Source of the DNA: an uncultured Bacteroidales bacterium
Lineage (GTDB): Bacteria > Bacteroidota > Bacteroidia > Bacteroidales > GCA-2711565
Reading direction: 5' to 3'
Length of the DNA: 64,000 bases
Assembly (NCBI GenBank): GCA_942491855.1
Contig: CALOCL010000025.1
Location: forward strand, 66,910 to 130,909
Shown here: piece by piece, positions 1-64,000 of the stretch
Position numbering within the stretch: the stretch's first letter is position 1
How the letters are laid out: every line of letters begins with the position of its first letter
Translations under genes and position numbers: made by a program
Notes under the pieces: generated by a model
Databases searched by the model: none
Told to the model about the DNA's origin: nothing
The model's input: only the letters and a program-made list of their open reading frames with translations

Positions 1-3000
1 ACTTCCATTATCGATAGGCGAGTAAGAATGAAAAACACCTTCGCTATCGGCTCTAAAATATTCAGAATGATTAACCGAATAAGCCCTGTCGGCATTTAAT
101 TCAATTTTAAAACCCGGGAATGGTTCGAGCGATGCCCTCATGGTTAAGTTTGTTGTTTTTTTAGTCGCATAAGGTTGATTAAGTAAGGTATCAACTGAAA
201 GCCATCCATACCGAACCGCATCATTTCGAATATCCCTTTGATCACCGAAGACAAACCCAATACCAGGAGCAAGGCTGGTTGGGGTATCACTTTCAGTGCC
301 AGTATTCGATTGGTATCTCCATGAATTACCAATAGATGTAGGTTCCGGATGAAAACCGGGAATAAATGTTCCGCTAATTTCAGAATAATTGAAAGATGCC
401 CGCTTCACTCCCATCAATACTTTCAAAATATTATCGGTCACCAGTTTTAAATAATTAACCCGATTGATGGGTTTTTCAGTTGTATCTCCGCGCATTACCT
501 CATGTTGTACATTTATTCCAGCAGCCGCCTGATTTCTGTTTTGAACCCTCCTTTTAGGCTGATTAAGTGACTTAAAATAAGGGATCTTTTCGTATAGTTT
601 TACAAAATTAAAATCTCCGGTAAACTGAATCTGAGCCGAGTTTTCAATCTGATTTCCAAACTGATCCTGAAGTGAGCGTGGTGATGCACCCCAATTAAAC
701 GTGCCTTGATAGTTAACCTGTGAACTCACCCAATCGAGAATGGGGATTTTTTGCAAAGGAAGCGTATAATTTGCCTGCAATATCTGATCGTATCTGTTGA
801 TACTTCCCAATCTCCCAATCTCCTTAAATATTTCGGAACGATAGGCTTTATATTCTTCATCCCCCTTCTCAGGATTACCTTGTGGTTCATCGATATAGGC
901 TGTTGCATTTGCTCTAAAATCAAGTCTTAATGACTGGGATAAATCAAATTTTATGTTGTAATTTCTATTCCAATCCCACTTTTTCACATAAAAGGTTTCC
1001 ATCGGAACATCTCCCCGGCTTTTATTCCTCAATGTTCTTTCATTGTGTTCCCTAAACATATCCGTTCGGAAGGATATTAATTTAGGCGTGAGATAAAAAT
1101 TGAAATCCTGAATCAATTTCAGATAGCTTGATTTCGCCAAAAATTTTGATTTTGCAAAAGGTTTAACGGGTTTTGGTGTATTTGAAAAATTATACCCAAA
1201 TCCACCACGATATGCTTTTTTCAAATCATATTCCACATCAATATTTCGAGAATAAATTTCGGAATATGCGTAAGAAAGGCTTAAGTTTTCAACATCGTAA
1301 ATTTTGCTTTTTGATCCATCAAGCTTGTCTTTACGAACATTCATTAAATTCAAATTTTTGCGTTGAACATAATCGACTGTAATTTTAATCAGGGAATCGC
1401 GCTGATCTTGCGTTTCAAATGAATCTAATTCATCTTTCAATTTCACGTCAGGATCAAGTGGATTGAATTGTGGGGTGCTTTGCATTTCGGAATAATCGAA
1501 ATGCAACGGAATACGTATCCCTGATTTTTCTGGGAAAAATTTCCCCAATTCCATATCCGTACTAAAATCGAAAGAGGTGACCGCCTCCTTGAAAGTTTCA
1601 TTAACCCGTTGTTCAAGACTACCAAATCCGGCAGAGTTATGACTTCCCATAAAAGTAACTCTTCCTAAATCGGCAAGATTTGCTGAAATACGCGCGGTGG
1701 CAGCCCATCCGCCTTTATTACTAAAATCGGTTAGGCGCATTTCATTCACCCAAACCTCAGCACTTTTTGGTAACCCATCATCACCGGCGGCCGAATTTAC
1801 CTGCTTCGGGTTTCTAACTCCGACTAAAATGGCTTTGACATCACTAATACTAGGCATACCAATTACGGTAACTTTTGCATTCCCATCGTAAACTACAAAT
1901 GGGATCGAGTTACTTAGATTTGAATTGGGATCGCGCATCGCAATGTTTCGCTGTTGTTTAATGTCAACCAGCTTTTCTAAATCAATACTGAAGCTGTTAT
2001 CCTCAGGCCAAATGGCATCGGGATCGGCTGCTGTGGTACCCCAAGGGGTAAAGTTCAGTGGGATTTCATATTCGTAATAATTTTCTGTAAAATCAGCTCC
2101 GAAACGCATAAAGATACTGAGTTCACCTTTTTGCAATTCCTCCGATTCAATCATCTTTTCAGCATGAACAAACATCTTTAGATTTTTATACTGCCGGAAG
2201 TCAAAATCGGTGGTTTTATATACGCCTCTTGCATCACCGTCTTCCAGGTTATCGACCTTCAAAACCATCGACTGCTCATTTCGACGGATGATATCGGTAG
2301 TAGCAATATTTATTTCTCTTTCAATACCAGGAGGTACCACATAAGGTACCGGATACCTTTTCCCGTTTTCCTCAATATTTACGGCTGTTACGTCAAAAGT
2401 TGTTTCACTTTGCAAATCAATTGGAACGGTGGTTTCCTCGCCAGGTATTAAAGAGTTGTTAAATCTACGCCATTCACCTCTGACAAGTTCTAGCGTAGCA
2501 AATCTTAGAACGACAGGCCGCTCAAAATCGTTCATAAACATTCGTAAAAATCGTATGGATTTGAAATCCTGAATGTTTCCGATTACTTGATCAGGTTGGC
2601 TGATCGGAATCTTAAACTGATACCATTTGGTATTCTTCAAATTTCCGTTTGGTAATTGATGTGAAGTTGCTTCATAAATGTCGGTGATATAATTTTCACC
2701 CACATTCATTTTTAATTTATCCAATTCTATTTCATATTGAAAATAACGCTCTGCTTCACTCAAAGTATTGTCGTAATTGATATCTTCAACATTGGGCATT
2801 GCTGTTGCAGCAGTTGGATAATTTTCCCGATTCTGATCGCTGGATGGCGAATTTTTATCAGGATTATTGAAGTTTTTATACCGCTCTAAAATACTTGCAT
2901 ACTTATTATCATTATCAAAATCAGTCCCTCTGAAATAATGATAATTATCTGAGGCAGGGTCTTCCATCGATTTCAGGAAGGCATTTGAATTGGTTCCGAA

Positions 3001-6000
3001 ATTATTTTGAATTTTATTCAGATAATCGTGCTTACCGGATACACTATTAAAAAACGAACGTTCATCATCATCACTTAGGCCATCATATCCGACATCCTGA
3101 AAAACACGGGTCCCTGCTTGATTACTGAATGATTCAACCAGAGATTGCAAACTAGGAACCCTTCCCCAAATCGTTGTATCAACATTAACTACTTCCTCGC
3201 TGGTCGGTAAGCCATTTTCAAAACTTTTTCTTGAATCTCTTAAAATATCCTCCGAAATATCACCTAAATTAAAATACAGTTTTCCGTTATTTGTGGCGTC
3301 TTCAGTAAATGGATCCATCAGCCAAAACTCGATATACTCAACATTGGTAGCTTCAAAATCGGTTGATTCGATTTTGCGCATCACCCCACCCCATCTTGAA
3401 TTAGGATCGTTTAGCTCTCCTTCCTGATTAATTCCGGCAGTTAACCCTCCAACCGGATCCACATCATAATTATAAGGCCCTTTTTCCTTGGGATAAAAAG
3501 CCATGTTCAGGATGGGAATATTAGTTGGAATACCGTTAGGTATATCCTTATTCGGGAAAACTTCAGTTTCGAGTACTTGTCGTACACTGTTTTTCGACAA
3601 TTCGTTGTTATCGATATTGGGTGGTTTTAGGTTTGTTTTCCGATCATAAAAAAGTGGATCGATGATATACCATGCAAATTTGGCTCTGTTTTTACCATAG
3701 TTAATTCCTTCATTGGGGGCAGCTTCCGGGAAAATATCAAATTGACCCTGGGGAGTACTGGCCAATAACCATGCGCCAAAATTCTTCAGATCGAGGGTGG
3801 ATTTACTTCCTTCAAAATCGTCGATGTAGGAAGTTCCGGTTTTACCGATGGCTTTTGAATGTCCAGGAATAAAATGTGCAAATTCACCATCAATATTAAT
3901 CATTGATTTTTCCTTGGTACTGAAAAATGGCAGTTTATCAACCAGCTTCGTTAGCAAGCGGGATTCTTCTTCAAAATTGAAATTGATGCCCCAAATGGTA
4001 TTTGAAATTGGATCATCGCCATAATTCGTTTTTTGCGTGAGCGGTCGTTCGTTCAAATTAATGATGGTTGCTCCAATATTGGTATTCTCTTTTAAGGCGT
4101 AATTGATGTGCGTTCCCATCATTCGTTTGGTTTGCAGGTTGAACATGGAGTTGCTCTCAAGCGATACCTTAATCGGGGTTCCTGAGTTTAAAATTCCTTC
4201 GTTAATAATTCTCACCCTTCCCAAGGTATAATCAACCGTGTAATCAACATTTTCGGTTAAAGGAATTCCTCCTGCCGAAACCACTACAGAACCCTGGGGG
4301 ACATTCAAGGCATTGAGCGAAATTTCATTGCTTGTGGAAGATTTGTAAATCCCCTCTAAAATAAATTTATTTTTTTCTGGATATTGTTCGGCTCCTGTTT
4401 TTGTTAAGGTGTAGAGCGAATCAAAAGCATACTTATTTGCTAATTCAGGATCAGTGAACTGCTTTCGTAAATCTTTCCCAAAAGGTTCGAGTACCGGAAA
4501 AAAGATACGTCCGTTCGACGACTCAATGGTACCACCATTTATTGCAGCTCCATCGATGAAGTCGAAAATTCCATCAGGTGGTGGATTCAATTGTGGATTC
4601 AAATTATCCATATTCATCAACCGAATTAATGGAACCCCTTTTATCTTTTCTCCACCTTCGGTTAAATAGGCCGTTGGGATCCCATTTTTATTCCCTGAAT
4701 ACAAAATATTAAAGATGAAATCTTCAGGATTAACCTGATATGCCCTGATTGAATAAACATTTTTCATCATCAAATCCCACATTTTACTACGGGTATTTAT
4801 GGAGGTACTCTTCAACATTTTCACCATTAACACCTGGGGTGCATTAATACCCTGATCTGTGAACTCCCCAACCTGATAAACCTTGTTATCGCCAATTACG
4901 GTGTATTGATAGGCAACAGCCAATGTTTGGTCAGAATTTAGTGTGGTATTCAAAGAGATAAAACCGAGCCTGCTGTTAAAGGTATATTCCGAAGTTCTTA
5001 GTTTCCGGGCACTTTCAATTTTCTCGAAATCTTCACCGGCAATAAAATACCCTGATGAACCAATACCAAGTGGGTCATTTTTTAAATAATTTGAAACCGA
5101 ATTTATATCACGGAGTTGCGCAGTATCGAATCGATTTAAGAGATCATTCGAATAATTTGATGGTAACCTACCACCCAATTGGGGGTTGATAATATTGCTA
5201 TTGGGGCTGTATTCACCCAAATCAGCCAATGCAACAATATTTCGATTATCCGTTACTGCGGGTCCAATATTTGTAACCCAGACTTCCATGCGGGTAATAT
5301 TTACATTTGATGCGATGACAGGGAGGTTTTTTAAGGCTTCGTTATATCTGTTACTTGGCTTTCCTTCACTGTCAGTCACATCTTCTCTAAAATATTGCCC
5401 AATAAAAAAGTGCCGATTTTCTTCGTAATCTACAGCCGTTAAGTTAAATTCATTGGTTTGTGCTCCCCCCTGAACAGTAATTGAAGATGTTTGACTTTTT
5501 TGCTGAGAAAATACACTCGTGATGGTTGCCCTGCCAAATTGCAATTTGGTTTTAATTCCGAATAAACTTTGGCTACCTGTAATCAGTGTAGTGGGTAAAG
5601 GTAAATTTACATCACCGGCTTCAATCAATTTAACAATTTCATCTTCCTTGCCTTCGTATTTTAAGGCAAGTTTGTTTTCAAAATCAAAGGTGGATTCGGT
5701 ATTGTAATTTGTTTTGAATTGAATTTTATCACCAATATTGGCCAACACACTCATTTGAATTTTCTCTTTAAAATCAAAATCTGTGGTATGTCTTCTTCTC
5801 ACATCTAGCGTTTCATCTTTTCGGTTATTAGCCAGAACGCCAAAAGTTAATTCCGCCGAACCCTGCGGTCTGATGTCAATTAAGTCTCCTCCAAATACTT
5901 GATCGAGCACCTGATTTCCTGCATGCAAAGCCGGAATAATCCCTGCTCGGCTATCACCACTTGCCGTATTAATTCTTTGCTTCCAGTAATTGCTTTCCGA

Positions 6001-6372
6001 CTTTTTTGCCGCAAATTTTTGATAGTCGCTAAAACCCATGTTTAGCGGTGTGCGATAATTTAAATTACCCATCCTGCTAAAAAAAACATATTTATTCCCA
6101 TCCGGATTATAGGAAATCTGAGATTTTATATTTGATGGAGTTTTTAGAAAAAGGGGGCTTGTAAATTTATAATTGAAGGGATTAAAAAACTCTCTTTTAA
6201 ATGGGTAGTTTAATTTAAAAGCGGTTGAAGTGTCTTTAACTTGTAAAGGATTGTAATCAGAACCTTTGCCATCTTTTTCGACTGGATTCGCATTCAACCT
6301 TGGCGAAGCCAGACTGAAAATGAATATAAAAATCCACCCCGATAAAAAAATATGTTGTTTAGAAAAAATCAA
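1..6372 (-). CDS. sprA: SprA, T9SS/gliding-motility outer-membrane translocon; C-terminal part lies outside the window, about 2120 codons inside
   Basis: Hand translation of the minus strand from about 6372 gives one open frame. It starts with a signal-like LIFSKQHIFLSGWIFIFIFSLA, then ...DLIDIRPQGSAELTFG..., ...FKTNYNTESTFDFENKLALKYEGKEDEIVKLIEAGDVNLPL..TLITGSQSLFGIKTKLQFGRATITSVFSQQK... I recognise this as the conserved SprA N-terminal region. The same frame is still open at bases 60..1, and no competing ORF over 70 aa exists in 1-6400. There is no in-frame ATG after the upstream TAA, so the TTG start at 6372 is assumed. It is probably absent from the ORF track because it runs off the window. 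Confidence 0.8.
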   Translation of the reverse strand, partial: MIFSKQHIFLSGWIFIFIFSLASPRLNANPVEKDGKGSDYNPLQVKDTSTAFKLNYPFKREFFNPFNYKFTSPLFLKTPSNIKSQISYNPDGNKYVFFSRMGNLNYRTPLNMGFSDYQKFAAKKSESNYWKQRINTASGDSRAGIIPALHAGNQVLDQVFGGDLIDIRPQGSAELTFGVLANNRKDETLDVRRRHTTDFDFKEKIQMSVLANIGDKIQFKTNYNTESTFDFENKLALKYEGKEDEIVKLIEAGDVNLPLPTTLITGSQSLFGIKTKLQFGRATITSVFSQQKSQTSSITVQGGAQTNEFNLTAVDYEENRHFFIGQYFREDVTDSEGKPSNRYNEALKNLPVIASNVNITRMEVWVTNIGPAVTDNRNIVALADLGEYSPNSNIINPQLGGRLPSNYSNDLLNRFDTAQLRDINSVSNYLKNDPLGIGSSGYFIAGEDFEKIESARKLRTSEYTFNSRLGFISLNTTLNSDQTLAVAYQYTVIGDNKVYQVGEFTDQGINAPQVLMVKMLKSTSINTRSKMWDLMMKNVYSIRAYQVNPEDFIFNILYSGNKNGIPTAYLTEGGEKIKGVPLIRLMNMDNLNPQLNPPPDGIFDFIDGAAINGGTIESSNGRIFFPVLEPFGKDLRKQFTDPELANKYAFDSLYTLTKTGAEQYPEKNKFILEGIYKSSTSNEISLNALNVPQGSVVVSAGGIPLTENVDYTVDYTLGRVRIINEGILNSGTPIKVSLESNSMFNLQTKRMMGTHINYALKENTNIGATIINLNERPLTQKTNYGDDPISNTIWGINFNFEEESRLLTKLVDKLPFFSTKEKSMINIDGEFAHFIPGHSKAIGKTGTSYIDDFEGSKSTLDLKNFGAWLLASTPQGQFDIFPEAAPNEGINYGKNRAKFAWYIIDPLFYDRKTNLKPPNIDNNELSKNSVRQVLETEVFPNKDIPNGIPTNIPILNMAFYPKEKGPYNYDVDPVGGLTAGINQEGELNDPNSRWGGVMRKIESTDFEATNVEYIEFWLMDPFTEDATNNGKLYFNLGDISEDILRDSRKSFENGLPTSEEVVNVDTTIWGRVPSLQSLVESFSNQAGTRVFQDVGYDGLSDDDERSFFNSVSGKHDYLNKIQNNFGTNSNAFLKSMEDPASDNYHYFRGTDFDNDNKYASILERYKNFNNPDKNSPSSDQNRENYPTAATAMPNVEDINYDNTLSEAERYFQYEIELDKLKMNVGENYITDIYEATSHQLPNGNLKNTKWYQFKIPISQPDQVIGNIQDFKSIRFLRMFMNDFERPVVLRFATLELVRGEWRRFNNSLIPGEETTVPIDLQSETTFDVTAVNIEENGKRYPVPYVVPPGIEREINIATTDIIRRNEQSMVLKVDNLEDGDARGVYKTTDFDFRQYKNLKMFVHAEKMIESEELQKGELSIFMRFGADFTENYYEYEIPLNFTPWGTTAADPDAIWPEDNSFSIDLEKLVDIKQQRNIAMRDPNSNLSNSIPFVVYDGNAKVTVIGMPSISDVKAILVGVRNPKQVNSAAGDDGLPKSAEVWVNEMRLTDFSNKGGWAATARISANLADLGRVTFMGSHNSAGFGSLEQRVNETFKEAVTSFDFSTDMELGKFFPEKSGIRIPLHFDYSEMQSTPQFNPLDPDVKLKDELDSFETQDQRDSLIKITVDYVQRKNLNLMNVRKDKLDGSKSKIYDVENLSLSYAYSEIYSRNIDVEYDLKKAYRGGFGYNFSNTPKPVKPFAKSKFLAKSSYLKLIQDFNFYLTPKLISFRTDMFREHNERTLRNKSRGDVPMETFYVKKWDWNRNYNIKFDLSQSLRLDFRANATAYIDEPQGNPEKGDEEYKAYRSEIFKEIGRLGSINRYDQILQANYTLPLQKIPILDWVSSQVNYQGTFNWGASPRSLQDQFGNQIENSAQIQFTGDFNFVKLYEKIPYFKSLNQPKRRVQNRNQAAAGINVQHEVMRGDTTEKPINRVNYLKLVTDNILKVLMGVKRASFNYSEISGTFIPGFHPEPTSIGNSWRYQSNTGTESDTPTSLAPGIGFVFGDQRDIRNDAVRYGWLSVDTLLNQPYATKKTTNLTMRASLEPFPGFKIELNADRAYSVNHSEYFRADSEGVFHSYSPIDNGS

Positions 6373-6439
6373 AGAATGAAAAAGATTTTAAAACATAAAA
6401 TGAAACGATCATGATTTTTTTAATCCCAAAAAGATAAAG

Positions 6440-7024
6440 TTAAAATGATTTCAATACATTTTTAATCAATTCTTCAACACTAAGGTCGCCTCCATTAGTT
6501 TCAAGAACTTTATCAATCGCTTTGGATGCAAGGTTTCTGTTAAAACCAAGAACTACCAAACCAGATAACGCTTCTTCTTTTTTCGTATTGTGTGAAAACG
6601 GAACATTTTCAACCATTCCATCTTCCTTCTCTAATTTGTCTTTTAAATCAATGATAATCCTTTGTGCTGTCTTGCCACCAATACCTTTAACAGATTGCAG
6701 GGCTGGGAAATTGCTATTCACAATATTCGAGTAAAGCTCGTCGGGGTTCATTGATGATAAAATGAGTCGGGCGATGTTGGCTCCCACACCTGAGACAGAA
6801 ATCAAATGAACAAAAAGCTTTCGCTCGGTTATTGTATGAAACCCAAATAAAAGCTGGGCATCTTCTCTAACCACAAAATGGGTGTGCAATTTGCAATTTT
6901 GTAATCCTTCAATTTGCGAATAGGTATGTAATGAAATATGAATTTGAAAACCAATTCCGTTCACATCAATCACCACATAAGTTGGGGTTTTTTCTGCTAT
7001 TTTTCCCTCGATATACGAATACAT
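6440..7024 (-). CDS. ruvA: Holliday junction DNA helicase subunit RuvA
   Basis: 194 aa. N-terminal MYSYIEGKI...V..DVNGIGF.I OB-fold, helix-hairpin-helix LISVSGVGANIA and VKGIGGKTAQRII. The ruvA-sprA neighbourhood is typical of Bacteroidota. Confidence 0.95.
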   Translation of the reverse strand: MYSYIEGKIAEKTPTYVVIDVNGIGFQIHISLHTYSQIEGLQNCKLHTHFVVREDAQLLFGFHTITERKLFVHLISVSGVGANIARLILSSMNPDELYSNIVNSNFPALQSVKGIGGKTAQRIIIDLKDKLEKEDGMVENVPFSHNTKKEEALSGLVVLGFNRNLASKAIDKVLETNGGDLSVEELIKNVLKSF

Positions 7025-7267
7025 TCAGTAAAATTTATGGTTAGTTTTTTCAAGTTGAAATCTGCTTAACAGGCAAGTAAAAATACGAATTTAATTGTTG
7101 CAGCAAAATTTGAGTGCTTTAAAAAATGCGGTTAATTAGGTACCGTAATAATCAATATTATAGAATAATTTTTAATCAGTATATATAAGGTTTTGAGATA
7201 TGTTGAACGCTAGATATTCTTAATTTTGTAGTTCATTTGTTTAGATATTCACAATAAATAATTAGTA

Positions 7268-9559
7268 ATGGATAATTTATTTAGAAAAGACGCCTTAATC
7301 TATCATTCTGAGGGGAGACCCGGGAAGATAGAAGTGATCCCTACGAAACCCTATTCTACGCAAAGGGATTTATCTTTGGCTTATTCACCTGGTGTGGCAG
7401 ATCCTTGTCTCAAAATACAAGAAAATCCAGAAGATGTTTACAAGTATACCGCCAAAGGAAATCTTGTGGCGGTCATTTCAAACGGTACCGCAGTTCTTGG
7501 TTTAGGCGACATTGGCGCTGAAGCGGGAAAACCAGTTATGGAGGGTAAAGGTCTTCTTTTTAAAATCTTTGCCGACATTGATGTTTTTGATATTGAAATT
7601 GATGTTAAAGACATCGATAAATTTGTGGATACGGTCATCAATATCGCTCCAACATTCGGAGGAATTAATCTTGAAGATATCAAAGCACCGGAATGTTTTG
7701 AAATCGAAGATAAAATTAAAGAAAGACTAAATATTCCGGTGATGCATGACGACCAGCATGGAACCGCCATCATCACTTCAGCCGGATTATTAAATGCCCT
7801 TAAAATCAATGGTAAAAAGATTGATAAAGTAAAAATTGTTGTTAACGGAGCAGGCGCTTCTGCTGTTTCTTGTACTAAACTTTATATCAAACTCGGAGTT
7901 AAACCTGAAAACATTGTGATGGTTGATTCAAAAGGGGTTTTAAACAAGTCCAGAACCGACCTGAATTCTGTTAAAAAACAATTTGTAACCGACAGAAATA
8001 TTAACACCCTGGCCGAAGCAGTTGAAGGTGCAGATATGTTCCTCGGACTCTCAGTTGCAGGAGTAATGAAACCGGAGATGTTATTATCGATGACAAAAAA
8101 TCCTATTGTTTTTGCGTGTGCAAACCCAAACCCTGAGATCACATACGATGATGCAACCTCAACTCGAGAGGATGTGATTATGGGAACCGGACGATCTGAT
8201 TTCCCAAATCAGATTAACAATGTTTTGGGATTCCCGTTTATCTTCAGAGGAGCATTGGATGTAAGAGCCACTTGCATTAACGAAGAAATGAAATTAGCTG
8301 CAGCTTATGCACTGGCGCAGTTGGCACAGGAACCTGTTCCTGAAGAAGTAAATATTGCTTACCATGCAACTAATTTGAAATTTGGAAAAGAATATATTAT
8401 CCCTAAACCAACCGATCCACGCCTAATTGAATATTTGGCACCTGCTGTTGCTAAAGCAGCTATGGAAACAGGTGTTGCCCAAAAACCAATCACCGATTGG
8501 GATGCCTATCGTGACGAATTGCGTAAGAGACTTGGTGTTAGTAATCCTATTGTTCGTCAAATTAAAGCCCGTTCTAAACGAGATCCTAAAAAAGTAGTAT
8601 TTGCCGAAGCGGAAAACTACAAGATCTTAAAGGCAGCTGAAATTGTTCTGAATGAAAAACTTGCCTATCCGATTTTATTAGGAAACATAGAAGCAATAAA
8701 AGAATTAATTAAAGTTAATAGTCTTGAATTACCGGATGTTGAAATAATCGATCCTAAATCTGACGAGGAAAAGAAACGTCGTCATGAATTTGCAGAACTT
8801 CTTTACAAAAAACGCCAAAGAAGAGGAGTTACCTTAACTGCAGCCAAAGACATGATGCAACACCGGAATTACTACGGGCCTATGCTTGTAGAAACCGGTT
8901 ATGCAGATGCCTTAATTTCCGGATTAACCAGAAATTATCCAGACACTTTGAAACCCGCCTTACAGATTATTGGCAAAAAACCAAATGCCAATATTGTATC
9001 CGGGATGTATATCGTTAACTCTAAGGAAGGTCCGATTTTCTTTGCTGATTGCACAGTAAATAAAAACCCCGATGTTGATACCCTGGTTGAAATTACCTTA
9101 CAAACAACTTATGCGGTTGAACAATTTAAACTGAAGCCAAGAGTAGCTTTCTTATCCTACTCAAACTTTGGGTCAAACGATGGAGCAATTCCGAAGAAAC
9201 AAAGAATTGCTGTTGCTCAACTCCATAACGATTATCCCGACATGGTTGTTGATGGTGAAATGCAGGCGAATGTTGCACTAAATGCAGAAATGATAAAAGA
9301 AAATTTCCCTTTCTCCAAGCTAGCTGATGGCCCTGCCAATACACTTATTTTCCCATATTTAACAGCCGGAAACGTGGCTTACAAATTATTGCAAGAAATG
9401 GGACATTACGAGGTTATCGGCCCTGTTATCAATGGAATGAACAAATCAGTTCACGTATTGAATATGGGAAGTAGTGTTAACGATATTGTTAACATGGTTA
9501 TGATTGCTGTAATTGACGCACAGTGTGCTGAGCAAAGAGAAAAAGGAATTAAATGTTAA
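7268..9559 (+). CDS. maeB: NADP-dependent malic enzyme with C-terminal phosphate-acetyltransferase-like domain
   Basis: 763 aa. YSPGVA, VVSNGTAVLGLGDIG, NGAGASA Rossmann motif and a long PTA-like C-terminal half, as in MaeB. Confidence 0.93.
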   Translation: MDNLFRKDALIYHSEGRPGKIEVIPTKPYSTQRDLSLAYSPGVADPCLKIQENPEDVYKYTAKGNLVAVISNGTAVLGLGDIGAEAGKPVMEGKGLLFKIFADIDVFDIEIDVKDIDKFVDTVINIAPTFGGINLEDIKAPECFEIEDKIKERLNIPVMHDDQHGTAIITSAGLLNALKINGKKIDKVKIVVNGAGASAVSCTKLYIKLGVKPENIVMVDSKGVLNKSRTDLNSVKKQFVTDRNINTLAEAVEGADMFLGLSVAGVMKPEMLLSMTKNPIVFACANPNPEITYDDATSTREDVIMGTGRSDFPNQINNVLGFPFIFRGALDVRATCINEEMKLAAAYALAQLAQEPVPEEVNIAYHATNLKFGKEYIIPKPTDPRLIEYLAPAVAKAAMETGVAQKPITDWDAYRDELRKRLGVSNPIVRQIKARSKRDPKKVVFAEAENYKILKAAEIVLNEKLAYPILLGNIEAIKELIKVNSLELPDVEIIDPKSDEEKKRRHEFAELLYKKRQRRGVTLTAAKDMMQHRNYYGPMLVETGYADALISGLTRNYPDTLKPALQIIGKKPNANIVSGMYIVNSKEGPIFFADCTVNKNPDVDTLVEITLQTTYAVEQFKLKPRVAFLSYSNFGSNDGAIPKKQRIAVAQLHNDYPDMVVDGEMQANVALNAEMIKENFPFSKLADGPANTLIFPYLTAGNVAYKLLQEMGHYEVIGPVINGMNKSVHVLNMGSSVNDIVNMVMIAVIDAQCAEQREKGIKC

Positions 9560-9591
9560 TTTTATGATTCAACAACCATAACAATAAAAAA

Positions 9592-9619
9592 GGCCATCTA
9601 TTGAGATGGCCTTTTTTTT
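9592..9619 (+). terminator. Intrinsic terminator after maeB
   Basis: GGCCATCT-ATTG-AGATGGCC hairpin followed by T8. Confidence 0.75.
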
Positions 9620-9762
9620 ATTCAATTTAAACTTGCGTTTGAATGTTTCATTCCCAATTTATCCAATTTAAAAACTTTTATAAATAAGCACTGTTATTGT
9701 TTTAACAATCAGTAATTTATATATTTGTGAAAAATGATGCTACTAAACTTAAAAAAGAACAT

Positions 9763-10701
9763 ATGAATAAAATTACTGTTGTTGGAGCCGGAAATGTTGG
9801 AGCTACATGTGCAAATGTAATTGCGCATAAGGATCTGGCCCGAGAAGTGGTGCTGGTTGACATCAAGGAAGGTGTAGCCGAAGGAAAAGCTTTGGATATC
9901 TGGCAAACCTCTTCCATCCAAAATTTTAATACTAGGGTTACAGGGGTTACAAATGATTATCTAAAAACCAAAGGTTCAGGTGTTGTGGTTATCACTTCCG
10001 GCATTCCACGTAAGCCAGGAATGTCGCGCGATGACTTAATAAAAACCAATGCCAGTATAGTTAAGGAAGTCACTGAGAAAGTAGTCAAATATTCTCCTGA
10101 AGCCATTATCATCGTTGTATCAAATCCATTAGATGTGATGACTTATGCGGCTTACCTTGCAGCTAACAAACCTTCAAATAAAGTATTTGGGATGGCCGGG
10201 ATTTTAGATACCGGTAGATATCGTGCATTTATTGCAGATGCGTTAAATGTTTCTCCAAAAGACATTCTTTCTTTATCGCTTGGTGGACATGGTGACTCAA
10301 TGGTTCCATTACCACGTTATACCTCAGTTAACGGTATTCCTATTATCGAATTACTTGGTAAAGATGAAATTGAAAAAATTGTTGAAAGAACCCGTTTGGG
10401 AGGTGGTGAATTAGTAAACCTCATGGGAACCTCTGCATGGTATGCTCCCGGTGCTGCTGCGGCTCAAATGGTAGAAGCCATTGTTGACGACCAAAAACGT
10501 ATTTTCCCGTGTTGTGCTTGGTTGCAAGGAGAATATGGATTGAAGGACATTTACATGGGCGTTCCTGTAAAACTTGGTAAAGGTGGCGTAGAAACCATCT
10601 TTGAACTTAACTTGAATGAAGAAGAAACAAAATTACTACAGGATTCGGCTAAAGACCTCAAAAAGGTGATGAAGGTTCTCGATGATATGAAGCTATTCTA
10701 A
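9763..10701 (+). CDS. mdh: Malate dehydrogenase (LDH-like family)
   Basis: MNKITVVGAGNVG Rossmann start, ITSGIPRKPGMSRDDL and GGHGD motifs. The track ORF starts at GTG 9727, but ATG 9763 directly precedes the conserved N-terminus. Confidence 0.93.
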   Translation: MNKITVVGAGNVGATCANVIAHKDLAREVVLVDIKEGVAEGKALDIWQTSSIQNFNTRVTGVTNDYLKTKGSGVVVITSGIPRKPGMSRDDLIKTNASIVKEVTEKVVKYSPEAIIIVVSNPLDVMTYAAYLAANKPSNKVFGMAGILDTGRYRAFIADALNVSPKDILSLSLGGHGDSMVPLPRYTSVNGIPIIELLGKDEIEKIVERTRLGGGELVNLMGTSAWYAPGAAAAQMVEAIVDDQKRIFPCCAWLQGEYGLKDIYMGVPVKLGKGGVETIFELNLNEEETKLLQDSAKDLKKVMKVLDDMKLF

Positions 10702-10728
10702 AAGACCCTATTAGTAAAGATTTTAGAA

Positions 10729-10757
10729 GCACCCTACTTGATTAGGGTGCTTTTTTT
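10729..10757 (+). terminator. Intrinsic terminator after mdh
   Basis: GCACCCT-loop-AGGGTGC hairpin followed by T7. Confidence 0.7.
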
Positions 10758-10804
10758 ATGTAAATTTATACCATCTAGTTAATTCATCAGAACAATTATA
10801 TTTA

Positions 10805-11491
10805 ATGCAAAGGATTGTTGTACTCAGTGGAGCAGGTATGAGTGCTGAAAGTGGTCTTAAAACTTTCAGAGACCAGAATGGATTATGGAAAAATCATAGA
10901 TTTGAAGAAGTAGCTAGTCCGGTGGCATGGGAACACAATCCTGAATTAGTGCTTGAATTTTACAACCAAAGGCGAAAAAAACTGTTTGAAGTTGAACCCA
11001 ATATTGCACATTATGCACTTGTTAAACTGGAAGATAAATTTGAGGTTCAAATCATTACACAAAATGTGGATGACCTGCACGAAAGAGCCGGATCAAAAAA
11101 CATTTTGCATCTCCATGGAGAACTTAAAAAAGCGCGAAGCACAGTTGATGCAAGTTTAGTTTACCAGATGAACGACTGGGAATTAAAATGGGGCGACCAT
11201 TGTGAAAAAGGATCGCAGCTTCGACCCCATATTGTTTGGTTTGGTGAACCAGTCCCGAATATTTTACAAGCTGCTGGAATAGTCAAACAAGCAGATATTT
11301 TAATGGTAATTGGTACCTCATTAGCTGTATATCCTGCAAACGGATTAATCAATGAAGCACCCGAAGAAAGCCTAAAATATTTAATTGATCCAAACGCAAC
11401 GGAAAATTATCAATTAAAACACTTGAAAATTTTTCGAAAAACTGCCGGTGAAGGTGTTCCGGAATTAGTGAGAGATTTACTTCAGAATTAA
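10805..11491 (+). CDS. cobB: NAD-dependent protein deacylase, Sir2/CobB family
   Basis: 228 aa. GAGMSAESGL.TFR, QNVDDLHERAG and LHG motifs of short bacterial sirtuins. Confidence 0.85.
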   Translation: MQRIVVLSGAGMSAESGLKTFRDQNGLWKNHRFEEVASPVAWEHNPELVLEFYNQRRKKLFEVEPNIAHYALVKLEDKFEVQIITQNVDDLHERAGSKNILHLHGELKKARSTVDASLVYQMNDWELKWGDHCEKGSQLRPHIVWFGEPVPNILQAAGIVKQADILMVIGTSLAVYPANGLINEAPEESLKYLIDPNATENYQLKHLKIFRKTAGEGVPELVRDLLQN

Positions 11492-11494
11492 AAA

Positions 11495-11929
11495 ATGAAA
11501 TCGAGGATTTTAATTATTTGTACGGGAAATACATGCCGGAGTCAAATGGCCGATTATTTTTTAAGGTCTTTTGATTCGGAACTGGAAGTATTTTCGGCCG
11601 GAACTGAACCCGGAAAAATAATTAATCATCGTACGGTAAAGGTTATGGCAGAAGTAGGTATTGATGTTAGTAACTCAAAACCTCGAAAGATAAACTGCTT
11701 TCTTACCTTACCCTTTGATTATGTTGTTACGGTTTGTGATGAGGCTCGAAAAAGATGCCCTGCGTTTTTAGGTATTGTAAAAAACAGATTACACATCAGC
11801 TTTGAAGATCCTGCAATGGCAACCGGAACCGAGAATGAAGTAATGTCGAAATACCGTGAAGTAAGAGATCAAATCAAGGGTAAGTTTTATAATTTTTATG
11901 AACAAATTAAAAAAAACTCTCATGACTGA
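11495..11929 (+). CDS. Low-molecular-weight phosphatase family protein (arsenate reductase ArsC type / protein-tyrosine phosphatase)
   Basis: 144 aa. P-loop ILIICTGNTCRSQMA (CX5R-S), plus a downstream Cys pair VCDEARKRCP reminiscent of thioredoxin-coupled ArsC. Confidence 0.75.
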   Translation: MKSRILIICTGNTCRSQMADYFLRSFDSELEVFSAGTEPGKIINHRTVKVMAEVGIDVSNSKPRKINCFLTLPFDYVVTVCDEARKRCPAFLGIVKNRLHISFEDPAMATGTENEVMSKYREVRDQIKGKFYNFYEQIKKNSHD

Positions 11930-12383
11930 GCACCATCAATATCTCTTATCAAAATGTCAAAAATACTGTAGCTATCAGGAGCGATCAATTTTTGAAGTGA
12001 AAAGAAAACTCTATGAATGGAAAATCCAACCAAAAGTAGCTGATAAAATTATCATGCAGTTGATGGCAGAAAATTACTTAAATGAAGAAAGGTTTGCAAA
12101 ATCATTTTCAGTTGGCAAATTCAGAAATAAAAACTGGGGCAAAAATAAAATCATTTATGAATTAAAAAAGAAACAAATTCCTGAACTCATCATTCAAATA
12201 GGCCTGGCAGAAATTGATGAAGAGGAGTACCTCCAAACTTTAAAAAAACTCATCACTAAAAAAGTAAAGGAGGTAAAAGAAACTGATCCCCGAAAAAAAA
12301 AGTACAACATTGCCACATATGCTATTAACAAAGGATTTTATTCAGGTTTAGTTTGGGACATCCTTAATGAGGAACTCTCCTGA
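11898..12383 (+). CDS. recX: RecA regulator RecX
   Basis: 161 aa helical repeat protein. It has C.KYCSYQERS..EV..KL and NEERFA.SF...K.....WG..KI..EL..K patterns typical of Bacteroidota RecX. The start is uncertain: 11898 overlaps the upstream gene and ATG 11922 is also possible. Confidence 0.75.
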   Translation: MNKLKKTLMTEHHQYLLSKCQKYCSYQERSIFEVKRKLYEWKIQPKVADKIIMQLMAENYLNEERFAKSFSVGKFRNKNWGKNKIIYELKKKQIPELIIQIGLAEIDEEEYLQTLKKLITKKVKEVKETDPRKKKYNIATYAINKGFYSGLVWDILNEELS

Positions 12384-12458
12384 AAGGATTTAAGTTCGAC
12401 CAAAATAATCGCGTAATTTTTTGTAAATTTGTTGTTCAAACGCTTATAATTTTAGTTA

Positions 12459-13548
12459 ATGGCTACACTCGAAGAAATTAAAAATTTAAAGAAAAGGTTG
12501 GATGCTTTGAGGAGGTTCCTTTGACATTGACCGAAAAAATGAACTAATAGCTGAAGAAGAAAAGCTTACCCAGGCATCTGATTTTTGGAACAAACCCAAA
12601 GAAGCCGAACAAATCCTGAAAAAAATTCAAGACAAAAAACTGTGGACATCTGCCTATGCCAAAGGCAATCAAAGCTGGGATGACCTCAGTGTGATTTTCG
12701 AGTTTTTTAATGAAGGTGAAGCCAGTGAAAAAGATGTCGAACAACAATACGAAAACTGTTTAAAAATTGTTGAAGACCTCGAATTCAAAAACATGCTTTC
12801 TGGAGAAGAGGATAAGTTAGGTGCCATTGTAAATATCAATCCCGGAGCAGGAGGAACTGAAAGTCAGGACTGGGCAGAAATGCTAATGCGAATGTATATT
12901 CGCTGGGGCGAGCGGAATCATTTCAAAGTCAAACAACTAGACTTTCAAGAAGGTGATGGCGCCGGAATAAAATCAGTTTCACTTGAATTTGTAGGTGATT
13001 TTGCCTTTGGATACCTGAAAAGTGAAAACGGGGTTCATCGTTTGGTGCGCTTATCTCCGTTTGATTCAGCCAATCGTCGTCATACCTCTTTCGCTTCGGT
13101 TTACGCTTATCCGGTTGTTGACGATAATATCACCATCGAAATAAATCCTGCTGATATTAGTTGGGATACCTTCCGATCCAGCGGACCCGGTGGTCAGGGA
13201 GTAAATAAAATAGAATCAGCCGTTCGTTTGCATCACGAACCAACCGGAATTGCAATCGAATGTCAGGAAACCCGTTCTCAAGGACAAAATCGTGAAAAGG
13301 CCATCCGTATGCTTAAATCTCAATTGTATGAATTGGAACTTCGTAAACAACGCGATGCACAATCCGAAATTGAAGGCAACAAAAAAAAGATTGAATGGGG
13401 TTCACAAATTCGTTCCTACGTCATGCATCCCTATAAAATGGTTAAAGATGTGAGAACAAATTACGAAACATCAAATGTTCAGGCCGTAATGGATGGAGAA
13501 ATAAATGAATTTATAAAAGCGTACCTGATGGAATTCGGAAATAATTAA
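12459..13548 (+). CDS. prfB: Peptide chain release factor 2, requires programmed +1 frameshift at 12519-12525
   Basis: Frame 0 reads ATG 12459 ... [21 protein letters not shown] then TGA (12522). The +1 frame continues [15 protein letters not shown]... in frame with track ORF 12691..13548. That ORF carries the SPF (LSPFDS) and GGQ (GPGGQGVN) motifs. Confidence 0.92.
12510..12525 (+). promoter_or_regulatory. RF2 autoregulatory +1 frameshift site (AGGAGG TTC CTT TGA C)
   Basis: SD-like AGGAGG lies 3 nt upstream of the slippery CTT followed by TGA-C. This is the same architecture as E. coli AGGGGG TAT CTT TGA C. Confidence 0.9.
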
Positions 13549-13564
13549 CTTTGATAAAAAAACA

Positions 13565-13903
13565 ATGTACACCATTTACCATAACCCCCGATGTAGTAAA
13601 TCCAGAGCCGGCTTAGCCTACTTAGAGTCAAAAGGCTACGAATATCAAATCGTAGATTACTTGAAAAATCCTCTTTCAAAATCAACATTAAAAGAAATTT
13701 TAATGAAGATGAACAAAGGGCCTCACGATATTATCCGAACCCAGGAAGCTGTCTACAAAGCTGAGTTTAAGGGAAAGAATTTTAGCGATGAAGAGTGGAT
13801 AAACATTTTGCTAGAGCACCCAAAATTAATCCAAAGACCCATTGTTTCTAAGAATTACAAAGCGCTACTGGCACAGCCCCCAGAAAATATTGACGAATTA
13901 TAG
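13565..13903 (+). CDS. ArsC/Spx/YffB family thioredoxin-fold protein
   Basis: 112 aa. MYTIYHNPRCSKSR N-terminal motif and ...LIQRPIV C-terminal motif of the ArsC (glutaredoxin-type)/Spx family. Confidence 0.8.
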   Translation: MYTIYHNPRCSKSRAGLAYLESKGYEYQIVDYLKNPLSKSTLKEILMKMNKGPHDIIRTQEAVYKAEFKGKNFSDEEWINILLEHPKLIQRPIVSKNYKALLAQPPENIDEL

Positions 13904-13931
13904 TTTAAATTGATCATAAAAAATTAATCAC

Positions 13932-14318
13932 ATGAAAAACAAACATTCCTACACCAATCTATCGGTTTGGCAAGAAAGTCTTGATCTTGTTAAAAGTGTT
14001 TATGTACTAACAAGTGTATTCCCTGAAGATGAAGCCCAATCCATCATCGATCAATTAAAAAGCCGGGTTATCGAAATTCCACTCTGTATCTCAAACGGCA
14101 TGACCACTAAAGATTTTCGCGAAAGAAAAACACAGTTAACTGTTGCCCATCAAAAACTAACAGAAATTGAAACCTTACTAATTATTGCTAACAAACTTAA
14201 TTTTGTCACAGAGGAGGATGTGAATAAATTTAACATATCCAGTCAAAATATCGGTATGCATCTGGATGGGTTAATTATGAAATTTAAAGCCACAGATACT
14301 AAAAAAATGGAATTATAA
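13932..14318 (+). CDS. Four-helix-bundle protein (23S rRNA intervening-sequence protein family)
   Basis: 128 aa. L.VWQ.S..L...VY..T..FP..E pattern typical of this family. Confidence 0.65.
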   Translation: MKNKHSYTNLSVWQESLDLVKSVYVLTSVFPEDEAQSIIDQLKSRVIEIPLCISNGMTTKDFRERKTQLTVAHQKLTEIETLLIIANKLNFVTEEDVNKFNISSQNIGMHLDGLIMKFKATDTKKMEL

Positions 14319-14370
14319 TTTTCATTAATCATATTTACAATCTAATTTTCTAATTAAAATTTAAGTTATT

Positions 14371-15984
14371 ATGCCAACCCCCGAATTTAAGTATCAGGAG
14401 CCTTTTCCATTGGGAAAAGATGAAACGGAATATTATTTGCTCACCAAAGAGCATGTGTCAGTTTCAGCGTTTGAAGGAAAGCCTATCATCAAGATTGAGC
14501 CTGAAGGATTAACAAAATTAGCGAATGCCGCTTTGCGAGACACTTCGTTCATGCTGCGACCCGAGCATGTTAAAAAAGTAGCCGCCATTCTTACAGATAC
14601 CGAAGCCAGTGAAAACGACAAATATGTTGGCCTGACCATGTTACGGAATGCAGAAGTATCGGCAAAAGGAGAACTTCCTTTTTGCCAGGATACAGGTACT
14701 GCAACGATTGTGGCGAAAAAAGGTCAACAAATTTGGACCAACGGTCAAGACGAAAAAGCACTTTCAAAAGGGGTTTATAAAACTTATACCGAAGAAAACC
14801 TGAGATATTCTCAAACCATTCCTTTGGATATGTACAAAGAAATAAATTCGGGAACCAACTTGCCTGCCCAGATCGATATTCTTGCAACAGGTGGAGATGA
14901 GTACAAATTTCTTTTTGTAGCTAAAGGTGGAGGTTCTGCTAATAAAACAACACTTTATCAGGAAACAAAAGCATTGTTAAATCCAGAAAAGCTGGAAAGT
15001 TTTTTAATTGAAAAATTAAAATCACTAGGAACTGCTGCTTGCCCTCCGTACCATGTTGCATTTGTGATTGGAGGAACCTCAGCTGAAACTAATTTAAAAA
15101 CCGTAAAACTGGCTTCGGCTAAATATTACGACGATTTACCAAAACAAGGAAATGAAGGTGGTCAGGCATTTCGAGATTTAGTTTTAGAAGAGAAAATTTT
15201 GAAAGCCGCTTATAACTTAGGAATTGGTGCTCAGTTTGGCGGAAAATATTTTGCTTTAGACATCAGAATAATTCGACTTCCAAGACACGGTGCAAGTTGT
15301 CCGGTAGGCATGGGTGTTTCCTGTTCGGCCGATAGAAATATCAAGGCCAAAATTAACAAAGACGGAATTTGGATTGAAAAGATGGAAGATAATCCAGGCC
15401 GTTACATCCCCGAAGAACTGAGAAAACCAGATGAAAAAGGAGCTGTAATCATCGATCTAAATCAACCGATGAAAACCATGTTGGCAGAACTCACAAAACA
15501 TGCTGTTGGAACTCGTCTTTCCTTGAACGGAACCATCATTGTTGGTCGAGATATCGCACATGCCAAGCTAAAGGACAAAATTGACAGTGGTGAAGGATTG
15601 CCTCAGTACATCAAGGATCACCCAATTTATTACGCAGGCCCAGCAAAAACACCTAAAGGAAAACCTTCCGGATCCTTTGGCCCCACAACTGCCGGACGTA
15701 TGGATTCATACGTTGACCTTTTCCAAAGCAATGGAGGAAGCATGATCATGATTGCCAAAGGAAACCGTAGCCAGCAAGTAACTGATGCCTGTAAAAAACA
15801 TGGTGGTTTTTATTTAGGTAGCATCGGAGGGCCAGCGGCTCTTCTCGCTCAGGAAAACATCACCAAAGTAGAACTGCTCGAATATCCTGAACTGGGCATG
15901 GAGGCCATTTACAAAATCGAGGTAAAAGATTTTCCTGCCTTCATTTTAGTAGATGATAAAGGAAATGATTTTTACAGTATGTAG
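14371..15984 (+). CDS. Class I (Fe-S) fumarate hydratase, fused alpha/beta type
   Basis: 537 aa. [16 protein letters not shown] and C-terminal GPTTAGRMD motifs of Fe-S hydro-lyases. Confidence 0.9.
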
Positions 15985-16039
15985 AAGATAGAAGACAGAA
16001 TTCAGAAAACAGTATTTTGTTTTTATAAATTTAAATAAG

Positions 16040-16071
16040 GTGGTTGGATAAATTTATCCGGCCACTTTTTT
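16040..16071 (+). terminator. Intrinsic terminator after class I fumarase
   Basis: GTGGTTGGATAAA/TTTATCCGGCCAC hairpin (two G-U pairs) followed by T6. Confidence 0.65.
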
Positions 16072-16179
16072 CTTTAAAGTACTTTATGATTTCATTCTGT
16101 ATTCTCTATTCTGTATTCTAACTACTGTCTTCTTTTTCAATTTTTAAGTTATTTTTGTTTTAAAGTAAAACGAAAAAGA

Positions 16180-17562
16180 ATGTTCCGAACAGAAATAGAT
16201 ACCCTGGGAACCATCCAGGTACCAGCCGAAAAATATTGGGGAGCACAAACCCAACGATCAAAAGAAAATTTCAAAATTGGCGGGCAGTTGATGCCCATCG
16301 AAATCATCAGGGCTTTTGCTTATTTAAAAAAAGCAGCCGCTTTAACCAATCAAGAATTAGGAGTGCTTGAAAAAGAAAAAGCAGATTTAATTGCACAAGT
16401 TTGTGATGAAATTTTAGCAGGAAAACTGGACGAGCATTTTCCTTTGGTTGTTTGGCAAACCGGATCGGGCACCCAATCGAACATGAATGTGAATGAAGTT
16501 ATCGCCAACAGAGCCCACGTTTTGAAAGGTGATAAATTAGGTGAAGGAAAAACCTTCATCCATCCCAACGATGATGTAAACAAATCTCAATCTTCGAACG
16601 ATACCTTCCCCACAGCCATGCACATTGCAGCCTATAAAATGATTGTGGAAATTACCATCCCAGGCATTGAAAAACTCAGAGATACTTTGGCAGTAAGAGC
16701 CAAAGATTTTAACCAAACCGTGAAGATTGGCCGAACGCATTTAATGGACGCCACCCCTTTAACTTTGGGTCAGGAGTTTTCAGGCTATGTTTCTCAGCTC
16801 GATCATGGATTAAAATCCTTAAAAAATACTTTAATTCACCTTAGTGAAATTGCACTCGGTGGGACGGCGGTTGGCACAGGAATTAATACGCCAAAAGGCT
16901 ATTCAGAATTAGTGGCTAAAAAAATTGCAGACTTAACAGGTTTACCCTTTGTGACGGCTGAAAATAAATTTGAATCTCTCTCAGCTCACGATGCCATTGT
17001 AGAAACCTCTGGTGCTTTAAAAACCCTTGCCGTAAATTTAATGCATATCGGTCAAAACATACGATTCTTAGCTTCAGGTCCGCGATGTGGAATTGGCGAA
17101 ATTAATCTCCCTGCCAATGAACCCGGCTCCTCCATCATGCCGGGCAAAGTAAATCCAACCCAAGCCGAAGCCTTAACCATGGCTTGTGCCCAGGTAATCG
17201 GTAACGATGTTGCAATCACAACCGGGGGAATGAATGGGCACTTTCAACTCAATGTTTTTAAACCCATGATGATTTTTAATCTACTTATGTCGACTCGATT
17301 GATTGGGGATGCCTGCACTTCATTTAACGATAATTGTGCCGTTGGAATTGAAGCAAATGATCAGAATATTAAAAAGAATTTAGAAAACTCCTTGATGTTG
17401 GTTACAGCTTTAAACCCACACATCGGTTATGAAAATGCTGCTAAAATTGCGAAAAAAGCCCATGAGGATGGAAGTACTTTGCGCGAAGCAGCAATGGATC
17501 TAGGTCTGGTTACCGATGAACAATTTACGGAATGGGTTGATCCTAAGAAGATGATTGGTTAG
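16180..17562 (+). CDS. fumC: Class II fumarate hydratase
   Basis: 460 aa. [11 protein letters not shown] signature and [11 protein letters not shown] motif. Confidence 0.95.
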
Positions 17563-17570
17563 TGTCAACC

Positions 17571-17600
17571 CTTGGAGGCTTTGAAACCCTCCAAGAGTTT
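17571..17600. terminator. Hairpin between convergent fumC and the MBL-fold gene
   Basis: CTTGGAGG-loop-CCTCCAAG followed by TTTT. Confidence 0.55.
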
Positions 17601-17619
17601 TAAAGTAGCACATTAAATA

Positions 17620-18711
17620 TTATTCTCTCCACCAAAAATTGAATTCAGATTTTTTTTTGAGCGAAATAATTTCATTTGGTTTTGGGGTTAATATTTTAAA
17701 AGATTTGTTTTCTGAAGCTTTCAAAAACCTTTCAACAGGTTCAGTCCAGGTATGGGTACTTAACTTGAATTTCCCCCAATGAACTGGAACTACATATTTT
17801 GACGTTACATCTTCAGCTGCCTGAGCAGATTGTTCCGGAAGCAGATGAATGGCTTCCCAATCCAAATTGTATTGGCCGCATTCGATAAAAGCCAAATCGA
17901 ATGGTCCTAATTTTTCACCAATTTCCTTAAAACCATTAAAATAGCCTGAATCTCCGCTAAAATATACTTTTTGATATGTACCTAAAAAAGCCCATCCACC
18001 CCAAAGGGTTGACATGCGATTTGTTAAAGCACGACCCGTAAAATGGCGTGAAGAGGTGAGCACAAGATTTAAATCTTTACTCAATTCGACTTCATCCCAC
18101 CAATCCAAATCAACAATATTTTTGGACTGAACACCCCATTTTTCAAGATGAACCCTTACGCCCAGTGGAACATAAAATTGCTTCACACGATCCTTTAATT
18201 TTTTAATAACCCGATAATCAAGGTGATCGTAATGATCGTGTGAAATTAAAACAGCATCCGTTTTAGGTAAGTCTTCCACTGTCATTTGATTTTCATAATC
18301 AAAACGCTTGGGACCCATCCAGCTAAACATCGAGGCCCGTTTACTAAAAACCGGATCGATGAGCAAATTCATTCCTTCAATTTTTAACAAAACAGATGAA
18401 TGCCCAAACCAACTGAATTTTATTTCTGAAGAATCCATGGTATTAAAACCATCAGCCTTAAAACTTTCAGTTGCAATCGGATTTGTTGGTTCCCGGTTAT
18501 CACCTTTCTTAATAAACTCTTTCATGGTCTCCCATCTTGGTGGGCTCATTTTGGTGATGACCAAATTTTCAAAAACCTTCCCATTAAAATTTGGAGAACT
18601 ATTTAATTTAAGGCGGTAGTTCTTACTAATCCTTCCACCCAACTGTGGGTTAAGAGAATAAATTAAAACTCCAATTATGGTGATTGCAATTACGCTTAAT
18701 AAAAATGTCAT
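17620..18711 (-). CDS. MBL-fold metallo-hydrolase (NAPE-PLD-like), N-terminal membrane anchor
   Basis: 363 aa. ISHDHYDHLD (HxHxDH) metallo-beta-lactamase motif and one N-terminal TM helix. Confidence 0.75.
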   Translation of the reverse strand: MTFLLSVIAITIIGVLIYSLNPQLGGRISKNYRLKLNSSPNFNGKVFENLVITKMSPPRWETMKEFIKKGDNREPTNPIATESFKADGFNTMDSSEIKFSWFGHSSVLLKIEGMNLLIDPVFSKRASMFSWMGPKRFDYENQMTVEDLPKTDAVLISHDHYDHLDYRVIKKLKDRVKQFYVPLGVRVHLEKWGVQSKNIVDLDWWDEVELSKDLNLVLTSSRHFTGRALTNRMSTLWGGWAFLGTYQKVYFSGDSGYFNGFKEIGEKLGPFDLAFIECGQYNLDWEAIHLLPEQSAQAAEDVTSKYVVPVHWGKFKLSTHTWTEPVERFLKASENKSFKILTPKPNEIISLKKKSEFNFWWRE

Positions 18712-18757
18712 TCTTTGGTCTTAATAATTAATTTTAAAGATTAAACTGTCATCTTTT

Positions 18758-20311
18758 TTACTTGATTTGTGGAGCTGGAACTGCTCTTAGACCAACAAGT
18801 CGGTATATAAAAGCGTACTTAACAATTTTATCATTTCTAACAATTGGAATTTCTTTTACTAATTCAATTTTATCAAAAACGTCCTTATAAAATTTGTCGG
18901 GATGATTAAAATCATTACTCATGGTAAGGTAGTAGGCACTCATGCCGAGCTGCAATCCTCCCCTTTCCTCATTAATCCAGGCATACTTGTGTATGCGTTC
19001 CAAATCTCCGAATGCATAAAGATTTATCCCAAGCGGTGTTGCAACATAGTAATCGAGGTGAGCAGCAGGAAACCATCTTTGAACAATTATGGTATGCTTA
19101 GTATCTGTGGTATCATCTTTAAGGATTAATTGTTCAAACTCATTTTTCAGCTGATCCCATCCAAACATATCCAGGCTAAAATCTGTCCTGCCTAATTTTT
19201 CTTTCTCCTTGCTTTGATCTAAATTCAATACTCCAAGATTGATTTGAGCTACTCCTAATACCAAAATACCAATCAATAAAAGCATTGAAACAAAAACGGG
19301 CCACGGTATTTTTTTTGTTGTGAATTTTTGAATCAGATAAACAGCCGGGAAAACCAACAAGGCCATGTAAGCAGGACCCGTCCAGTGCGGCAATGTTTGT
19401 CGAAAAAAAGAAACACCCAGAAAAGTCAAGATTAAAGGAATACTTAAAAAAAGCAAAAGATGTTGATATTCTGTTTGAATATTTAATCGGCGACGCAGAA
19501 CAGCGACGAGAGAAATAATTATCAAAGTAAATACGACTGGATTGTTGTAAAGAACCTGTCCAATAACTTCCGTTAAAAAATAATCAAATCTAAGTGAAGA
19601 TTGGGCAGTACTCACTCTTTCACCTTGAAAGGTAAAACTAATAAAATCGTTTTGGAAATTCCAAATAATTATGGGCAAGCTTATGATGATTGTGATGAGA
19701 ATTGAAAAATATAGTTCTTTTGTTCTGAACCATTTTCGTTCGCAAAATATAACGTAAAGCCCAAAACCACCCCATAAAAATACGGCTGTATACTTTGAAA
19801 GTATGGCGAGTCCTATGGCCACTCCTGCAAAAATCAGAAACTTTTTTTGTTGATTAAAGTTGTTATCCTTTTTAACAACCTGAATCAGAAAATACACTCC
19901 CAACAACCAGAAAAAAGTTTGAGGTGCATCCGGTAGAATAAAAATTCCGGCAATTACAAAACAATAAATTGAACTGAGATAGAGGAGTACAGTCATTAAT
20001 CCTGCCTTTTCATTCTTTAAAACTTTTGCAATAAGGTAAATGATCCAGGTGCTGCCCATTGCAAGAACGATGGGTCCAAGGCGAAGAAATAATTCAGAAT
20101 CAAATGTTAGGTTAAGCGTAAAAATTTGGATAATCCATCCAAGCATTGGTGGATGATCAAAATGGCTTAATGCAGGGTAAAGGGCATAGGTCCAGTAGTA
20201 CACTTCATCATTACCTAAATCAATTGAACCTGCAATAATGGCTCTTAAAACTGCCGTAACAAAAATCAGACCTACAACAATTCTGTCATATTTATGCTTA
20301 AGACTCATCAC
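18758..20311 (-). CDS. Glycosyltransferase family 39 (ArnT/PMT-like) multi-pass membrane protein
   Basis: 517 aa. N-terminal GNDEVYYW..A (DE motif in the first loop) and more than 10 hydrophobic segments. Confidence 0.75.
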   Translation of the reverse strand: MMSLKHKYDRIVVGLIFVTAVLRAIIAGSIDLGNDEVYYWTYALYPALSHFDHPPMLGWIIQIFTLNLTFDSELFLRLGPIVLAMGSTWIIYLIAKVLKNEKAGLMTVLLYLSSIYCFVIAGIFILPDAPQTFFWLLGVYFLIQVVKKDNNFNQQKKFLIFAGVAIGLAILSKYTAVFLWGGFGLYVIFCERKWFRTKELYFSILITIIISLPIIIWNFQNDFISFTFQGERVSTAQSSLRFDYFLTEVIGQVLYNNPVVFTLIIISLVAVLRRRLNIQTEYQHLLLFLSIPLILTFLGVSFFRQTLPHWTGPAYMALLVFPAVYLIQKFTTKKIPWPVFVSMLLLIGILVLGVAQINLGVLNLDQSKEKEKLGRTDFSLDMFGWDQLKNEFEQLILKDDTTDTKHTIIVQRWFPAAHLDYYVATPLGINLYAFGDLERIHKYAWINEERGGLQLGMSAYYLTMSNDFNHPDKFYKDVFDKIELVKEIPIVRNDKIVKYAFIYRLVGLRAVPAPQIK

Positions 20312-21516
20312 CGGGTTTTGAAATGAATACTTCGAGCAGTTCTATAAATCAGATAGCCCATTGTAGTGAGAATTAGAAAAGCAACAATTCTGAATAACCA
20401 TGTATTTCCCCAATTTATTCCTCGTATTTTTGGTAAAATGATGTCACCATCATGTCGGATAAACGGATTTAAGTAAAACTTATTTCCATTTGGGAAAAAG
20501 ATTTCAACCCGTATGTACGAATCATCAGCTTTAAAAATATACTTTGCGGTTGTATTATTCGAATCCGTTTTCTTAAGCTCCCCGTTTAGTCCAATAAATC
20601 TAATTTCTGAAGCAATTCTGTCAACCCTAATTTGAATGGTATCACCAATTAAATTGGCCTCCTCTAAAGTTGCAATTCCCTTCAGTTTATCTTTTTTAAT
20701 TTGGTAGGAATCACCTCTTTCACGATAGATTTCTGCCCCGAAAGCCTTTCCCGATCTCAATGAAGAAATAATATTTTCTTTATTTAGTTCAGCAACATTT
20801 ATGAAAGTACAGTAATGTCCAACTTCATCCGGATTACCAATATTATGGGCATCATCATTGCTTAAGATGGTGACGTAATGCCCTGAAGAAAGCGCGGCAT
20901 CCCAATGTTCCAATGAAACCCGGTAGTTGTTTAGCACCTCAATACCATCATAATTAGTAAGGTATTTAAAGTCATCAGGAGCATATCCCTTCCTTAATTT
21001 AGGATGAGCGATAAAAACCAATTCGTTATTAGCGCGTATTTTATTTAAAATTTGCTGCTTGTGATTTAAGGTTTGATAAAAGAAAAAATCCAACCAATCC
21101 ACTTTCTTTGCGCCAATGCATACCTGATGATTTTTAAAAATTCCATAACCATGCTCATAAACCGGAACATACGAAGGCATGTTTTCGCGATGACGATTGA
21201 TTTTCATGTAATCAGATGTGGCTATGATATCGTAATCCAACATTTGATAAATGCTGTCAATTCTCTCATTCGTATTTAACCTTCCATCAGTAATTCCTTT
21301 CCAGGCGTATGATTGAATTTGAAAATTTGCTTTCACCCATGAGTTTGCGACCATGCTTTCGTATGGATTATTTATTTCCGATCCTGAAAATGGTCTGGGT
21401 TCCGGAAACTTATAAATTGTTGTTCCTAAGTAGGGTAGCCAAAGTAATGCCAGCACTAATAAAATTAAAATTATAAGTGCTTTTAAAAGGTTAAGTAATA
21501 TTCGAAAAGCGATCAT
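20308..21516 (-). CDS. Membrane-anchored hypothetical protein, possibly a PHP/CehA-like metallophosphoesterase fold
   Basis: 402 aa with TM helices at both ends. His/Asp-rich motifs (YEHGYG, FIAHPKL, SNDDAHN) are suggestive only. A 4-nt overlap with the GT39 gene implies an operon. Confidence 0.3.
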   Translation of the reverse strand: MIAFRILLNLLKALIILILLVLALLWLPYLGTTIYKFPEPRPFSGSEINNPYESMVANSWVKANFQIQSYAWKGITDGRLNTNERIDSIYQMLDYDIIATSDYMKINRHRENMPSYVPVYEHGYGIFKNHQVCIGAKKVDWLDFFFYQTLNHKQQILNKIRANNELVFIAHPKLRKGYAPDDFKYLTNYDGIEVLNNYRVSLEHWDAALSSGHYVTILSNDDAHNIGNPDEVGHYCTFINVAELNKENIISSLRSGKAFGAEIYRERGDSYQIKKDKLKGIATLEEANLIGDTIQIRVDRIASEIRFIGLNGELKKTDSNNTTAKYIFKADDSYIRVEIFFPNGNKFYLNPFIRHDGDIILPKIRGINWGNTWLFRIVAFLILTTMGYLIYRTARSIHFKTR

Positions 21517-21718
21517 GGATTATTTGCTCAATTTGCTGTAAAGATAGCACAAAACTGACTTATCCGAATAGGGGTGAACTTAATTCTTTTATTAGATAAT
21601 CTCCAAGGTGAATAAATATTGTCCCATTCTGGGAACCTTTCTCGAAAATAAAAGTATAACTACTAATTCTTCATTTGGGAATAAATCCCTGGTGAATAGA
21701 ATTACTAACAAAATTAAT

Positions 21719-23068
21719 ATGACAATGAACCCATTTAGGATATTTATTGTAGAAGATGATGAGTTTTATGGAGAGATGTTAAAACATCATCTTTCGAAAA
21801 ACCCTGACTATGAAGTTGAACTTTTTTTCACCGGGAAAGAGTTCTTAGCTAATCTGCATAAGAAACCTTCCGTCATATCTTTAGATTTCACCTTACCTGA
21901 TACAACAGGGCTTGAGGTGATGAAAAAAATTAAGGATCAGGCTCCGGAGGTTCCTGTAATTATTGTTTCGGGACAGGAGGATATCTCAACCGCCGTAAGT
22001 TTACTGAAGGAAGGAGCCTATGACTATTTTGAAAAGAATGATGAGACAAAAGATCGCCTATGGAATGCCATTATTAAGATTAAAGAGAATCTGGGACTGA
22101 AAGAGGAAATCATTGTTTTAAAAGAAGAGATTGGTAAAAAATACAAAATTGACAAAGCCATTAAAGGATCGAGCAAAGCCATTAAAGGCATTTTTGATCT
22201 TATTGAAAAAGGAGCCCGCTCAAACATTACAGTTTCATTAACGGGAGAAACCGGAACAGGAAAGGAACTTGCAGCACGAGCTATTCATTACAATTCTGAA
22301 AGGGCTAAAAAACCATTTACAGCCATCAACGTTTCAGCCGTACCAAAAGAGCTAATTGAAAGTGAGTTGTTTGGGCATGAGAAAGGGGCATTTACCGGTG
22401 CAAACAGTCGCAAACTTGGCAAATTTGAAATTGCCCATAAAGGAACGCTGTTCTTAGATGAAATTGCAGAGATGGACATCAATATGCAAACCAAACTACT
22501 CAGGGTGCTTCAGGAAAGGGAATTTACACGTGTTGGCGGAAATGAGACCATTAAAGTTGATGTTCGCTTAATCGTGGCAACCAATAAAGATTTATCAGAA
22601 GAAGTTCACAAAGGCAATGTTAGAGAAGACCTTTATTACAGATTACTTGGTCTTCCCATTGAATTGCCTCCTTTACGCCACAGGGGCGATGACGTCATCA
22701 TTTTATCAAAATTTTTCCTCGAAGAATTTGCAAAAGAAAACAAAGTACCTATTCCAACTTTAACAGCAAAAGCTTCCGAGAAATTATTAAAATACCCCTA
22801 TCCTGGTAATGTTAGAGAATTAAAAGCGGTCATCGAACTTGCAGCTGTGCTCTCGAATGAGAATACCATACACGAATCAGACATCAGCTTTAATTCAGCC
22901 CATGGAACCAGCGATTTTTTAATCGAAGAAGATACCTTGCAAGGATACGAGAGAAAAATTATCAAATTTTATCTACAGAAGTACAACAATAATGTTCTTC
23001 AGGTTGCAAAAAAGCTAGCCATAGGGAAATCAACCATTTATCGCATGATCAAAAGCAAAGAAATTTAA
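21719..23068 (+). CDS. Sigma-54-dependent response regulator (NtrC/Fis family enhancer-binding protein)
   Basis: REC domain (IVEDDE..., SLDFTLPD), AAA+ core (GETGTGKE, GAFTGA GAFTGA-loop, ESELFGHEKGAFTG) and a C-terminal Fis-type HTH. ATG 21719 is preferred over the track's GTG 21608 extension. Confidence 0.9.
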   Translation: MTMNPFRIFIVEDDEFYGEMLKHHLSKNPDYEVELFFTGKEFLANLHKKPSVISLDFTLPDTTGLEVMKKIKDQAPEVPVIIVSGQEDISTAVSLLKEGAYDYFEKNDETKDRLWNAIIKIKENLGLKEEIIVLKEEIGKKYKIDKAIKGSSKAIKGIFDLIEKGARSNITVSLTGETGTGKELAARAIHYNSERAKKPFTAINVSAVPKELIESELFGHEKGAFTGANSRKLGKFEIAHKGTLFLDEIAEMDINMQTKLLRVLQEREFTRVGGNETIKVDVRLIVATNKDLSEEVHKGNVREDLYYRLLGLPIELPPLRHRGDDVIILSKFFLEEFAKENKVPIPTLTAKASEKLLKYPYPGNVRELKAVIELAAVLSNENTIHESDISFNSAHGTSDFLIEEDTLQGYERKIIKFYLQKYNNNVLQVAKKLAIGKSTIYRMIKSKEI

Positions 23069-23081
23069 GCCGCAACCCCTC

Positions 23082-23432
23082 ATGGAGCAGAAAAAATATC
23101 ATGTGGATCGGATTAAAGCATTTATTGGTGAAGATCAGGAAATGCTGTTAAAGATGGTGAATATTTTTCTGGATAAAGCACCAAAAATGTTAGATATCAT
23201 TCAGAAAAGCCTAAACGAACAAGATTACCCAACACTCCAATTTCATGCCCACAAACTAAAAACCAGCATCGATCATTTCAGCATTGAAACTTTAACTAAA
23301 GAAATCAGGCAAATTGAAGATTTTGCAAAATCTGAAATAAGTTTGGAAGAACTTCCTGCTTTAATCCACAAACTGGAGAAAGAGCTTAAGGAGGCCATTC
23401 AGGAAATTAAATCTGACTTTAAAATTTCCTAA
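23082..23432 (+). CDS. Hpt (histidine phosphotransfer) domain protein
   Basis: 116 aa helical protein with HAHKLKTS matching the Hpt H-x-x-K-G/S phospho-His motif. Confidence 0.75.
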   Translation: MEQKKYHVDRIKAFIGEDQEMLLKMVNIFLDKAPKMLDIIQKSLNEQDYPTLQFHAHKLKTSIDHFSIETLTKEIRQIEDFAKSEISLEELPALIHKLEKELKEAIQEIKSDFKIS

Positions 23433-23436
23433 AATT

Positions 23437-24975
23437 TTAAAGTGGAATATTTCCATGTTTTTTTGATGGATTTGATTTGCTTTTATTGCTAGTCATCTCC
23501 AATGCTTCGATTAACTTATACCGTGTTTGCCTTGGATAAATAATCTCATCGATATATCCCAGTTCTGCTGCCTTGTAAGGGCTTGCAAAAGTTTCTCGAT
23601 AATCATCAACCGCTTTCTTCTTCTCATCATCAGTTAATGCATTTCTGAAAATAATATTAACTGCACCATCTGCACCCATCACGGCAATTTCGGCAGTTGG
23701 ATAAGCAAAATTAATATCCGCACCGATATGCTTGCTCGACATCACATCGTAAGCACCACCGTAGGCTTTTCTTGTAATTAGAGTTATTTTAGGAACAGTA
23801 GCCTCCGCAAATGCATACAATAATTTTGCACCATGTTTGATAATTCCACCCCACTCCTGAGCTGTTCCGGGCAAGAATCCAGGAACATCTTCAAACGTAA
23901 TAATTGGGATATTAAAAGCATCGCAAAAACGGATGAATCTGGCTCCTTTAACCGAAGAGTTAATATCCAGTACTCCTGCCAAATAAGCCGGCTGATTGGC
24001 AACGATACCAACAGATCTGCCACCTAATCGGGCAAAACCAACCACAATATTCTGGGCATAATGCGGCTGAATCTCAAAGAAATTATGATCATCAACAACT
24101 GTTGTGATCAAGTCACAAATATCATAAGGTTTATTGGGATCTGCCGGAATTAAGGTTTGAAGTTTTTTATCCGCTCTTTTAATATCGTCGGTACAAGGCT
24201 TCATGGGAGCTTCTTCCATATTGTTAGAAGGAATAAAACTAAATAGTTCCCGTATCATCATCATGGCCATTTCATCATCATCAGCCATCAGGTGAGCTAC
24301 ACCGCTGGTCGAGTTATGGGTCATGGCACCTCCCAATTCTTCCTTGGTAACCTCCTCGTGCGTAACTGTTTTGATAACATCAGGACCAGTAACAAACATA
24401 TAGCTTGAGTTTTTAACCATCATCACAAAATCAGTCATGGCTGGTGAATAAACCGCTCCTCCGGCACATGGCCCAAGTATGGCTGAAATTTGAGGAATTA
24501 CACCTGAGGACATCACATTGCGATAAAAAATATCTGCATATCCTCCAAGGCTTTCTACTCCTTCCTGAATTCTTGCTCCTCCTGAATCATTTAAACCAAT
24601 GACCGGAGCCCCCATTTTCATGGCCAAATCCATTACCTTGATGATTTTATTTGCATTGGCACGACTTAAAGTTCCACCAAAAACCGTAAAATCCTGGGCA
24701 AAGACATAAACCAGCCTGCCATCAATTTTACCGTAACCCGATACGACACCATCGCCTAGAATTTTATTTTTATCAATTCCGAAATCCGTGGCACTGTGTA
24801 CCACAAATTTATCGAGTTCAACAAAGGTGTCAACATCAAGCAAAAACTTAACTCTTTCCCGGGCCGTAAGCCTACCGGCATCGTGCTGTCGTTTGGTTCT
24901 TTCAACACCTCCACCAAGTTCAGCCTGTTTATTAATTTGCTCAAACTGCTTAAATTTTCCTTCTAAGTCTGCCAT
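23437..24975 (-). CDS. Acyl-CoA carboxylase carboxyltransferase subunit (propionyl-CoA carboxylase beta / methylmalonyl-CoA carboxyltransferase 12S type)
   Basis: 512 aa. GKLTARERV..LLD and [10 protein letters not shown] motifs, with a duplicated crotonase-like CT fold. Confidence 0.9.
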
Positions 24976-24986
24976 TTTATTTATTT

Positions 24987-25493
24987 TTATTCAATGATAA
25001 TTAACGATTGATGACCATCAACTACATCACCTTCTTTGACTAAAACTTCTTTAATTAACCGGTCTTTTTTTACTTTATACTCACTTTCCATTTTCATGGC
25101 TGAGATAATAATTACGGTATCACCGGCTTTTACCTTATCGCCAGGTTTAACTAAAACCTTAACCACCTTACCAGGCATGGGTGTTGAAATAATATTGGAA
25201 TCCGTTCCGTCATCTTTCTTTCTGCTTTTTAAATATTTGCTTTCAGCATCAATGATTTCAACATCGAATGACTCGTTGAGGGTGTTTACCAAATATTCCT
25301 TACTTGATCCATTTTCGATCATTTCAATATTGTAAGAAATCCCATTCATAATGAGGGAATAAACTCCTTTTTCAACCATTACAACATCAGCATCATATTT
25401 TACATCATCGAGTAAGATTTTTACCTCATTCCCATTTCTGTTGAGCAGTTCAACTTTTGCTGTTCTGTCGTTTATTTTTATTTCGTAAGACAT
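24987..25493 (-). CDS. Biotin carboxyl carrier protein (biotinyl domain)
   Basis: 168 aa. C-terminal biotinylation motif [10 protein letters not shown]. Confidence 0.85.
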
Positions 25494-25511
25494 AAGATCT
25501 TTTTTAACCGT

Positions 25512-27020
25512 TTAGAAACGTAATACATTTTTCTTTCTGCCAAAATCCTTCCAGTTATTTCCCAATTTATGTTTTGATTTATCTGGTTGGAGGGCATTAA
25601 CTTTATCCAGATAATCAATAAATGCGGCAATGATTGCCACCTCCTCACAATTTCCACATGTTGGTGGTTTTGCCATCAGGAAGTCATAATTTTTCTCGAT
25701 AAAATGGGTATTGTAATTTCCTATTTCAAAATCGGGGCAATCCAAAATCCTTTCCAGAAACCGAATCGAAGTTTTAATCCCAGTGATCTTGTAATTATGT
25801 AAAGCCCTATGAAGTCGGGCAATAGCTTCATCGCGTGTTTTGGCCCAAACAATAAGTTTAGAAATTAAAGGATCGTAGTACATGGGGATTTCATAACCTT
25901 CGTACACATAGCCATCGTGCCGAACACCTAAGCCCAAAGGTTCAGAAATGTGCTTAATCACACCCGGGCTGGGCATAAAATTATTATCCGGATCTTCTGC
26001 ATAAATACGGCATTCGATAGCATGGCCATCCTGACGAAGTTCTTCCTGTTTAAAAGACAAAACTTTGCCATTGGCAATATTAATTTGCTCTTTGACCAGA
26101 TCAACCCCTACCACCCTTTCGGTAATCGGATGCTCTACCTGAAGCCGGGTATTCATCTCCAAAAAATAATAATTTAGCTCGTCATCAACAATAAACTCAA
26201 TGGTACCTGCACCTACGTAATTTACAGCCTTAGCAGCTGCAACTGCATGCGCGCCCATTTCAGCCCTGACTTTTTCCGTCATCATTGGCGAAGGTGTTTC
26301 TTCTACCACTTTTTGATGCCGACGTTGTACCGAACATTCCCTTTCGAAAAGATGGATGGCATTTCCGTGTTTATCGGCCAGTATCTGAAACTCGATATGA
26401 TGAGGAGATTCAATATATTTTTCAACATAAATGGCATCATCCCCAAACGCAGTCATGGCTTCTGATTTAGCTGCACTAACCGCACTAACGATTTCAGACT
26501 GTTCTTTAACCAAGCGCATCCCTTTTCCACCACCACCAGCCGAAGCCTTTACCATCACAGGCAAGCCAACTTCTCCAATGGTTTTTAATGCCGAATCCAT
26601 ATCGGTTAAAGGTTCGGTTGTCCCAGGAACCACAGGTACATTGGCTGCCAGCATCGTTTTACGGGCAGTAATTTTATCTCCCATGGTATCGATCGCATAG
26701 GCGGAAGGCCCGATAAAAATGATTCCTTCCTTTTCGCATCTTTCTGAAAATTGAGCATTTTCAGAAAGAAATCCATAACCTGGATGGATGGCATCGGCTT
26801 TTGATTTTTTAGCAACATCAAATATTTTATCCATCACCAAATAACTCTCGTTTGATGGTGCCGGTCCGATGTTATAAGCCTCATCTGCATAACGAACATG
26901 CATAGAGGTTCTATCTGCATCTGAATAAACCGCAACCGTTCTGATTCCCATCTCTCTGCAGGATCTTATTACCCTAACAGCTATTTCTCCCCGATTGGCC
27001 ACTAATACTTTTTGTATCAT
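25512..27020 (-). CDS. Biotin carboxylase subunit of acyl-CoA carboxylase
   Basis: 502 aa. KVLVANRGEIA, the ATP-grasp motif GGGGKGMR and EMNTRLQVEHP. Confidence 0.92.
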   Translation of the reverse strand: MIQKVLVANRGEIAVRVIRSCREMGIRTVAVYSDADRTSMHVRYADEAYNIGPAPSNESYLVMDKIFDVAKKSKADAIHPGYGFLSENAQFSERCEKEGIIFIGPSAYAIDTMGDKITARKTMLAANVPVVPGTTEPLTDMDSALKTIGEVGLPVMVKASAGGGGKGMRLVKEQSEIVSAVSAAKSEAMTAFGDDAIYVEKYIESPHHIEFQILADKHGNAIHLFERECSVQRRHQKVVEETPSPMMTEKVRAEMGAHAVAAAKAVNYVGAGTIEFIVDDELNYYFLEMNTRLQVEHPITERVVGVDLVKEQINIANGKVLSFKQEELRQDGHAIECRIYAEDPDNNFMPSPGVIKHISEPLGLGVRHDGYVYEGYEIPMYYDPLISKLIVWAKTRDEAIARLHRALHNYKITGIKTSIRFLERILDCPDFEIGNYNTHFIEKNYDFLMAKPPTCGNCEEVAIIAAFIDYLDKVNALQPDKSKHKLGNNWKDFGRKKNVLRF

Positions 27021-27360
27021 ACAATTAAATTTACTCGTGCTTTCACCTTTAATCTAATTCAATTTTTATGGTATGGGAAAACAACATGATTGTGGTTGTA
27101 AAGATAAAGTTTTTTTGTATCCTCCTAACTGTTAATAATTTAACACCGATACTTATAAAATCAATTTTCAAAAAAAAGTGATCACCTCCAGCTTTATCTA
27201 AACTGAATTTAAATAAACTAATTGTTTAATTTTTAATTTATTGAAGAAATATCTTATGAACAATATTCAGGCAGTATTTTGATAAACTTTAATTCTATTT
27301 TTAAAAAATATTGAAATTCAGAATATTTTCTAAATAATCAATTTACAAGATAAAGAATCA

Positions 27361-27402
27361 ATAAAAGAAGCCATCATATATAAGTAATACATGATGGCTT
27401 TT
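27361..27402 (-). terminator. Intrinsic terminator after the M28 peptidase gene
   Basis: AAGCCATCAT ... ATGATGGCTT 10-bp stem. On the minus strand it is followed by a T-rich run. Confidence 0.6.
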
Positions 27403-27419
27403 AGGAAAATTAAATCAAA

Positions 27420-28976
27420 CTATTTTTTATCTTCAATGTAATAACCTTCCCGTGATAAAAGATGATCCAAATTAGCCAATCCCAAGGCAACAACCGCAGT
27501 AACAATAGAAGTATGATTCATGTATTCAGGGATACTCATATTGTATAAATCTCTTTCCGTATGCCAGATTTCGCCATAATTGAAATCATAGCCCAAAGGA
27601 TCACCGGTTCCAAAAGATATGGTTGGAACTCCGTTAATTGCAAAATAAGCATGATCCGATCCACCAGCTCTGGTAGGTTTTCTAGCCGGTTCGCGCTTAC
27701 TTAAAGTGAAAGGAAAATCAGGATTAATATCATTTAATGGCTCACAAATTTTTACAAAATCATCGTACATGGCCTCGGTAACCCTCAAACTGTTTGCAAC
27801 TGTTGGTCCTCCATCACGATTAAAATAATTTGAAATTTTAGCCCATTTGTCTTCGTTATTTTCAACCCAGCTTTTCGACCCCAGTAAACCAAATTCTTCG
27901 CCTGCCCACAAACAAAATAAAATACTTCGTTTAGGTTTTCCTCCAGCTTCCATAATTAATCGAGCTGCCTCCATGGCTACGGTAATTCCTGTTCCGCAAT
28001 CAACACCACCGGTAGCAACATCAAATGCATCCAGGTGTCCTCCAATCATCACATACTCATCCGGATATTTTGTTCCTTTAATCATTCCAATCACATTATG
28101 GTAATTTACCGGTCCCATTTTAAAATGGTTACGGATGTCGAATTCAAGCTCAAATCGTTGTCTTTCCTTCGCCATTTGTTCAATAATTTCATATTGATGC
28201 TCATCGAGTTTGATGTCTGGAACCGTTGGCAAATTGTCGAAAGTCATGTCCGGAAGGTTTTTCCGGTCGTAAAGCACCCTGATCGGATTTGAAGAAGACT
28301 GAATGACTCCAAGGATTCCGGCCTCGCACATCTCCCTGTAAAACAAAGCAGGTTCTTCCACATAAGGAATCATTTCTTTGGGTTCCTTATCCCGGTTACT
28401 CCGATTATACCTTTTGATTTCATTATTTTTTTCTCCAATTTCAGCATTAACTGCTTTTAAAGAATCACGTAAATGGTCAGCCTTTTTAGAGATATCAATG
28501 GGCCAACCATCATTTTTACCTCCAATCAATACCCAAGCTCCTTTTAGTTTTCCTTTCATGCGGTCAAATTCAGTCTGGGTTTTAGGCTCCAGAACCACAT
28601 GACCTTTCTGAACACCTTTAGTCCCTGAGGTATAGGAAGGTGTGGCGAAATGTAATTGCATGCCATTATCACTTAACAAACGTCCGAACCATGGGCCACG
28701 GTTAAAACCAACAGGCAGTTCGCCCGAATAATCCATATCCACCTCCAGTCCCCATTCCTTGAATTTACTGGCAGCCCAAATGGCTGCATTTTCATAAGCA
28801 TCCGATCCAATTAATCGCCCACCAAAGCGATTTGAAAAAACGTCAAGATGATTCATGGTTTGATTATCGATAGTTCCTATTTCAATTATTTTCTCAACTA
28901 CTTTCTTTTGCGAAAAAGCTGATACATTAAGGAATAGAAAAAACAAAACTGATACTGAAATGAATAAGCGTTTCAT
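27420..28976 (-). CDS. Secreted M28-family metallopeptidase
   Basis: 518 aa. Signal peptide MKRLFISVSVLFFLFLNVSAFSQ, Zn-ligand regions GGHLDAFD and WAGEEFGLLGS. Confidence 0.8.
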   Translation of the reverse strand: MKRLFISVSVLFFLFLNVSAFSQKKVVEKIIEIGTIDNQTMNHLDVFSNRFGGRLIGSDAYENAAIWAASKFKEWGLEVDMDYSGELPVGFNRGPWFGRLLSDNGMQLHFATPSYTSGTKGVQKGHVVLEPKTQTEFDRMKGKLKGAWVLIGGKNDGWPIDISKKADHLRDSLKAVNAEIGEKNNEIKRYNRSNRDKEPKEMIPYVEEPALFYREMCEAGILGVIQSSSNPIRVLYDRKNLPDMTFDNLPTVPDIKLDEHQYEIIEQMAKERQRFELEFDIRNHFKMGPVNYHNVIGMIKGTKYPDEYVMIGGHLDAFDVATGGVDCGTGITVAMEAARLIMEAGGKPKRSILFCLWAGEEFGLLGSKSWVENNEDKWAKISNYFNRDGGPTVANSLRVTEAMYDDFVKICEPLNDINPDFPFTLSKREPARKPTRAGGSDHAYFAINGVPTISFGTGDPLGYDFNYGEIWHTERDLYNMSIPEYMNHTSIVTAVVALGLANLDHLLSREGYYIEDKK

Positions 28977-29224
28977 AATGTTATTAGGTTAAAAGGTTAT
29001 AAAAATTCGTCTGAACCAGAATCACAAATAGAACTAATTTTAATTTTGAAAGATATAAAAATAAAAAGATTGATAACGATTTAAGGATGCTTTTTAGACA
29101 AGTTTGAAAAAATATCTGCCTTATGCGGACTTATTTACGACTAGCAAAAACTAAGATGGAATCAATCTAAATATTTATCTTCAGATTAAACCTATTCAGT
29201 TTATTAACTTGCCAACAATCAAAG

Positions 29225-30448
29225 CTATTTGTCTTTTTTTGAGACCATTTCTTCAAATCTGGAAATAATAACTGCACCAACACTATCACTAAAAACATTG
29301 GCAGTGGTTCTGAACATATCCAAAATCCGATCAACAGCCAGAATAATGGCAACTCCTTCTAAAGGCAAACCAACAGCACTTAGAATGATCGACATCATCA
29401 CCATTCCACTCATGGGCACGCTGGCAGCACCAATAGATGCAAGTACTGCTGTGACTGCCACAGTCATTTGCGCCGCAAAGGATAATTCAAAACCATAAAC
29501 CTGTGCGATAAAAATAGTAGCCACACATTCGTAAAGGGCAGTTCCATCCATATTCATGGTAGCACCAATGGGTAAAACAAAACCGGCTGCACGTTTTGAA
29601 GCTCCGGATGTTTCGGTAACGGCCTTCATCGTTAACGGAAGAGTTACAATGGTTGAACAGGTTGTAAAACCAGTTAAAATAGCTGGTAACATCCCCCGGT
29701 AATGCTTTAGCGGATTTACCCTACCTAAAGTTTTCAAGAGGATTGGTAAAGTAAAAAACATGTGTATGCTTAGTCCGATAATTACAATCAAAAAATAAAA
29801 TCCCAGGGACTTAAAGGAAACAAATCCTGTTTCGGCAACTATTTTTGCAATGATACCAAACACGCCCAAAGGTGCGATCCAGATCACAAAAGTTGTCATT
29901 TTTAACATGGCCTCAAAGGCGGCATTAAAAACATTGCCTAATAAATCGCGTTCTGTAGTTTTTAATCGGGTGGTAAAATATCCGAATAAAATAGAGAAGA
30001 AGATAACCGGCAAAACATCTCCGTTTGCAAGTGCATGAAAAGGGTTCTTAGGAATGATATTAAGTAAAATATCACCTATCCCTCGCTCCACTGCTTCGAT
30101 GGCTTCCGGATTGGCTTCCAATCCAATTTCGGCACCAACACCGGGCTTAAACACATTCACCAATACTTGGCCGGTAAAAATAGCCAGGAAACTAGTCATG
30201 ACGTAATAGCCAAAAGTTCGCAATCCCATTCTTCCCAAACCATAGGCTGAACCAACTTGGATAACAGCACTTACAATAGAGGTTACAACCAGTGGCATGA
30301 TGGCCATGCGTAGTAATCGCAAAAATATTTGCGACAGCGGATTAGCAACAGGTACAATGGGATCACCAATAATAAATCCGGCCGCAATTCCTAAAAAGAA
30401 TCCGACAAAGATCCAGATGGTTAGACGATAACGAACAAATTTGGACAT
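29225..30448 (-). CDS. Dicarboxylate/amino acid:cation symporter (DAACS, GltP/DctA-like)
   Basis: 407 aa polytopic protein. PIGATMNMDGTALYE and AAS.GAASVP motifs of the SLC1/DAACS family. Confidence 0.9.
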   Translation of the reverse strand: MSKFVRYRLTIWIFVGFFLGIAAGFIIGDPIVPVANPLSQIFLRLLRMAIMPLVVTSIVSAVIQVGSAYGLGRMGLRTFGYYVMTSFLAIFTGQVLVNVFKPGVGAEIGLEANPEAIEAVERGIGDILLNIIPKNPFHALANGDVLPVIFFSILFGYFTTRLKTTERDLLGNVFNAAFEAMLKMTTFVIWIAPLGVFGIIAKIVAETGFVSFKSLGFYFLIVIIGLSIHMFFTLPILLKTLGRVNPLKHYRGMLPAILTGFTTCSTIVTLPLTMKAVTETSGASKRAAGFVLPIGATMNMDGTALYECVATIFIAQVYGFELSFAAQMTVAVTAVLASIGAASVPMSGMVMMSIILSAVGLPLEGVAIILAVDRILDMFRTTANVFSDSVGAVIISRFEEMVSKKDK

Positions 30449-30500
30449 AAATCTAGGTTAAAAATAATATAAAGAATCTTGCCATTCAAGTAATACATAA

Positions 30501-30537
30501 AAAAGCCATTTAGGTTTTACATCTAAAATAGCTTTTT
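30501..30537 (-). terminator. Probable ancestral terminator of tRNA-Arg, now separated from the gene by the islet
   Basis: Imperfect hairpin AAAAGCCATTTAG/CTAAAATAGCTTTT with flanking A and T runs. It lies just downstream (minus sense) of the displaced tRNA 3' fragment. Confidence 0.4.
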
Positions 30538-30580
30538 TGAGTTTGCTTTTGTCTTCTTTAAAAAATGTTTTAATCATTAA

Positions 30581-30623
30581 GTGACTCCGAAGGGATTCGA
30601 ACCCCTAACCCTCTGATCCGAAG
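30581..30623 (-). repeat. Displaced 3' half of tRNA-Arg (att-type direct repeat, identical to 34536-34578)
   Basis: GTGACTCCGAAGGGATTCGAACCCCTAACCCTCTGATCCGAAG occurs identically at both positions. Identity ends inside the anticodon loop. Confidence 0.95.
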
Positions 30624-30683
30624 GTTTTCAGGGTTAATTTTAAGATTCCCAGCAAACTTGGTTCCTAGGCATTTTTTAAATAG

Positions 30684-30878
30684 TATTATATAACTTGTCC
30701 ACGATTTGTAACTGTTTTACATAAAACCTTACACATTTTTGTGAATCAGCACCTTAAAGCATTAGCCAAAACACTTGACTTACCAAAAGATATCTCCACC
30801 TGCTGGGTACACCACTTTTTTACTACTAACTCTTTTCCTAAAGGAGCTTCTATGGAACGAGTTTTATATTATCTATGA
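30684..30878 (+). pseudogene. C-terminal fragment of a tyrosine recombinase (integrase) gene
   Basis: Hand translation gives ...VLHKTLHIFVNQHLKALAKTLDLPKDISTCWVHHFFTTNSFPKGASMERVLYYL*. It parallels the Bacteroidota integrase region ..SNQK.N.YLKEIA...I.K.IT.H.ARHTFAT..L..G.SIE.VS..LGH. The N-terminal roughly 300 codons and the catalytic Tyr region are missing. Confidence 0.6.
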
Positions 30879-31262
30879 CTCGCCACATTCCAATTGTGAT
30901 TCTTTCATCTCCAATAGAATTCTGATCACGTAAAAAAGGTGATATTTCAAATGCATTTATTAAATACACTGCATCAATATCAGATTCTCCCGTTATTACT
31001 GGACGAAAGAACCATAAAAAGATTCTCTCCTGGAAGATTTGCTCTACCGAAATCTTTAGTCGATTTTGGAGAGTAAGAAAACTGTTCTATGGAATAATAA
31101 AAAGTTTCATCTTTGTTGATTCACTGCGGAAAACCTTCTTCCCAGGATGAAAAAAATAGTCAATTACTCCGAGTTCTGAATAATATTTGAAAAATAGATT
31201 TTTATTTTATTTCTTTCGGGGAATGGCCTTTAGCTCATTAATAATTTGATTTACTATTTTCA

Positions 31263-32225
31263 CTATTTAGTAATGAGTTTAGGTTGTTTGAACAATTTAT
31301 AGTTTTCGATTACATTAAACTTGTACATTGTCTTTGCTTCATCAGACAAAAATGATTTGTCAACCATTGCCAATATTTTACTCTCATTACTGTTAAAGTA
31401 ATCAATAGTTTTATCTATAATAGTATCTTTTATACTTATGCGTCGTCCAAACTCAATAAAATCATCGCTATTATAGATGTATTTTTCTCCTAATGGCAAA
31501 CTGGTTTGTTCAAATTCTGCAAATAGATTTAATGCTAATAAACTATCCGCAAGATGAATTTTAGTATTCATCAAATCGTATGATGGAGACAGCATCATAT
31601 CTCCGTCAGCAGTTTCCAACAATGAAATGTTTTTTAAATGAACATCACCATTTCCTGTTATGAAATTAAATATCAGAATGCGAAGAAAATCAACTCTATT
31701 TAATGGGCTTAACCATTCCCCAACATCTTGATATGATTTTGATTTATACTTATGAGCGGCTTGTAAAACAGATCCGAAATCTTCCTGATTTAATTTTATC
31801 CCTTTATTATTATAATCAAATCGTCTAGTGATATATGCAGGCATACCATTAGCAAATTTTACAAAAGCACATTCTGCGATTTTTATGCCAAAAACCTGTT
31901 TGGCGATTTGCATAGTCACATGTTCATTTGCAGGTGATTGATCTGGGTTGTCAAATCTTGATAATATTGGTTTAATAATGTACTGTGACTTTTCATCTAC
32001 ATCCATTTTGGGAATTAATTCAATTCCGCGTGGTTTACCAATAAATCCTTTTCGTTGAACTCCTGATATGCTAAATCCCATTGGTTGGCCATCAATCCTT
32101 TTTGAGATATCTTCCCAATTAAATTTAAGTTGAGGGTTGACCTTAGAACGGTCAAATAGTATAGTTTCACAGGATGAACAAAATCCACTTATGTTATCTT
32201 TAAGACATCCATTACATTGTGCCAT
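31263..32225 (-). CDS. hipT: HipT-like Ser/Thr kinase toxin (HipA C-terminal kinase core without the N-subdomain)
   Basis: 320 aa. Gly-rich loop GFSISGVQRKG (SIS motif as in E. coli O127 HipT), catalytic NGDVHLKNISL, Mg-binding SPSYDLMNT. It overlaps the upstream gene by 14 nt. Confidence 0.85.
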   Translation of the reverse strand: MAQCNGCLKDNISGFCSSCETILFDRSKVNPQLKFNWEDISKRIDGQPMGFSISGVQRKGFIGKPRGIELIPKMDVDEKSQYIIKPILSRFDNPDQSPANEHVTMQIAKQVFGIKIAECAFVKFANGMPAYITRRFDYNNKGIKLNQEDFGSVLQAAHKYKSKSYQDVGEWLSPLNRVDFLRILIFNFITGNGDVHLKNISLLETADGDMMLSPSYDLMNTKIHLADSLLALNLFAEFEQTSLPLGEKYIYNSDDFIEFGRRISIKDTIIDKTIDYFNSNESKILAMVDKSFLSDEAKTMYKFNVIENYKLFKQPKLITK

Positions 32226-32556
32226 GTTTAATGTTTTTTACAGTTATTGCTCCTATTGTATCGTATTGACAAGTTAATGCTAATAAACTCCATTCATCAC
32301 TTGGATCAATTCTTAAAGCTTTACAAATCTGTTTTCGATTTTCACCTTCGCTTAGTATGGATTTGAAATAGTGAAATAATTCCTTGGAATGATAAGTTTT
32401 TATCTCCTTTGGCATATTTACCGAAATCGGCCTCGTATTAACATTTTCAACAAATGCATCATCATATTCAAAATGAAAACCCTCATTATCAACCCAAAGT
32501 TCCCCTGCCTTAATATTTCCTTTGTAAATGACTTCTAGCTTGTTTCCGATTTTCAT
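32212..32556 (-). CDS. hipS: HipS-like protein (free-standing HipA N-terminal subdomain)
   Basis: 114 aa. L.V...G...G.L.....G..F.Y...F......P.S..MP, then FF.S.L.EG..R and a D..GA-type C-terminal end, matching the HipA N-terminal 'couple_hipA' region. ATGA overlap with hipB. Confidence 0.8.
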   Translation of the reverse strand: MKIGNKLEVIYKGNIKAGELWVDNEGFHFEYDDAFVENVNTRPISVNMPKEIKTYHSKELFHYFKSILSEGENRKQICKALRIDPSDEWSLLALTCQYDTIGAITVKNIKHGTM

Positions 32557-32771
32557 GTTTTTGAATTATGTCTTTTAACTTCTACTTGTATTTCCAAATT
32601 GAGATATTCAAAAATGTTTTGTAAGACCTCTAATGTTGGGTTTTTAACACCCCTTTCTATTTCTGAGATGGTAGTTTTAGATATACCTGTGAGGTCAGCT
32701 AAATCTCTAATGGTTAGTCCTAATACCATTCTTCTTCTTTTTATTATTTCTCCAATTTCTTTTTTTTCCAT
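32553..32771 (-). CDS. hipB: HipB-like XRE-family HTH antitoxin/repressor
   Basis: 72 aa. IKRRRMVLGLTIRDLADLTGISKTTISEIERGVKNPTLEVL is a canonical Cro/C1 HTH. Confidence 0.85.
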   Translation of the reverse strand: MEKKEIGEIIKRRRMVLGLTIRDLADLTGISKTTISEIERGVKNPTLEVLQNIFEYLNLEIQVEVKRHNSKT

Positions 32772-32778
32772 TTCACTG

Positions 32779-32976
32779 TACCATTATATTGGTAAATATT
32801 TATCAAAAATACTCAATTTGTTTGATAATGTCAATTTTGTACCAGTATAATGATAAATATCTGTCAACAAGTTTAAATCAACGTAAATTGTCAATAAAAT
32901 ACCAGTATAATGGTACGCGAGAGATGAAATATTGAAAAAGAACCTTAATTGAAGGATTTGTACCACTATATTGGTA
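32779..32976. promoter_or_regulatory. Four palindromic operators TACCA-N6-TGGTA spaced about 60.5 bp apart, flanking the hipBST promoter
   Basis: Sites: 32779-32794 TACCATTATATTGGTA; 32840-32855 TACCAGTATAATGATA; 32900-32915 TACCAGTATAATGGTA; 32961-32976 TACCACTATATTGGTA. The minus-strand -7 box TATTTTTG (32804-32811) lies between sites 1 and 2. Confidence 0.75.
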
Positions 32977-33240
32977 TGGGCTATAATAATAAAGTAATTG
33001 GGTTTAATAATATGTTCACTAAAATGTTGAGAAAATGCGCTCTAATTTGATGATTTCTTCCATACCTCTGATCAAGCTAAGGTCAGATATTTCAACCCTC
33101 TTGTCTCGGGAACCAGACTAATTTCAATTTGGTAAGAAAGGTGTTATTAACACCAACCTTAATTCATTAGATTAATGTTTTGATATTTAAAGTTTGAATC
33201 TATACTAAAAAACAGATGATGTTAAAGTGTCTTTTAGATA

Positions 33241-34338
33241 TTATTTTTCAGTTTGTTTGAATATTTCATTTGAATATATTGATTCTACTTCCCCTTCATT
33301 TTTAAAATAAATTATGACATCCTTATCAATTCCAGAGTGAAATATTTTGACCTGTTTTCTTGAATTGTCTATATAATAGAAGATATTTCTCCGCTCATCA
33401 TCAGCAGTTTTTACTAAATAATGTGTTCTATTCTTTTCATTTACAATCGAAGTATAAATATGAGCATTTAAAGTTCCTTGATTTAGCTCAATCCCTGATA
33501 CGTTATAAACATAGTCTGAGAATTTTTGTTTGATATACTTAATAGAGTAAGTTTTATCCATTTCAAGTATTGTGGAAAAATCTTTTAAATGATCAATTAC
33601 TGGTTTGCCATAACTTTTCTTTTCTAATTTTTCTTTCCTTTCTTCAATATAACTCTTGAAATTAGTTTTAATAAATGAAAGAAATGATTTTATTAAGTAC
33701 GACGATTGATTATTTATAGGGTCAATAAGTCCATTACTTTCATCATTAAAAATTTTAATTAGTTTATTAAAGAGAGAGTTATCTTCATTATTCCAATAAA
33801 GATGACATTTTCTTGAATAATCAAGCTTACTAAATGAGAATTCTGAAATATTCGACGGTGAAGGAGTTATATAAAGCAAATAAATTTCAGGATCCAACTT
33901 ACACTCATGATAGAAGTTTTTCAAACCTTTTAACTCTTCTTCTAATTGAGAATCATTCTTATTTATAGATGTATCTGTAATTTTGTTTTCAAGACATATT
34001 GCATATAAAACTTCGTCAGTTCTATTATCAATAATTTCAATTAAAACATCGATATCCCGTCTTTTATTCCTACCAACATTATTAAAATACACTGTCATTT
34101 CGGGAATAATATTTACTGAGTATCCAGAATATTTAGAGAGGTCAGCAATTCTGTTTTCAAATTGAATTTTCAATAAAAAATTACTATCAACTAATAGAAA
34201 TTCATTTAATAATTCTTGCAACAAAAGACTTGATAAACCATGGTCTTCATTAGGATTTAGCATGTAAGCTAAGAAAGAACTTACATTTGGTTCATTAATT
34301 GAGCCATCATTTGATGATAGAATACGGAAAATATTCAT
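33241..34338 (-). CDS. PD-(D/E)XK-type nuclease-like protein with uncharacterised C-terminal half
   Basis: 365 aa. N-terminal NIF.IL....SINEPNVSSFLAYMLNPNEDHGL, then RRDIDVLIEI ... AICLENKI (D ... E-x-K arrangement), as in PDDEXK-family proteins common in defence islands. I cannot assign residues from about 215 to 365. Confidence 0.55.
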   Translation of the reverse strand: MNIFRILSSNDGSINEPNVSSFLAYMLNPNEDHGLSSLLLQELLNEFLLVDSNFLLKIQFENRIADLSKYSGYSVNIIPEMTVYFNNVGRNKRRDIDVLIEIIDNRTDEVLYAICLENKITDTSINKNDSQLEEELKGLKNFYHECKLDPEIYLLYITPSPSNISEFSFSKLDYSRKCHLYWNNEDNSLFNKLIKIFNDESNGLIDPINNQSSYLIKSFLSFIKTNFKSYIEERKEKLEKKSYGKPVIDHLKDFSTILEMDKTYSIKYIKQKFSDYVYNVSGIELNQGTLNAHIYTSIVNEKNRTHYLVKTADDERRNIFYYIDNSRKQVKIFHSGIDKDVIIYFKNEGEVESIYSNEIFKQTEK

Positions 34339-34536
34339 AATAAATGGTTAGTGGTATATAATCAATTTGGTTTAAACTTTTAGGTCAGAATCTCAGAGAG
34401 TATTAACTCAAAGTTAATTGAATTTGTGGAAGTAAAATGAGGAAGTGGTTATTTATTTTCAATCAAATCCTTGCTCAAACCTTGCTTATTAAAAAAGGCT
34501 CCAAAACTTGATGTCTTGAAACCCTTATTGTAGTAG

Positions 34537-34610
34537 TGACTCCGAAGGGATTCGAACCCCTAACCCTCTGATCCGAAGTCAGATATTCTATCCAGTTGAA
34601 CTACGGAGCC
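34537..34610 (-). tRNA. tRNA-Arg (anticodon UCG)
   Basis: GGCTCCGTAGTTCAACTGGATAGAATATCTGACTTCGGATCAGAGGGTTAGGGGTTCGAATCCCTTCGGAGTCA folds as a cloverleaf with a 7-bp acceptor, anticodon loop CTTCGGA and T-loop TTCGAAT. Confidence 0.93.
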
Positions 34611-34694
34611 ATTATTTAGTGGCGCAAAGTTAAGAATTCATTTTTGTAATTTTATAAAAGATTTCAGATTCTCTCAAAAAAAAAATTTGATTTT

Positions 34695-34725
34695 CTTGAC
34701 CTTTTAAAAATTACGCTTACATTTG
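34695..34725 (+). promoter_or_regulatory. Candidate Bacteroidota-type promoter for the asnA leader
   Basis: -7 box TACATTTG (34718-34725, consensus TAnnTTTG), with a TTG at 34696-34698 about 19 nt upstream. Confidence 0.4.
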
Positions 34726-34745
34726 TTGTCATAAATACAAAATAA

Positions 34746-34826
34746 ATGACTCAAAATTTAAATAATAATCTTTCTAATAATAACACTAATAATAATTTAT
34801 TAGGTGTCGGAAAGCTTATGTTTTAA
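34746..34826 (+). CDS. Asn-rich leader peptide 1 (MTQNLNNNLSNNNTNNNLLGVGKLMF)
   Basis: 26 codons, 10 of them Asn (9 AAT, 1 AAC) in three NNN runs. The ORF 3' end (GTC GGA AAG CTT) is complementary to the left arm of the downstream terminator. Confidence 0.6.
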   Translation: MTQNLNNNLSNNNTNNNLLGVGKLMF

Positions 34827-34845
34827 ATTCAAAAAGAATATTTTA

Positions 34846-34880
34846 AAAAGCCTTCCGAAAATTCGGAAGGCTTTTTTTTT
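34846..34880 (+). terminator. Attenuator terminator 1
   Basis: GCCTTCCG-loop-CGGAAGGC (extendable to 10 bp) followed by T9. No upstream plus-strand gene needs it. Confidence 0.8.
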
Positions 34881-34890
34881 ATCAAAAAAA

Positions 34891-34941
34891 ATGGAAATGA
34901 ATCGTATCAATAATTTCAATCATAATAATTTTTCACCTTAG
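34891..34941 (+). CDS. Asn-rich leader peptide 2 (MEMNRINNFNHNNFSP)
   Basis: 16 codons, 6 of them Asn (all AAT). The stop codon TAG (34939-34941) overlaps AGCAGGC (34940-34946), which is complementary to the left arm of terminator 2. Confidence 0.5.
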   Translation: MEMNRINNFNHNNFSP

Positions 34942-34965
34942 CAGGCGATGCACATTCTATGTCCT

Positions 34966-34994
34966 AAGCCTGCTTTAACGAGTAGGCTTTTTTT
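34966..34994 (+). terminator. Attenuator terminator 2
   Basis: AAGCCTGC (34966-34973) pairs with GTAGGCTT (34982-34989, one G-U) and runs into T7. Confidence 0.65.
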
Positions 34995-35115
34995 ATCCAT
35001 TTTTTAAACAAACAATAAAAATTAATCAAATCAAGACTGCATGAAAATAATGATTGGGCTAAAAAAAATCAAGTTTTATCAAATATCTAAAGTCTTGTAT
35101 CTAACATCTTAAAAT

Positions 35116-36120
35116 ATGAAAAGCGATTTTTTAAAAACAGAACTATCAATCACATTTGTAAAAGAAACCTTTGAAAAACAACTTTCGAGTCAATTATCTC
35201 TAACCAAAATATCTTCTCCGCTCATGGTGCTGGATGGTACCGGAATAAACGATGATTTAAACGGAATTGAACGCGTAGTAAACTTTCCGGTAAAAGGCCT
35301 GCAAGAGAAACGAGCAGTGATTGTAAACTCATTGGCAAAATGGAAAAGAATCAGGTTAAAAGAACTGGAAGTTGAAGCCGGAACGGGTATCCTAACAGAC
35401 ATGCGTGCCATTCGTCCGGATGAGGATTTTAGTCCCATTCACTCCATTTATGTTGATCAATGGGATTGGGAAAAACATCTCGATTCGTCAAAAAGGGATA
35501 TTGAAACCCTCAAGGCTGAAGTACAGAAAATTTATACGGCCATCAGAAGTACTGAACAAAAAGTGCAGGAATCATTTTCTGAACACCAGGCTGTTTTACC
35601 CGAAGAAATTGTTTTTATCCATGCCGAGGAATTGCGTGAGCTTTATCCGGATCTTACACCCAAAGAACGTGAAGATAAAATTGCTGAAAAATTCAGGGCT
35701 GTATTCATCATTGGGATTGGTGGAGACATTGGATCAGGAGAGATTCATGATGGTCGTGCCCCGGATTACGACGATTGGACCAGTAGCTCACTGAATGGGT
35801 ATAAGGGATTAAACGGTGATATCATTGTTTGGCATCCGGAATTAAAAAGTGCCTTTGAAATTTCTTCGATGGGCATACGTGTTGATAGAACATCCTTGCT
35901 GAAGCAATTGGAAATACGGGATCAGCTTTCAAAAAAAGAACTGTTTTTTCATCAGCAAATTTTAAATGATAAACTTCCTCAAAGCATTGGTGGTGGAATT
36001 GGCCAATCACGACTATGCATGTTCATGCTAAAGAAAAAGCATATCGGCGAAGTACAGGTTAGTTTATGGCCCGATAAAATCCGTGAGGAGATGAAAAGTG
36101 AAGGGGTTTACCTAATGTGA
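35116..36120 (+). CDS. asnA: Aspartate-ammonia ligase (asparagine synthetase A)
   Basis: 334 aa, colinear with E. coli AsnA from the first residues (I.FVK..F..QL, LAKWKR, ALRPDED.SP.HS.YVDQWDWE, GIGG, RAPDYDDW, LNGDI.VW, SSMGIRVD, GGGIGQSRL). Confidence 0.95.
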   Translation: MKSDFLKTELSITFVKETFEKQLSSQLSLTKISSPLMVLDGTGINDDLNGIERVVNFPVKGLQEKRAVIVNSLAKWKRIRLKELEVEAGTGILTDMRAIRPDEDFSPIHSIYVDQWDWEKHLDSSKRDIETLKAEVQKIYTAIRSTEQKVQESFSEHQAVLPEEIVFIHAEELRELYPDLTPKEREDKIAEKFRAVFIIGIGGDIGSGEIHDGRAPDYDDWTSSSLNGYKGLNGDIIVWHPELKSAFEISSMGIRVDRTSLLKQLEIRDQLSKKELFFHQQILNDKLPQSIGGGIGQSRLCMFMLKKKHIGEVQVSLWPDKIREEMKSEGVYLM

Positions 36121-36362
36121 TAAGCCTAAAGCTGAACTAAGTATATCAGATGAAAAGGAGTTCCAACATTTCAAGTCTTTAGTTTTTGAGCTAGCGAGAT
36201 TTGAGATAAAAGACTTTAGATTCTAGCAATCGTCTCTTGTCTAAGATCTAAAGTCTAACATCTAGTTTATGAACAAAACAATGTAGAACAATTCATCATT
36301 TCTGCGCTTTTTACTTAACGAAAAAGCTTAATTTTGAGCTTTAATCAATCAAAGTTAAATCC

Positions 36363-37442
36363 ATGTCAGAAAAAATATTAGATAAAGTTGCTCCCGGAGT
36401 AGTTGCCGGAGATGATGTTCAGGAAATTTTTAGAATTGCCAAAGAAAACAAGTTTGCCTTACCTGCTGTTAATGTGGTTGGTACAGATTCTGTAAATGCT
36501 GTTTTAGAAGCTGCGAAAGTGGTAAATTCACCGGTAATCGTTCAGTTTTCAAGTGGAGGTGGAAGCTTTTATGGCGGTCAGGGTGCTGACAACACAGGAG
36601 GAAAAGCAGCCTTACAAGGGACAATTTCAGGGGCACTTCATGTGCATCAAATGGCAGAAAACTATGGAGTTCCTGTGATCATCCATACCGATCATGCGGC
36701 TAAAAAATTATTGCCTTGGATTGATGGTTTACTGGATGCCGGAGAAAAACATTTTGAGCGTACCGGAAAACCATTGTTTAGTTCCCATATGCTTGACTTA
36801 TCCGAAGAAACACTTGATGAAAACATTGCCATTTGTAAACAATACCTTGGCAGGATGAGCAAAATTGGCATGACCCTCGAAATTGAACTGGGAATTACCG
36901 GAGGTGAAGAAGATGGAGTGGATAATACAGGTGTGGATAGCTCCAAACTTTATACCCAGCCCGAAGAAGTGGCTGCCATGTACGAAGCATTAAGTTCGAT
37001 CAGTCATCGGTTTACCATTGCTGCTGCTTTTGGAAATGTGCATGGTGTTTACAAACCCGGTAATGTAAATCTCGAACCCGTCATTCTAAAAAATTCTCAG
37101 GAATTTATTCAAAAGAAATTCAATACAGGTGCGAATCCTGTAAGCTTTGTGTTCCACGGTGGTTCAGGTAGTGAACCTGCTAAAATTAAAGAAGCAATCT
37201 CGCATGGAGTTGTCAAAATGAATATCGATACCGATACCCAATGGGCTTTCTGGTTAGGAGTGAAAGAATATGTAGAGAAAAATCATGCATACCTGCAAGC
37301 ACAAATTGGTAATCCGGATGGAGATGATAAGCCTAACAAAAAATATTATGATCCCCGAAAATGGTTAAGAGCTGGCGAACTCGCCATTGTTGATCGACTG
37401 AAAATTGCCTTTGAAGATTTGAATGCGATAAACAGAAATTAA
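36363..37442 (+). CDS. fbaA: Class II fructose-bisphosphate aldolase
   Basis: 359 aa. PAVNVVGT, IIHTDHAAK, LEIELGITGGEEDGVDN and FHGGSGS motifs. Confidence 0.93.
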   Translation: MSEKILDKVAPGVVAGDDVQEIFRIAKENKFALPAVNVVGTDSVNAVLEAAKVVNSPVIVQFSSGGGSFYGGQGADNTGGKAALQGTISGALHVHQMAENYGVPVIIHTDHAAKKLLPWIDGLLDAGEKHFERTGKPLFSSHMLDLSEETLDENIAICKQYLGRMSKIGMTLEIELGITGGEEDGVDNTGVDSSKLYTQPEEVAAMYEALSSISHRFTIAAAFGNVHGVYKPGNVNLEPVILKNSQEFIQKKFNTGANPVSFVFHGGSGSEPAKIKEAISHGVVKMNIDTDTQWAFWLGVKEYVEKNHAYLQAQIGNPDGDDKPNKKYYDPRKWLRAGELAIVDRLKIAFEDLNAINRN

Positions 37443-37873
37443 TTCAGTTTCGGAAATTTAATTTTAGAGGTAACAACATAGGCTGCGGGGTATCTTCGAA
37501 TAATTTGTTGAAGATATCTTTCGGCCTCAATTTTTGATCTAAAATCTCCAACTCTTAGTCGGTAATAGGGAGATTCGTAAATGACGTAAGCCCCTACATC
37601 TCTATATCTTCTTAAAAATCCATCTCTTACATACATGGTTTTGTCTTTTGAATCATTGCCTGATTCAAAATATAAATGAATGCGAAATCCATCAACGCCA
37701 TCATGTTCTTCGTTCAGAAGATTGAATTCATTAATTTTTTTTTGCAAGGCAAGCAATGTATCAACACGCTCATCTTGATAAATTTTTACAGGTTCTTCAA
37801 CATAAAATTCTTGCGCCATTGCAGAGATTGAACTCATTAAAACAACCAGGGCTATCAAATATTTTCTCATCAA
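37439..37873 (-). CDS. SPOR-domain protein (secreted)
   Basis: 144 aa. Signal peptide, and C-terminal GFRI.L.......A......Y....PYYRLRVGDF....EAE..L, the SPOR pattern. Confidence 0.7.
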   Translation of the reverse strand: MMRKYLIALVVLMSSISAMAQEFYVEEPVKIYQDERVDTLLALQKKINEFNLLNEEHDGVDGFRIHLYFESGNDSKDKTMYVRDGFLRRYRDVGAYVIYESPYYRLRVGDFRSKIEAERYLQQIIRRYPAAYVVTSKIKFPKLN

Positions 37874-37887
37874 CTAATTAAATTTAT

Positions 37888-38715
37888 TCAAATTTTTGGT
37901 CGGATGTTTAGAACCGGAATATGCGAATTATTAATGATTTGCCTTGCGTTAGGACCTAAAAACACACTTGAATTAGTAATTCCCTGTTCGGTCATGATCG
38001 AAATTAAATCTGCTTTCTGCGTATCCGCATAATTAATGATCGATCTTGTGATATCATCTGACTTTATCGTTTCGACTACAAATTTAACTTTATTTTCTTC
38101 AAGATATTGTACAACTTTTTCGGTTTCTTTATCAACTTTCCTTCTTAATGCCTCTATAGCCTGTGGATAAATCGATAGAACCAAAAGCTGTGCTTCAAAA
38201 ACTTTAGCCAGCGTGGCCGAAAACTCCAATTTCGCAATAGAATCCTTAGTGCTATCTAATGGGAAGACCATTTTATTGATTGATTTATCGAAATTAAAAT
38301 CATGACGGATAGCGACTACGGGACATGGAGCACTGGTAACAACACGATAGGTATTACTTCCAATCCAATACTGTTCAAATCCGCTTACGCCATGGGTTCC
38401 TGTCACTATCATAAATGCCTTACTTTGTTTTGCCTGGGCTGAAATTTCAATGAAAACTTTGCCTTTTCTTAGCTTGTAATCAAGTTTTCCTTTTTTCAGT
38501 TTAGAAGCATATTTTAGTAAAATTTCCTTGAAGAAAGCTTTCTTTTCCTGCCTGTCTTCCTGTTCTTCTGCTGTAAAAGCCATATTTGGCGAAGATTGAT
38601 TATCAACCCAAACCATTTTAACATTTGCATCCATTTGGTTGGCAATCATAATCGCATACTCAAGTGCGTGGAGTGAACACTTTGAAAAATCGATGGCAAC
38701 AATAATTTCTTTCAT
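37888..38715 (-). CDS. Tandem universal stress protein (UspA family)
   Basis: 275 aa, two Usp halves. IVAIDFS.CS..AL..A and VTGTHGVSG motifs. Confidence 0.8.
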   Translation of the reverse strand: MKEIIVAIDFSKCSLHALEYAIMIANQMDANVKMVWVDNQSSPNMAFTAEEQEDRQEKKAFFKEILLKYASKLKKGKLDYKLRKGKVFIEISAQAKQSKAFMIVTGTHGVSGFEQYWIGSNTYRVVTSAPCPVVAIRHDFNFDKSINKMVFPLDSTKDSIAKLEFSATLAKVFEAQLLVLSIYPQAIEALRRKVDKETEKVVQYLEENKVKFVVETIKSDDITRSIINYADTQKADLISIMTEQGITNSSVFLGPNARQIINNSHIPVLNIRPKI

Positions 38716-38855
38716 AGTACAAAAAATTAGTTGGAGATGAAGCTAATTTAGCTAATTATTGGATCTAAATCAATGATTTAACTTGTAAATGCCAATGTTG
38801 TAAAATCTGTTCTCTTAAATTGTTACATTTGTTATTCTATTTATTATTGATAAAA

Positions 38856-39881
38856 ATGAACGAAAATTTAGATCCGGATAAAGATCATTTAAGTAAAACA
38901 GAGCTGGAAATTGAAAAGGTTCTCAGACCCGCTGATTTTGGTGATTTTTTAGGCCAATACAAAGTAGTTGAGAATCTTAAGATTTTTGTTGAAGCGGCAA
39001 AGCAAAGGGGTGAAGCGCTCGACCATGTGCTTCTGCATGGCCCTCCCGGTCTTGGAAAAACAACCTTGTCGTATATCATCTCTAACGAATTAAATGTTGG
39101 GATTAAAGTTTCCTCGGGACCTGTTTTGGATAAACCCGGTGATTTGGCCGGACTCCTTTCCAATTTAGAGGAGAATGATGTTTTATTCATTGATGAAATT
39201 CATCGGCTGAGCCCGGTGGTTGAAGAATATTTGTACTCGGCCATGGAAGATTTTAGAATCGACATCATGATTGAATCGGGTCCGAATGCCAGAAGCGTAC
39301 AAATTACCCTGAATCCATTTACTTTAATTGGGGCAACAACACGTTCAGGTTTATTAACGGCTCCGCTTCGTTCAAGGTTTGGGATTAACTCACGCCTGTC
39401 CTATTACGATGCAGATATTTTAAAAAACATCATCAACCGTTCAGCGGCCATTTTAAAGGTTGCAATAAGCAATGATGCGGCAAACGAGATTGCCCGTCGC
39501 AGTCGCGGAACCCCTCGTATCGCCAATTTACTTTTACGCAGAGTCCGCGATTTTGCACAAATTAAGGGGAGTGGGAATATCGATCTTGAGATTTCACAAT
39601 ATGCCCTGGCTGCCTTAAATGTGGATAAGCATGGTTTGGACGAAATGGACAATCGCATTTTATCAACCATCATCGAGAAGTTTAAAGGTGGCCCCGTCGG
39701 AATTTCAACCATCTCAACGGCGGTGGGAGAAGAAGCCGGAACCATCGAAGAAGTTTACGAACCATTTCTCATTCAGGAAGGATACATGATGCGTACGCCT
39801 CGCGGAAGAGAAGTAACCCCTTTGGCTTATCAACATCTGGGAAAAACCAAGGAAAATGATCAGTCCTCGCTTTTTCAATAA
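38856..39881 (+). CDS. ruvB: Holliday junction DNA helicase RuvB
   Basis: LRP..F..F.GQ, Walker [10 protein letters not shown], Walker [10 protein letters not shown], sensor TRSGLLT.PLRSRFG. ATG 38856 is preferred over the TTG 38820 extension. Confidence 0.95.
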
Positions 39882-39891
39882 ATGAGATTTA

Positions 39892-40818
39892 ATGCCTGAT
39901 AAAATTACAATTTCGAAAAAAATAAAGGCCTTTGCCCTCGAACTTGGCTTTCATTCCTGTGGCATTTCAAAAGCAGATTTTTTGGCAGAAGATGCAGAAC
40001 ACCTGAAAAAATGGCTGGATCAGCATCATGAAGGCGAGATGGTTTACATGCGGAATCATTTTGAAAAAAGAACTGATCCGCGCTTACTCGTTGAAAATTC
40101 AAAATCGGTAATTTCAGTGCTGTTAAATTATTATCCTGAACAAACCCTTCAGCGTGATGATAGCTATAAAATTTCAAAATATGCCTATGGCACCGATTAT
40201 CACTTTGTGCTGAAAGATAAATTGGCTGAATTGTTAAAATTCATCGAGGAGTTAACAGGAAAAAGAAAAGCTAGGATGTTTGTGGATTCGGCTCCGGTGC
40301 TCGACAGAAGATGGGCACAAAAAAGTGGTTTGGGATGGATTGGTAAAAATACCTGCCTCATCACCAAGGAGCAAGGATCATTCTTTTTTATTGGTGAAAT
40401 CATTCTGGATTTGGAATTAACAGCCGATAATCCCATAGAGGATTTCTGCGGTTCCTGCACCAAATGCCTTAATGCTTGCCCTACAAATGCACTGATTGCG
40501 CCCAACCGTTTAGACTCACGCAAATGCATTTCTTACCTCACCATCGAAAATAAAAATGAGATTCCGGTACAATTTAAAGGCAAATTTAACGACTGGATTT
40601 TTGGTTGTGACATTTGTCAGGATGTATGCCCCTGGAACAATAAAGCCATCCCAACGCTCGTTCCTGATTTTAAGCCTTCTGATAATTTAACCCAAATGAA
40701 GAAAGAAGATTGGGAAAAATTAGATCAGGAAAAATTTAATAAACTTTTTGAAAACTCTGCCGTTTTAAGAACTAAATTTGCGGGCTTGAAACGAAACATC
40801 AAATTCGTTTCGGAATAA
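39892..40818 (+). CDS. queG: Epoxyqueuosine reductase
   Basis: 308 aa. GLGWIGKN, and two 4Fe-4S motifs CGSCTKCLNACPTNA and CDICQDVCPWN. Confidence 0.9.
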   Translation: MPDKITISKKIKAFALELGFHSCGISKADFLAEDAEHLKKWLDQHHEGEMVYMRNHFEKRTDPRLLVENSKSVISVLLNYYPEQTLQRDDSYKISKYAYGTDYHFVLKDKLAELLKFIEELTGKRKARMFVDSAPVLDRRWAQKSGLGWIGKNTCLITKEQGSFFFIGEIILDLELTADNPIEDFCGSCTKCLNACPTNALIAPNRLDSRKCISYLTIENKNEIPVQFKGKFNDWIFGCDICQDVCPWNNKAIPTLVPDFKPSDNLTQMKKEDWEKLDQEKFNKLFENSAVLRTKFAGLKRNIKFVSE

Positions 40819-40850
40819 AATTTACAAGACTAAATTCAACCAGAAAAGCT

Positions 40851-41411
40851 ATGGCATCTACTGAAACGATACAAATACCACTTGGATTTACTGCGCCTAA
40901 TTTTAAACTTTACGATCCGGTAAGTGGGAAACGTAGAACCCTGAATGAACTTAAATCGGATAAAGGAACAGTCATCGCATTTATTTGCAACCATTGCCCA
41001 TTCGTAAAACATATCATCCACGAATTTATAGCTGTCGCCAATGAATTTATTCCACAGGGAATTTCTTTTATTGCGATCAATTCAAACGATGTTGCCAACT
41101 ATCCTGAAGACAGTCCGATTAAAATGAAGGAGTGGGCCACAAAATTAAAGTTCCCTTTCAGTTATCTCTACGATGAGTCGCAAAGTGTCGCTAAAAAGTA
41201 CAGCACTGCCTGCACACCCGACTTTAATGTTTTTAATAGCAATTTAAAATGCGTTTATCGAGGAAGGTTTGATGATTCAACACCAGGAAATGGGATTAAA
41301 GTTACGGGTAAAGATTTGCGCTCGGCACTTACAGCCCTGGTTGCCGAAAACAAAATTGACGACCAACAAATGCCAAGCATTGGCTGTAGCATTAAATGGA
41401 AATCGGAATAA
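40851..41411 (+). CDS. Thioredoxin-fold (AhpC/TSA-like) protein
   Basis: 186 aa. FICNHCPFV CxxC-type active site within a thioredoxin-like fold pattern. Confidence 0.7.
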   Translation: MASTETIQIPLGFTAPNFKLYDPVSGKRRTLNELKSDKGTVIAFICNHCPFVKHIIHEFIAVANEFIPQGISFIAINSNDVANYPEDSPIKMKEWATKLKFPFSYLYDESQSVAKKYSTACTPDFNVFNSNLKCVYRGRFDDSTPGNGIKVTGKDLRSALTALVAENKIDDQQMPSIGCSIKWKSE

Positions 41412-42419
41412 TTATTTTTTTCGATTAACAGTAAATTCTACAAGCTGAATTAGTGAAGTTTTAAATTCACTATCCGGATATTCTGATAAAAATTTGATGG
41501 CTGATTTTTTGTATGCTTCCATTTTTTGAGTGGCATACTCAATTCCTCCCGATTTTTTAACCTTCTCAATAATCTCAGCCACAACCTTTGCATCCAGGCT
41601 TTTGTTTTTAATTTGATAGATTATTTTTCTTCGTTCCAACACCCCTGCTTGCTGCAAAAAATAAATTAAAGGTAGGGTCATTTTCTTTTCTTTGATATCA
41701 ATTCCGGCAGGTTTTTCTTTGTTTGTGTTTTGCTGGTAATCGAAAATATCATCTTTAATTTGAAAGGCAATCCCAACATCTTCTCCAAATTTTCGGAATG
41801 CTTCAATCTTATCTTCAGAAGCACCAACGGAAGCAACACCAGTGGCACAACAGGATGCAATTAAACTGGCCGTTTTTTTACGAATGATCTCAAAATAAAC
41901 TTCTTCTTTAATGTCGAGATTTCGTGCTTTTTCAATTTGTAATAGCTCACCTTCACTCATTTCTTGCACGGCATTTGAAACAATCTCTAACAAATCATGA
42001 TCCTTATTCTTTATGGATTGAAGCAAACCTCGCGACAGCAAAAAGTCACCTACCAAAACTGCAATTTTATTCCCCCATAAAGCATTCAACGAAAACATTC
42101 CCCTCCGCTTATACGATTCATCAACCACATCATCATGAATCAAAGTAGCAGTGTGAAGCAACTCAATTAAGGATGCAGCCCGACTGGTTTTAGGTGAAAT
42201 ATCACCACACAATCCTGCCGATAAAAAAACAAAAAGTGGTCTGATCTGCTTTCCTTTCCGCTTCACCATGTACTTGGTAATGGTATTTAAAAGCGGAATT
42301 TTGCTTTTCATCGACTGATTAAACTCCTTAGTGAATTCTTTCAGGTAAGGTTTTACGGGTGCCGTTATTTGATTGATGTTGTCCATTCGCATTTCAAAAT
42401 TAACATATTTACTACACAT
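41412..42419 (-). CDS. Polyprenyl diphosphate synthase (IspB-like)
   Basis: First Asp-rich motif LIHDDVVDES and second IAFQIKDDIFDY. The true start may be the internal Met (MRMDNIN...). Confidence 0.88.
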   Translation of the reverse strand: MCSKYVNFEMRMDNINQITAPVKPYLKEFTKEFNQSMKSKIPLLNTITKYMVKRKGKQIRPLFVFLSAGLCGDISPKTSRAASLIELLHTATLIHDDVVDESYKRRGMFSLNALWGNKIAVLVGDFLLSRGLLQSIKNKDHDLLEIVSNAVQEMSEGELLQIEKARNLDIKEEVYFEIIRKKTASLIASCCATGVASVGASEDKIEAFRKFGEDVGIAFQIKDDIFDYQQNTNKEKPAGIDIKEKKMTLPLIYFLQQAGVLERRKIIYQIKNKSLDAKVVAEIIEKVKKSGGIEYATQKMEAYKKSAIKFLSEYPDSEFKTSLIQLVEFTVNRKK

Positions 42420-42508
42420 AAATTGTCTCTTTTATGTTCTGACGATAAAATGTGGTTTGAGCTTTGCAGCAAATCCAGGATATTATCTAATTTTGCAAAA
42501 AAGATTTT

Positions 42509-43285
42509 ATGTCGGGATTTTTATTTAATGAAGTGATTTTTGGTCCTGTTAAAAGCAGACGACTTGGCGTATCCTTAGGAATTAATCTTTTGCCAACAGA
42601 CTATAAATACTGTACCTACAATTGTGTTTATTGTGAATGCGGATGGACCCAGAAACATAAATCCAACCATCAACCTCTGCCTGAAAGAGTAGAAATTAAA
42701 AAGCTTTTACAACAAAAGCTTGAGCAAATGACCAGTGAAGGGAAGGTACCTGATAATATCACTTTTGCCGGAAACGGAGAACCAACCATCCATCCGGAAT
42801 TTGCTGAAATTGTGGATGATACTATTGCATTAAGGGATAAGTTTTTCCCTCAGGCCACAACCACTGTTTTATCAAATGCCAGTTTAATTCAAAAACCGAA
42901 AATTTTTAATGCCTTACTCAAAGTTGATAACAATATTTTAAAATTGGATGCAGGTTCGGAAACTCAATTTCAAAGGATTAATTTGCCAAATTCAAAAATT
43001 AGCCTAAGTCAGCTTGTTGCGCATCTTTGTCTTTTTAAGGGAGATTTAATTATTCAAACTTTATTTTTATCTGGAAAATATCAGGGAGAAATTATTGACA
43101 ATACCACCGAAGAAGAAGTAAATTTATGGCTTGGACACCTTAAAAAAATTAAACCCAAAAAAGTAATGATTTATCCTATCGACCGTGAAACACCAGCTCA
43201 GGATTTGAATAAAATTGCTAAGGGAAAACTAGAGGAAATTGCTTTAAGGGTGAATGAATTGGGAATAGCTACAGAAGTTTACTGA
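42509..43285 (+). CDS. Radical SAM protein
   Basis: 258 aa. CTYNCVYCECGW (CxxxCxxC) cluster motif near the N-terminus and GNGEPT. Confidence 0.75.
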   Translation: MSGFLFNEVIFGPVKSRRLGVSLGINLLPTDYKYCTYNCVYCECGWTQKHKSNHQPLPERVEIKKLLQQKLEQMTSEGKVPDNITFAGNGEPTIHPEFAEIVDDTIALRDKFFPQATTTVLSNASLIQKPKIFNALLKVDNNILKLDAGSETQFQRINLPNSKISLSQLVAHLCLFKGDLIIQTLFLSGKYQGEIIDNTTEEEVNLWLGHLKKIKPKKVMIYPIDRETPAQDLNKIAKGKLEEIALRVNELGIATEVY

Positions 43286-43287
43286 TC

Positions 43288-43686
43288 ATGCAAAATTATC
43301 CAGCCAAAATATTAATTGCATTTATCGAAACCATTGGAGGTAATGAAAAAATTACGAATTGGCTGCTTGAAAACGGATACCCCGAACTGGCTGCACTTTC
43401 GAAGGCCATACGAGGAAGTGATGAAGCAGCAAGCTGGTTAATAAAGAACAGATTTGCTCGTTTTGCCGCATTAGACGCCGCCATTGTAAATGAGCAAAAA
43501 GCCTACCAATGGCTTGAACAAAACAAATTCGATTTATTGATTATTCTGGCAGATGCCTGTCGGGGAAAAGAAGAAGCCATCGCCTGGTTTAATAAAAACG
43601 ACCTCCAGATTTTTAATCTAATGGCCTCCAAAATAAAGGCGTTTTGCGATGCTCAGGAATTCAATTACCACAAGCTCCACTTTTAA
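43288..43686 (+). CDS. Hypothetical repeat protein
   Basis: 132 aa with three to four roughly 30-aa internal repeats (A..WL..N.F..LA.L..AI.G...A..W). It starts 2 nt after the radical SAM gene. Confidence 0.5.
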   Translation: MQNYPAKILIAFIETIGGNEKITNWLLENGYPELAALSKAIRGSDEAASWLIKNRFARFAALDAAIVNEQKAYQWLEQNKFDLLIILADACRGKEEAIAWFNKNDLQIFNLMASKIKAFCDAQEFNYHKLHF

Positions 43687-43707
43687 TTCCACTTCCCATA
43701 CCAAAAT

Positions 43708-43740
43708 AAAAAAACCCGGACTAAAAAAGCCCGGGCAAAA
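43708..43740 (-). terminator. Terminator after nrdJ (possibly bidirectional)
   Basis: CCCGG...CCGGG hairpin. On the minus strand it is followed by T7. Confidence 0.55.
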
Positions 43741-43766
43741 TGTAAACGTAATTTGTTATTGCTATG

Positions 43767-46475
43767 TTAACCGCATTTTGAATAACCGCATGAGTTACAT
43801 GTTAAACATCCATCCTGATAAACGAGGCCGTCGTTATCGCCGCATTCCGGACAACTTGCTTTTTTCAGCGCAGTACCATCAGGGATGTATTTTTTAAGTG
43901 CTCTGATTACACCATTTTTCCAGGTATTGATTGACTCGTCGTCGAGTGTTAAGTTACCGATAAGCTGGGTTACAAATGGTATTGGCATTCCGTGACGTAA
44001 AATTCCGGAAATCAATTTTGCATAGTTCCAATATTCTTTATCGAAGGATCGGGATAGGGCTTCAATGGTCACTTTGTAACCTTCCTTATCCTCAAATTGG
44101 AAATCGTATCTGGTGGTCTGGTTTTCGAGTTTATTTTTAATAACATAACCTTTTGTTACGAAAGGTGGAATAAAAAATCCATCTGCTTTTCCTGTAAAGA
44201 TTTCGTAAGGTTTTTGATTCAAAACACCGATAACCGCAATCCATTTGTCATAATCATTTTGGAATCTTACAATCTCTGCTTCAAGCACTCTTGGCCTGGT
44301 TGGCGCTTTAGTTTCCTTAAATTCATTCTCATCTTCCTTACCATCATCATTGGTAACCAGTACGCCTGATCTTGAACCATCGCGGTAAATCGTCATTCCT
44401 TTACATCCGCTTTCCCAAGCCGTTTGGTAAATTTTACTCACCAAATCTTCAGTTGCATCTTTCGGAACATTAACGGTTACACTAATTGAATGATCAACCC
44501 ATTTTTGAATGGCACCCTGCATAGAAACCTTACTTAACCAATCGATATCATTAGAAGTAGCTTTGTAGTAAGGAGATTTTTTAATTATTTCTTCAAGCTT
44601 TTCTTCAGGATATGCCTGAACTTCCTTTTCATCGTAGCCGTTAACAGTTAACCAGGTAATGAATTTGGGATGGAATACATTGTACTCTTCCCATGCATCT
44701 CCAACCTCATCGGTAAAACTAACCGTTACATTTCTGTCGTTTGGATTTACTTTTCTTCTTCTTTTGTAAGAAACCATAAAAACAGGCTCGATACCGGAAG
44801 AAGTTTGAGAACAAATACTCACACTACCTGTGGGAGCAATGGTTAGCATGGCGATGTTTCTTCGGCCATATCTTTCCATGTTTTCATAAACCGCAGGGGC
44901 AGATTCTTTGATTCGATTGATGAACGGATTTTTTCGTTCTTTTTCAATATCGAAAATTGGGAACGGGCCGCGATCTCTTGCCAATTCAACGGAAGAGCGA
45001 TAAACCTCAATGGCTAAAAGTTTGTGAACTTCGGTAGAGAAATTGGTTGCATTTTCTGTTCCGTAACGAGAACCCAAAGCTGCAAGCATATCACCTTCGG
45101 CAGTTATGCCAATGCCGGTTCTTCTTCCTTCTAGTGTCTTTTGACGAATATTAGTCCACAAATTCCATTCAATTCTTTTGGTTTCAAAAATTTCAGGATC
45201 GGCATCAATTTTCCCAAGTATTCCATCTATTTTTTCAACTTCCAAATCAATGATGTCGTCCATGATACGCTGAGCATAATGGGCATGTTTACTGAATAAG
45301 GTTCCATCGAAACTGGCTTCTTTGGTAAACGGATTATCCACATAACTGTACAAATTCAAAGCCAGTAGCCGACAGCTGTCGTATGGGCAAAGTGGGATCT
45401 CACCACATGGGTTCGTAGAAAGGGTTTTAAATCCTTTATCGGCGTATGAATCAGGAACTGATTCACGAATTACGGTATCCCAGAAGAGCACACCTGGTTC
45501 GGCCGATTGCCATGCATTGTGTATAATTTTATTCCAAAGTGCGGTGGCATCGATATCTTTTACAAAAGTTGGATTATCTGATTCGATGGGGTATTGTTGA
45601 CGATAAGTCGTATTGTTAATTACGGCTTTCATAAAATCGTCGTCCAATTTTACCGAAACATTGGCTCCGGTAACTTTGCCCATTTCCATTTTGGCATCCA
45701 CAAATTTTTCGGCATCAGGATGTTTAACAGAAATGCTCAACATTAGTGCTCCTCTTCGTCCATCTTGTGCTACTTCGCGGGTTGAATTTGAATAACGTTC
45801 CATAAAAGGAACGATACCCGTTGAGGTTAAGGCGCTGTTTTTAACAGGGCTGCCATAAGGTCGAATATGCGAAAGATCATGACCAACTCCACCTCTTCTT
45901 TTCATTAGTTGAACCTGCTCCTGATCTACTTTTAGAATTCCACCATAGGAATCTGAATTGGTATCAGATCCGATAACAAAGCAATTTGATAGCGATGAAA
46001 CCTGGAAATTGTTTCCAATTCCGGCCATCGGACTGCCCTGAGGAATGATGTATTTAAAATCCTTCAGTAATTCATAAACTTCATTTTCGCTTAATGGGTT
46101 GGGGTATTTCTGTTCTATCCGGGCAATTTCTGTTGCTAAACGTCGATGCATATCATCAGGAGTTAATTCAAAAATTTCTCCTGCCGAATTTTTCAACGCA
46201 TATTTATTCATCCACACATTGGCGGCGAGTACATCTCCTTTAAAATATTCCGTTGCTTTTTCGAGAACCTCCTCGTGCGTATATTTAGTTTGAGTTTCTT
46301 TTCTTTCTATAACTGCTGCTTCCAATTCCTCTTTCCTTCTATTTTCGGTTGTTGTATTTAGTTCCTCCTCCGGCAGTTCGGGTCTGACCCGTTTTTCTAA
46401 AACTCCGTCGTAATAATTCGTAGTATTTTTCTTCTCCAATTCTTTGTCAGTACTGGCAAAAAGATTGTTATCCAT
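43767..46475 (-). CDS. nrdJ: Adenosylcobalamin-dependent (class II) ribonucleotide reductase
   Basis: 902 aa. SNPCGEIPL active-site loop, SNCFV, and a C-terminal Cys-rich tail CPECG...CLTCNSCGYSKCG. Confidence 0.9.
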   Translation of the reverse strand: MDNNLFASTDKELEKKNTTNYYDGVLEKRVRPELPEEELNTTTENRRKEELEAAVIERKETQTKYTHEEVLEKATEYFKGDVLAANVWMNKYALKNSAGEIFELTPDDMHRRLATEIARIEQKYPNPLSENEVYELLKDFKYIIPQGSPMAGIGNNFQVSSLSNCFVIGSDTNSDSYGGILKVDQEQVQLMKRRGGVGHDLSHIRPYGSPVKNSALTSTGIVPFMERYSNSTREVAQDGRRGALMLSISVKHPDAEKFVDAKMEMGKVTGANVSVKLDDDFMKAVINNTTYRQQYPIESDNPTFVKDIDATALWNKIIHNAWQSAEPGVLFWDTVIRESVPDSYADKGFKTLSTNPCGEIPLCPYDSCRLLALNLYSYVDNPFTKEASFDGTLFSKHAHYAQRIMDDIIDLEVEKIDGILGKIDADPEIFETKRIEWNLWTNIRQKTLEGRRTGIGITAEGDMLAALGSRYGTENATNFSTEVHKLLAIEVYRSSVELARDRGPFPIFDIEKERKNPFINRIKESAPAVYENMERYGRRNIAMLTIAPTGSVSICSQTSSGIEPVFMVSYKRRRKVNPNDRNVTVSFTDEVGDAWEEYNVFHPKFITWLTVNGYDEKEVQAYPEEKLEEIIKKSPYYKATSNDIDWLSKVSMQGAIQKWVDHSISVTVNVPKDATEDLVSKIYQTAWESGCKGMTIYRDGSRSGVLVTNDDGKEDENEFKETKAPTRPRVLEAEIVRFQNDYDKWIAVIGVLNQKPYEIFTGKADGFFIPPFVTKGYVIKNKLENQTTRYDFQFEDKEGYKVTIEALSRSFDKEYWNYAKLISGILRHGMPIPFVTQLIGNLTLDDESINTWKNGVIRALKKYIPDGTALKKASCPECGDNDGLVYQDGCLTCNSCGYSKCG

Positions 46476-46934
46476 GCTTAAAATGTTAACTTAAAAAATA
46501 TAAATTTGACTTGATAAGTAACTGATATCCCGAAGGATAAAAAATCAAATATTAGGTATTTATGTTACAGCAAGATACAACAGAAAATTCGGAGTGAAGA
46601 AAAATGTTATTAACATCGCATAGTTGAAAAATCGTAAGGTGTTGACTTCAAAAAAACTAAAGATTGAAAAAAAAAAATTAGTAAAAAAGATTTGTAAAAA
46701 ATGAAAATTGGTCAACTTTTTGCTAAACAAATTTCGATAAAATTTACATCAAAAATAAATCATTTTTCAAACCTTCTAACAGGGCTGTAAATTCAAGTGA
46801 TTAAAAACATCGGTCTAAAAACGATATGAAAAAATCATCCGGTTTCGGCTAATTTTAAATGCATTAATTTGATATTTTTTTCACAGTTTTTATTGTCACA
46901 TAATTTTATCTTTGCATAAAAAAATATATCGTTT

Positions 46935-47579
46935 ATGTTGCAAATTAAAATATTTGAGTTTAATGCTTTTCAGGTTAACACCATCGTTTTATTTGACGAA
47001 ACTAAGGAATGTGTAATTATTGATGCAGCTTGTTACCACCAATCAGAACAAAATAAACTTAAACAATTTATTGAAGATGAAGGTCTCAAACCTGTAAGGC
47101 TCCTGAATACTCATTGCCATATCGATCATATTCTGGGCTGTAATTTCATCAGCGATACCTATCAGTTGGATATGGAAATTCATGAAGCAGGTGAGCAGTT
47201 TTTAGCAGGAGCTGTTGAACACGGATTGGCATTTGGGTTTACACTTGATCCCATTCATGCACCCCTGAAATTTATTGGAGAAGAAAATGAAATTAAATTC
47301 GGGAAAACCGTGTTAAAGGTTTTATCCACGCCTGGACATGCAGATGGGAGTGTTTGTTTCGTGAACGAAGATAGTGATGTAGTGATTGCAGGAGATGTTT
47401 TATTTCGCGGCAGCATCGGGCGAACCGACCTACCCACTGGCAATTTTGATTTATTAAAAGAAAGCATCCACAATAAGCTTTTCACTTTACCAGACCATTA
47501 CAAGGTAATTCCCGGTCACGGTCCAGTAACCTCCATCGAATATGAAAAAAACCATAATCCTTTTATGGGGATGAATTAG
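46935..47579 (+). CDS. MBL-fold hydrolase (glyoxalase II-like)
   Basis: 214 aa. THCHIDH (HxHxDH), TPGH and GD.LF motifs. Confidence 0.8.
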   Translation: MLQIKIFEFNAFQVNTIVLFDETKECVIIDAACYHQSEQNKLKQFIEDEGLKPVRLLNTHCHIDHILGCNFISDTYQLDMEIHEAGEQFLAGAVEHGLAFGFTLDPIHAPLKFIGEENEIKFGKTVLKVLSTPGHADGSVCFVNEDSDVVIAGDVLFRGSIGRTDLPTGNFDLLKESIHNKLFTLPDHYKVIPGHGPVTSIEYEKNHNPFMGMN

Positions 47580-48571
47580 TCCTGATTGATAACTTGGGCC
47601 ATTTTATCAACATCCTGATTATTCATGCAATTAAAATGGGATTCAGGGCATTTTGAAAATCCTATTTTGGAGCAAGGACGGCAATTCAAGTTCTCCATTT
47701 CAAAATGATGTGATTTAACAGTAGACCTTTCGGGAAGATAAGGGTGCATTCCAAATGCCGGAACGGTATTTCCCCAAACCAATAATATTTCTTTGTTAAA
47801 AGCAGCAGCGATATGCATGAGGCCAGTATCGTTAGTCACAATTTTTTCAGCCAAATTAATGAGGGAAGCGGATTGGTTAAGTGAATAATTCCCGCAGGTG
47901 TTTAGCACGGGTCTATCAGCTTTACTTTTTATTTCCTCACCACGACCAAAATCATCCGACCCTCCAAGTAAAATGCATGGCTTCTTTATCTTTTTAATTA
48001 ATTCAATCACTTTCCTGGCGGGCAAGATTTTTGTAAAATGCATTCCTCCAATCACAATTCCGATAAATCCATCCCGATAAAACTCAGGTAAATCCTGCAA
48101 CGACAGTTGATCTTTTTCAGAAATGAAATAGTCGAGACCTTTACCATCATTTTTTATTGAAAACTTTTCAAGTGACTTGAAATAACGCTCAACAATATGC
48201 TGTTTGGGTAGTCGATCTGTTTTTAATTTAACCAATAACCATTTCCTGAAATTCAACTTTGAAAAACTGCTGGTGGGTTTCATTAGCTTAAGCCGAATCC
48301 CGTACGATCGAAAATTTTTATGCAAATCAACGATGTGATTAAAATTTTCGCTTTTCAAAAGAGGGATCACTTCATCAATTCTATCTTCGATGGTGTGCAG
48401 ATGATCGATGTAAGGATTAGCCAATAAAACAGTTTCAAATTTCTTTTTTGTTAAATAATGAATTTCGACCTCGGGCAGCTGTGTCTTCAAGCACCTAAGC
48501 AGTGGAGTAGTTAAAACGATATCTCCAATCGAACTAAATCGAATAAACAGAATTTTTTTTAATTCTCGCAT
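47576..48571 (-). CDS. Glycosyltransferase family 9 (heptosyltransferase-like)
   Basis: 331 aa. KILFIRFSSIGDIVLTTP N-terminus and TNDTGLMHIAAA motif. Confidence 0.8.
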   Translation of the reverse strand: MRELKKILFIRFSSIGDIVLTTPLLRCLKTQLPEVEIHYLTKKKFETVLLANPYIDHLHTIEDRIDEVIPLLKSENFNHIVDLHKNFRSYGIRLKLMKPTSSFSKLNFRKWLLVKLKTDRLPKQHIVERYFKSLEKFSIKNDGKGLDYFISEKDQLSLQDLPEFYRDGFIGIVIGGMHFTKILPARKVIELIKKIKKPCILLGGSDDFGRGEEIKSKADRPVLNTCGNYSLNQSASLINLAEKIVTNDTGLMHIAAAFNKEILLVWGNTVPAFGMHPYLPERSTVKSHHFEMENLNCRPCSKIGFSKCPESHFNCMNNQDVDKMAQVINQD

Positions 48572-48739
48572 TTCTGCAAATATAAAGAATCTGGTATTTC
48601 AACCCACATTCTTCATTTTTAATATCCTCACAATATGTTATTTTTGCCCCTTCAAAAACTTTGTATTTTAATATTGATTCAAAGAAAGAATAATTAAACT
48701 ACAAGTGTAAATTGCTCGACTAAAATAAATATTAGCAAA

Positions 48740-49510
48740 ATGAAACTAATCGATACTCATGCTCATTTATACCTTGATGCTTTTGATAAGGATCGTGAAC
48801 AGGTAGTTAGAAATGCAATTGAGAGGGGGGTTGAACAGATGTATCTTCCAAACATCAACAGTAAATCGATACCAGGAATGCTTGAGTTAGAAAGAAAGTT
48901 TCCAAAAAATTGTTTTGCCATGATGGGTTTGCATCCAACGGATGTTAAAGAAGATTATGAAAGCGAACTCAAAATTGTTGAAGAGTGGTTAGCAAAACGA
49001 AAGTTTATTGCCGTAGGTGAAATTGGAATTGATTTGTATTGGGATACCAGCTTTAAAAGTGAGCAAATTATTGCTTTCAGATTTCAAATTGAGCAGGCAA
49101 AAAAATACAATCTCCCGATTGTCATTCACTCCCGAGATTCAATGACTGAAATTTTAGCTGAATTAAATTCAATAAATTTGGATAGTGTAAACGGCGTATT
49201 TCATTGTTTCAATGGAAATTTAGAAGAAGCAGAACAGGTAATTGAAATGGGATTTTTGTTGGGCATAGGAGGTGTAGTCACCTTTAAAAAGGCTGGACTT
49301 GACAAAATAGTTTCGGCTATTGACCTGAAGCACTTGTTGTTGGAGACAGATGCACCTTTTTTAACTCCTGCACCACATAGGGGGAAACGCAACGAAAGTG
49401 CTCATACCTATCATATAGCCCAAAAAATCGCAGAAATTAAAAAGACTAACATTGAGGAGGTAGCTGAAATCACAACAGAGAATGCAATGCACCTTTTTAA
49501 AATGGATTAA
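48740..49510 (+). CDS. tatD: TatD-family metal-dependent hydrolase
   Basis: 256 aa. IDTHAHL, GEIGIDLYW, IHSRD and ETDAPFL motifs. Confidence 0.9.
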   Translation: MKLIDTHAHLYLDAFDKDREQVVRNAIERGVEQMYLPNINSKSIPGMLELERKFPKNCFAMMGLHPTDVKEDYESELKIVEEWLAKRKFIAVGEIGIDLYWDTSFKSEQIIAFRFQIEQAKKYNLPIVIHSRDSMTEILAELNSINLDSVNGVFHCFNGNLEEAEQVIEMGFLLGIGGVVTFKKAGLDKIVSAIDLKHLLLETDAPFLTPAPHRGKRNESAHTYHIAQKIAEIKKTNIEEVAEITTENAMHLFKMD

Positions 49511-49516
49511 AGAAAT

Positions 49517-50545
49517 ATGACAACAAAATCTTCGATATTGGTTTTATATACCGGGGGAACCATTGGTATGATTCAGGATGATATTACTGGTGCTTTGCAA
49601 CCCTTTAACTTCGATAAAATTTTTGAACAAATTCCGGTTTTGAACAGAATTGGTTGCGAATTAAATTTCATTTCATTCGATCCGTTGATTGATTCTTCAA
49701 ACATGCATCCCAAACATTGGATAAAATTGGTTGAAATCATTGAGAAGGAATACAAAAATTATGATGGATTCGTAATTTTACATGGTTCAGACACCATGGC
49801 TTACACAGCATCAGCATTAAGTTTTATGCTCGAGAACCTAAATAAGCCGGTAATTTTAACTGGTTCTCAGCTTCCACTTGGGATGATTAGAACTGACGGG
49901 CGAGAGAATTTTATCGCCGCCATTGAAATCGCAGCAGCTAAGAAAAATGGGGTGCCTGTAATTCCTGAAGTCGCCATTTATTTTGAAGATAAATTACTGA
50001 GAGGCAATCGCACCAGTAAATTAAATGCCGAAAACTTTAATGCTTTTTTTTCGGGAAATTATCCATCATTGGCTGAAGTGGGTGTACACATTAAATATAA
50101 CTACAATTTCATAAGAAAGTTGAACAAAAAAGAACTCATTGCACATACCAACTTAAATGAGAATGTGGTTATTTTAAAACTTTTCCCTGGAATATCCCAA
50201 GCAGCGGTACGGGCTATTTTATGCATTCCTAGTTTGGAAGCCGTTATTTTAGAGACCTTTGGCGCAGGAAATGCTCCTACCGAAAAATGGTTTATTGAGG
50301 AGTTAAAAAATGCAACAAATCGTGGAATAATAGTTGTTAATGTTACGCAGTGCAAAGAAGGAGCTGTGGAGATTGGGAAATATGAAACCAGTGTGGATTT
50401 AGGAAAGATAGGCATCCTTGGTGGTTACGATATTACTACAGAGTCGGCGTTAACAAAGTTGATGTATTTATTAGGAGAGAAAACAGTGCCATCAAAAATT
50501 AAATCGCTGCTTCAAAAATCTTTACGTGGTGAATTAACAATTTAA
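49517..50545 (+). CDS. ansA: Type I (cytoplasmic) L-asparaginase
   Basis: 342 aa. TGGTIGM catalytic-Thr motif and HGSDTMAYTASAL. Confidence 0.88.
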   Translation: MTTKSSILVLYTGGTIGMIQDDITGALQPFNFDKIFEQIPVLNRIGCELNFISFDPLIDSSNMHPKHWIKLVEIIEKEYKNYDGFVILHGSDTMAYTASALSFMLENLNKPVILTGSQLPLGMIRTDGRENFIAAIEIAAAKKNGVPVIPEVAIYFEDKLLRGNRTSKLNAENFNAFFSGNYPSLAEVGVHIKYNYNFIRKLNKKELIAHTNLNENVVILKLFPGISQAAVRAILCIPSLEAVILETFGAGNAPTEKWFIEELKNATNRGIIVVNVTQCKEGAVEIGKYETSVDLGKIGILGGYDITTESALTKLMYLLGEKTVPSKIKSLLQKSLRGELTI

Positions 50546-50604
50546 AATGCGTCCACATGAATATTTTTATACATTTGCAACGAAAAATTTAGTTATTTGA
50601 CATT

Positions 50605-50695
50605 GGAGAGGTGGCCGAGCGGTTGAAGGCGCACGCTTGGAAAGCGTGTGTACGCCAAAAGTGTACCGGGGGTTCGAATCCCTTCCTCTCCGCCA
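50605..50695 (+). tRNA. tRNA-Ser (anticodon GGA), CCA encoded
   Basis: GGAGAGG acceptor, anticodon loop TTGGAAA, long variable arm GTACGCCAAAAGTGTAC, T-loop TTCGAAT. Confidence 0.92.
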
Positions 50696-50833
50696 CATTT
50701 TAACACTAAAATATTGGGTAAATGTTTTACTCAATTAAAAATAAATATTTATATTTGCGAACTGTGAATTTCGGAAATATTTAAATAACAATAAATTAAT
50801 ACACTTTTTAGTTTGAATTATTAAGAAAAACAA

Positions 50834-51655
50834 ATGTTAACTATGAAAAAATTAATTGCTTTAATGACGATAGCAGGAATGCTAACTTTTGGATTTTCAA
50901 ATATGGTTGTAGCGCAAGAGAATGCAGCTGCAGATACTGAAATGACAACAGATACAACACCAGTTGAAGCACAAGCCACTGACGTTGTTAATACACTTGA
51001 AACTCCAGAAGCAGAAGAATTAGGGTTTCAACAAATTATCAAAGAACAATTTATCGCAGGTGACTGGCGATTTATGGGACTGGTATTGATTACTCTTGTC
51101 CTTGGATTAGCCCTTAGTATTGAAAGAATCATTTATTTGAATCTTGCAACTACTAATAATCAGAAACTATTAAATCAAGTAGAATCTGCTTTAGAAACTG
51201 GCGGAGTTGATGCAGCTCTTGAAATCTGTAAAGACACCAAAGGACCTGTAGCAAGTATCTTCTATCAAGGTTTAGACAGATATTCTGAAGGAATTGATAT
51301 CGTTGAAAAATCTATTGTTTCTTACGGTAGTGTTTTAATGGGTCGATTAGAAAAAGGTTTATCATGGATTTCTTTGATGATTGGAATTGCCCCTATGCTT
51401 GGTTTCATGGGTACTGTAATCGGTATGATTGTAGCATTCGAATCAATTGAAGCAGCTGGTGATATTTCAGCAAACATTGTAGCGGGTGGTATGAAAGTAG
51501 CTCTTTTAACTACTGTATTCGGTTTGATCGTAGCGGTTATTCTTCAGATTTTTTACAATTATCTTCTTTCAAAAGTTGATGGTTTAGTAAACGACATGGA
51601 AGACAGCACCATTACTTTTATCGACATCCTTACAAAATTCAAATCAAAAAATTAA
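50834..51655 (+). CDS. exbB: MotA/TolQ/ExbB proton-channel protein
   Basis: 273 aa. Signal/TM, then the conserved C-terminal GIAPMLGFMGTVIGMI...A..TT..GL pattern. Confidence 0.85.
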   Translation: MLTMKKLIALMTIAGMLTFGFSNMVVAQENAAADTEMTTDTTPVEAQATDVVNTLETPEAEELGFQQIIKEQFIAGDWRFMGLVLITLVLGLALSIERIIYLNLATTNNQKLLNQVESALETGGVDAALEICKDTKGPVASIFYQGLDRYSEGIDIVEKSIVSYGSVLMGRLEKGLSWISLMIGIAPMLGFMGTVIGMIVAFESIEAAGDISANIVAGGMKVALLTTVFGLIVAVILQIFYNYLLSKVDGLVNDMEDSTITFIDILTKFKSKN

Positions 51656-52081
51656 TTGAACATGACTGATACTATTAACAAAATATTACAAATCGGACTT
51701 CTTGTTGTATTTGCTATATCAGCAGTTCTGTTTGTACTATTCTATATTAACGGAGAATCAATGACCGATACGGTATTATCGTGGGCATATATTTTGTTTG
51801 CATTTACCATTGTGTTATTGCTCGGATTTCCGATTGCTTTCTTCATTAAAAATCCCAAGAGTGGCTTACGCATGTTATTTGTATTAGTAGGCTTTGGTAT
51901 TCTTTATGGGATTTCTTATGCATTAGCATCTGATGCTACTAATGCTGCCATTTATGAAAAACAGGATGTTTCGTCTGGTATCTCTCAAATGATCGGGGGC
52001 GGATTAATCATGACTTACATACTGGTTGGAATAGCCTTGCTTTCATTAGCGGTTTCCAGTATTGCAAAATTATTAAAGTAA
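51656..52081 (+). CDS. Small polytopic membrane protein of the exbB-exbD cluster
   Basis: 141 aa with four hydrophobic segments, in the position typical of Bacteroidota TonB-system clusters. The start is TTG 51656 or ATG 51662. Confidence 0.5.
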   Translation: MNMTDTINKILQIGLLVVFAISAVLFVLFYINGESMTDTVLSWAYILFAFTIVLLLGFPIAFFIKNPKSGLRMLFVLVGFGILYGISYALASDATNAAIYEKQDVSSGISQMIGGGLIMTYILVGIALLSLAVSSIAKLLK

Positions 52082-52101
52082 AAACATTTAAATAAAAACA
52101 A

Positions 52102-52671
52102 ATGGCAAGGAAAACTCCTGAGGTTAATGCTGGCTCGATGGCAGACATTGCTTTCCTGATGCTTATCTTCTTTCTGGTTACTACAACCATGGATGTGGAT
52201 ACAGGAATCATCCGTCAGTTATCACCTCCACCACCACCAGACGCACCAATACCGGATATTAATAAAAGAAATATGATGTCGATTTTGGTTAACAACCAAG
52301 ATAACTTAATGATTAACGGTAAGCCCGGCAACATTAGTACACTTAGAGCAGATGTAAAGGATTTCATGTCGATTCATCCTGATGATCCTGCATATCCTGT
52401 AGTTGAATTTAAAACCTTTGATTATTTAGGGGAAATTCAGGTTACTAAAGGTATTATTTCTTTAAAAAGTACGCGTGGTACGTCCTATGAAATGTATATT
52501 AAAGTTCAGAACGAATTAGCAGCTGCCTTTTCAGATCTACGTAATGATTTGGCCATGCAGAAGTTTGGCAAAAGATACGATAAGATTGTTGATCTGAATA
52601 TTATTGAGGATATTAACAAAGCTATTAAGATTAGCGTTTCTGAAGCTGAACCTGAAGAAATAAAGTTATAG
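52102..52671 (+). CDS. exbD: ExbD/TolR family protein
   Basis: MADIAFLMLIFFLVTT N-terminal TM signature. Confidence 0.85.
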   Translation: MARKTPEVNAGSMADIAFLMLIFFLVTTTMDVDTGIIRQLSPPPPPDAPIPDINKRNMMSILVNNQDNLMINGKPGNISTLRADVKDFMSIHPDDPAYPVVEFKTFDYLGEIQVTKGIISLKSTRGTSYEMYIKVQNELAAAFSDLRNDLAMQKFGKRYDKIVDLNIIEDINKAIKISVSEAEPEEIKL

Positions 52672-52683
52672 GAGGAAAATAAT

Positions 52684-53148
52684 ATGTCAAGATTTAAAAA
52701 ACAAGGATCAAAAGAAGTACCTGCAATTAGTACTTCATCAATGCCTGATATTATTTTCATGCTATTGTTCTTCTTCATGGTAACAACTACCATGAAAGAA
52801 ACTACAGTAATGGTAAGAAACACTTTACCTCAGGCATCAGAAGTTGAAAAACTCGAAAAAAAGTCGCTGGTAAGCTTTATCATTGTAGGGCCTCCTCATC
52901 AAACTGACGTTTACGGAACAGAACCTCGTATTCAGTTAAACGACCGATTTGCATTGGTTTCAGAAATTCAGGAGTTTGTGGCTACTGAAAGAGAAGCCCG
53001 TGATGAAGTTGACCGTAAATTTATTACCACCTCATTAAAAGTTCATTATGAAACTAAAATGGGATTGGTATCTGATATTAAACAAGAGCTTCGACAAGCC
53101 GGAGCATTTAAAATTAATTACTCAACAAGAAAAGTTGCACGTAAGTAA
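52684..53148 (+). CDS. exbD: ExbD/TolR family protein (second copy)
   Basis: MPDIIFMLLFFFMVTT signature. Confidence 0.85.
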   Translation: MSRFKKQGSKEVPAISTSSMPDIIFMLLFFFMVTTTMKETTVMVRNTLPQASEVEKLEKKSLVSFIIVGPPHQTDVYGTEPRIQLNDRFALVSEIQEFVATEREARDEVDRKFITTSLKVHYETKMGLVSDIKQELRQAGAFKINYSTRKVARK

Positions 53149-53153
53149 AGCAA

Positions 53154-53215
53154 AAATTACAACATAAAAAAAAGAGGAAATAATTATATTTCCTCTTTTT
53201 TTTATGTTGTAATTT
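53154..53215. terminator. 62-bp perfect palindrome, bidirectional terminator
   Basis: AAATTACAACATAAAAAAAAGAGGAAATA-ATTA-TATTTCCTCTTTTTTTTATGTTGTAATTT. The arms are 29 nt with no mismatch. Confidence 0.8.
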
Positions 53216-54137
53216 GTTTGTCTCGATACCACTTATAACTGATTAGCATGAAGAATACGAAAAATATCACACTGGCAACTATCACAATTACACTGTCTGA
53301 CGAACCAATTGATTCGACGTCGGAGTTGATTAGATCAATAGATCCTGTTGCATAAATAAAAACTATTGCAAATGCATTGTTTATAAAATGAATTAACATC
53401 GGCACCCATAATGAACCTGACCAAACAAACATATATCCAAGTATTATACCCAATAAGAGGCGGGGAAGAAAGCCGTAAAATTGCAGATGTAGTGCACTAA
53501 ATAAAATGGCCGAAATAATTACAGCAAAATGAATGTTCTTTGTCCATTCTTTAAACAATCTCAATACTACACCTCTAAACAAAAATTCCTCTCCTATAGC
53601 AGGAATAATTGCGATCATAAAAACATTAAATAACATTCCACTTAAACTCTTAACATTCAGAAAAGCAACGATTAATTGATTTGATTCAACTTCCATTCTT
53701 TCCATCCAGTTTTCAATACCGGAAAGCCATTCGGGCAAACTCATATTTTTATTTATTTCGCCCAACCAACTAATAAAAGGCAAGGCCACAAAAATAATAA
53801 TGGTTGAAATAACTAATACTTTAAGCTGGGGTTTAACATTAAGATGAAGATAGATTGCAAATTTACGAGAAGCCCAGTAAGCGAACAAAATAGGAGGAAA
53901 AACAAACAATCCTAACTGATTAATAATTTGATAGTACTTCAAAAAATTGAGGGTGCTTGGATCAGAATAATCTTTATTGCCTGCCATATCAAGTAAGTCC
54001 ATTCCCCAAAACGGGATGGCCAGTGCCAGTCCAAATATTGAAGCAAAAAGGAGTGAAATGAGCAAAAGTATAATTAATGCAATTAGTTTAAGAGGTGCAG
54101 AATAAGCAGCCAAAAAAGGTTGTTTATCAATATTCAT
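53202..54137 (-). CDS. CPBP-family intramembrane glutamic endopeptidase (CAAX protease-like)
   Basis: GEEFLFRGV, FSALHL and HFINN motifs. The start is set at ATG 54137 (MNIDKQPF...), because the track's 103-codon extension overlaps dusB on the other strand. Confidence 0.8.
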   Translation of the reverse strand: MNIDKQPFLAAYSAPLKLIALIILLLISLLFASIFGLALAIPFWGMDLLDMAGNKDYSDPSTLNFLKYYQIINQLGLFVFPPILFAYWASRKFAIYLHLNVKPQLKVLVISTIIIFVALPFISWLGEINKNMSLPEWLSGIENWMERMEVESNQLIVAFLNVKSLSGMLFNVFMIAIIPAIGEEFLFRGVVLRLFKEWTKNIHFAVIISAILFSALHLQFYGFLPRLLLGIILGYMFVWSGSLWVPMLIHFINNAFAIVFIYATGSIDLINSDVESIGSSDSVIVIVASVIFFVFFMLISYKWYRDKQITT

Positions 54138-54192
54138 AGATTTATCAGTATTTAAGCGTAAAATTAATAATTTTGCAGTTTGTAAAACGATT

Positions 54193-55200
54193 ATGATTAA
54201 AATAGCCCATATTGAAGTTGGAGACTTCCCGATCTTACTAGCCCCAATGGAGGATGTAAGTGATCCTCCATTCAGATATTTATGTAAAATGTTTGGGGCA
54301 GATATCATGTATACCGAATTTATTTCCTCAGAAGGCTTAATTCGGGATGCAGCTAAAAGTGTAAAAAAGCTAGATTTTTCAGAATTTGAACGTCCGATTG
54401 GCATCCAAATTTTCGGACATAATATTGATTCGATGATTAAAGCCACGGAATATGCCGAAGCTTCTAATCCTGATATTATTGATATTAATTATGGCTGCCC
54501 AGTTCGCAAAGTTGTAGCACGTGGTGCAGGGTCCGGAATTTTAAATGATATCCCCAAAATGGTGAAAATGACCGAAGCTGTTGTTAAGGCCACCAAATTA
54601 CCAGTTACTGTTAAAACACGTTTGGGCTACGATAACGATCATCGTGAGATTGTGGATATTGCAGAAAGATTGCAGGATGTAGGGATCAAAGCGCTAACCA
54701 TACATGGGCGAACGCGAACCATGAAATCGAGCGAAGCTGCTGAGTGGGACTTAATCAGAGATGTGAAAAACAATCCCCGAATGCAGATTCCTGTTTTTGG
54801 TAATGGAGACGTTACAGGCCCTGAAAGTGCGAAATACTTTAAAGATAATTTTAATGTTGATGGATTAATGATTGGTCGAGCGAGCTACGGAAATCCTTGG
54901 ATATTCAGAGACATTAAACACTTTTTAAAAACCGGAGAGATTCTTTCCAAGCCCGATATTGCCGAAAGGGTTAAAATTTGCAAACTACATTTAGAAAAAT
55001 CAATTGAGTGGAAGGGCGAACATAGAGGTATTTTTGAAATCCGAAAACATTACGGTGATTACTTTAAAGGAATTAAAAACTTCAAAGAATTTAAAATAAA
55101 ACTGGTTAGTCTCGAGCATCCTGACGAAATTTTCCAAACCCTTAACGAAATCGATGCACATTACAAACTTAATCCAAGTGGTTTAACACCGCTTGTTTAA
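54193..55200 (+). CDS. dusB: tRNA-dihydrouridine synthase
   Basis: 335 aa. LAPMEDVSD.PFR, DINYGCP, VKTRLG and HGRTR motifs. Confidence 0.9.
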   Translation: MIKIAHIEVGDFPILLAPMEDVSDPPFRYLCKMFGADIMYTEFISSEGLIRDAAKSVKKLDFSEFERPIGIQIFGHNIDSMIKATEYAEASNPDIIDINYGCPVRKVVARGAGSGILNDIPKMVKMTEAVVKATKLPVTVKTRLGYDNDHREIVDIAERLQDVGIKALTIHGRTRTMKSSEAAEWDLIRDVKNNPRMQIPVFGNGDVTGPESAKYFKDNFNVDGLMIGRASYGNPWIFRDIKHFLKTGEILSKPDIAERVKICKLHLEKSIEWKGEHRGIFEIRKHYGDYFKGIKNFKEFKIKLVSLEHPDEIFQTLNEIDAHYKLNPSGLTPLV

Positions 55201-55816
55201 GTCTTTTATTTTCGAACAAATCTAATACCTCATTCTTTAAGTGCAAACATTTTATTCCTAGTTGCTGAGCCGGCTCAATATTTTGTATAGAATCATCAAT
55301 AAACAATGCTTGCTCAGGCTTTAAATGCATATTGGAAATCAAATGTTCATAGGCATCAATATTGGGTTTCCTTTTTTTTATGTCAAAAGAAAAAAATGAT
55401 TTGATAAAGAGTCCGTCGAAGGATTTATAATTTGTAATTTCCTGAAATTGTTTTAAAAAAAAAGCATAATGAATTCTGTTGGTATTGCTAAATAAAAAAA
55501 TTTGATAGTTTTTTTTCAACGCATCTAATAATTCCAATCTCCTTTTGTCAAATCCAACCAATAATGAATTCCATGCTTCATCGATCTCATCATCCGTAAA
55601 ATGTTTCTTGGTTAATCTCCTAATTTCATTTCGGAATTCATCAGGCTTAATTAAGTCCATTTCCAATCTTTCGAATAAGTAATTCTGACTAGCCTGAGAA
55701 TAGAGTTGATCAAAATCATGAACCCCAATAGCTGAAAATGCACGCTGTGCTCGATGAAAATCAATGTTATAAATTACACCCCCAAAATCGAAAATGATAT
55801 TCTTAATTAAAGCCAT
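55169..55816 (-). CDS. HAD-superfamily hydrolase
   Basis: 215 aa. IIFDFGGVI (DxG motif I), SNTN (motif II) and FIDDS (motif IV). Confidence 0.8.
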   Translation of the reverse strand: MALIKNIIFDFGGVIYNIDFHRAQRAFSAIGVHDFDQLYSQASQNYLFERLEMDLIKPDEFRNEIRRLTKKHFTDDEIDEAWNSLLVGFDKRRLELLDALKKNYQIFLFSNTNRIHYAFFLKQFQEITNYKSFDGLFIKSFFSFDIKKRKPNIDAYEHLISNMHLKPEQALFIDDSIQNIEPAQQLGIKCLHLKNEVLDLFENKRLKQAVLNHLD

Positions 55817-55920
55817 AGGATTTAAAATAATTTAAAAAAGTGCTTTATTAAAACATAAAAATATATAAATTTGCAATCGCTTTCAGTTCGGAAGCAAGTA
55901 TATCATAACAAATATACTTT

Positions 55921-55994
55921 GGGCCTATAGCTCAGTTGGTTAGAGTAGTTGACTCATAATCAATTGGTCCCTGGTTCGAGTCCAGGTGGGCCCA
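55921..55994 (+). tRNA. tRNA with CAT anticodon; body resembles the lysidine-modified tRNA-Ile2 type, elongator Met not excluded
   Basis: GGGCCTATAGCTCAGTTGGTTAGAG..., anticodon loop CTCATAA, variable region TTGGTC as in E. coli ileX, T-loop TTCGAGT. Confidence 0.9.
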
Positions 55995-56003
55995 CTACCT
56001 AAG

Positions 56004-56040
56004 CGGAATGCCTTTAACCACAAGGGTGTTCCGTTTTTTT
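56004..56040 (+). terminator. Terminator of tRNA(CAT)
   Basis: CGGAATGCCTT...AAGGGTGTTCCG hairpin followed by T7. Confidence 0.7.
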
Positions 56041-56119
56041 ATTAGAAAACATGCAAGCTGGATGAGAAGTTTCTGCCACAGGCAGATAAATATTACCATG
56101 AGTGAAGCGATAGAGGGAA

Positions 56120-56176
56120 GTCCAGTTGGATCCACTACCTAAACGGAATACCTTTAAACAAGGATATTCCATTTTA
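56120..56176 (+). repeat. Degenerate second copy of the tRNA(CAT) 3' end plus its terminator
   Basis: GTCCAGTTGGATCCACTACCTAAACGGAATACCTTTAA--ACAAGGATATTCCATTTT aligns with 55980-56038, with about 10 differences. Most are G/C to A/T, and the hairpin is retained. Confidence 0.8.
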
Positions 56177-56701
56177 TTTGTTTATTTATTTTTAAGAAAA
56201 CCCAAGAATACTTCACCCTTATAGTACTGACTTTGTACTACATACCAGCTTATAATTCTTCATACCCCAAATGGTCTAGGTAAAAAACCAATGCAAAAAT
56301 AGGTGGATTACCTATTTTTTAAAGCAAAACCTGCTTTAATTTAGCAATATGATTTTTAAATAAAATTATTTACTTAAAACAAAACGCTAAATAACAACTA
56401 AGCAATTACTAATAAAGAAATATAATAGATAAGATATTAGCAATGAGATATTAATTAAGTGTTTTTGTAGATAATAATTAGGGCTCTCACGTTTTGTGAA
56501 TTTGGTTAATAGTTTTATTTTAATTGATTGGTTTAATGGGAATAAAGGCTGCTTTTTGGTTAGGGCAGCCTTTTTATTGTTAATAAAAGTTAAGTAAGTT
56601 TCCTCTCATAATTTTTAACTGTAAATTGCGTTAATTCTTCGAATGCAGATTTAGCTATTAATTATTGAAAACACTATATTTGCACACTAAATCAAAAATT
56701 T

Positions 56702-57370
56702 ATGAGAAAAATTGCAATACTTGCCGTATTCGTTTTATTTGGAGTCAATACTTTTGCTCAGGATGCAGATTACCTTTATGAGAAAAATTTTAATATTGGC
56801 TTTGATGTTTACAATAGTTTTTGGATGGGTATTCCGGAAAATGTAAGCCAAAAAGGATTAAATCTTGGGTATAGTGTTTATGGGATGTACAATCATCGAT
56901 TAAAAACAAGCCCTTTTAGTGTTGCGGGTGGTGTTGGAATTTCTTCCATTAGTTTTTCTTCTAATTCAGTTGTTGTTGATCCTGCTGCTGAAGTTATCAC
57001 TTTTGATACCATTGCAAATGATATTGATTATGACAGAAGCAAAATGGTATTTACCTATCTTGACATCCCACTTGAACTTAGATATAAAACCACGAAAAAT
57101 TTCAGATTGGCAATTGGGCTTAAACTCGGCTTCAGACTTGATAATCACTCGACCTACAAAGGTGATCGATTTGACGGTTCGGAGGTTCCAATCGTACTCA
57201 AGAAAAAAGATATTGCAAATACTGAAAAAATATTAGTTACTTCAATTTTAAAAGTTGGTTATAAATGGCTTAACTTAAATTTTAGCTATTCGTTAAACAA
57301 GATTTTTGAATTAGAAAAAGGACCTCAAATTCATCCGTTTACAGTGGGTATTACTTTTAACCCATTTTAA
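56702..57370 (+). CDS. Outer-membrane beta-barrel protein (small porin/PorT-like family)
   Basis: 222 aa. Signal peptide ending TFAQ, alternating beta-strand pattern and a C-terminal ...ITFNPF aromatic terminus. Confidence 0.65.
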   Translation: MRKIAILAVFVLFGVNTFAQDADYLYEKNFNIGFDVYNSFWMGIPENVSQKGLNLGYSVYGMYNHRLKTSPFSVAGGVGISSISFSSNSVVVDPAAEVITFDTIANDIDYDRSKMVFTYLDIPLELRYKTTKNFRLAIGLKLGFRLDNHSTYKGDRFDGSEVPIVLKKKDIANTEKILVTSILKVGYKWLNLNFSYSLNKIFELEKGPQIHPFTVGITFNPF

Positions 57371-57403
57371 CAAAGCAATAATTTTTCAAGATTAATAATT
57401 AAG

Positions 57404-57432
57404 AAAGCCTGTATAAATTGCAGGCTTTTTTT
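57404..57432 (+). terminator. Intrinsic terminator
   Basis: AAAGCCTG-loop-CAGGCTTT followed by a T run. Confidence 0.7.
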
Positions 57433-57480
57433 GATATCGGTCAAGAATTATTGTTTGCTTAAAAATACGAATCTGAAATA

Positions 57481-58092
57481 TTAAAAATAAAGTGCCAGGT
57501 ATATCATTCCAAACACTCCTAAAAAAAAACCTGCGTAAACCTGTAATTGCGAATGTGCTTTAAGTTGAAGACGAGCAAATCCAATTAAACCCGCAACGAA
57601 AACCGCAACATAAATCCAGAATGGACTACCCAAAATACCAGTGAACGATAACCCAATTAACATTCCTATCACACCACCTATGGCAATCATATGAATGCTT
57701 ATTTTCCAGAAAAAGTTGATCACAAAAGCTGTCATGCTCAAAACGGTGGCACCAAACGTGAAAAAATGAAAGATTGGAGAAATTTGCACATTCTTTAATA
57801 AATAATAGGCAAAAAAATAGAAAATAATTGTTGTGATGTAAGGGAATTTACGCTCCTGCCTCGAAAGTTGATAGAGCGATTTAATCATGTTTCTGCTCTT
57901 AAAAAATAAAATAACCATCACCGGAAAAACAAAAGTGACAATAAAAATAAGCAGTAAAATTCTCAATTTACCTTCGGTGGGTATGATCAACGAAAAATAA
58001 GCTTTAATGCTGAACAGGAGCACAAATGCATAAGTAGGTATGAGCAAAGGGTGAAATAAATATGAGATAATTTTAGCAATCTTAGTTTGCAT
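57481..58092 (-). CDS. Hypothetical polytopic membrane protein
   Basis: 203 aa with about six hydrophobic segments, directly downstream of rpoN. No motif I can name with confidence. Confidence 0.45.
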   Translation of the reverse strand: MQTKIAKIISYLFHPLLIPTYAFVLLFSIKAYFSLIIPTEGKLRILLLIFIVTFVFPVMVILFFKSRNMIKSLYQLSRQERKFPYITTIIFYFFAYYLLKNVQISPIFHFFTFGATVLSMTAFVINFFWKISIHMIAIGGVIGMLIGLSFTGILGSPFWIYVAVFVAGLIGFARLQLKAHSQLQVYAGFFLGVFGMIYLALYF

Positions 58093-58110
58093 TTGAGATG
58101 ACTTTACTGA

Positions 58111-59580
58111 TTATAATTCTTTACGTAGACGTGCAACTGGAATGCTAAGTTGCTCTCTGTATTTGGCTACGGTTCTACGAGCAATAGCGTATCCTTTTTC
58201 TTTTAATATCCCTGTTAATTGCTCATCAGTAAGGGGTTTGCTCTTGTTTTCTCCCTCAATACAATCAGTAAGAATCTTTTTTATTTCTCGAGTTGAAACT
58301 TCTTCACCATCGTCTTTTTGCATTGATTCGGAGAAAAAACTTTTTAGTAAAAACGTGCCGAAAGGAGTTTGTACATATTTACTATTGGCCACACGTGAAA
58401 TGGTCGAAATATCCAGGTTAACGATTTCAGCAATGTCTTTTAAAATCATGGGCCGCAAACGTGTATCATCGCCCGAAAGGAAGTACTCACTTTGATACTC
58501 CATGATAGCATGCATTGTTACGTACAATGTATTTTGCCTTTGTTTAATGGCATCGATAAACCATTTAGCCGAATCGATTTTTTGTTTCACAAACATGAAA
58601 GCATCCTTCTGTTGCTTGGTTTTTTTACTTTCAGAATATGTCTGAAGCATGTCGGTGTACGACCGACTTAATCTTAATTCAGGAGCATTCCGGCTATTCA
58701 AGCTCAGTTCCAAAAGTCCATTATTGTTAAAAATCATGAAATCTGGAAGGATGTAGTGATTCGTTTTAGAAGTTTCACCTAAGGAATTTCCAGGCTTTGG
58801 ATTAAGCTTTAAAATTTCTGCTATGGCAGCTTTTAATTCCTCTTCCGAAATATTCGCCTTTTTAATAATCTTTTCGTAATGTTTTTTTGTAAACTCCGTA
58901 AAAAAGCGACTAAGAATAAGGGTAGCCAATTCAATGGCTGGATTCTCTTCATCCTTTCTTCCTAACTGAATTAACAAGCATTCCTGTAAACTTCGGGCAC
59001 CAACACCAGCCGGATCAAACTCTTGAATAACACTTAGCAATCTTAAAACTTCTTCCTTGGTAGTATTGATGTTTTGAGTAAAAGCCAAATCGTCCACCAT
59101 CGCGTTAATGTCTCTTTGGAGGTAACCTGAATCATCCAGATTTCCAATAATAATACTCGCTATCGCATGTTCTTCTTCACTTAATTTCCGATATCCTAAC
59201 TGCGAAAATAACACATCCTGAAAGCTTGTACCTGAAACAAAAGGAACTTCCCTTTGTTCATCATCACTGCTACTGTTATTTGCATTTAGTCTGTAGGAAG
59301 GAGTTTCATCATCATCAATATAATCACTCAAATCAAACTCATCCTCTTTACTATCGTATTCTTCTGTCTCAAAATTCTCATCCCCATCAATATCATCTCG
59401 TTCACTTAACTCTTCCAGTTCATCACTTTCCGCTGTTTCGTCTAAGGCCGGATTTTCTTCAATTTCCTGCTTGATTCTTTGTTCAAGTGCAATTGAAGGT
59501 ATCTGCAACAATTTCATCAACAAAATTTGTTGAGGAGATAGTTTCTGAAGTAACTTTTGTTGCAGTCGTTGATTTAACAT
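58111..59580 (-). CDS. rpoN: RNA polymerase sigma-54 factor
   Basis: 489 aa. N-terminal Q/L-rich region I, acidic linker and C-terminal RpoN box ARRTVAKYRE. Confidence 0.95.
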   Translation of the reverse strand: MLNQRLQQKLLQKLSPQQILLMKLLQIPSIALEQRIKQEIEENPALDETAESDELEELSERDDIDGDENFETEEYDSKEDEFDLSDYIDDDETPSYRLNANNSSSDDEQREVPFVSGTSFQDVLFSQLGYRKLSEEEHAIASIIIGNLDDSGYLQRDINAMVDDLAFTQNINTTKEEVLRLLSVIQEFDPAGVGARSLQECLLIQLGRKDEENPAIELATLILSRFFTEFTKKHYEKIIKKANISEEELKAAIAEILKLNPKPGNSLGETSKTNHYILPDFMIFNNNGLLELSLNSRNAPELRLSRSYTDMLQTYSESKKTKQQKDAFMFVKQKIDSAKWFIDAIKQRQNTLYVTMHAIMEYQSEYFLSGDDTRLRPMILKDIAEIVNLDISTISRVANSKYVQTPFGTFLLKSFFSESMQKDDGEEVSTREIKKILTDCIEGENKSKPLTDEQLTGILKEKGYAIARRTVAKYREQLSIPVARLRKEL

Positions 59581-59756
59581 TTAAATCGCTTTTTTATTGA
59601 GATCATTGTTTTTTTGATCTTTTACTAAGATACAAAAATCCCTCACTTTAAATCATAAAATGACATAGTCAATCGTGATATAGAATTTTTATAAATTACG
59701 TTTTAAAAAGTATTAAAACCTCCTTCACAAAAAAGGGTTTTCAATATTAGTCAGAC

Positions 59757-61196
59757 TTAAAATTCGGCACTTTGTGGGGCTCTCGGGAAAGGAATTACAT
59801 CTCTGATATTTCCCATACCGGTTATAAATAACATCAATCGTTCAAAACCAAGTCCATATCCGCTATGTGGAACGGTTCCAAATTTTCTGGTTTCTAAAAA
59901 CCACCACAATTCTTCTTCCGGAATATTTAATTCTTTAATTCTCGCATACAATTTGTCGTATTCTTCTTCTCTTTGCGATCCGCCAATAATTTCACCAATT
60001 TGTGGGAAGAGGACATCCATGGCTCTAACTGTTTTTCCATCCTCATTTTGCTTCATGTAAAAAGCCTTAATTTCCTTTGGATAGTCAACCAAAATCACGG
60101 GCTTTTTAAAATGTTTTTCTACTAAAAAGCGTTCGTGTTCCGATTGTAAATCTGCTCCCCATTCTTCGATGATGTATTGAAATTTTTTCTTTTTATTAGG
60201 TTTTGAGTTTTTCAGAATATCGATGGCTTCGGTATAAGTAAGGCGCACAAAATCATTTGCTATGACGAATTTTAATTTTTCAATTAATTCCATCGAGCGA
60301 TCTTCTACCTTTTTATTTTTTTCTTCTTCGATAAGTCGGTTACTTAAAAATGTAAGGTCTTCCAAGCAGTTATCAAGTGCGTATTTAACAACGTATTGTA
60401 AATGCTCTTCGGCCAAATCCATGTTATCATTAATATCATGGAAGGCAACTTCAGGCTCCAGCATCCAGAATTCGGCAAGATGCCTCGAAGTATTTGAGTT
60501 TTCAGCTCTGAAAGTTGGTCCAAAAGTGTAAACTTGCGACATGGCAAGTGCTGCCAATTCAGCTTCGAGCTGCCCAGAAACCGTTAGGTTGGTTGCTTTT
60601 CCGAAAAAATCTTCTTTAAAATTGATACTTCCGTCTTCGTTTTTTGGTAGATTATTCAAATCCAGTGTGGTGACCTTAAACATTTCGCCGGCCCCTTCCG
60701 CATCTGATCCGGTGATGATGGGAGCATGAATATTGTAATACCCTTTATCATTAAAAAATTTATGATTGGCAAAAATCATCGCATGACGAATACGGGTAAT
60801 TGCGCCAAAAGTATTTGTTCTAAATCGCAGATGGGCTTTCTCTCGAAGAAATTCAAGAGAATGTTTTTTAGGTTGCAAAGGATAAACATTAGGATCAGCT
60901 TCGCCTAAAATATCAATCTTTGTTGCATTCAGTTCAACACTTTGTCCGGCACCTTGCGATTGGTTTAAAACTCCTTCAACCGATAAAGCTGCTCCAGTAC
61001 TTATTCTGGCCAAAAAATCAGCATTATATTTTTGAAAATCAACAACTATCTGACAATTATTTAAACATGAACCATCGTTTAAGGCTATGAATGCCACATT
61101 CTTACTTACACGTTTTGTTCTTACCCAACCCTTAACAACTATGGTAGTTCCAAAGGTTTCGCTCTTTAATACTTCGTTGATTTTTGTACGTTTCAT
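59757..61196 (-). CDS. asnS: Asparagine-tRNA ligase
   Basis: 479 aa. OB-fold N-terminus, class II motifs FRAE...RHL.EFWM.E and GGSQRE, and GLGFERL. Confidence 0.93.
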
Positions 61197-61300
61197 TTCT
61201 ACTTGATTAAAATTTTATACAAAAAAACGACATTTTCATTTATAATCAATGCAATAATGTTATTAAAAACGCTTTATATTATTATACCTTTGTTTTAACA

Positions 61301-62398
61301 ATGGGAACAAGTTTTAATATTATTCCAATTAAGGATTGGCTGAACAGCGGAGAACAACCGCTTGTAATCAGCGGCCCATGCAGTGCTGAAAACGAAGAAC
61401 AAGTATTAGAAACTGCCAGGCAATTAGCCCATACAAAAAAAGTGCAGGTTTATCGCGCCGGTTTATGGAAACCCAGAACCCGGCCGAATTATTTTGAGGG
61501 TGTGGGATCAGAAGGGTTGGTTTGGTTACAAAAAGCAAAAAAAGAAACAGGTTTAAAAATTGCCGTTGAGGTAGCTAAACCAAAACATGTTGAAGAATGC
61601 CTATCACACGGGGTTGATATTGTATGGATAGGAGCCAGAACGGTTGTAAACCCATTTTCGGTAGAGGAAATTGCTGAGGCCTTGAAGGGATTAGACATTC
61701 CGGTTCTTGTAAAAAATCCTATTAATCCTGATTTAAAATTGTGGATGGGCGCCCTTGAACGCGTAAACAAATCGGGCATCAATAAATTAGCAGCCATTCA
61801 TCGTGGATTTTATTCCTTAAACCAATCGATTTACAGAAATCCACCCATGTGGGAAATTCCCATTGAGTTGAAACGTTTAGTTCCGGATATTCCAATTCTG
61901 GTTGACCCCAGTCATATTTGCGGCAATACCGATTTACTGGCCGATATCGCCCAAAAAGGAATGGATCTGGAGATGAATGGTATCATGATCGAGTCTCATT
62001 TCAAACCCTGGGCTGCCCTTTCGGATGCCAAGCAGCAAATAGAACCTAAGACACTCAATATTTTACTTAAAAATCTAATTCTCAGAAAAGTTAGTGGAAC
62101 AAAAGAATTTGAAAATACGCTGACGAAATATCGTACCCAGATCGATGAAATTGATGAAGCTCTTTTAGAGATTTTAGGAAGACGAATAAAAATAGTTAAC
62201 GAAATTGGGGAATACAAGAATGAGCATAAAATTACAATTTTACAACTAAAACGTTGGAGCTACATCATCGAAGATCGGCTTAAGAAAGGCTTGAAACACA
62301 ATCTGGATAAGGATTTTTTACTAAAGTTACTCGAGTTAATGCACGCAGAATCGATGCGTATTCAGACTGAAATTATGAATAAAAATTCGAAAAAATAA
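61301..62398 (+). CDS. Bifunctional 3-deoxy-7-phosphoheptulonate synthase (type I-beta) / chorismate mutase
   Basis: 365 aa. GPCS.E, RAG.WKPRT and DPSH motifs of KDO8P-like DAHP synthase. The C-terminal roughly 90 aa has the AroQ pattern R..ID.ID..LL..L..R. Confidence 0.85.
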   Translation: MGTSFNIIPIKDWLNSGEQPLVISGPCSAENEEQVLETARQLAHTKKVQVYRAGLWKPRTRPNYFEGVGSEGLVWLQKAKKETGLKIAVEVAKPKHVEECLSHGVDIVWIGARTVVNPFSVEEIAEALKGLDIPVLVKNPINPDLKLWMGALERVNKSGINKLAAIHRGFYSLNQSIYRNPPMWEIPIELKRLVPDIPILVDPSHICGNTDLLADIAQKGMDLEMNGIMIESHFKPWAALSDAKQQIEPKTLNILLKNLILRKVSGTKEFENTLTKYRTQIDEIDEALLEILGRRIKIVNEIGEYKNEHKITILQLKRWSYIIEDRLKKGLKHNLDKDFLLKLLELMHAESMRIQTEIMNKNSKK

Positions 62399-62400
62399 TT

Positions 62401-63309
62401 TTACATCCACTTCCGGCGCTTGAAATAAACTACCATTGTTGTCGCAATTGCAACCATCGATAAAATTACGATCCAAAATGAATTAGGTTCATTTTGAAAA
62501 GGTAAGCCCAGATTCATCCCATACAAGCCGGTGATAAATGTAAGTGGAAGTAAAATGGACGAAACCATGGTAAGCACTTTCATGATTTCATTTATTTTAT
62601 TGGCCTGTAACGAATCGAAAGTTTTTGAAAGGCCATCAATTAATTCCTCGTAATCCTCTGTCATATCCCACATTCGTTGATAGTAATCGAGAATATTACC
62701 CCAATAATCTTCCATGTTTTCGGCAAACCCTTCGATAGAGCCTGTTTCAAATTTATGAAATACCCGAAGTTGTGGTTTAAAAATGGTGTTTAGCAGGATG
62801 ATGTTTTTACGGGTAACAGAAATATGTCCAATGGTTTTCTCCGCCTTTTTATTAAATAATTCCTGACTGATAAAATCAAGCTCATTACCAACTCTTCGGA
62901 TAATCATCAACGATTCGGTCATCAATTTTTCTAAAACTTTATACAGCAATGCATCACTTGTTCCAACTCCAAATTCTTCATTTCTTTCTTTCTGCGCAAT
63001 GGCTTCCTGAAACATATCGTAAACCACCCAATGCGATTGACCGAGGGTAATAATATAATCTTCTCCCCAAAATATTTTGACTTCTTTGGTGTGCAAAAAG
63101 GTTCCGTTTTTATCGAAAGTTGGGAAATGAAGAATCATGAAATAATAATCGTCGTAAATATCGATTTTAGATCTTTGATTACCGGTTCTACAATCTTCAA
63201 GATCGAGCGGGTGGAAATGGAAATTGTCTTTTAAATAGTCAAGGTTTTCATCCGAAGGATTAAGAATGTGATGCCATTTTAGCGTTCCTATTTTGATGGT
63301 TTCAATCAT
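62401..63309 (-). CDS. corA: CorA-family divalent-metal transporter
   Basis: 302 aa. C-terminal two TM helices with a GLYGMNLG (GMN) motif. Confidence 0.85.
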   Translation of the reverse strand: MIETIKIGTLKWHHILNPSDENLDYLKDNFHFHPLDLEDCRTGNQRSKIDIYDDYYFMILHFPTFDKNGTFLHTKEVKIFWGEDYIITLGQSHWVVYDMFQEAIAQKERNEEFGVGTSDALLYKVLEKLMTESLMIIRRVGNELDFISQELFNKKAEKTIGHISVTRKNIILLNTIFKPQLRVFHKFETGSIEGFAENMEDYWGNILDYYQRMWDMTEDYEELIDGLSKTFDSLQANKINEIMKVLTMVSSILLPLTFITGLYGMNLGLPFQNEPNSFWIVILSMVAIATTMVVYFKRRKWM

Positions 63310-63456
63310 ATTCCCTCCTTTTTTAAGCTGATGATAAACTGGTTTTTACATTCCCTGGATTGGTTTTTGGTGGGTCAAAAGTACGCAAATTAATTTAAAA
63401 AATTAAAGCTTGAAACAAAAAATGACCTGAGGATTGAAAAAGAAAATCGGAAAAAT

Positions 63457-64000
63457 TTAATTCGATTTCCATTTCAAACTCGTAATGAGATGCTCAATAT
63501 CCTGTTTTATAAAACTGATTACTGGTGCTAATGAATCGTTATTAGGTGCAACATTAAAGTACAGCGCCCCCCTTAAAAAATGCTGGATGCTATCCGTTAC
63601 AAAAAACTGATAAGAAGACGCAGTACTCAATCCACTAATCTCAAATATCAAACCGTAAACACTGTCTTGTTCATTTAAAACAAGTCGGTTGTCGATAGAA
63701 GAGGCTTTTGAAATGTGTTTGTATGCCATTGCATGTGTATCCTCCACATATTCTTGTAAGTTATCCTCAATGCTTTTATAACTCAAATGCAGGCTTCCTT
63801 TAAATTGAGGAAAATCGACATTGATCCAATAAGGTTGATCAGGCGAATCTGTATCGGGGGTAATACGTGCATAAGTGGGGAATTCGAACGTAAACGGGAA
63901 TGTAGTATCAAAAGCCTGGAAAGATTTTTCTGGAAGATCAATCCTGAAGTAACCACGAGGTTTAGGCATGTAGTCAGTATCACATGAAATGAAAAGCAGT
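63457..64000 (-). CDS. gldD: Gliding-motility lipoprotein GldD-like (N-terminus runs off the window)
   Basis: PKPRGYFRIDLPEK..., as I recall for GldD. The frame stays open upstream of the track's Met to the window end and reads ..LLFISCDTDY, a lipobox (L-x-x-C). The real start is therefore beyond 64000. Confidence 0.6.
   Translation of the reverse strand, partial: LLFISCDTDYMPKPRGYFRIDLPEKSFQAFDTTFPFTFEFPTYARITPDTDSPDQPYWINVDFPQFKGSLHLSYKSIEDNLQEYVEDTHAMAYKHISKASSIDNRLVLNEQDSVYGLIFEISGLSTASSYQFFVTDSIQHFLRGALYFNVAPNNDSLAPVISFIKQDIEHLITSLKWKSN

What the first reader, a model, noticed from the sequence alone, without database searches (positions are those of the whole stretch)
31263..32771. Split-kinase HipB-HipS-HipT tripartite toxin-antitoxin operon in a Bacteroidota islet
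- **Gene organisation.** Three overlapping genes (a 4-nt ATGA overlap and a 14-nt overlap) encode the following.
  - An XRE HTH protein of 72 aa.
  - A 114-aa protein equivalent to the N-terminal subdomain of HipA.
  - A 320-aa HipA kinase core with Gly-rich loop SISGVQRK, catalytic NGDVHLKN and SPSYDLMNT.
- **Comparison.** This is the HipBST architecture characterised in E. coli O127:H6. There, HipS rather than HipB neutralises the kinase, the kinase targets TrpS, and the two serines of the SIS loop are autophosphorylated. Both serines are conserved here (S52 and S54).
- **Why it matters.** As far as I know, the family is experimentally characterised only in Enterobacteria. The target and trigger of a Bacteroidota copy on a mobile remnant are open questions, and such kinases are increasingly linked to phage defence.
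Basis: partly seen in the sequence, partly recalled or inferred. Interest (0 to 1): 0.62.

Follow-up and report, generated by a model that had tools for sequence, protein, structure and literature searches.

The report
Ordinary HipBST kinase toxin-antitoxin operon
This is an intact three-gene HipB-HipS-HipT kinase toxin-antitoxin cassette of the Legionella-like type, sitting in a small decayed island inserted into a tRNA-Arg gene; it is a new member of a known family, with a probable zinc-binding cap on the kinase and four phased repressor sites as its only unusual details.

Summary
Three minus-strand genes overlap by 4 and 14 nt: hipB 32553-32771, hipS 32212-32556 and hipT 31263-32225.

- **Family.** HMMs, PDB sequence searches and two AlphaFold models all place them in HipBST. 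HipT matches HipT of Legionella and E. coli at TM about 0.8. HipS matches the solved HipS structures.
- **Subtype.** All three proteins are closer to the Legionella type than to the E. coli O127 type, so TrpS cannot be assumed as target.
- **Prior knowledge.** HipBST is also characterised in Legionella and Haemophilus. Its spread into Bacteroidota is already published (PMC10653801).
- **New details.**
  - The roughly 1.7-kb cassette recurs at 74-85% protein identity in more than 45 species of several phyla, in unrelated contexts, with dN/dS about 0.1.
  - Four TACCAWTATAWTGGTA palindromes at -23, -84, -145 and -205 flank a conserved Bacteroidota -7 box.
  - The HipT mini-domain carries an all-or-none CxxC...[C/H]xxC knuckle.
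  - HipS has Glu72 where E. coli HipS has its essential Trp65.
  - The 3.95-kb islet is missing in two congeners.

Verdict: a new member of a known kind, of modest interest.

The parts
32779..32976 (-). Array of four 16-bp palindromic boxes, the candidate HipB operators. They lie at 32779-32794, 32840-32855 (one half-site mismatch), 32900-32915 and 32961-32976, spaced 61, 60 and 61 bp apart. The consensus is TACCAWTATAWTGGTA.
   Evidence: In the window, 0 of 100 shuffles reach the observed count. In 34 related cassettes the boxes recur at -23, -84, -145 and -205 from the hipB ATG. That gives 60 sites in 12.1 kb of upstream DNA against 13 in 440 kb elsewhere. They occur nowhere else in the 2.27-Mb genome.
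32804..32811 (-). Bacteroidota-type -7 promoter box TATTTTTG (TAnnTTTG), between operators 1 and 2. It starts 40 nt upstream of the hipB ATG.
   Evidence: Read from the sequence. TAnnTTTG lies at the same offset in 32 of 35 cassettes. That TAnnTTTG is the Bacteroidota -7 consensus is established knowledge and was not tested here.
32553..32771 (-). hipB: a 72-aa XRE-type helix-turn-helix protein, the predicted repressor of the operon.
   Evidence: Pfam HTH_3 scores 3.1e-15. NCBIfam couple_hipB TIGR03070 scores 2.3e-14, below its cut-off. PDB HipB(Lp) 8ezt scores 2.1e-7 over the full length, and HipB(Ec O127) is not among the hits.
32212..32556 (-). hipS: a 114-aa protein equivalent to HipA N-subdomain 1, the predicted antitoxin. 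It overlaps hipB by 4 nt.
   Evidence: Pfam Couple_hipA scores 5.4e-19. PDB hits are HI_0666 at 5e-8, HipS(Lp) at 2e-6 and HipS(Ec) at 4.5e-3. The AlphaFold model has pLDDT 82.5. Its top five PDB folds are all HipS proteins, at TM 0.69-0.87.
32341..32343 (-). Codon for HipS Glu72 (in SEGEN). It occupies the position of the essential active-site plug Trp65 of E. coli O127 HipS.
   Evidence: Pairwise HMMER alignments to 7ab3_B, 7vkb_B and 7czo agree on this position. Glu is kept in the 12 clade-1 and clade-2 HipS of the alignment; the two distant HipS have Val or Ser. The role of Trp65 is from PMC10627512.
31263..32225 (-). hipT: a 320-aa HipA-type Ser/Thr kinase core that lacks N-subdomain 1, the predicted toxin. 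It overlaps hipS by 14 nt.
   Evidence: Pfam HipA_C scores 1.4e-33. The AlphaFold model has pLDDT 91.9 and pTM 0.92. Foldseek gives HipT(Lp) 1e-20 and HipT(Ec) 2e-20, both full length. A family profile scores HipT(Lp) 6e-79, HipT(Ec) 8e-64 and HipA 9e-25.
32169..32216 (-). Codons for Cys4-x2-Cys7-x8-Cys16-x2-Cys19, a probable zinc knuckle in the N-terminal mini-domain of HipT.
   Evidence: Among 84 non-redundant relatives, the three variable ligand positions are all present in 47, all absent in 29 and mixed in only 8. Positions 1-40 of the model have pLDDT 95-97, and the second Cys pair sits at the start of helix 17-24. Metal binding itself was not tested.
32049..32072 (-). Gly-rich loop SISGVQRK (residues 52-59), with the two candidate autophosphorylation serines S52 and S54.
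   Evidence: Position confirmed. SIS is the commonest form, in 53 of 84 relatives. The loop is the only low-confidence stretch of the model besides residues 244-246 (pLDDT below 50 at residues 50-54), which fits a mobile loop.
31629..31652 (-). Catalytic motif NGDVHLKN (residues 192-199). Asp194 aligns with E. coli HipT Asp210.
   Evidence: Alignment to 7ab3_C. N192, D194, H196, K198 and N199 are at least 90% conserved in 92 relatives.
31563..31589 (-). Mg-binding motif SPSYDLMNT (residues 213-221). Asp217 aligns with E. coli HipT Asp233.
   Evidence: Alignment to 7ab3_C. Y216 and D217 are at least 90% conserved.
34535..34578 (.). att repeat copy inside the intact tRNA-Arg(TCG) gene (34536-34610, minus strand). 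It marks one border of the 3.95-kb islet.
   Evidence: tRNA found. The direct repeat is a perfect 44 bp.
30580..30623 (.). Second att repeat copy, a displaced 3' part of tRNA-Arg. It marks the other border of the islet.
   Evidence: Repeat found. In congeners G005 and G002, the flank 30530-30579 is followed directly by an intact tRNA-Arg and asnA, with no islet.
30684..30878 (+). Remnant of a tyrosine integrase, about 64 codons. The Arg of the ARH box is replaced (WVHHFFTT).
   Evidence: The fragment has no Pfam hit by itself. It is 70% identical over 40 residues to residues 340-379 of an intact 415-aa integrase. That integrase carries Phage_int_SAM_5 and Phage_integrase domains and sits at the same att site in congener G007.

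Best explanation
This is a tripartite HipBST toxin-antitoxin module of the Legionella-like (FCB-wide) subtype.

**Shown here**
- The three genes, their overlaps, their families and their predicted folds.
- Intact kinase motifs in HipT.
- A conserved promoter with a four-box palindrome array.
- Strong purifying selection on hipS and hipT.
- A location in a decayed integrative islet at tRNA-Arg.

**Inferred by homology to the E. coli O127 and L. pneumophila systems**
[quoted passage not shown] An aminoacyl-tRNA synthetase is the default guess, but its identity is unknown.
- HipS binds the kinase N-lobe where HipA carries its N-subdomain 1. It holds the Gly-rich loop (S52-I-S54) in an inactive conformation unable to bind ATP, and so acts as the antitoxin.
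- HipB dimers bind the TACCAWTATAWTGGTA boxes. Box 1 covers the predicted transcription start and box 2 lies just upstream of the -33 region. Binding there represses the operon without neutralising the kinase.
- S52 and S54 are autophosphorylation sites that tune activity and HipS control.

**Differences from the studied systems**
- HipS has Glu72 in place of the Trp65 plug of E. coli. The details of inhibition are therefore probably closer to the Legionella loop-remodelling mode.
- The HipT mini-domain is probably stabilised by a Cys4 zinc site.
For: - **Gene anatomy and motifs:**
- **Family HMMs above cut-off:**
- **PDB sequence matches to HipT, HipS and HipB of solved HipBST complexes:**
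- **HipT model:** high confidence, with the HipT proteins as its best folds at TM 0.80-0.83.
- **HipS model:** its best folds are the HipS proteins.
- **Family profile:** it scores HipT(Lp) 6e-79, then HipT(Ec) 8e-64, then HipA 9e-25.
- **Catalytic residues:** D194 and D217, and the other near-invariant residues, are all present.
- **Conservation of the layout:** all three genes are found in 47 of 55 related genomic loci; in most of the other eight the stored DNA starts or ends inside the cassette. It also recurs in metagenome contigs.
- **Selection:** dN/dS is 0.11 for hipT and 0.10 for hipS, and all 21 ORFs examined are open; one hipT is shorter, at 294 aa.
- **Operators and promoter:** both are conserved in position across genomes, and the operators are unique in this genome.
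- **Literature:** HipS as antitoxin, HipB as repressor only, and the serine loop come from PMC6581861, PMC10627512, PMC9325769 and PMC10653801.
Against: - No function was tested. Toxicity, neutralisation by HipS, HipB-DNA binding, phosphorylation and zinc binding are all inferred.
- HipS lacks the Trp that is essential in the E. coli system.
- Identity to the studied proteins is low, at 21-26% for HipT and 25-31% for HipS in the structural alignments.
- No HipS-HipT complex model could be made with the tools available.
- The target is unknown even for the closest studied relative.
Confidence: 0.85

Rival explanations
1. The module is primarily an abortive-infection or phage-defence device. Phage infection would release or activate HipT, for example by shutting off host transcription so that HipS or HipB decays, or through a phage trigger protein. 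The kinase would then stop translation before the phage completes its cycle. This concerns the biological role and is compatible with the HipBST mechanism above.
For: - The islet also carries a PD-(D/E)XK protein that matches the PADLOC defence candidate PDC-S26 at 8.5e-9.
- HipT and HipS give weak hits to the PADLOC candidates PDC-M03A and PDC-M03B, at 2.5e-6 and 1.6e-6.
- The cassette is patchily distributed, moves horizontally and often lies near tRNA genes.
Against: - The PADLOC hits are weak and go to candidate systems only.
- The PD-(D/E)XK gene is not linked to the cassette in any of 55 related loci.
- The neighbours of the cassette elsewhere are ordinary metabolic genes.
- I found no report of defence activity for HipBST in the papers read.
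Confidence: 0.25
2. The module follows classical two-component logic. HipB, alone or together with HipS, would be the real antitoxin. HipS would then be only a detached structural lid that the kinase needs for folding or activity.
For: - In hipBA systems, HipB is the antitoxin.
- HipS here lacks the inhibitory Trp65 of E. coli HipS.
- In E. coli O127, HipB augments neutralisation by HipS (PMC8262856).
Against: - HipB here is a minimal 72-aa HTH protein. It has no C-terminal extension such as the one E. coli K-12 HipB uses to reach HipA (sequence; PMC10627512).
- In both studied HipBST systems, including the Legionella one whose HipS also lacks Trp, HipS alone neutralises HipT and HipB does not.
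- hipS is as strongly constrained as hipT.
Confidence: 0.07
3. This is not a toxin-antitoxin pair at all. HipS and HipT would assemble into a constitutive, non-toxic signalling kinase, a HipA simply encoded in two pieces, with HipB as an ordinary autoregulator.
For: - HipS plus HipT together equal one HipA.
- Strong purifying selection is also what a housekeeping-type regulator would show.
Against: - The distribution is patchy and horizontal. There is one copy in this genome, none in most congeners, and unrelated contexts across phyla.
- It sits in an integrative islet.
- All characterised HipT kinases are growth-arresting toxins.
Confidence: 0.05

Closest known systems
Legionella pneumophila HipBST (Lpg2368-Lpg2369-Lpg2370; PDB 7vkb, 7vkc, 7wcf, 8ezr-8ezt)
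   Same: - The order is the same, hipB-hipS-hipT.
- The proteins are of similar size: HipB 72 against 76 aa in the PDB chain, HipS 114 against 102 aa, and HipT 320 against about 312 aa.
- It is the best PDB match for HipT by sequence (2.5e-20) and by family profile (6e-79), and the best HipB match among Hip systems (2.1e-7).
- Its HipS also lacks the Trp plug, with Ile at that position.
- HipB binds several evenly spaced inverted repeats upstream of hipB (PMC10653801).
- That paper reports this subtype as widespread in the FCB superphylum.
   Different: - Identity is only about 24-26% for HipT and 31% for HipS.
- The Gly-rich loop here is SIS, with two serines as in E. coli. Legionella has SVQ with one.
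- There are four operators of a different sequence with about 60.5-bp centre spacing here. Legionella has three, with 53-bp gaps.
- The mini-domain here has a Cys4 knuckle. The Legionella one belongs to the form without the ligands.
E. coli O127:H6 HipBST (PDB 7ab3-7ab5)
   Same: - The tripartite layout is the same.
- The HipT fold matches at TM 0.81-0.83 over the full length, including the N-terminal mini-domain.
- The SIS loop has both serines (S57/S59 there, S52/S54 here).
- The catalytic Asp (D210 there, D194 here) and the Mg-binding Asp (D233 there, D217 here) align.
- The HipS fold matches at TM 0.77-0.87.
   Different: - HipS Trp65, essential there, is Glu72 here.
- HipB there has an extra N-terminal helix (residues 1-35), while HipB here is a minimal 72-aa HTH.
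- E. coli HipB is not among the PDB hits at E 1e-3 or better.
- Sequence scores are lower than to the Legionella proteins.
- Its target TrpS cannot be transferred to this copy.
Haemophilus influenzae HipBST (HipS = HI_0666, PDB 7czo)
   Same: It is the best sequence match for HipS (5.2e-8), and the fold matches at TM 0.69-0.74.
   Different: Its HipS keeps the Trp (VPEGW). It belongs to the gammaproteobacterial group whose toxicity is rescued by E. coli TrpS (PMC10653801).
E. coli K-12 HipBA
   Same: The kinase core fold and motifs are shared, and HipS corresponds to HipA N-subdomain 1. Both have an upstream HTH repressor gene and four palindromic operators with five-base half-sites. The four TATCC-N8-GGATA operators of hipBA are from my own knowledge; PMC10653801 states only that HipBA repeats have five nucleotides.
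   Different: HipA is one 440-aa polypeptide, HipB is the antitoxin, and there is no mini-domain. HipA scores far below HipT (E 3e-6 against 2.5e-20; TMq 0.63-0.66).

Membership tests
HipBST tripartite toxin-antitoxin family | A three-gene operon in the order hipB-hipS-hipT, tightly packed | tested here: met
   The genes overlap by 4 nt and 14 nt on one strand. All three genes are found in 47 of 55 related loci, and in most of the others the stored DNA is cut inside the cassette.
HipBST tripartite toxin-antitoxin family | HipT is a HipA-type kinase core without N-subdomain 1 but with a short N-terminal mini-domain | tested here: met
   HipA_C covers residues 51-274 of 320. The fold matches full-length HipT(Ec) and HipT(Lp) at TM 0.80-0.83, against HipA at TMq 0.63-0.66. 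The profile scores HipT far above HipA.
HipBST tripartite toxin-antitoxin family | [quoted passage not shown] | tested here: met
   SISGVQRK, D194 and D217 are present and align with the E. coli HipT residues. All near-invariant family positions are kept.
HipBST tripartite toxin-antitoxin family | HipS is a small protein homologous to HipA N-subdomain 1 | tested here: met
   Couple_hipA scores 5.4e-19 and TIGR03071 scores 1.5e-19. PDB HipS proteins match by sequence and by fold.
HipBST tripartite toxin-antitoxin family | HipB is an XRE-type HTH protein that represses the operon through upstream operators | tested here: inconclusive
   The HTH domain is shown. Four phased palindromes are conserved in position across genomes and unique in this genome. 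Binding and repression were not tested.
HipBST tripartite toxin-antitoxin family | Ser/Thr beside the Gly-rich loop is autophosphorylated | not testable with these tools
   S52 and S54 are present, and SIS is the majority form in the family. Phosphorylation needs mass spectrometry.
HipBST tripartite toxin-antitoxin family | HipT is toxic and HipS, not HipB, neutralises it | not testable with these tools
   This is inferred from PMC6581861 and PMC9325769. It needs co-expression assays.
E. coli O127-type HipBST subclade | HipS Trp65 plug inserted beside the Gly-rich loop | tested here: not met
   The position is Glu72 here, and Glu is kept in the 12 clade-1 and clade-2 HipS aligned. [quoted passage not shown] This therefore excludes the subclade mechanism, not the family.
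E. coli O127-type HipBST subclade | The target is TrpS | not testable with these tools
   All three proteins score higher to the Legionella type. The target of that type is neither TrpS nor GltX.
Classical HipBA | A single HipA polypeptide of about 440 aa that carries its own N-subdomain 1 | tested here: not met
   The N-subdomain and the kinase core are separate ORFs with a stop codon and a frame change between them.
hipJS / hipIN (kinase-first split Hip modules, Gerdes et al. 2021) | The kinase gene precedes the HipS-like gene, and there is no HipB | tested here: not met
   The order here is HTH, then HipS, then kinase.

The most novel reading that the evidence does not exclude
The Cys4 (in relatives Cys3-His) knuckle in the HipT mini-domain may be more than a structural staple. 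The mini-domain lies directly before the Gly-rich loop, and the E. coli structure paper calls it of unknown significance. The knuckle could be a zinc- or redox-sensitive latch that couples oxidative or metal stress to release of HipS, or it could be the element that recognises the still unknown substrate. Together with the Glu72-for-Trp65 change in HipS, this would define a third mode of HipT control, one that the two structurally studied systems have lost.
Probability: 0.15. Interest if true: 0.6.

Novelty: new member of a known kind. Interest (0 to 1): 0.3.

Why it matters
It adds little to the concept, because HipBST is an established family and its presence in Bacteroidota has been published.

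The locus has practical value as a clean, intact representative of a very conserved cassette. That cassette shows 74-85% protein identity across Bacteroidia (Bacteroidales, Flavobacteriales, Chitinophagales), Ignavibacteria and Ca. Neomarinimicrobiota. One copy is in a cultured strain, Flavivirga aquimarina KCTC 52353.

This clade would be a good system for three open questions about the Legionella-type HipBST:
- What the kinase phosphorylates.
- How a HipS without the Trp plug inhibits it.
- What the N-terminal mini-domain, and its probable zinc site, is for.

The sharply defined four-operator promoter is also a ready-made test case for HipB cooperativity.

Tried and rejected
- **Gerdes et al. 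2021 Table S1.** The stored copy is cut before the hipBST rows. I could not tell whether their 48 HipT include Bacteroidota. The table does show that 34 of the 1,239 kinases come from that phylum.
- **Cys geometry.** The model coordinates are not exposed to the Python box, so Cys-Cys distances could not be measured. The zinc site rests on covariation and secondary structure.
- **Complex prediction.** No HipS-HipT multimer could be predicted with the single-chain tool.
- **Integrase fragment.** Pfam found nothing in the 64-codon fragment. This was resolved by comparing it with the intact integrase of congener G007.
- **Linkage to the PD-(D/E)XK neighbour.** Rejected, because there is no homologue in 55 related loci.
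- **A dedicated tRNA-Arg element carrying the cassette.** Rejected.
  - Relatives sit in unrelated contexts, and where a tRNA is nearby it is a different one: Gln, Ala, Val, Asn or Leu.
  - DNA homology stops at the outermost operator and at the hipT stop codon.
- **A named defence system.** PADLOC gives only weak hits to the candidates PDC-M03A and PDC-M03B.
- **NCBIfam.** It has no model that HipT passes (YjjJ at E 0.0017 only). couple_hipB is below its cut-off.
- **A wider HipB regulon.** Rejected, because the palindrome occurs only at this promoter in the genome.
Full report
**Observation.** The window carries three minus-strand ORFs at exactly the stated coordinates.
- hipB lies at 32553-32771 (72 aa), hipS at 32212-32556 (114 aa) and hipT at 31263-32225 (320 aa).
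- The overlaps are ATGA and ATGGCACAATGTAA.
- The quoted motifs sit at residues 52-59 (SISGVQRK), 192-199 (NGDVHLKN) and 213-221 (SPSYDLMNT).
- Pfam gives HTH_3 at 3.1e-15, Couple_hipA at 5.4e-19 and HipA_C at 1.4e-33, all above the curated cut-offs.
- NCBIfam agrees for HipS (TIGR03071, 1.5e-19). It gives couple_hipB for the HTH protein below its cut-off, and it has no model that HipT passes.

**Family assignment.**
- *HipT by sequence.* The best solved relatives are HipT of Legionella pneumophila (2.5e-20) and of E. coli O127:H6 (5.8e-15). HipA comes far behind at 3e-6.
- *HipS by sequence.* It hits H. influenzae HI_0666 (5e-8), HipS(Lp) (2e-6) and HipS(Ec) (4.5e-3).
- *HipB by sequence.* It hits HipB(Lp) over its full length (2.1e-7), and not the E. 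coli O127 HipB.
- *HipT by fold.* An AlphaFold model built on a 92-sequence alignment has pLDDT 91.9 and pTM 0.92. Foldseek returns only HipT structures in the first 11 places, at TM 0.80-0.83 for the full-length chains. HipA follows at TMq 0.63-0.66.
- *HipS by fold.* A model with pLDDT 82.5 returns HipS(Ec), HipS(Lp) and HI_0666 first, at TM 0.69-0.87. The N-subdomain of HipA comes next.
- *Profile.* A profile of the kinase family scores HipT(Lp) at 6e-79, HipT(Ec) at 8e-64 and HipA at 9e-25.
- *Catalytic residues.* The catalytic Asp (D194, aligned to E. coli D210) and the Mg-binding Asp (D217, aligned to D233) are present. So is every other position that is at least 90% conserved in the family.

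The HipBST reading stands. The locus is closer to the Legionella subtype than to the E. coli one.

**What is already known.**
- HipBST was defined in E. coli O127. HipT homologues from H. influenzae and Tolumonas were tested in the same study (PMC6581861).
- Two groups characterised the Legionella system (PMC9325769, PMC10653801).
  - HipS is the antitoxin and remodels the P-loop so that ATP cannot bind.
  - HipB binds three evenly spaced operators.
  - Neither TrpS nor GltX rescues toxicity, so the target is unknown.
- PMC10653801 states that HipBST(Lp) homologues are widely distributed in the Fibrobacterota-Chlorobiota-Bacteroidota superphylum.

A Bacteroidota copy is not in itself new. I found no experimental work on one.

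**Distribution.**
- *This genome.* It is a 2.27-Mb, 78%-complete assembly with a single HipA_C gene.
- *Same genus.* Among 12 genomes, only one has a HipT-type gene, at 40% identity.
- *Same order.* HTH-HipS-HipT cassettes at 29-42% identity occur patchily.
- *Close relatives.* The large protein collection holds more than 120 clusters at 78-87% identity.
- *More distant relatives.* In the 50%-identity library the next full-length neighbours are at 53% and then about 40% (one truncated hit aligns at 59% over its kinase half). That library has 607 hits at E 1e-10 or better.
- *Species genomes.* One-per-species genomes give 55 loci.
  - A tight clade at 74-85% covers Bacteroidales, Marinilabiliales, Flavobacteriales, Saprospiraceae, Ignavibacteria and Ca. 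Neomarinimicrobiota. It includes the cultured Flavivirga aquimarina KCTC 52353.
  - A second clade lies at 61-64%.
- *Layout.* All three genes are found in 47 of the 55 loci; in most of the rest the stored DNA is cut inside the cassette. HipB, HipS and HipT are conserved together.
- *Extent of the cassette.* DNA similarity to the window is 70-82% within the close clade and 66-71% to the second clade. It starts at the outermost operator and stops at the hipT stop codon.
- *Neighbours.* The neighbouring genes are unrelated from genome to genome. The moving unit is thus a cassette of about 1.7 kb.
- *Selection.* dN/dS is 0.11 for hipT and 0.10 for hipS over 231 pairs. All 21 ORFs examined are open; one hipT (L064) is shorter, at 294 aa. 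Both partners are maintained by selection.

**Regulatory region.**
- Four 16-bp palindromes lie directly upstream of hipB at 32779, 32840, 32900 and 32961, spaced 61, 60 and 61 bp apart. In the window, 0 of 100 shuffles reach the observed count.
- In 34 cassettes of the close clade the boxes recur at -23, -84, -145 and -205 from the ATG. That is 60 sites in 12.1 kb of upstream DNA against 13 in 440 kb of the rest.
- The consensus is TACCAWTATAWTGGTA.
- The second clade, whose HipB is only about 50% identical, lacks these boxes. A repressor and its site diverging together would give this pattern.
- The palindrome occurs nowhere else in the genome.
- A Bacteroidota-type -7 box (TAnnTTTG; here TATTTTTG at 32804-32811) lies at the same offset in 32 of 35 cassettes.
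- Box 1 therefore covers the predicted transcription start, and box 2 lies just upstream of the -33 region.
- This parallels the three HipB(Lp) operators and the four hipBA operators of E. coli K-12. The motif and the spacing are its own.

**Two departures from the studied systems.**
1. *Glu72 in HipS.* All three pairwise alignments put HipS Glu72 (SEGEN) at the position of E. coli Trp65 (PEGW).
   - The Glu is kept in both close clades. Other Bacteroidota HipS have Trp, Val, Ser or His, and Legionella has Ile.
   - Inhibition here is thus unlikely to use the Trp plug.
2. *A Cys knuckle in HipT.* HipT begins with C4-x2-C7-x8-C16-x2-C19.
   - Among 84 non-redundant relatives, the three variable ligand positions (C7, C/H16, C19) are all present in 47, all absent in 29 and mixed in 8. 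C4 is nearly invariant.
   - The E. coli and Legionella proteins belong to the ligand-less form.
   - In the model, residues 1-40 have pLDDT 95-97. The second pair lies at the start of helix 17-24, a treble-clef-like layout.
   - I found no mention of zinc in the Hip papers read, beyond one incidental occurrence of the word.
   - Earlier notes of this scan made the same point on other genomes. They are not independent evidence.

**Context.**
- *Borders.* The operon lies in a 3.95-kb low-GC islet, at 25-33% GC against about 40% in the flanks. A perfect 44-bp direct repeat bounds it at 30580-30623 and 34535-34578. The repeat is the 3' part of tRNA-Arg(TCG) at 34536-34610.
- *Empty site.* Two congeners have the empty site. 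The flank 30530-30579 runs straight into an intact tRNA-Arg and then asnA.
- *Integrase.* A third congener has a different insert at the same site, with an intact 415-aa tyrosine integrase. Window 30684-30878 keeps a 40-residue stretch 70% identical to residues 340-379 of it, with the conserved Arg replaced.
- *Neighbour.* The islet's other gene (33241-34338) is a PD-(D/E)XK protein that matches the PADLOC candidate PDC-S26. It is not linked to the cassette elsewhere.

**Mechanism and confidence.**
- I put 0.85 on this being a functional HipBST module. In this reading HipT is a growth-arresting Ser/Thr kinase. HipS binds the N-lobe and keeps the Gly-rich loop inactive. HipB represses transcription at the four boxes, and S52 and S54 are autophosphorylation sites.
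- The anatomy, folds, conservation and selection are shown. Toxicity, neutralisation, DNA binding, phosphorylation and metal binding are inferred by homology.
- The target is open. An aminoacyl-tRNA synthetase is the family default, but the closest studied relative has an unidentified target.
- A role in phage defence is possible and compatible with this mechanism, but it is supported only by weak PADLOC hits and by the islet setting.

**Verdict.** The finding is real and correctly interpreted, but it is a new member of a known kind. The conserved operator array, the covarying zinc knuckle and the Trp-to-Glu change are modest, testable additions.

Noticed in passing
window 33241-34338 (-): A 365-aa PD-(D/E)XK_4 protein (Pfam 1e-4) shares the islet with hipBST. 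It matches the PADLOC defence candidate PDC-S26 at 8.5e-9. It has no homologue next to the cassette in 55 related loci.
   Followed up: partly
L010 7455-8942 and 8996-10535: One metagenome contig carries two convergent hipBST cassettes of different subfamilies, 54 bp apart. One is the 72/114/313-aa type found here. The other is a 66/106/335-aa type without the Cys knuckle, with Ser at the HipS Trp65 position.
   Followed up: partly
L077 (congener G007) 1904-6796: The same tRNA-Arg att site is occupied by a different insert. It starts with an intact 415-aa tyrosine integrase followed by a 681-aa histidine kinase. A patatin-like gene lies between the transporter gene and the att site. ARAGORN finds no intact tRNA there, so this is an integration hot spot.
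   Followed up: partly
L028 5350-5669; L044 5526-5669; L024 1456-1533: In three relatives, 80-320 bp of non-coding DNA is inserted between hipB and hipS. The L044 insert is bracketed by an inverted repeat (CCCTCATCATTGAGG ... CGATGATGAGGG) and looks like a miniature mobile element.
   Followed up: no
L053-L063 (second clade, HipT 61-64% identical): This sister clade keeps the three-gene layout and HipS Glu72 but lacks the TACCA-N6-TGGTA boxes. Its HipB is only 48-58% identical, which suggests that the repressor and its operator have diverged together. Its own operator was not sought.
   Followed up: no
L041 6001-6942: A cultured strain, Flavivirga aquimarina KCTC 52353, carries the cassette with HipT 83%, HipS 87% and HipB 74% identical. 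It is a possible native host for experiments.
   Followed up: no
L017, L026, L030, L034, L042, L055, L062: In 7 of 55 related loci a tRNA gene (Gln, Ala, Val, Asn or Leu) lies within about 1.3 kb of the cassette. This hints that the cassette often rides in tRNA-targeted islets of different specificity.
   Followed up: partly
My terminator scan also found two strong hairpins there, at 34845-34876 and 34966-34989.
   Followed up: no

Follow-up and report, generated by a model that had tools for sequence, protein, structure and literature searches.

A predicted tandem asparagine leader-peptide attenuator upstream of asnA in Bacteroidota

Described attenuators and regulators related to the asnA leader

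Leader-peptide attenuation is textbook knowledge for His, Trp, Leu, Thr, Phe and Ile/Val. The classical leaders of Proteobacteria (his (hisL, RF00514), trp, leu, thr, phe and ilv) carry a short ORF dense in codons of the end product, followed by mutually exclusive 2:3 antiterminator and 3:4 terminator structures, and a stalled ribosome frees region 2. In Firmicutes, Asn-specific T-box leaders are located upstream of asnA/asnS, and in E. coli asnA is controlled by AsnC, a DNA-binding regulator encoded next to asnA. Complete riboswitches arranged in tandem also exist, including double TPP riboswitches and triple T-boxes.

For Bacteroidota, leader-peptide attenuation has been reported for trp (Bacteroid-trp, RF01692; PMC2864571), and the supplement of PMC9723704 describes His-rich hisG and Ile-rich ilvE leaders in Flavobacterium psychrophilum; this species carries asnB, and no asnA entry was found for it. 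The mgtCBR leader of Salmonella has two units, mgtM and mgtP, which sense ATP and proline and act additively (PMC3641672). According to theory, sensitive attenuators should use rare regulatory codons, and the many-codon, his-like design should have a large dynamic range (PMC1183508).

The leader upstream of asnA described here was found in a 64-kb stretch of DNA from an uncultured Bacteroidales bacterium, which was analysed as a whole and is called the window. It has the ORF and the alternative structures of the classical leaders but differs in its predicted specificity for Asn, in serving the single gene asnA, in its phylum and in having two complete units in series. With the trp, hisG and ilvE leaders of Bacteroidota it shares the phylum, the logic, a short A-rich 5' leader, an intrinsic terminator and the lack of a Shine-Dalgarno site, whereas those leaders respond to other amino acids, precede other genes and none is reported as tandem. 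The Asn T-boxes are similar in signal (tRNA-Asn charging), in terminator/antiterminator output and in target gene class, but a T-box recognizes uncharged tRNA by direct binding, independently of translation, while the proposed sensor of the asnA leader is the translating ribosome. Like mgtCBR, the leader has two short ORFs in series, each with alternative stem-loops, and one mgtCBR unit also uses Pro codons; in contrast to mgtCBR, Asn codons are abundant in both asnA units, and a canonical intrinsic terminator belongs to each. Tandem riboswitches likewise combine two full sensor and terminator units for the same signal, with an expected sharper and less leaky response, but their sensors are ligand- or tRNA-binding RNAs instead of leader peptides. 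Under AsnC control asnA is repressed by the same end product, through a protein regulator.

In the search of positions 33000-37000 against Rfam 15 (E ≤ 10), the only matches were sub-threshold ones to other leader families, and they lay mostly on the terminator, which drove them. The best plus-strand matches were Phe_leader RF01859 (31.0 bits), His_leader RF00514 (30.3 bits) and Thr_leader RF00506 (23.5 bits), against gathering thresholds of 49-55, and Phe_leader also matched the opposite strand with 34 bits; the asnA leader is therefore not a member of the His, Phe or Thr leader families in sequence or structure. Neither Bacteroid-trp RF01692 nor the T-box covariance model gave a match in this region at E ≤ 10. 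The earlier note on this DNA knew of no described Asn leader and of none arranged in tandem. In agreement with the former statement, no Asn or asnA leader was located in Rfam 15 or the searchable open literature; the latter was slightly too strong in view of the tandem leader-ORF attenuators of Salmonella mgtCBR. Asparagine would be a new specificity for leader-peptide attenuation, and for asnA in Bacteroidota it would be the first mechanism of regulation to be proposed.

Organization of the two units in the window

The features of the locus are as follows.

34536-34610, minus strand: tRNA-Arg(TCG) gene
34696-34725, plus strand: candidate Bacteroidota-type promoter, read from the sequence and kept in the nearest relatives
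34746-34826, plus strand: leader ORF 1, MTQNLNNNLSNNNTNNNLLGVGKLMF, 10 of 26 codons Asn
34770-34775, plus strand: possible region 1 (CUUUCU), a potential anti-antiterminator by pairing with GGAAAG (34809-34814)
34807-34817, plus strand: 5' strand of the unit 1 antiterminator (region 2), UCGGAAAGCUU, within the 3' end of ORF1
34845-34880, plus strand: unit 1 intrinsic terminator, from terminator scan, hairpin energy, covariation and RNAalifold
34891-34941, plus strand: leader ORF 2, MEMNRINNFNHNNFSP, 6 of 16 codons Asn
34940-34946, plus strand: 5' strand of the unit 2 antiterminator, AGCAGGC, overlapping the ORF2 stop codon
34966-34994, plus strand: unit 2 intrinsic terminator, stem 34966-34989, T7 34988-34994
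35116-36120, plus strand: asnA, aspartate--ammonia ligase (TIGR00669 equivalog), the putative regulated gene

The AsnA product matched TIGR00669 with 393.7 bits (E=7e-118, cut-off 292.8). The interval between tRNA-Arg and asnA, 505 nt, contains no ORF of at least 60 aa, in agreement with the earlier description of a gap of about 500 nt without a protein gene. Two Asn-saturated mini-ORFs, two plus-strand intrinsic terminators and competing pairings at or near the stop codons had also been claimed for this gap, and all were recovered: the ORFs have the positions and Asn contents listed above, the terminator scan returned exactly the two named sites, and both pairings were confirmed, with duplex energies of -12.7 and -13.7 kcal/mol. 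Two sets of ORF, antiterminator and terminator are thus present in one 5' leader, and none of the remaining mini-ORFs in the 64-kb window contains an NNN run or exceeds 6 Asn codons.

TTG / TAnnTTTG is the Bacteroides promoter consensus. The promoter candidate consists of a -33 TTG (34696-34698), a 19-nt spacer and the -7 box TAcaTTTG (34718-34725), is located 20 nt upstream of ORF1 and predicts a transcription start near 34731. Both elements are kept in the five nearest relatives (alignment A2), and in 13/52 leaders TAnnTTTG was present in the 70 nt before the leader start, compared with 2.3% of background 70-nt windows. Inspection of the sequence and of alignment A2 found no TAnnTTTG between the units. 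A sigma-70 promoter scan was set aside, as its model is not applicable to Bacteroidota, and the TTG / TAnnTTTG motif was used instead.

In unit 1, the Asn codons of ORF1 are located at 34755, 34761-34769, 34776-34784 and 34788-34796. Region 2 is complementary to 34848-34858 with a single A.C mismatch, and this duplex has a p value of about 0.01 against shuffled upstream segments. The terminator is composed of a 5' arm (34845-34858, region 3), a loop, a 3' arm (34863-34876, region 4) and T9 (34872-34880); its stem (34845-34876) has 14 pairs including 6 G-C, the hairpin energy is -20.3 kcal/mol, and the RNAalifold consensus yields the same terminator independently. The hairpin lies between an A run and a T run, resembling a bidirectional terminator. 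The region 1:2 pairing appears in the minimum-energy fold of the free RNA of the window leader (-5.4 kcal/mol, p=0.07) and reaches p ≤ 0.05 against shuffles in only 14% of leaders; the search for a conserved 1:2 anti-antiterminator or pause helix was not significant, and such a helix, part of the classical design, is a possibility here.

In unit 2, the stretch 34900-34929 of ORF2 holds the Asn codons, which are followed by Phe-Ser-Pro and the TAG stop codon (34939-34941). AGCAGGC pairs with 34968-34974 (p=0.007), and the terminator stem has 10 pairs and is invariant in sequence in the window's clade. The Asn run of the window is interrupted (NN-F-N-H-NN) and weaker than in relatives, where unit 2 leaders have 4-9 Asn codons and most of these stand in runs of 4-8 without interruption.

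Conservation of the leader across Bacteroidota

The unit 1 covariance model matched upstream of asnA with 59-143 bits at 53/79 testable genome loci and on 7 metagenome contigs, and no other match at this level was found in 605 kb. The carriers belong to three classes of Bacteroidota (Bacteroidales MAGs, Flavobacteriia and Cytophagia) and include about 40 Hymenobacter genomes with 55-68% GC, whose loci encode MRHFRNNLQNNNSNNN... Assembly duplicates of one sequence are excluded by the AsnA identities of the related loci (59-91%), and since the loci are phylogenetically related, with about 40 from one genus, their counts overstate the number of independent observations. The comparison of related asnA upstream regions that the earlier note had proposed as a check showed Asn-rich mini-ORFs, terminators and complements kept in the same geometry. 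The leader is a large family, kept over three classes; as Rfam has no entry for it, it can become a new Rfam family and serve genome annotation. In the window, a match of the covariance model at 27359-27453 on the minus strand was considered as a second leader copy and rejected as an ordinary gene-end terminator.

The leader travels with asnA and not with the neighbouring genes, which differ widely (40 upstream and 47 downstream gene clusters). The upstream neighbour of asnA is a Fe-S assembly protein gene at leaderless Sphingobacterium loci and an AdoHcy hydrolase or PD-(D/E)XK protein gene at other loci, and no AsnC-like regulator is conserved beside asnA. In a metagenome pattern scan that was not conditioned on asnA, 10 matches were obtained, 7 of which were true leaders; 6 of these precede asnA and 1 lies at a contig end. 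Across 80 related loci, 65 mini-ORFs with at least 5 Asn codons were found in the 36 kb upstream of asnA and 25 in the remaining ~894 kb. At GC-rich loci, AAU makes up 74% of Asn codons in the leaders and 2% in asnA.

An in-frame start codon is present in 61/61 unit 1 leaders (59 ATG and 2 GTG), and the frame is open across the Asn run in all of them, while the +2 frame of AAUAAU is stop-rich. The N-termini of leader 1 vary freely. The region 2 homologue GGAAGGCU is decoded as D-W-K-A in some leaders and as G-R-L-L in others, indicating that the constraint acts at the RNA level, as the segment is kept though read in two frames.

In the terminator alignment, 95.8% of cells were paired and 5 pairs had changed on both sides, and 0/500 shuffles were as good. 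The stem sequence GCCUUCC/GGAAGGC shows unusually high conservation between classes, and where the terminator arms are altered, matching changes occur in region 2 (AGAGAGGCU with AAGCCUCUCG at locus L013, and CAGAGAAGG with CCCUUCUCUG at locus L081). For the antiterminator, the GGAAGGCU segment was 90.8% paired with the terminator 5' arm in 41 leaders and at most 60% when the partner was slid; 6/500 shuffles matched the observed covariation score and 106/500 the observed percentage paired. Covariation in the antiterminator is modest owing to its high sequence conservation. The antiterminator register of the window's clade is offset by one column from the majority (alignment A1).

A second unit was found at 19 loci, so the tandem arrangement is kept. 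Unit 2 was analysed sequence by sequence, since its MAFFT alignment (A3) is too rough in the stems for column counts. In other lineages its stem differs in sequence and is matched by an altered region 2. All second leaders (19/19) have 1-3 Pro codons at a fixed place after the Asn run and before the antiterminator. All four CCN codons occur there, and in the window's clade one Pro stands directly before the stop codon.

Proposed switching mechanism and alternative explanations

The ribosome footprint reaches about 12 nt 3' of the A site. Among 62 units, region 2 begins 10-18 nt (mode 15) past the first base of the last Asn codon, an offset equal to the leading-edge footprint, so a ribosome stalled on Asn would leave region 2 free. 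The position of the stop codon relative to region 2 varies from -3 to +49 nt, and the antiterminator complement reached p ≤ 0.05 against shuffles in 90% of the units. The leader combines a leader ORF, Asn-codon enrichment, an intrinsic terminator, an antiterminator and ribosome geometry. Bacteroidota mostly lack Shine-Dalgarno sites, so a ribosome-binding motif cannot support translation of the mini-ORFs.

In nascent-transcript folds with the ribosome mask at the Asn codons, the antiterminators form (-12.3 and -14.3 kcal/mol), and a mask at the stop codon abolishes the antiterminator. Equilibrium folds of the whole leader gave the terminator under any ribosome mask, with the unit 1 terminator (-20 kcal/mol) far more stable than the antiterminator (-12 kcal/mol), and the model consequently depends on kinetic, co-transcriptional control. 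Masked folding had been suggested earlier as a check: the nascent folds switched as proposed, but the whole-leader equilibrium folds did not. The logic put forward at that time, in which ribosome position chooses between antiterminator and terminator, is supported computationally by the masked nascent folds together with the comparative geometry.

The asnA leader is therefore predicted, with good confidence, to be a ribosome-mediated transcription attenuator that senses charged tRNA-Asn and is built twice in series. Very probably it is a genuine switch that turns asparagine synthesis on and off, because the same design is conserved before asnA across three classes of Bacteroidota. Transcription would begin near 34731 at the Bacteroidota-type promoter, and a ribosome would translate ORF1 behind the advancing RNA polymerase. 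With ample Asn-tRNA, the ribosome would pass the 10 Asn codons and cover region 2 on its way to the stop codon, leaving region 3 with region 4 only, and the terminator at 34845-34880 would end the transcript. When Asn-tRNA is scarce, the ribosome would stall on an Asn codon with its front, about 12 nt beyond the A site, not quite reaching region 2, and the free region 2 would pair with the newly made region 3, so that the terminator is blocked and the polymerase continues. Unit 2 would repeat the decision with ORF2 (34891-34941), the antiterminator (34940-34946 with 34968-34974) and the terminator at 34966-34994. If the units act serially, as their arrangement suggests, only transcripts passing both checkpoints would reach asnA, and total read-through would be the product of two probabilities, with low leakage and a steeper response. 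The Pro codons of unit 2 may delay a ribosome that is not starved while it covers region 2, because Pro-Pro bonds form slowly or because release after a C-terminal Pro is slow, and so lower basal read-through.

A chance origin, with mini-ORFs formed by AAT-rich triplets and hairpins that are ordinary or stray terminators without a regulatory link, would fit the AT-rich window (31-38% GC) and the appearance of the first hairpin between its A and T runs. The two terminator-like sites in 2.1 kb are also within the expectation from shuffling (1.4 ± 1.2), so the terminator count alone proves nothing. This explanation has been refuted in practice by the comparative data and is hardly credible: ORFs and hairpins recur before asnA at 55-68% GC, which also removes the caveat, raised in the earlier note, that AAT is frequent in AT-rich DNA; Asn-rich mini-ORFs are enriched about 65-fold upstream of asnA; the covariance model scores and the fixed spacing from the Asn run to region 2 speak against it; and the tRNA gene is on the other strand and directed away from the leader, leaving no convergent gene that requires a terminator here. 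Functional Asn-rich peptides or terminated RNAs of about 150 nt acting in trans, with the position at asnA secondary, are very improbable. Trans functions are described for the attenuator RNA rnTrpL and the leader peptide peTrpL of Sinorhizobium (PMC6614838, PMC7298713), and a terminated RNA would be stable, with a strong hairpin at its end. However, the C-terminal part of leader 1 is kept as nucleotides in differing frames while its N-termini are free, the neighbourhood contains no conserved partner genes, the element occurs strictly together with asnA, and a trans role would add to cis attenuation and not substitute for it.

A translation-independent RNA switch, in which the AAU/AAC repeats or GGAAGGCU/AGCCUUCC bind a protein, tRNA-Asn (in the manner of a T-box) or a metabolite and the ORFs are incidental, is quite unlikely. 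It draws on the conservation of GCCUUCC/GGAAGGC across classes beyond the need of a plain terminator, on translation of the mini-ORFs being a prediction, and on the direct sensing of tRNA-Asn by the T-boxes of Firmicutes. The stem conservation is also explained by region 3 having to pair with both region 2 and region 4, and several results oppose such a switch: no T-box or other Rfam family was found at threshold, and no T-box even at E ≤ 10; the start codon and open frame are kept in every unit 1 leader despite the stop-rich alternative frame; region 2 follows the last Asn codon at the distance of a ribosome's leading-edge footprint; and Pro is kept in unit 2 with all four CCN codons, indicating that decoding rather than RNA sequence is conserved. 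The same Pro codons, at a fixed place in every second leader, could make unit 2 mainly a sensor of proline, EF-P or general translation status, like Salmonella mgtP, with the tandem integrating two signals. Consecutive prolines stall ribosomes unless EF-P acts (PMC6544042, PMC5811046), and the mgtCBR tandem attenuators sense different signals, one of them through Pro codons (PMC3641672). This reading is unlikely, as the 4-9 Asn codons far outnumber the Pro codons, the window's clade has a single Pro and then a stop, and by geometry a ribosome held at Pro would cover region 2 and favour termination, so that proline shortage would shut asnA off without obvious logic.

Within the preferred reading, that of an Asn-sensing attenuator built twice, it is conceivable though doubtful that the two stages are engineered differently, with translation across the antiterminator strand in stage 1 and a Pro brake in stage 2. 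Elongation dependent on EF-P at the Pro or Pro-Pro, or slow termination after it, would keep non-starved ribosomes parked over region 2. If true, the brake would suppress basal read-through, the limitation of classical attenuators; asnA expression would in addition become dependent on EF-P and on the status of translation termination, and the leader would be a natural leak-proofed, near-digital leader-peptide switch across Bacteroidota. The series units, the preference for rare AAU in GC-rich genomes and the putative Pro brake bear on attenuator sensitivity and low leakage, questions so far mostly modelled (PMC1183508).

Many cultured Hymenobacter strains carry the leader, making experiments straightforward, and the leader could act as a reporter of Asn-tRNA charging in Bacteroidota. 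Upstream of the Hymenobacter leaders, TAnnTTTG is represented by the near-match TAtaCTTG only.

Organization of the region upstream of asnA

In the 505 nt between the tRNA-Arg(TCG) gene and asnA, which encodes aspartate--ammonia ligase and is the presumed regulated target, no ORF of at least 60 aa was found. The gap holds two successive sets of leader ORF, antiterminator and terminator (unit 1 and unit 2), with the following features:

34536-34610, minus strand: tRNA-Arg(TCG) gene
34696-34725, plus strand: candidate promoter, TTG (34696-34698), 19 nt, TAcaTTTG (34718-34725), Bacteroides-type -33/-7 fit
34746-34826, plus strand: ORF1, predicted leader encoding MTQNLNNNLSNNNTNNNLLGVGKLMF, Asn in 10/26 codons
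34845-34880, plus strand: terminator 1, hairpin 34845-34876 (14 bp), then T9 to 34880
34891-34941, plus strand: ORF2, predicted leader encoding MEMNRINNFNHNNFSP, Asn in 6/16 codons
34966-34994, plus strand: terminator 2, hairpin 34966-34989 (10 bp), then T7 to 34994
35116-36120, plus strand: asnA, TIGR00669 match, 394 bits

The two Asn-rich mini-ORFs described in an earlier note were present as stated there, and no other mini-ORF with an NNN run or more than six Asn was found in the whole 64-kb window. A terminator scan of 2.1 kb returned exactly the two plus-strand sites reported before, with T9 and T7, a count of two that is within shuffle expectation.

Bacteroides-type promoters have a consensus of -33/-7 elements, and the candidate promoter was judged by this instead of the sigma-70 consensus of the promoter scan tool. 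Alignment A2 showed that both TTG and TAnnTTTG are kept in the five relatives nearest to the window. Of 52 leaders, 13 had TAnnTTTG no more than 70 nt 5' of their start, vs. 2.3% of background 70-nt windows, and Hymenobacter has a conserved near-match, TAtaCTTG. Since no TAnnTTTG-type motif was seen between units 1 and 2 (sequence and alignment A2, by eye), the two units are most likely transcribed in series.

The GC content of the 4-kb bin 32001-36000 is 0.308, compared with 0.335-0.385 in the rest of the window. Upstream of the tRNA gene, the ORF 33241-34338 (minus strand) gave a marginal PD-(D/E)XK nuclease match (PF14281, 22.8 bits) and no NCBIfam match. Directly 5' of the asnA start codon (35080-35112), the block ATCTAAAGTCTTGTATCTAACATCTTAAAA with three ATCT(A/T)A repeats was kept in the window and in the relatives L001, L002 and L003, and was missing from L004 and L006, where terminator 2 lies ~35-40 nt from asnA. 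A 23-codon ORF, MKIMIGLKKIKFYQISKVLYLTS, at 35042-35111 (plus strand) ends 4 nt before the asnA ATG; its frame has a stop after 7 codons in the closest relative L002, and it is probably not conserved.

Conservation of the leader and linkage to asnA

Among the 80 loci obtained by a genome-wide AsnA protein search (59-91% identity), the closest being from uncultured Bacteroidales MAGs, most contained Asn-rich mini-ORFs 150-350 nt upstream of asnA. Examples are:

Window's clade: MIHILNNNLSNNNANNNLLDVGKFMF
Flavobacteriales: MILLNNNNLNNNSNNTLG
Hymenobacter (loci of 55-68% GC): MRHFRNNLQNNNSNNNLIRDWKAIAPLEN

The earlier caveat that AAT is frequent in AT-rich DNA is lifted by the Hymenobacter loci, because such mini-ORFs also occur there at 55-68% GC. 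In the size class of 8-40 codons with at least five Asn, 65 mini-ORFs were found in the 36 kb upstream of asnA vs. 25 in the other ~894 kb (both strands), not one of which resembled a leader.

A covariance model of unit 1, built from 41 aligned leaders (alignment A1) and run over 605 kb, scored 59-143 bits in 53 of the 79 genome loci having upstream sequence (99.6 bits for the window) and matched unit 1 in seven metagenome contigs. Many of the matches were outside the training set, and no further match above 42 bits was found in the 605 kb. The leaders of L014 and L078 start with GTG and were missed by the ATG filter. A weak match at 27359-27453 of the window (minus strand, 29.6 bits) was rejected as another leader, because it is explained by an ordinary terminator that follows the 518-aa ORF 27420-28976 (minus strand).

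Carriers include Bacteroidales-labelled MAGs, Flavobacteriia (Seonamhaeicola, Fluviicola) and Cytophagia (Hymenobacter, Solirubrum, Flammeovirgaceae). By the mini-ORF and covariance-model searches of asnA loci, the leader was missing from Sphingobacterium (L033, L036, L042, L044, L045, L050, L054, L062, L064, L065, L067, L068, L072), Chitinophagales loci (L032, L038, L052, L069-L071, L077, L079) and Membranihabitans. The Sphingobacterium hairpin ~125 nt upstream of asnA belongs, as its terminator, to the preceding gene, which encodes an Fe-S assembly protein (PF01521).

Clustering of the genes next to asnA gave 40 groups on its upstream side and 47 on its downstream side, and the tRNA-Arg neighbour was observed only in the window's clade. 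A metagenome scan for the pattern AATAATAA...GGAAGGCT...AAGCCTTCC, with no requirement for asnA, gave 10 matches, 7 with Asn-rich leader ORFs and 3 being unrelated hairpins without Asn ORFs. asnA is the next gene downstream in six of these seven leaders, and the seventh stops at the contig edge. Judged by these neighbourhoods, the leader travels with asnA.

Competing structures and the proposed attenuation model

The competing pairings proposed earlier both exist: 34807-34817 with 34848-34858 in unit 1 (one A.C mismatch, -12.7 kcal/mol) and 34940-34946 with 34968-34974 in unit 2 (-13.7 kcal/mol), each at p ~0.01 against shuffled upstream segments. Across leaders, terminator 1 had standard pairs in 95.8% of cells and five pairs changed on both sides, which 0 of 500 shuffles equalled, and RNAalifold predicted it independently. 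For the unit 1 antiterminator, 90.8% of cells were paired in the majority register vs. at most 60% with the partner slid; four pairs showed changes on both sides, a modest covariation because the sequence is so conserved. The alignment of asnA upstream regions suggested in the earlier note has found conserved Asn-rich mini-ORFs together with covarying stems.

In per-sequence tests, region 2 (the antiterminator 5' strand) was complementary to the terminator 5' arm (region 3) at p<=0.05 in 90% of 62 units. It starts 10-18 nt (mode 15) past the first base of the last Asn codon in these units. The footprint of a ribosome sets the expected leading edge when it stalls, and the region 2 start should coincide with that edge for a ribosome on the last Asn codon. 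The stop codon has no fixed place, lying anywhere between 3 nt ahead of region 2 and 49 nt past the region 2 start. What stays constant is thus the spacing between the Asn run and region 2, which is what an attenuation model demands. The region 2 sequence GGAAGGCU is read D-W-K-A-I in some Hymenobacter leaders and G-R-L-L in others; being decoded in differing frames, it is conserved at the RNA level. Lineages with an altered terminator stem carry a matching region 2 (AGAGAGGCU with AAGCCUCUCG with CGAGAGGCU in L013; CAGAGAAGG with CCCUUCUCUG with CAGCGAAGGG in L081), and the striking GCCUUCC/GGAAGGC conservation arises because region 3 must pair with two partners.

The masked folding proposed earlier gave a divided result. 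Equilibrium folds always preferred the terminator, as in classical attenuators, whereas nascent-transcript folds ending before the 3' arm and masked up to an Asn codon formed the antiterminator (-12.3 and -14.3 kcal/mol), and those with the ribosome on the stop codon did not. A helix of region 1, a segment in ORF1, with region 2 (34770-34775 with 34809-34814) is possible in the window and had no statistical support across the family. In Hymenobacter, the antiterminator loop contains a small inner hairpin, AATCA-N6-TGATT (A1 columns ~115-131; L009 ~2277-2293), which is missing from the window's clade.

The asparagine attenuator reading is supported by strong comparative evidence. Classical ribosome-mediated attenuation sensing Asn-tRNA, twice in series, is the reading best supported by the sequences, and the leader would work like the his leader in function. 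Both units would act serially ahead of the asparagine-making gene asnA, and the probabilities of read-through should multiply from one checkpoint to the next. Leakage would then be low and the response steep, as has been argued for tandem riboswitches.

In loci with GC of at least 0.5 (40 units, mostly Hymenobacter), leader Asn codons were AAU in 229 of 311 (74%), vs. 3 of 154 (2%) in the asnA coding region. Attenuator modelling predicts that a sensitive switch must use regulatory codons that bulk mRNA seldom contains, and a specific one among the synonyms (PMC1183508). Alternatively, the AAU bias may reflect the need to keep the stretch unstructured. The bias may also connect the switch with wobble decoding or with the queuosine status of tRNA-Asn.

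Precedents and the second unit

The Rfam search placed the asnA leader in neither the T-box nor any leader family (His, Phe and Thr models, 23-31 bits on the asnA strand vs. thresholds of 49-55). Attenuation by leader peptides has precedents in Bacteroidota at trp, hisG and ilvE (PMC2864571; PMC9723704 and supplement). The claim of novelty held for asparagine, with no description of an Asn or asnA leader in the literature searched, although subscription-only comparative surveys possibly mention one; it was somewhat overstated for the tandem arrangement, since Salmonella mgtCBR has tandem leader-ORF attenuators, which, however, sense two different signals (PMC3641672). Asn would be a new specificity within a known kind of regulator, and the noteworthy design features are the serial duplication and a proline motif.

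A second complete unit was observed in 19 loci (window's clade, Flavobacteriales, a Flammeovirgaceae MAG and several metagenome contigs). Its ORF begins a few bases past the U tract of terminator 1, and the peptide has a run of 4-8 Asn, 0-2 other residues and then 1-3 prolines (FSP*, LPP*, KSPP*, APP*, RPPPQRR*, SPPDGG...), with region 2 starting right behind them. All four CCN codons are in use, indicating that proline is selected as amino acid, or at least as decoded codon. Release is slower after a C-terminal proline. Without the action of EF-P, ribosomes stall at consecutive prolines (PMC6544042, PMC5811046). On these grounds we propose that non-starved ribosomes would pause at the unit 2 prolines and so stay on region 2.

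The model trained only on unit 1 also detected several second units (26-42 bits):

L015, 2264-2396; L006, 2354-2473; L086, 5130-5257
L083, 416-535; L003, 2267-2385; L002, 2265-2381

Given this cross-detection, unit 2 may have arisen long ago by duplication of unit 1. Hymenobacter loci (L009, L010, L016-L018, L021, L023, L025, L046) lack unit 2 and instead share a conserved element between terminator 1 and asnA, AAAAAACUCCCG-N4-GGGAG-N8-CGUGUGCCUUUUU, ~45-95 nt upstream of the asnA start (L009 ~2395-2445). It consists of a hairpin and a U-rich tail without an Asn-rich ORF, and might act as a further checkpoint of another type or as a structure that controls translation.
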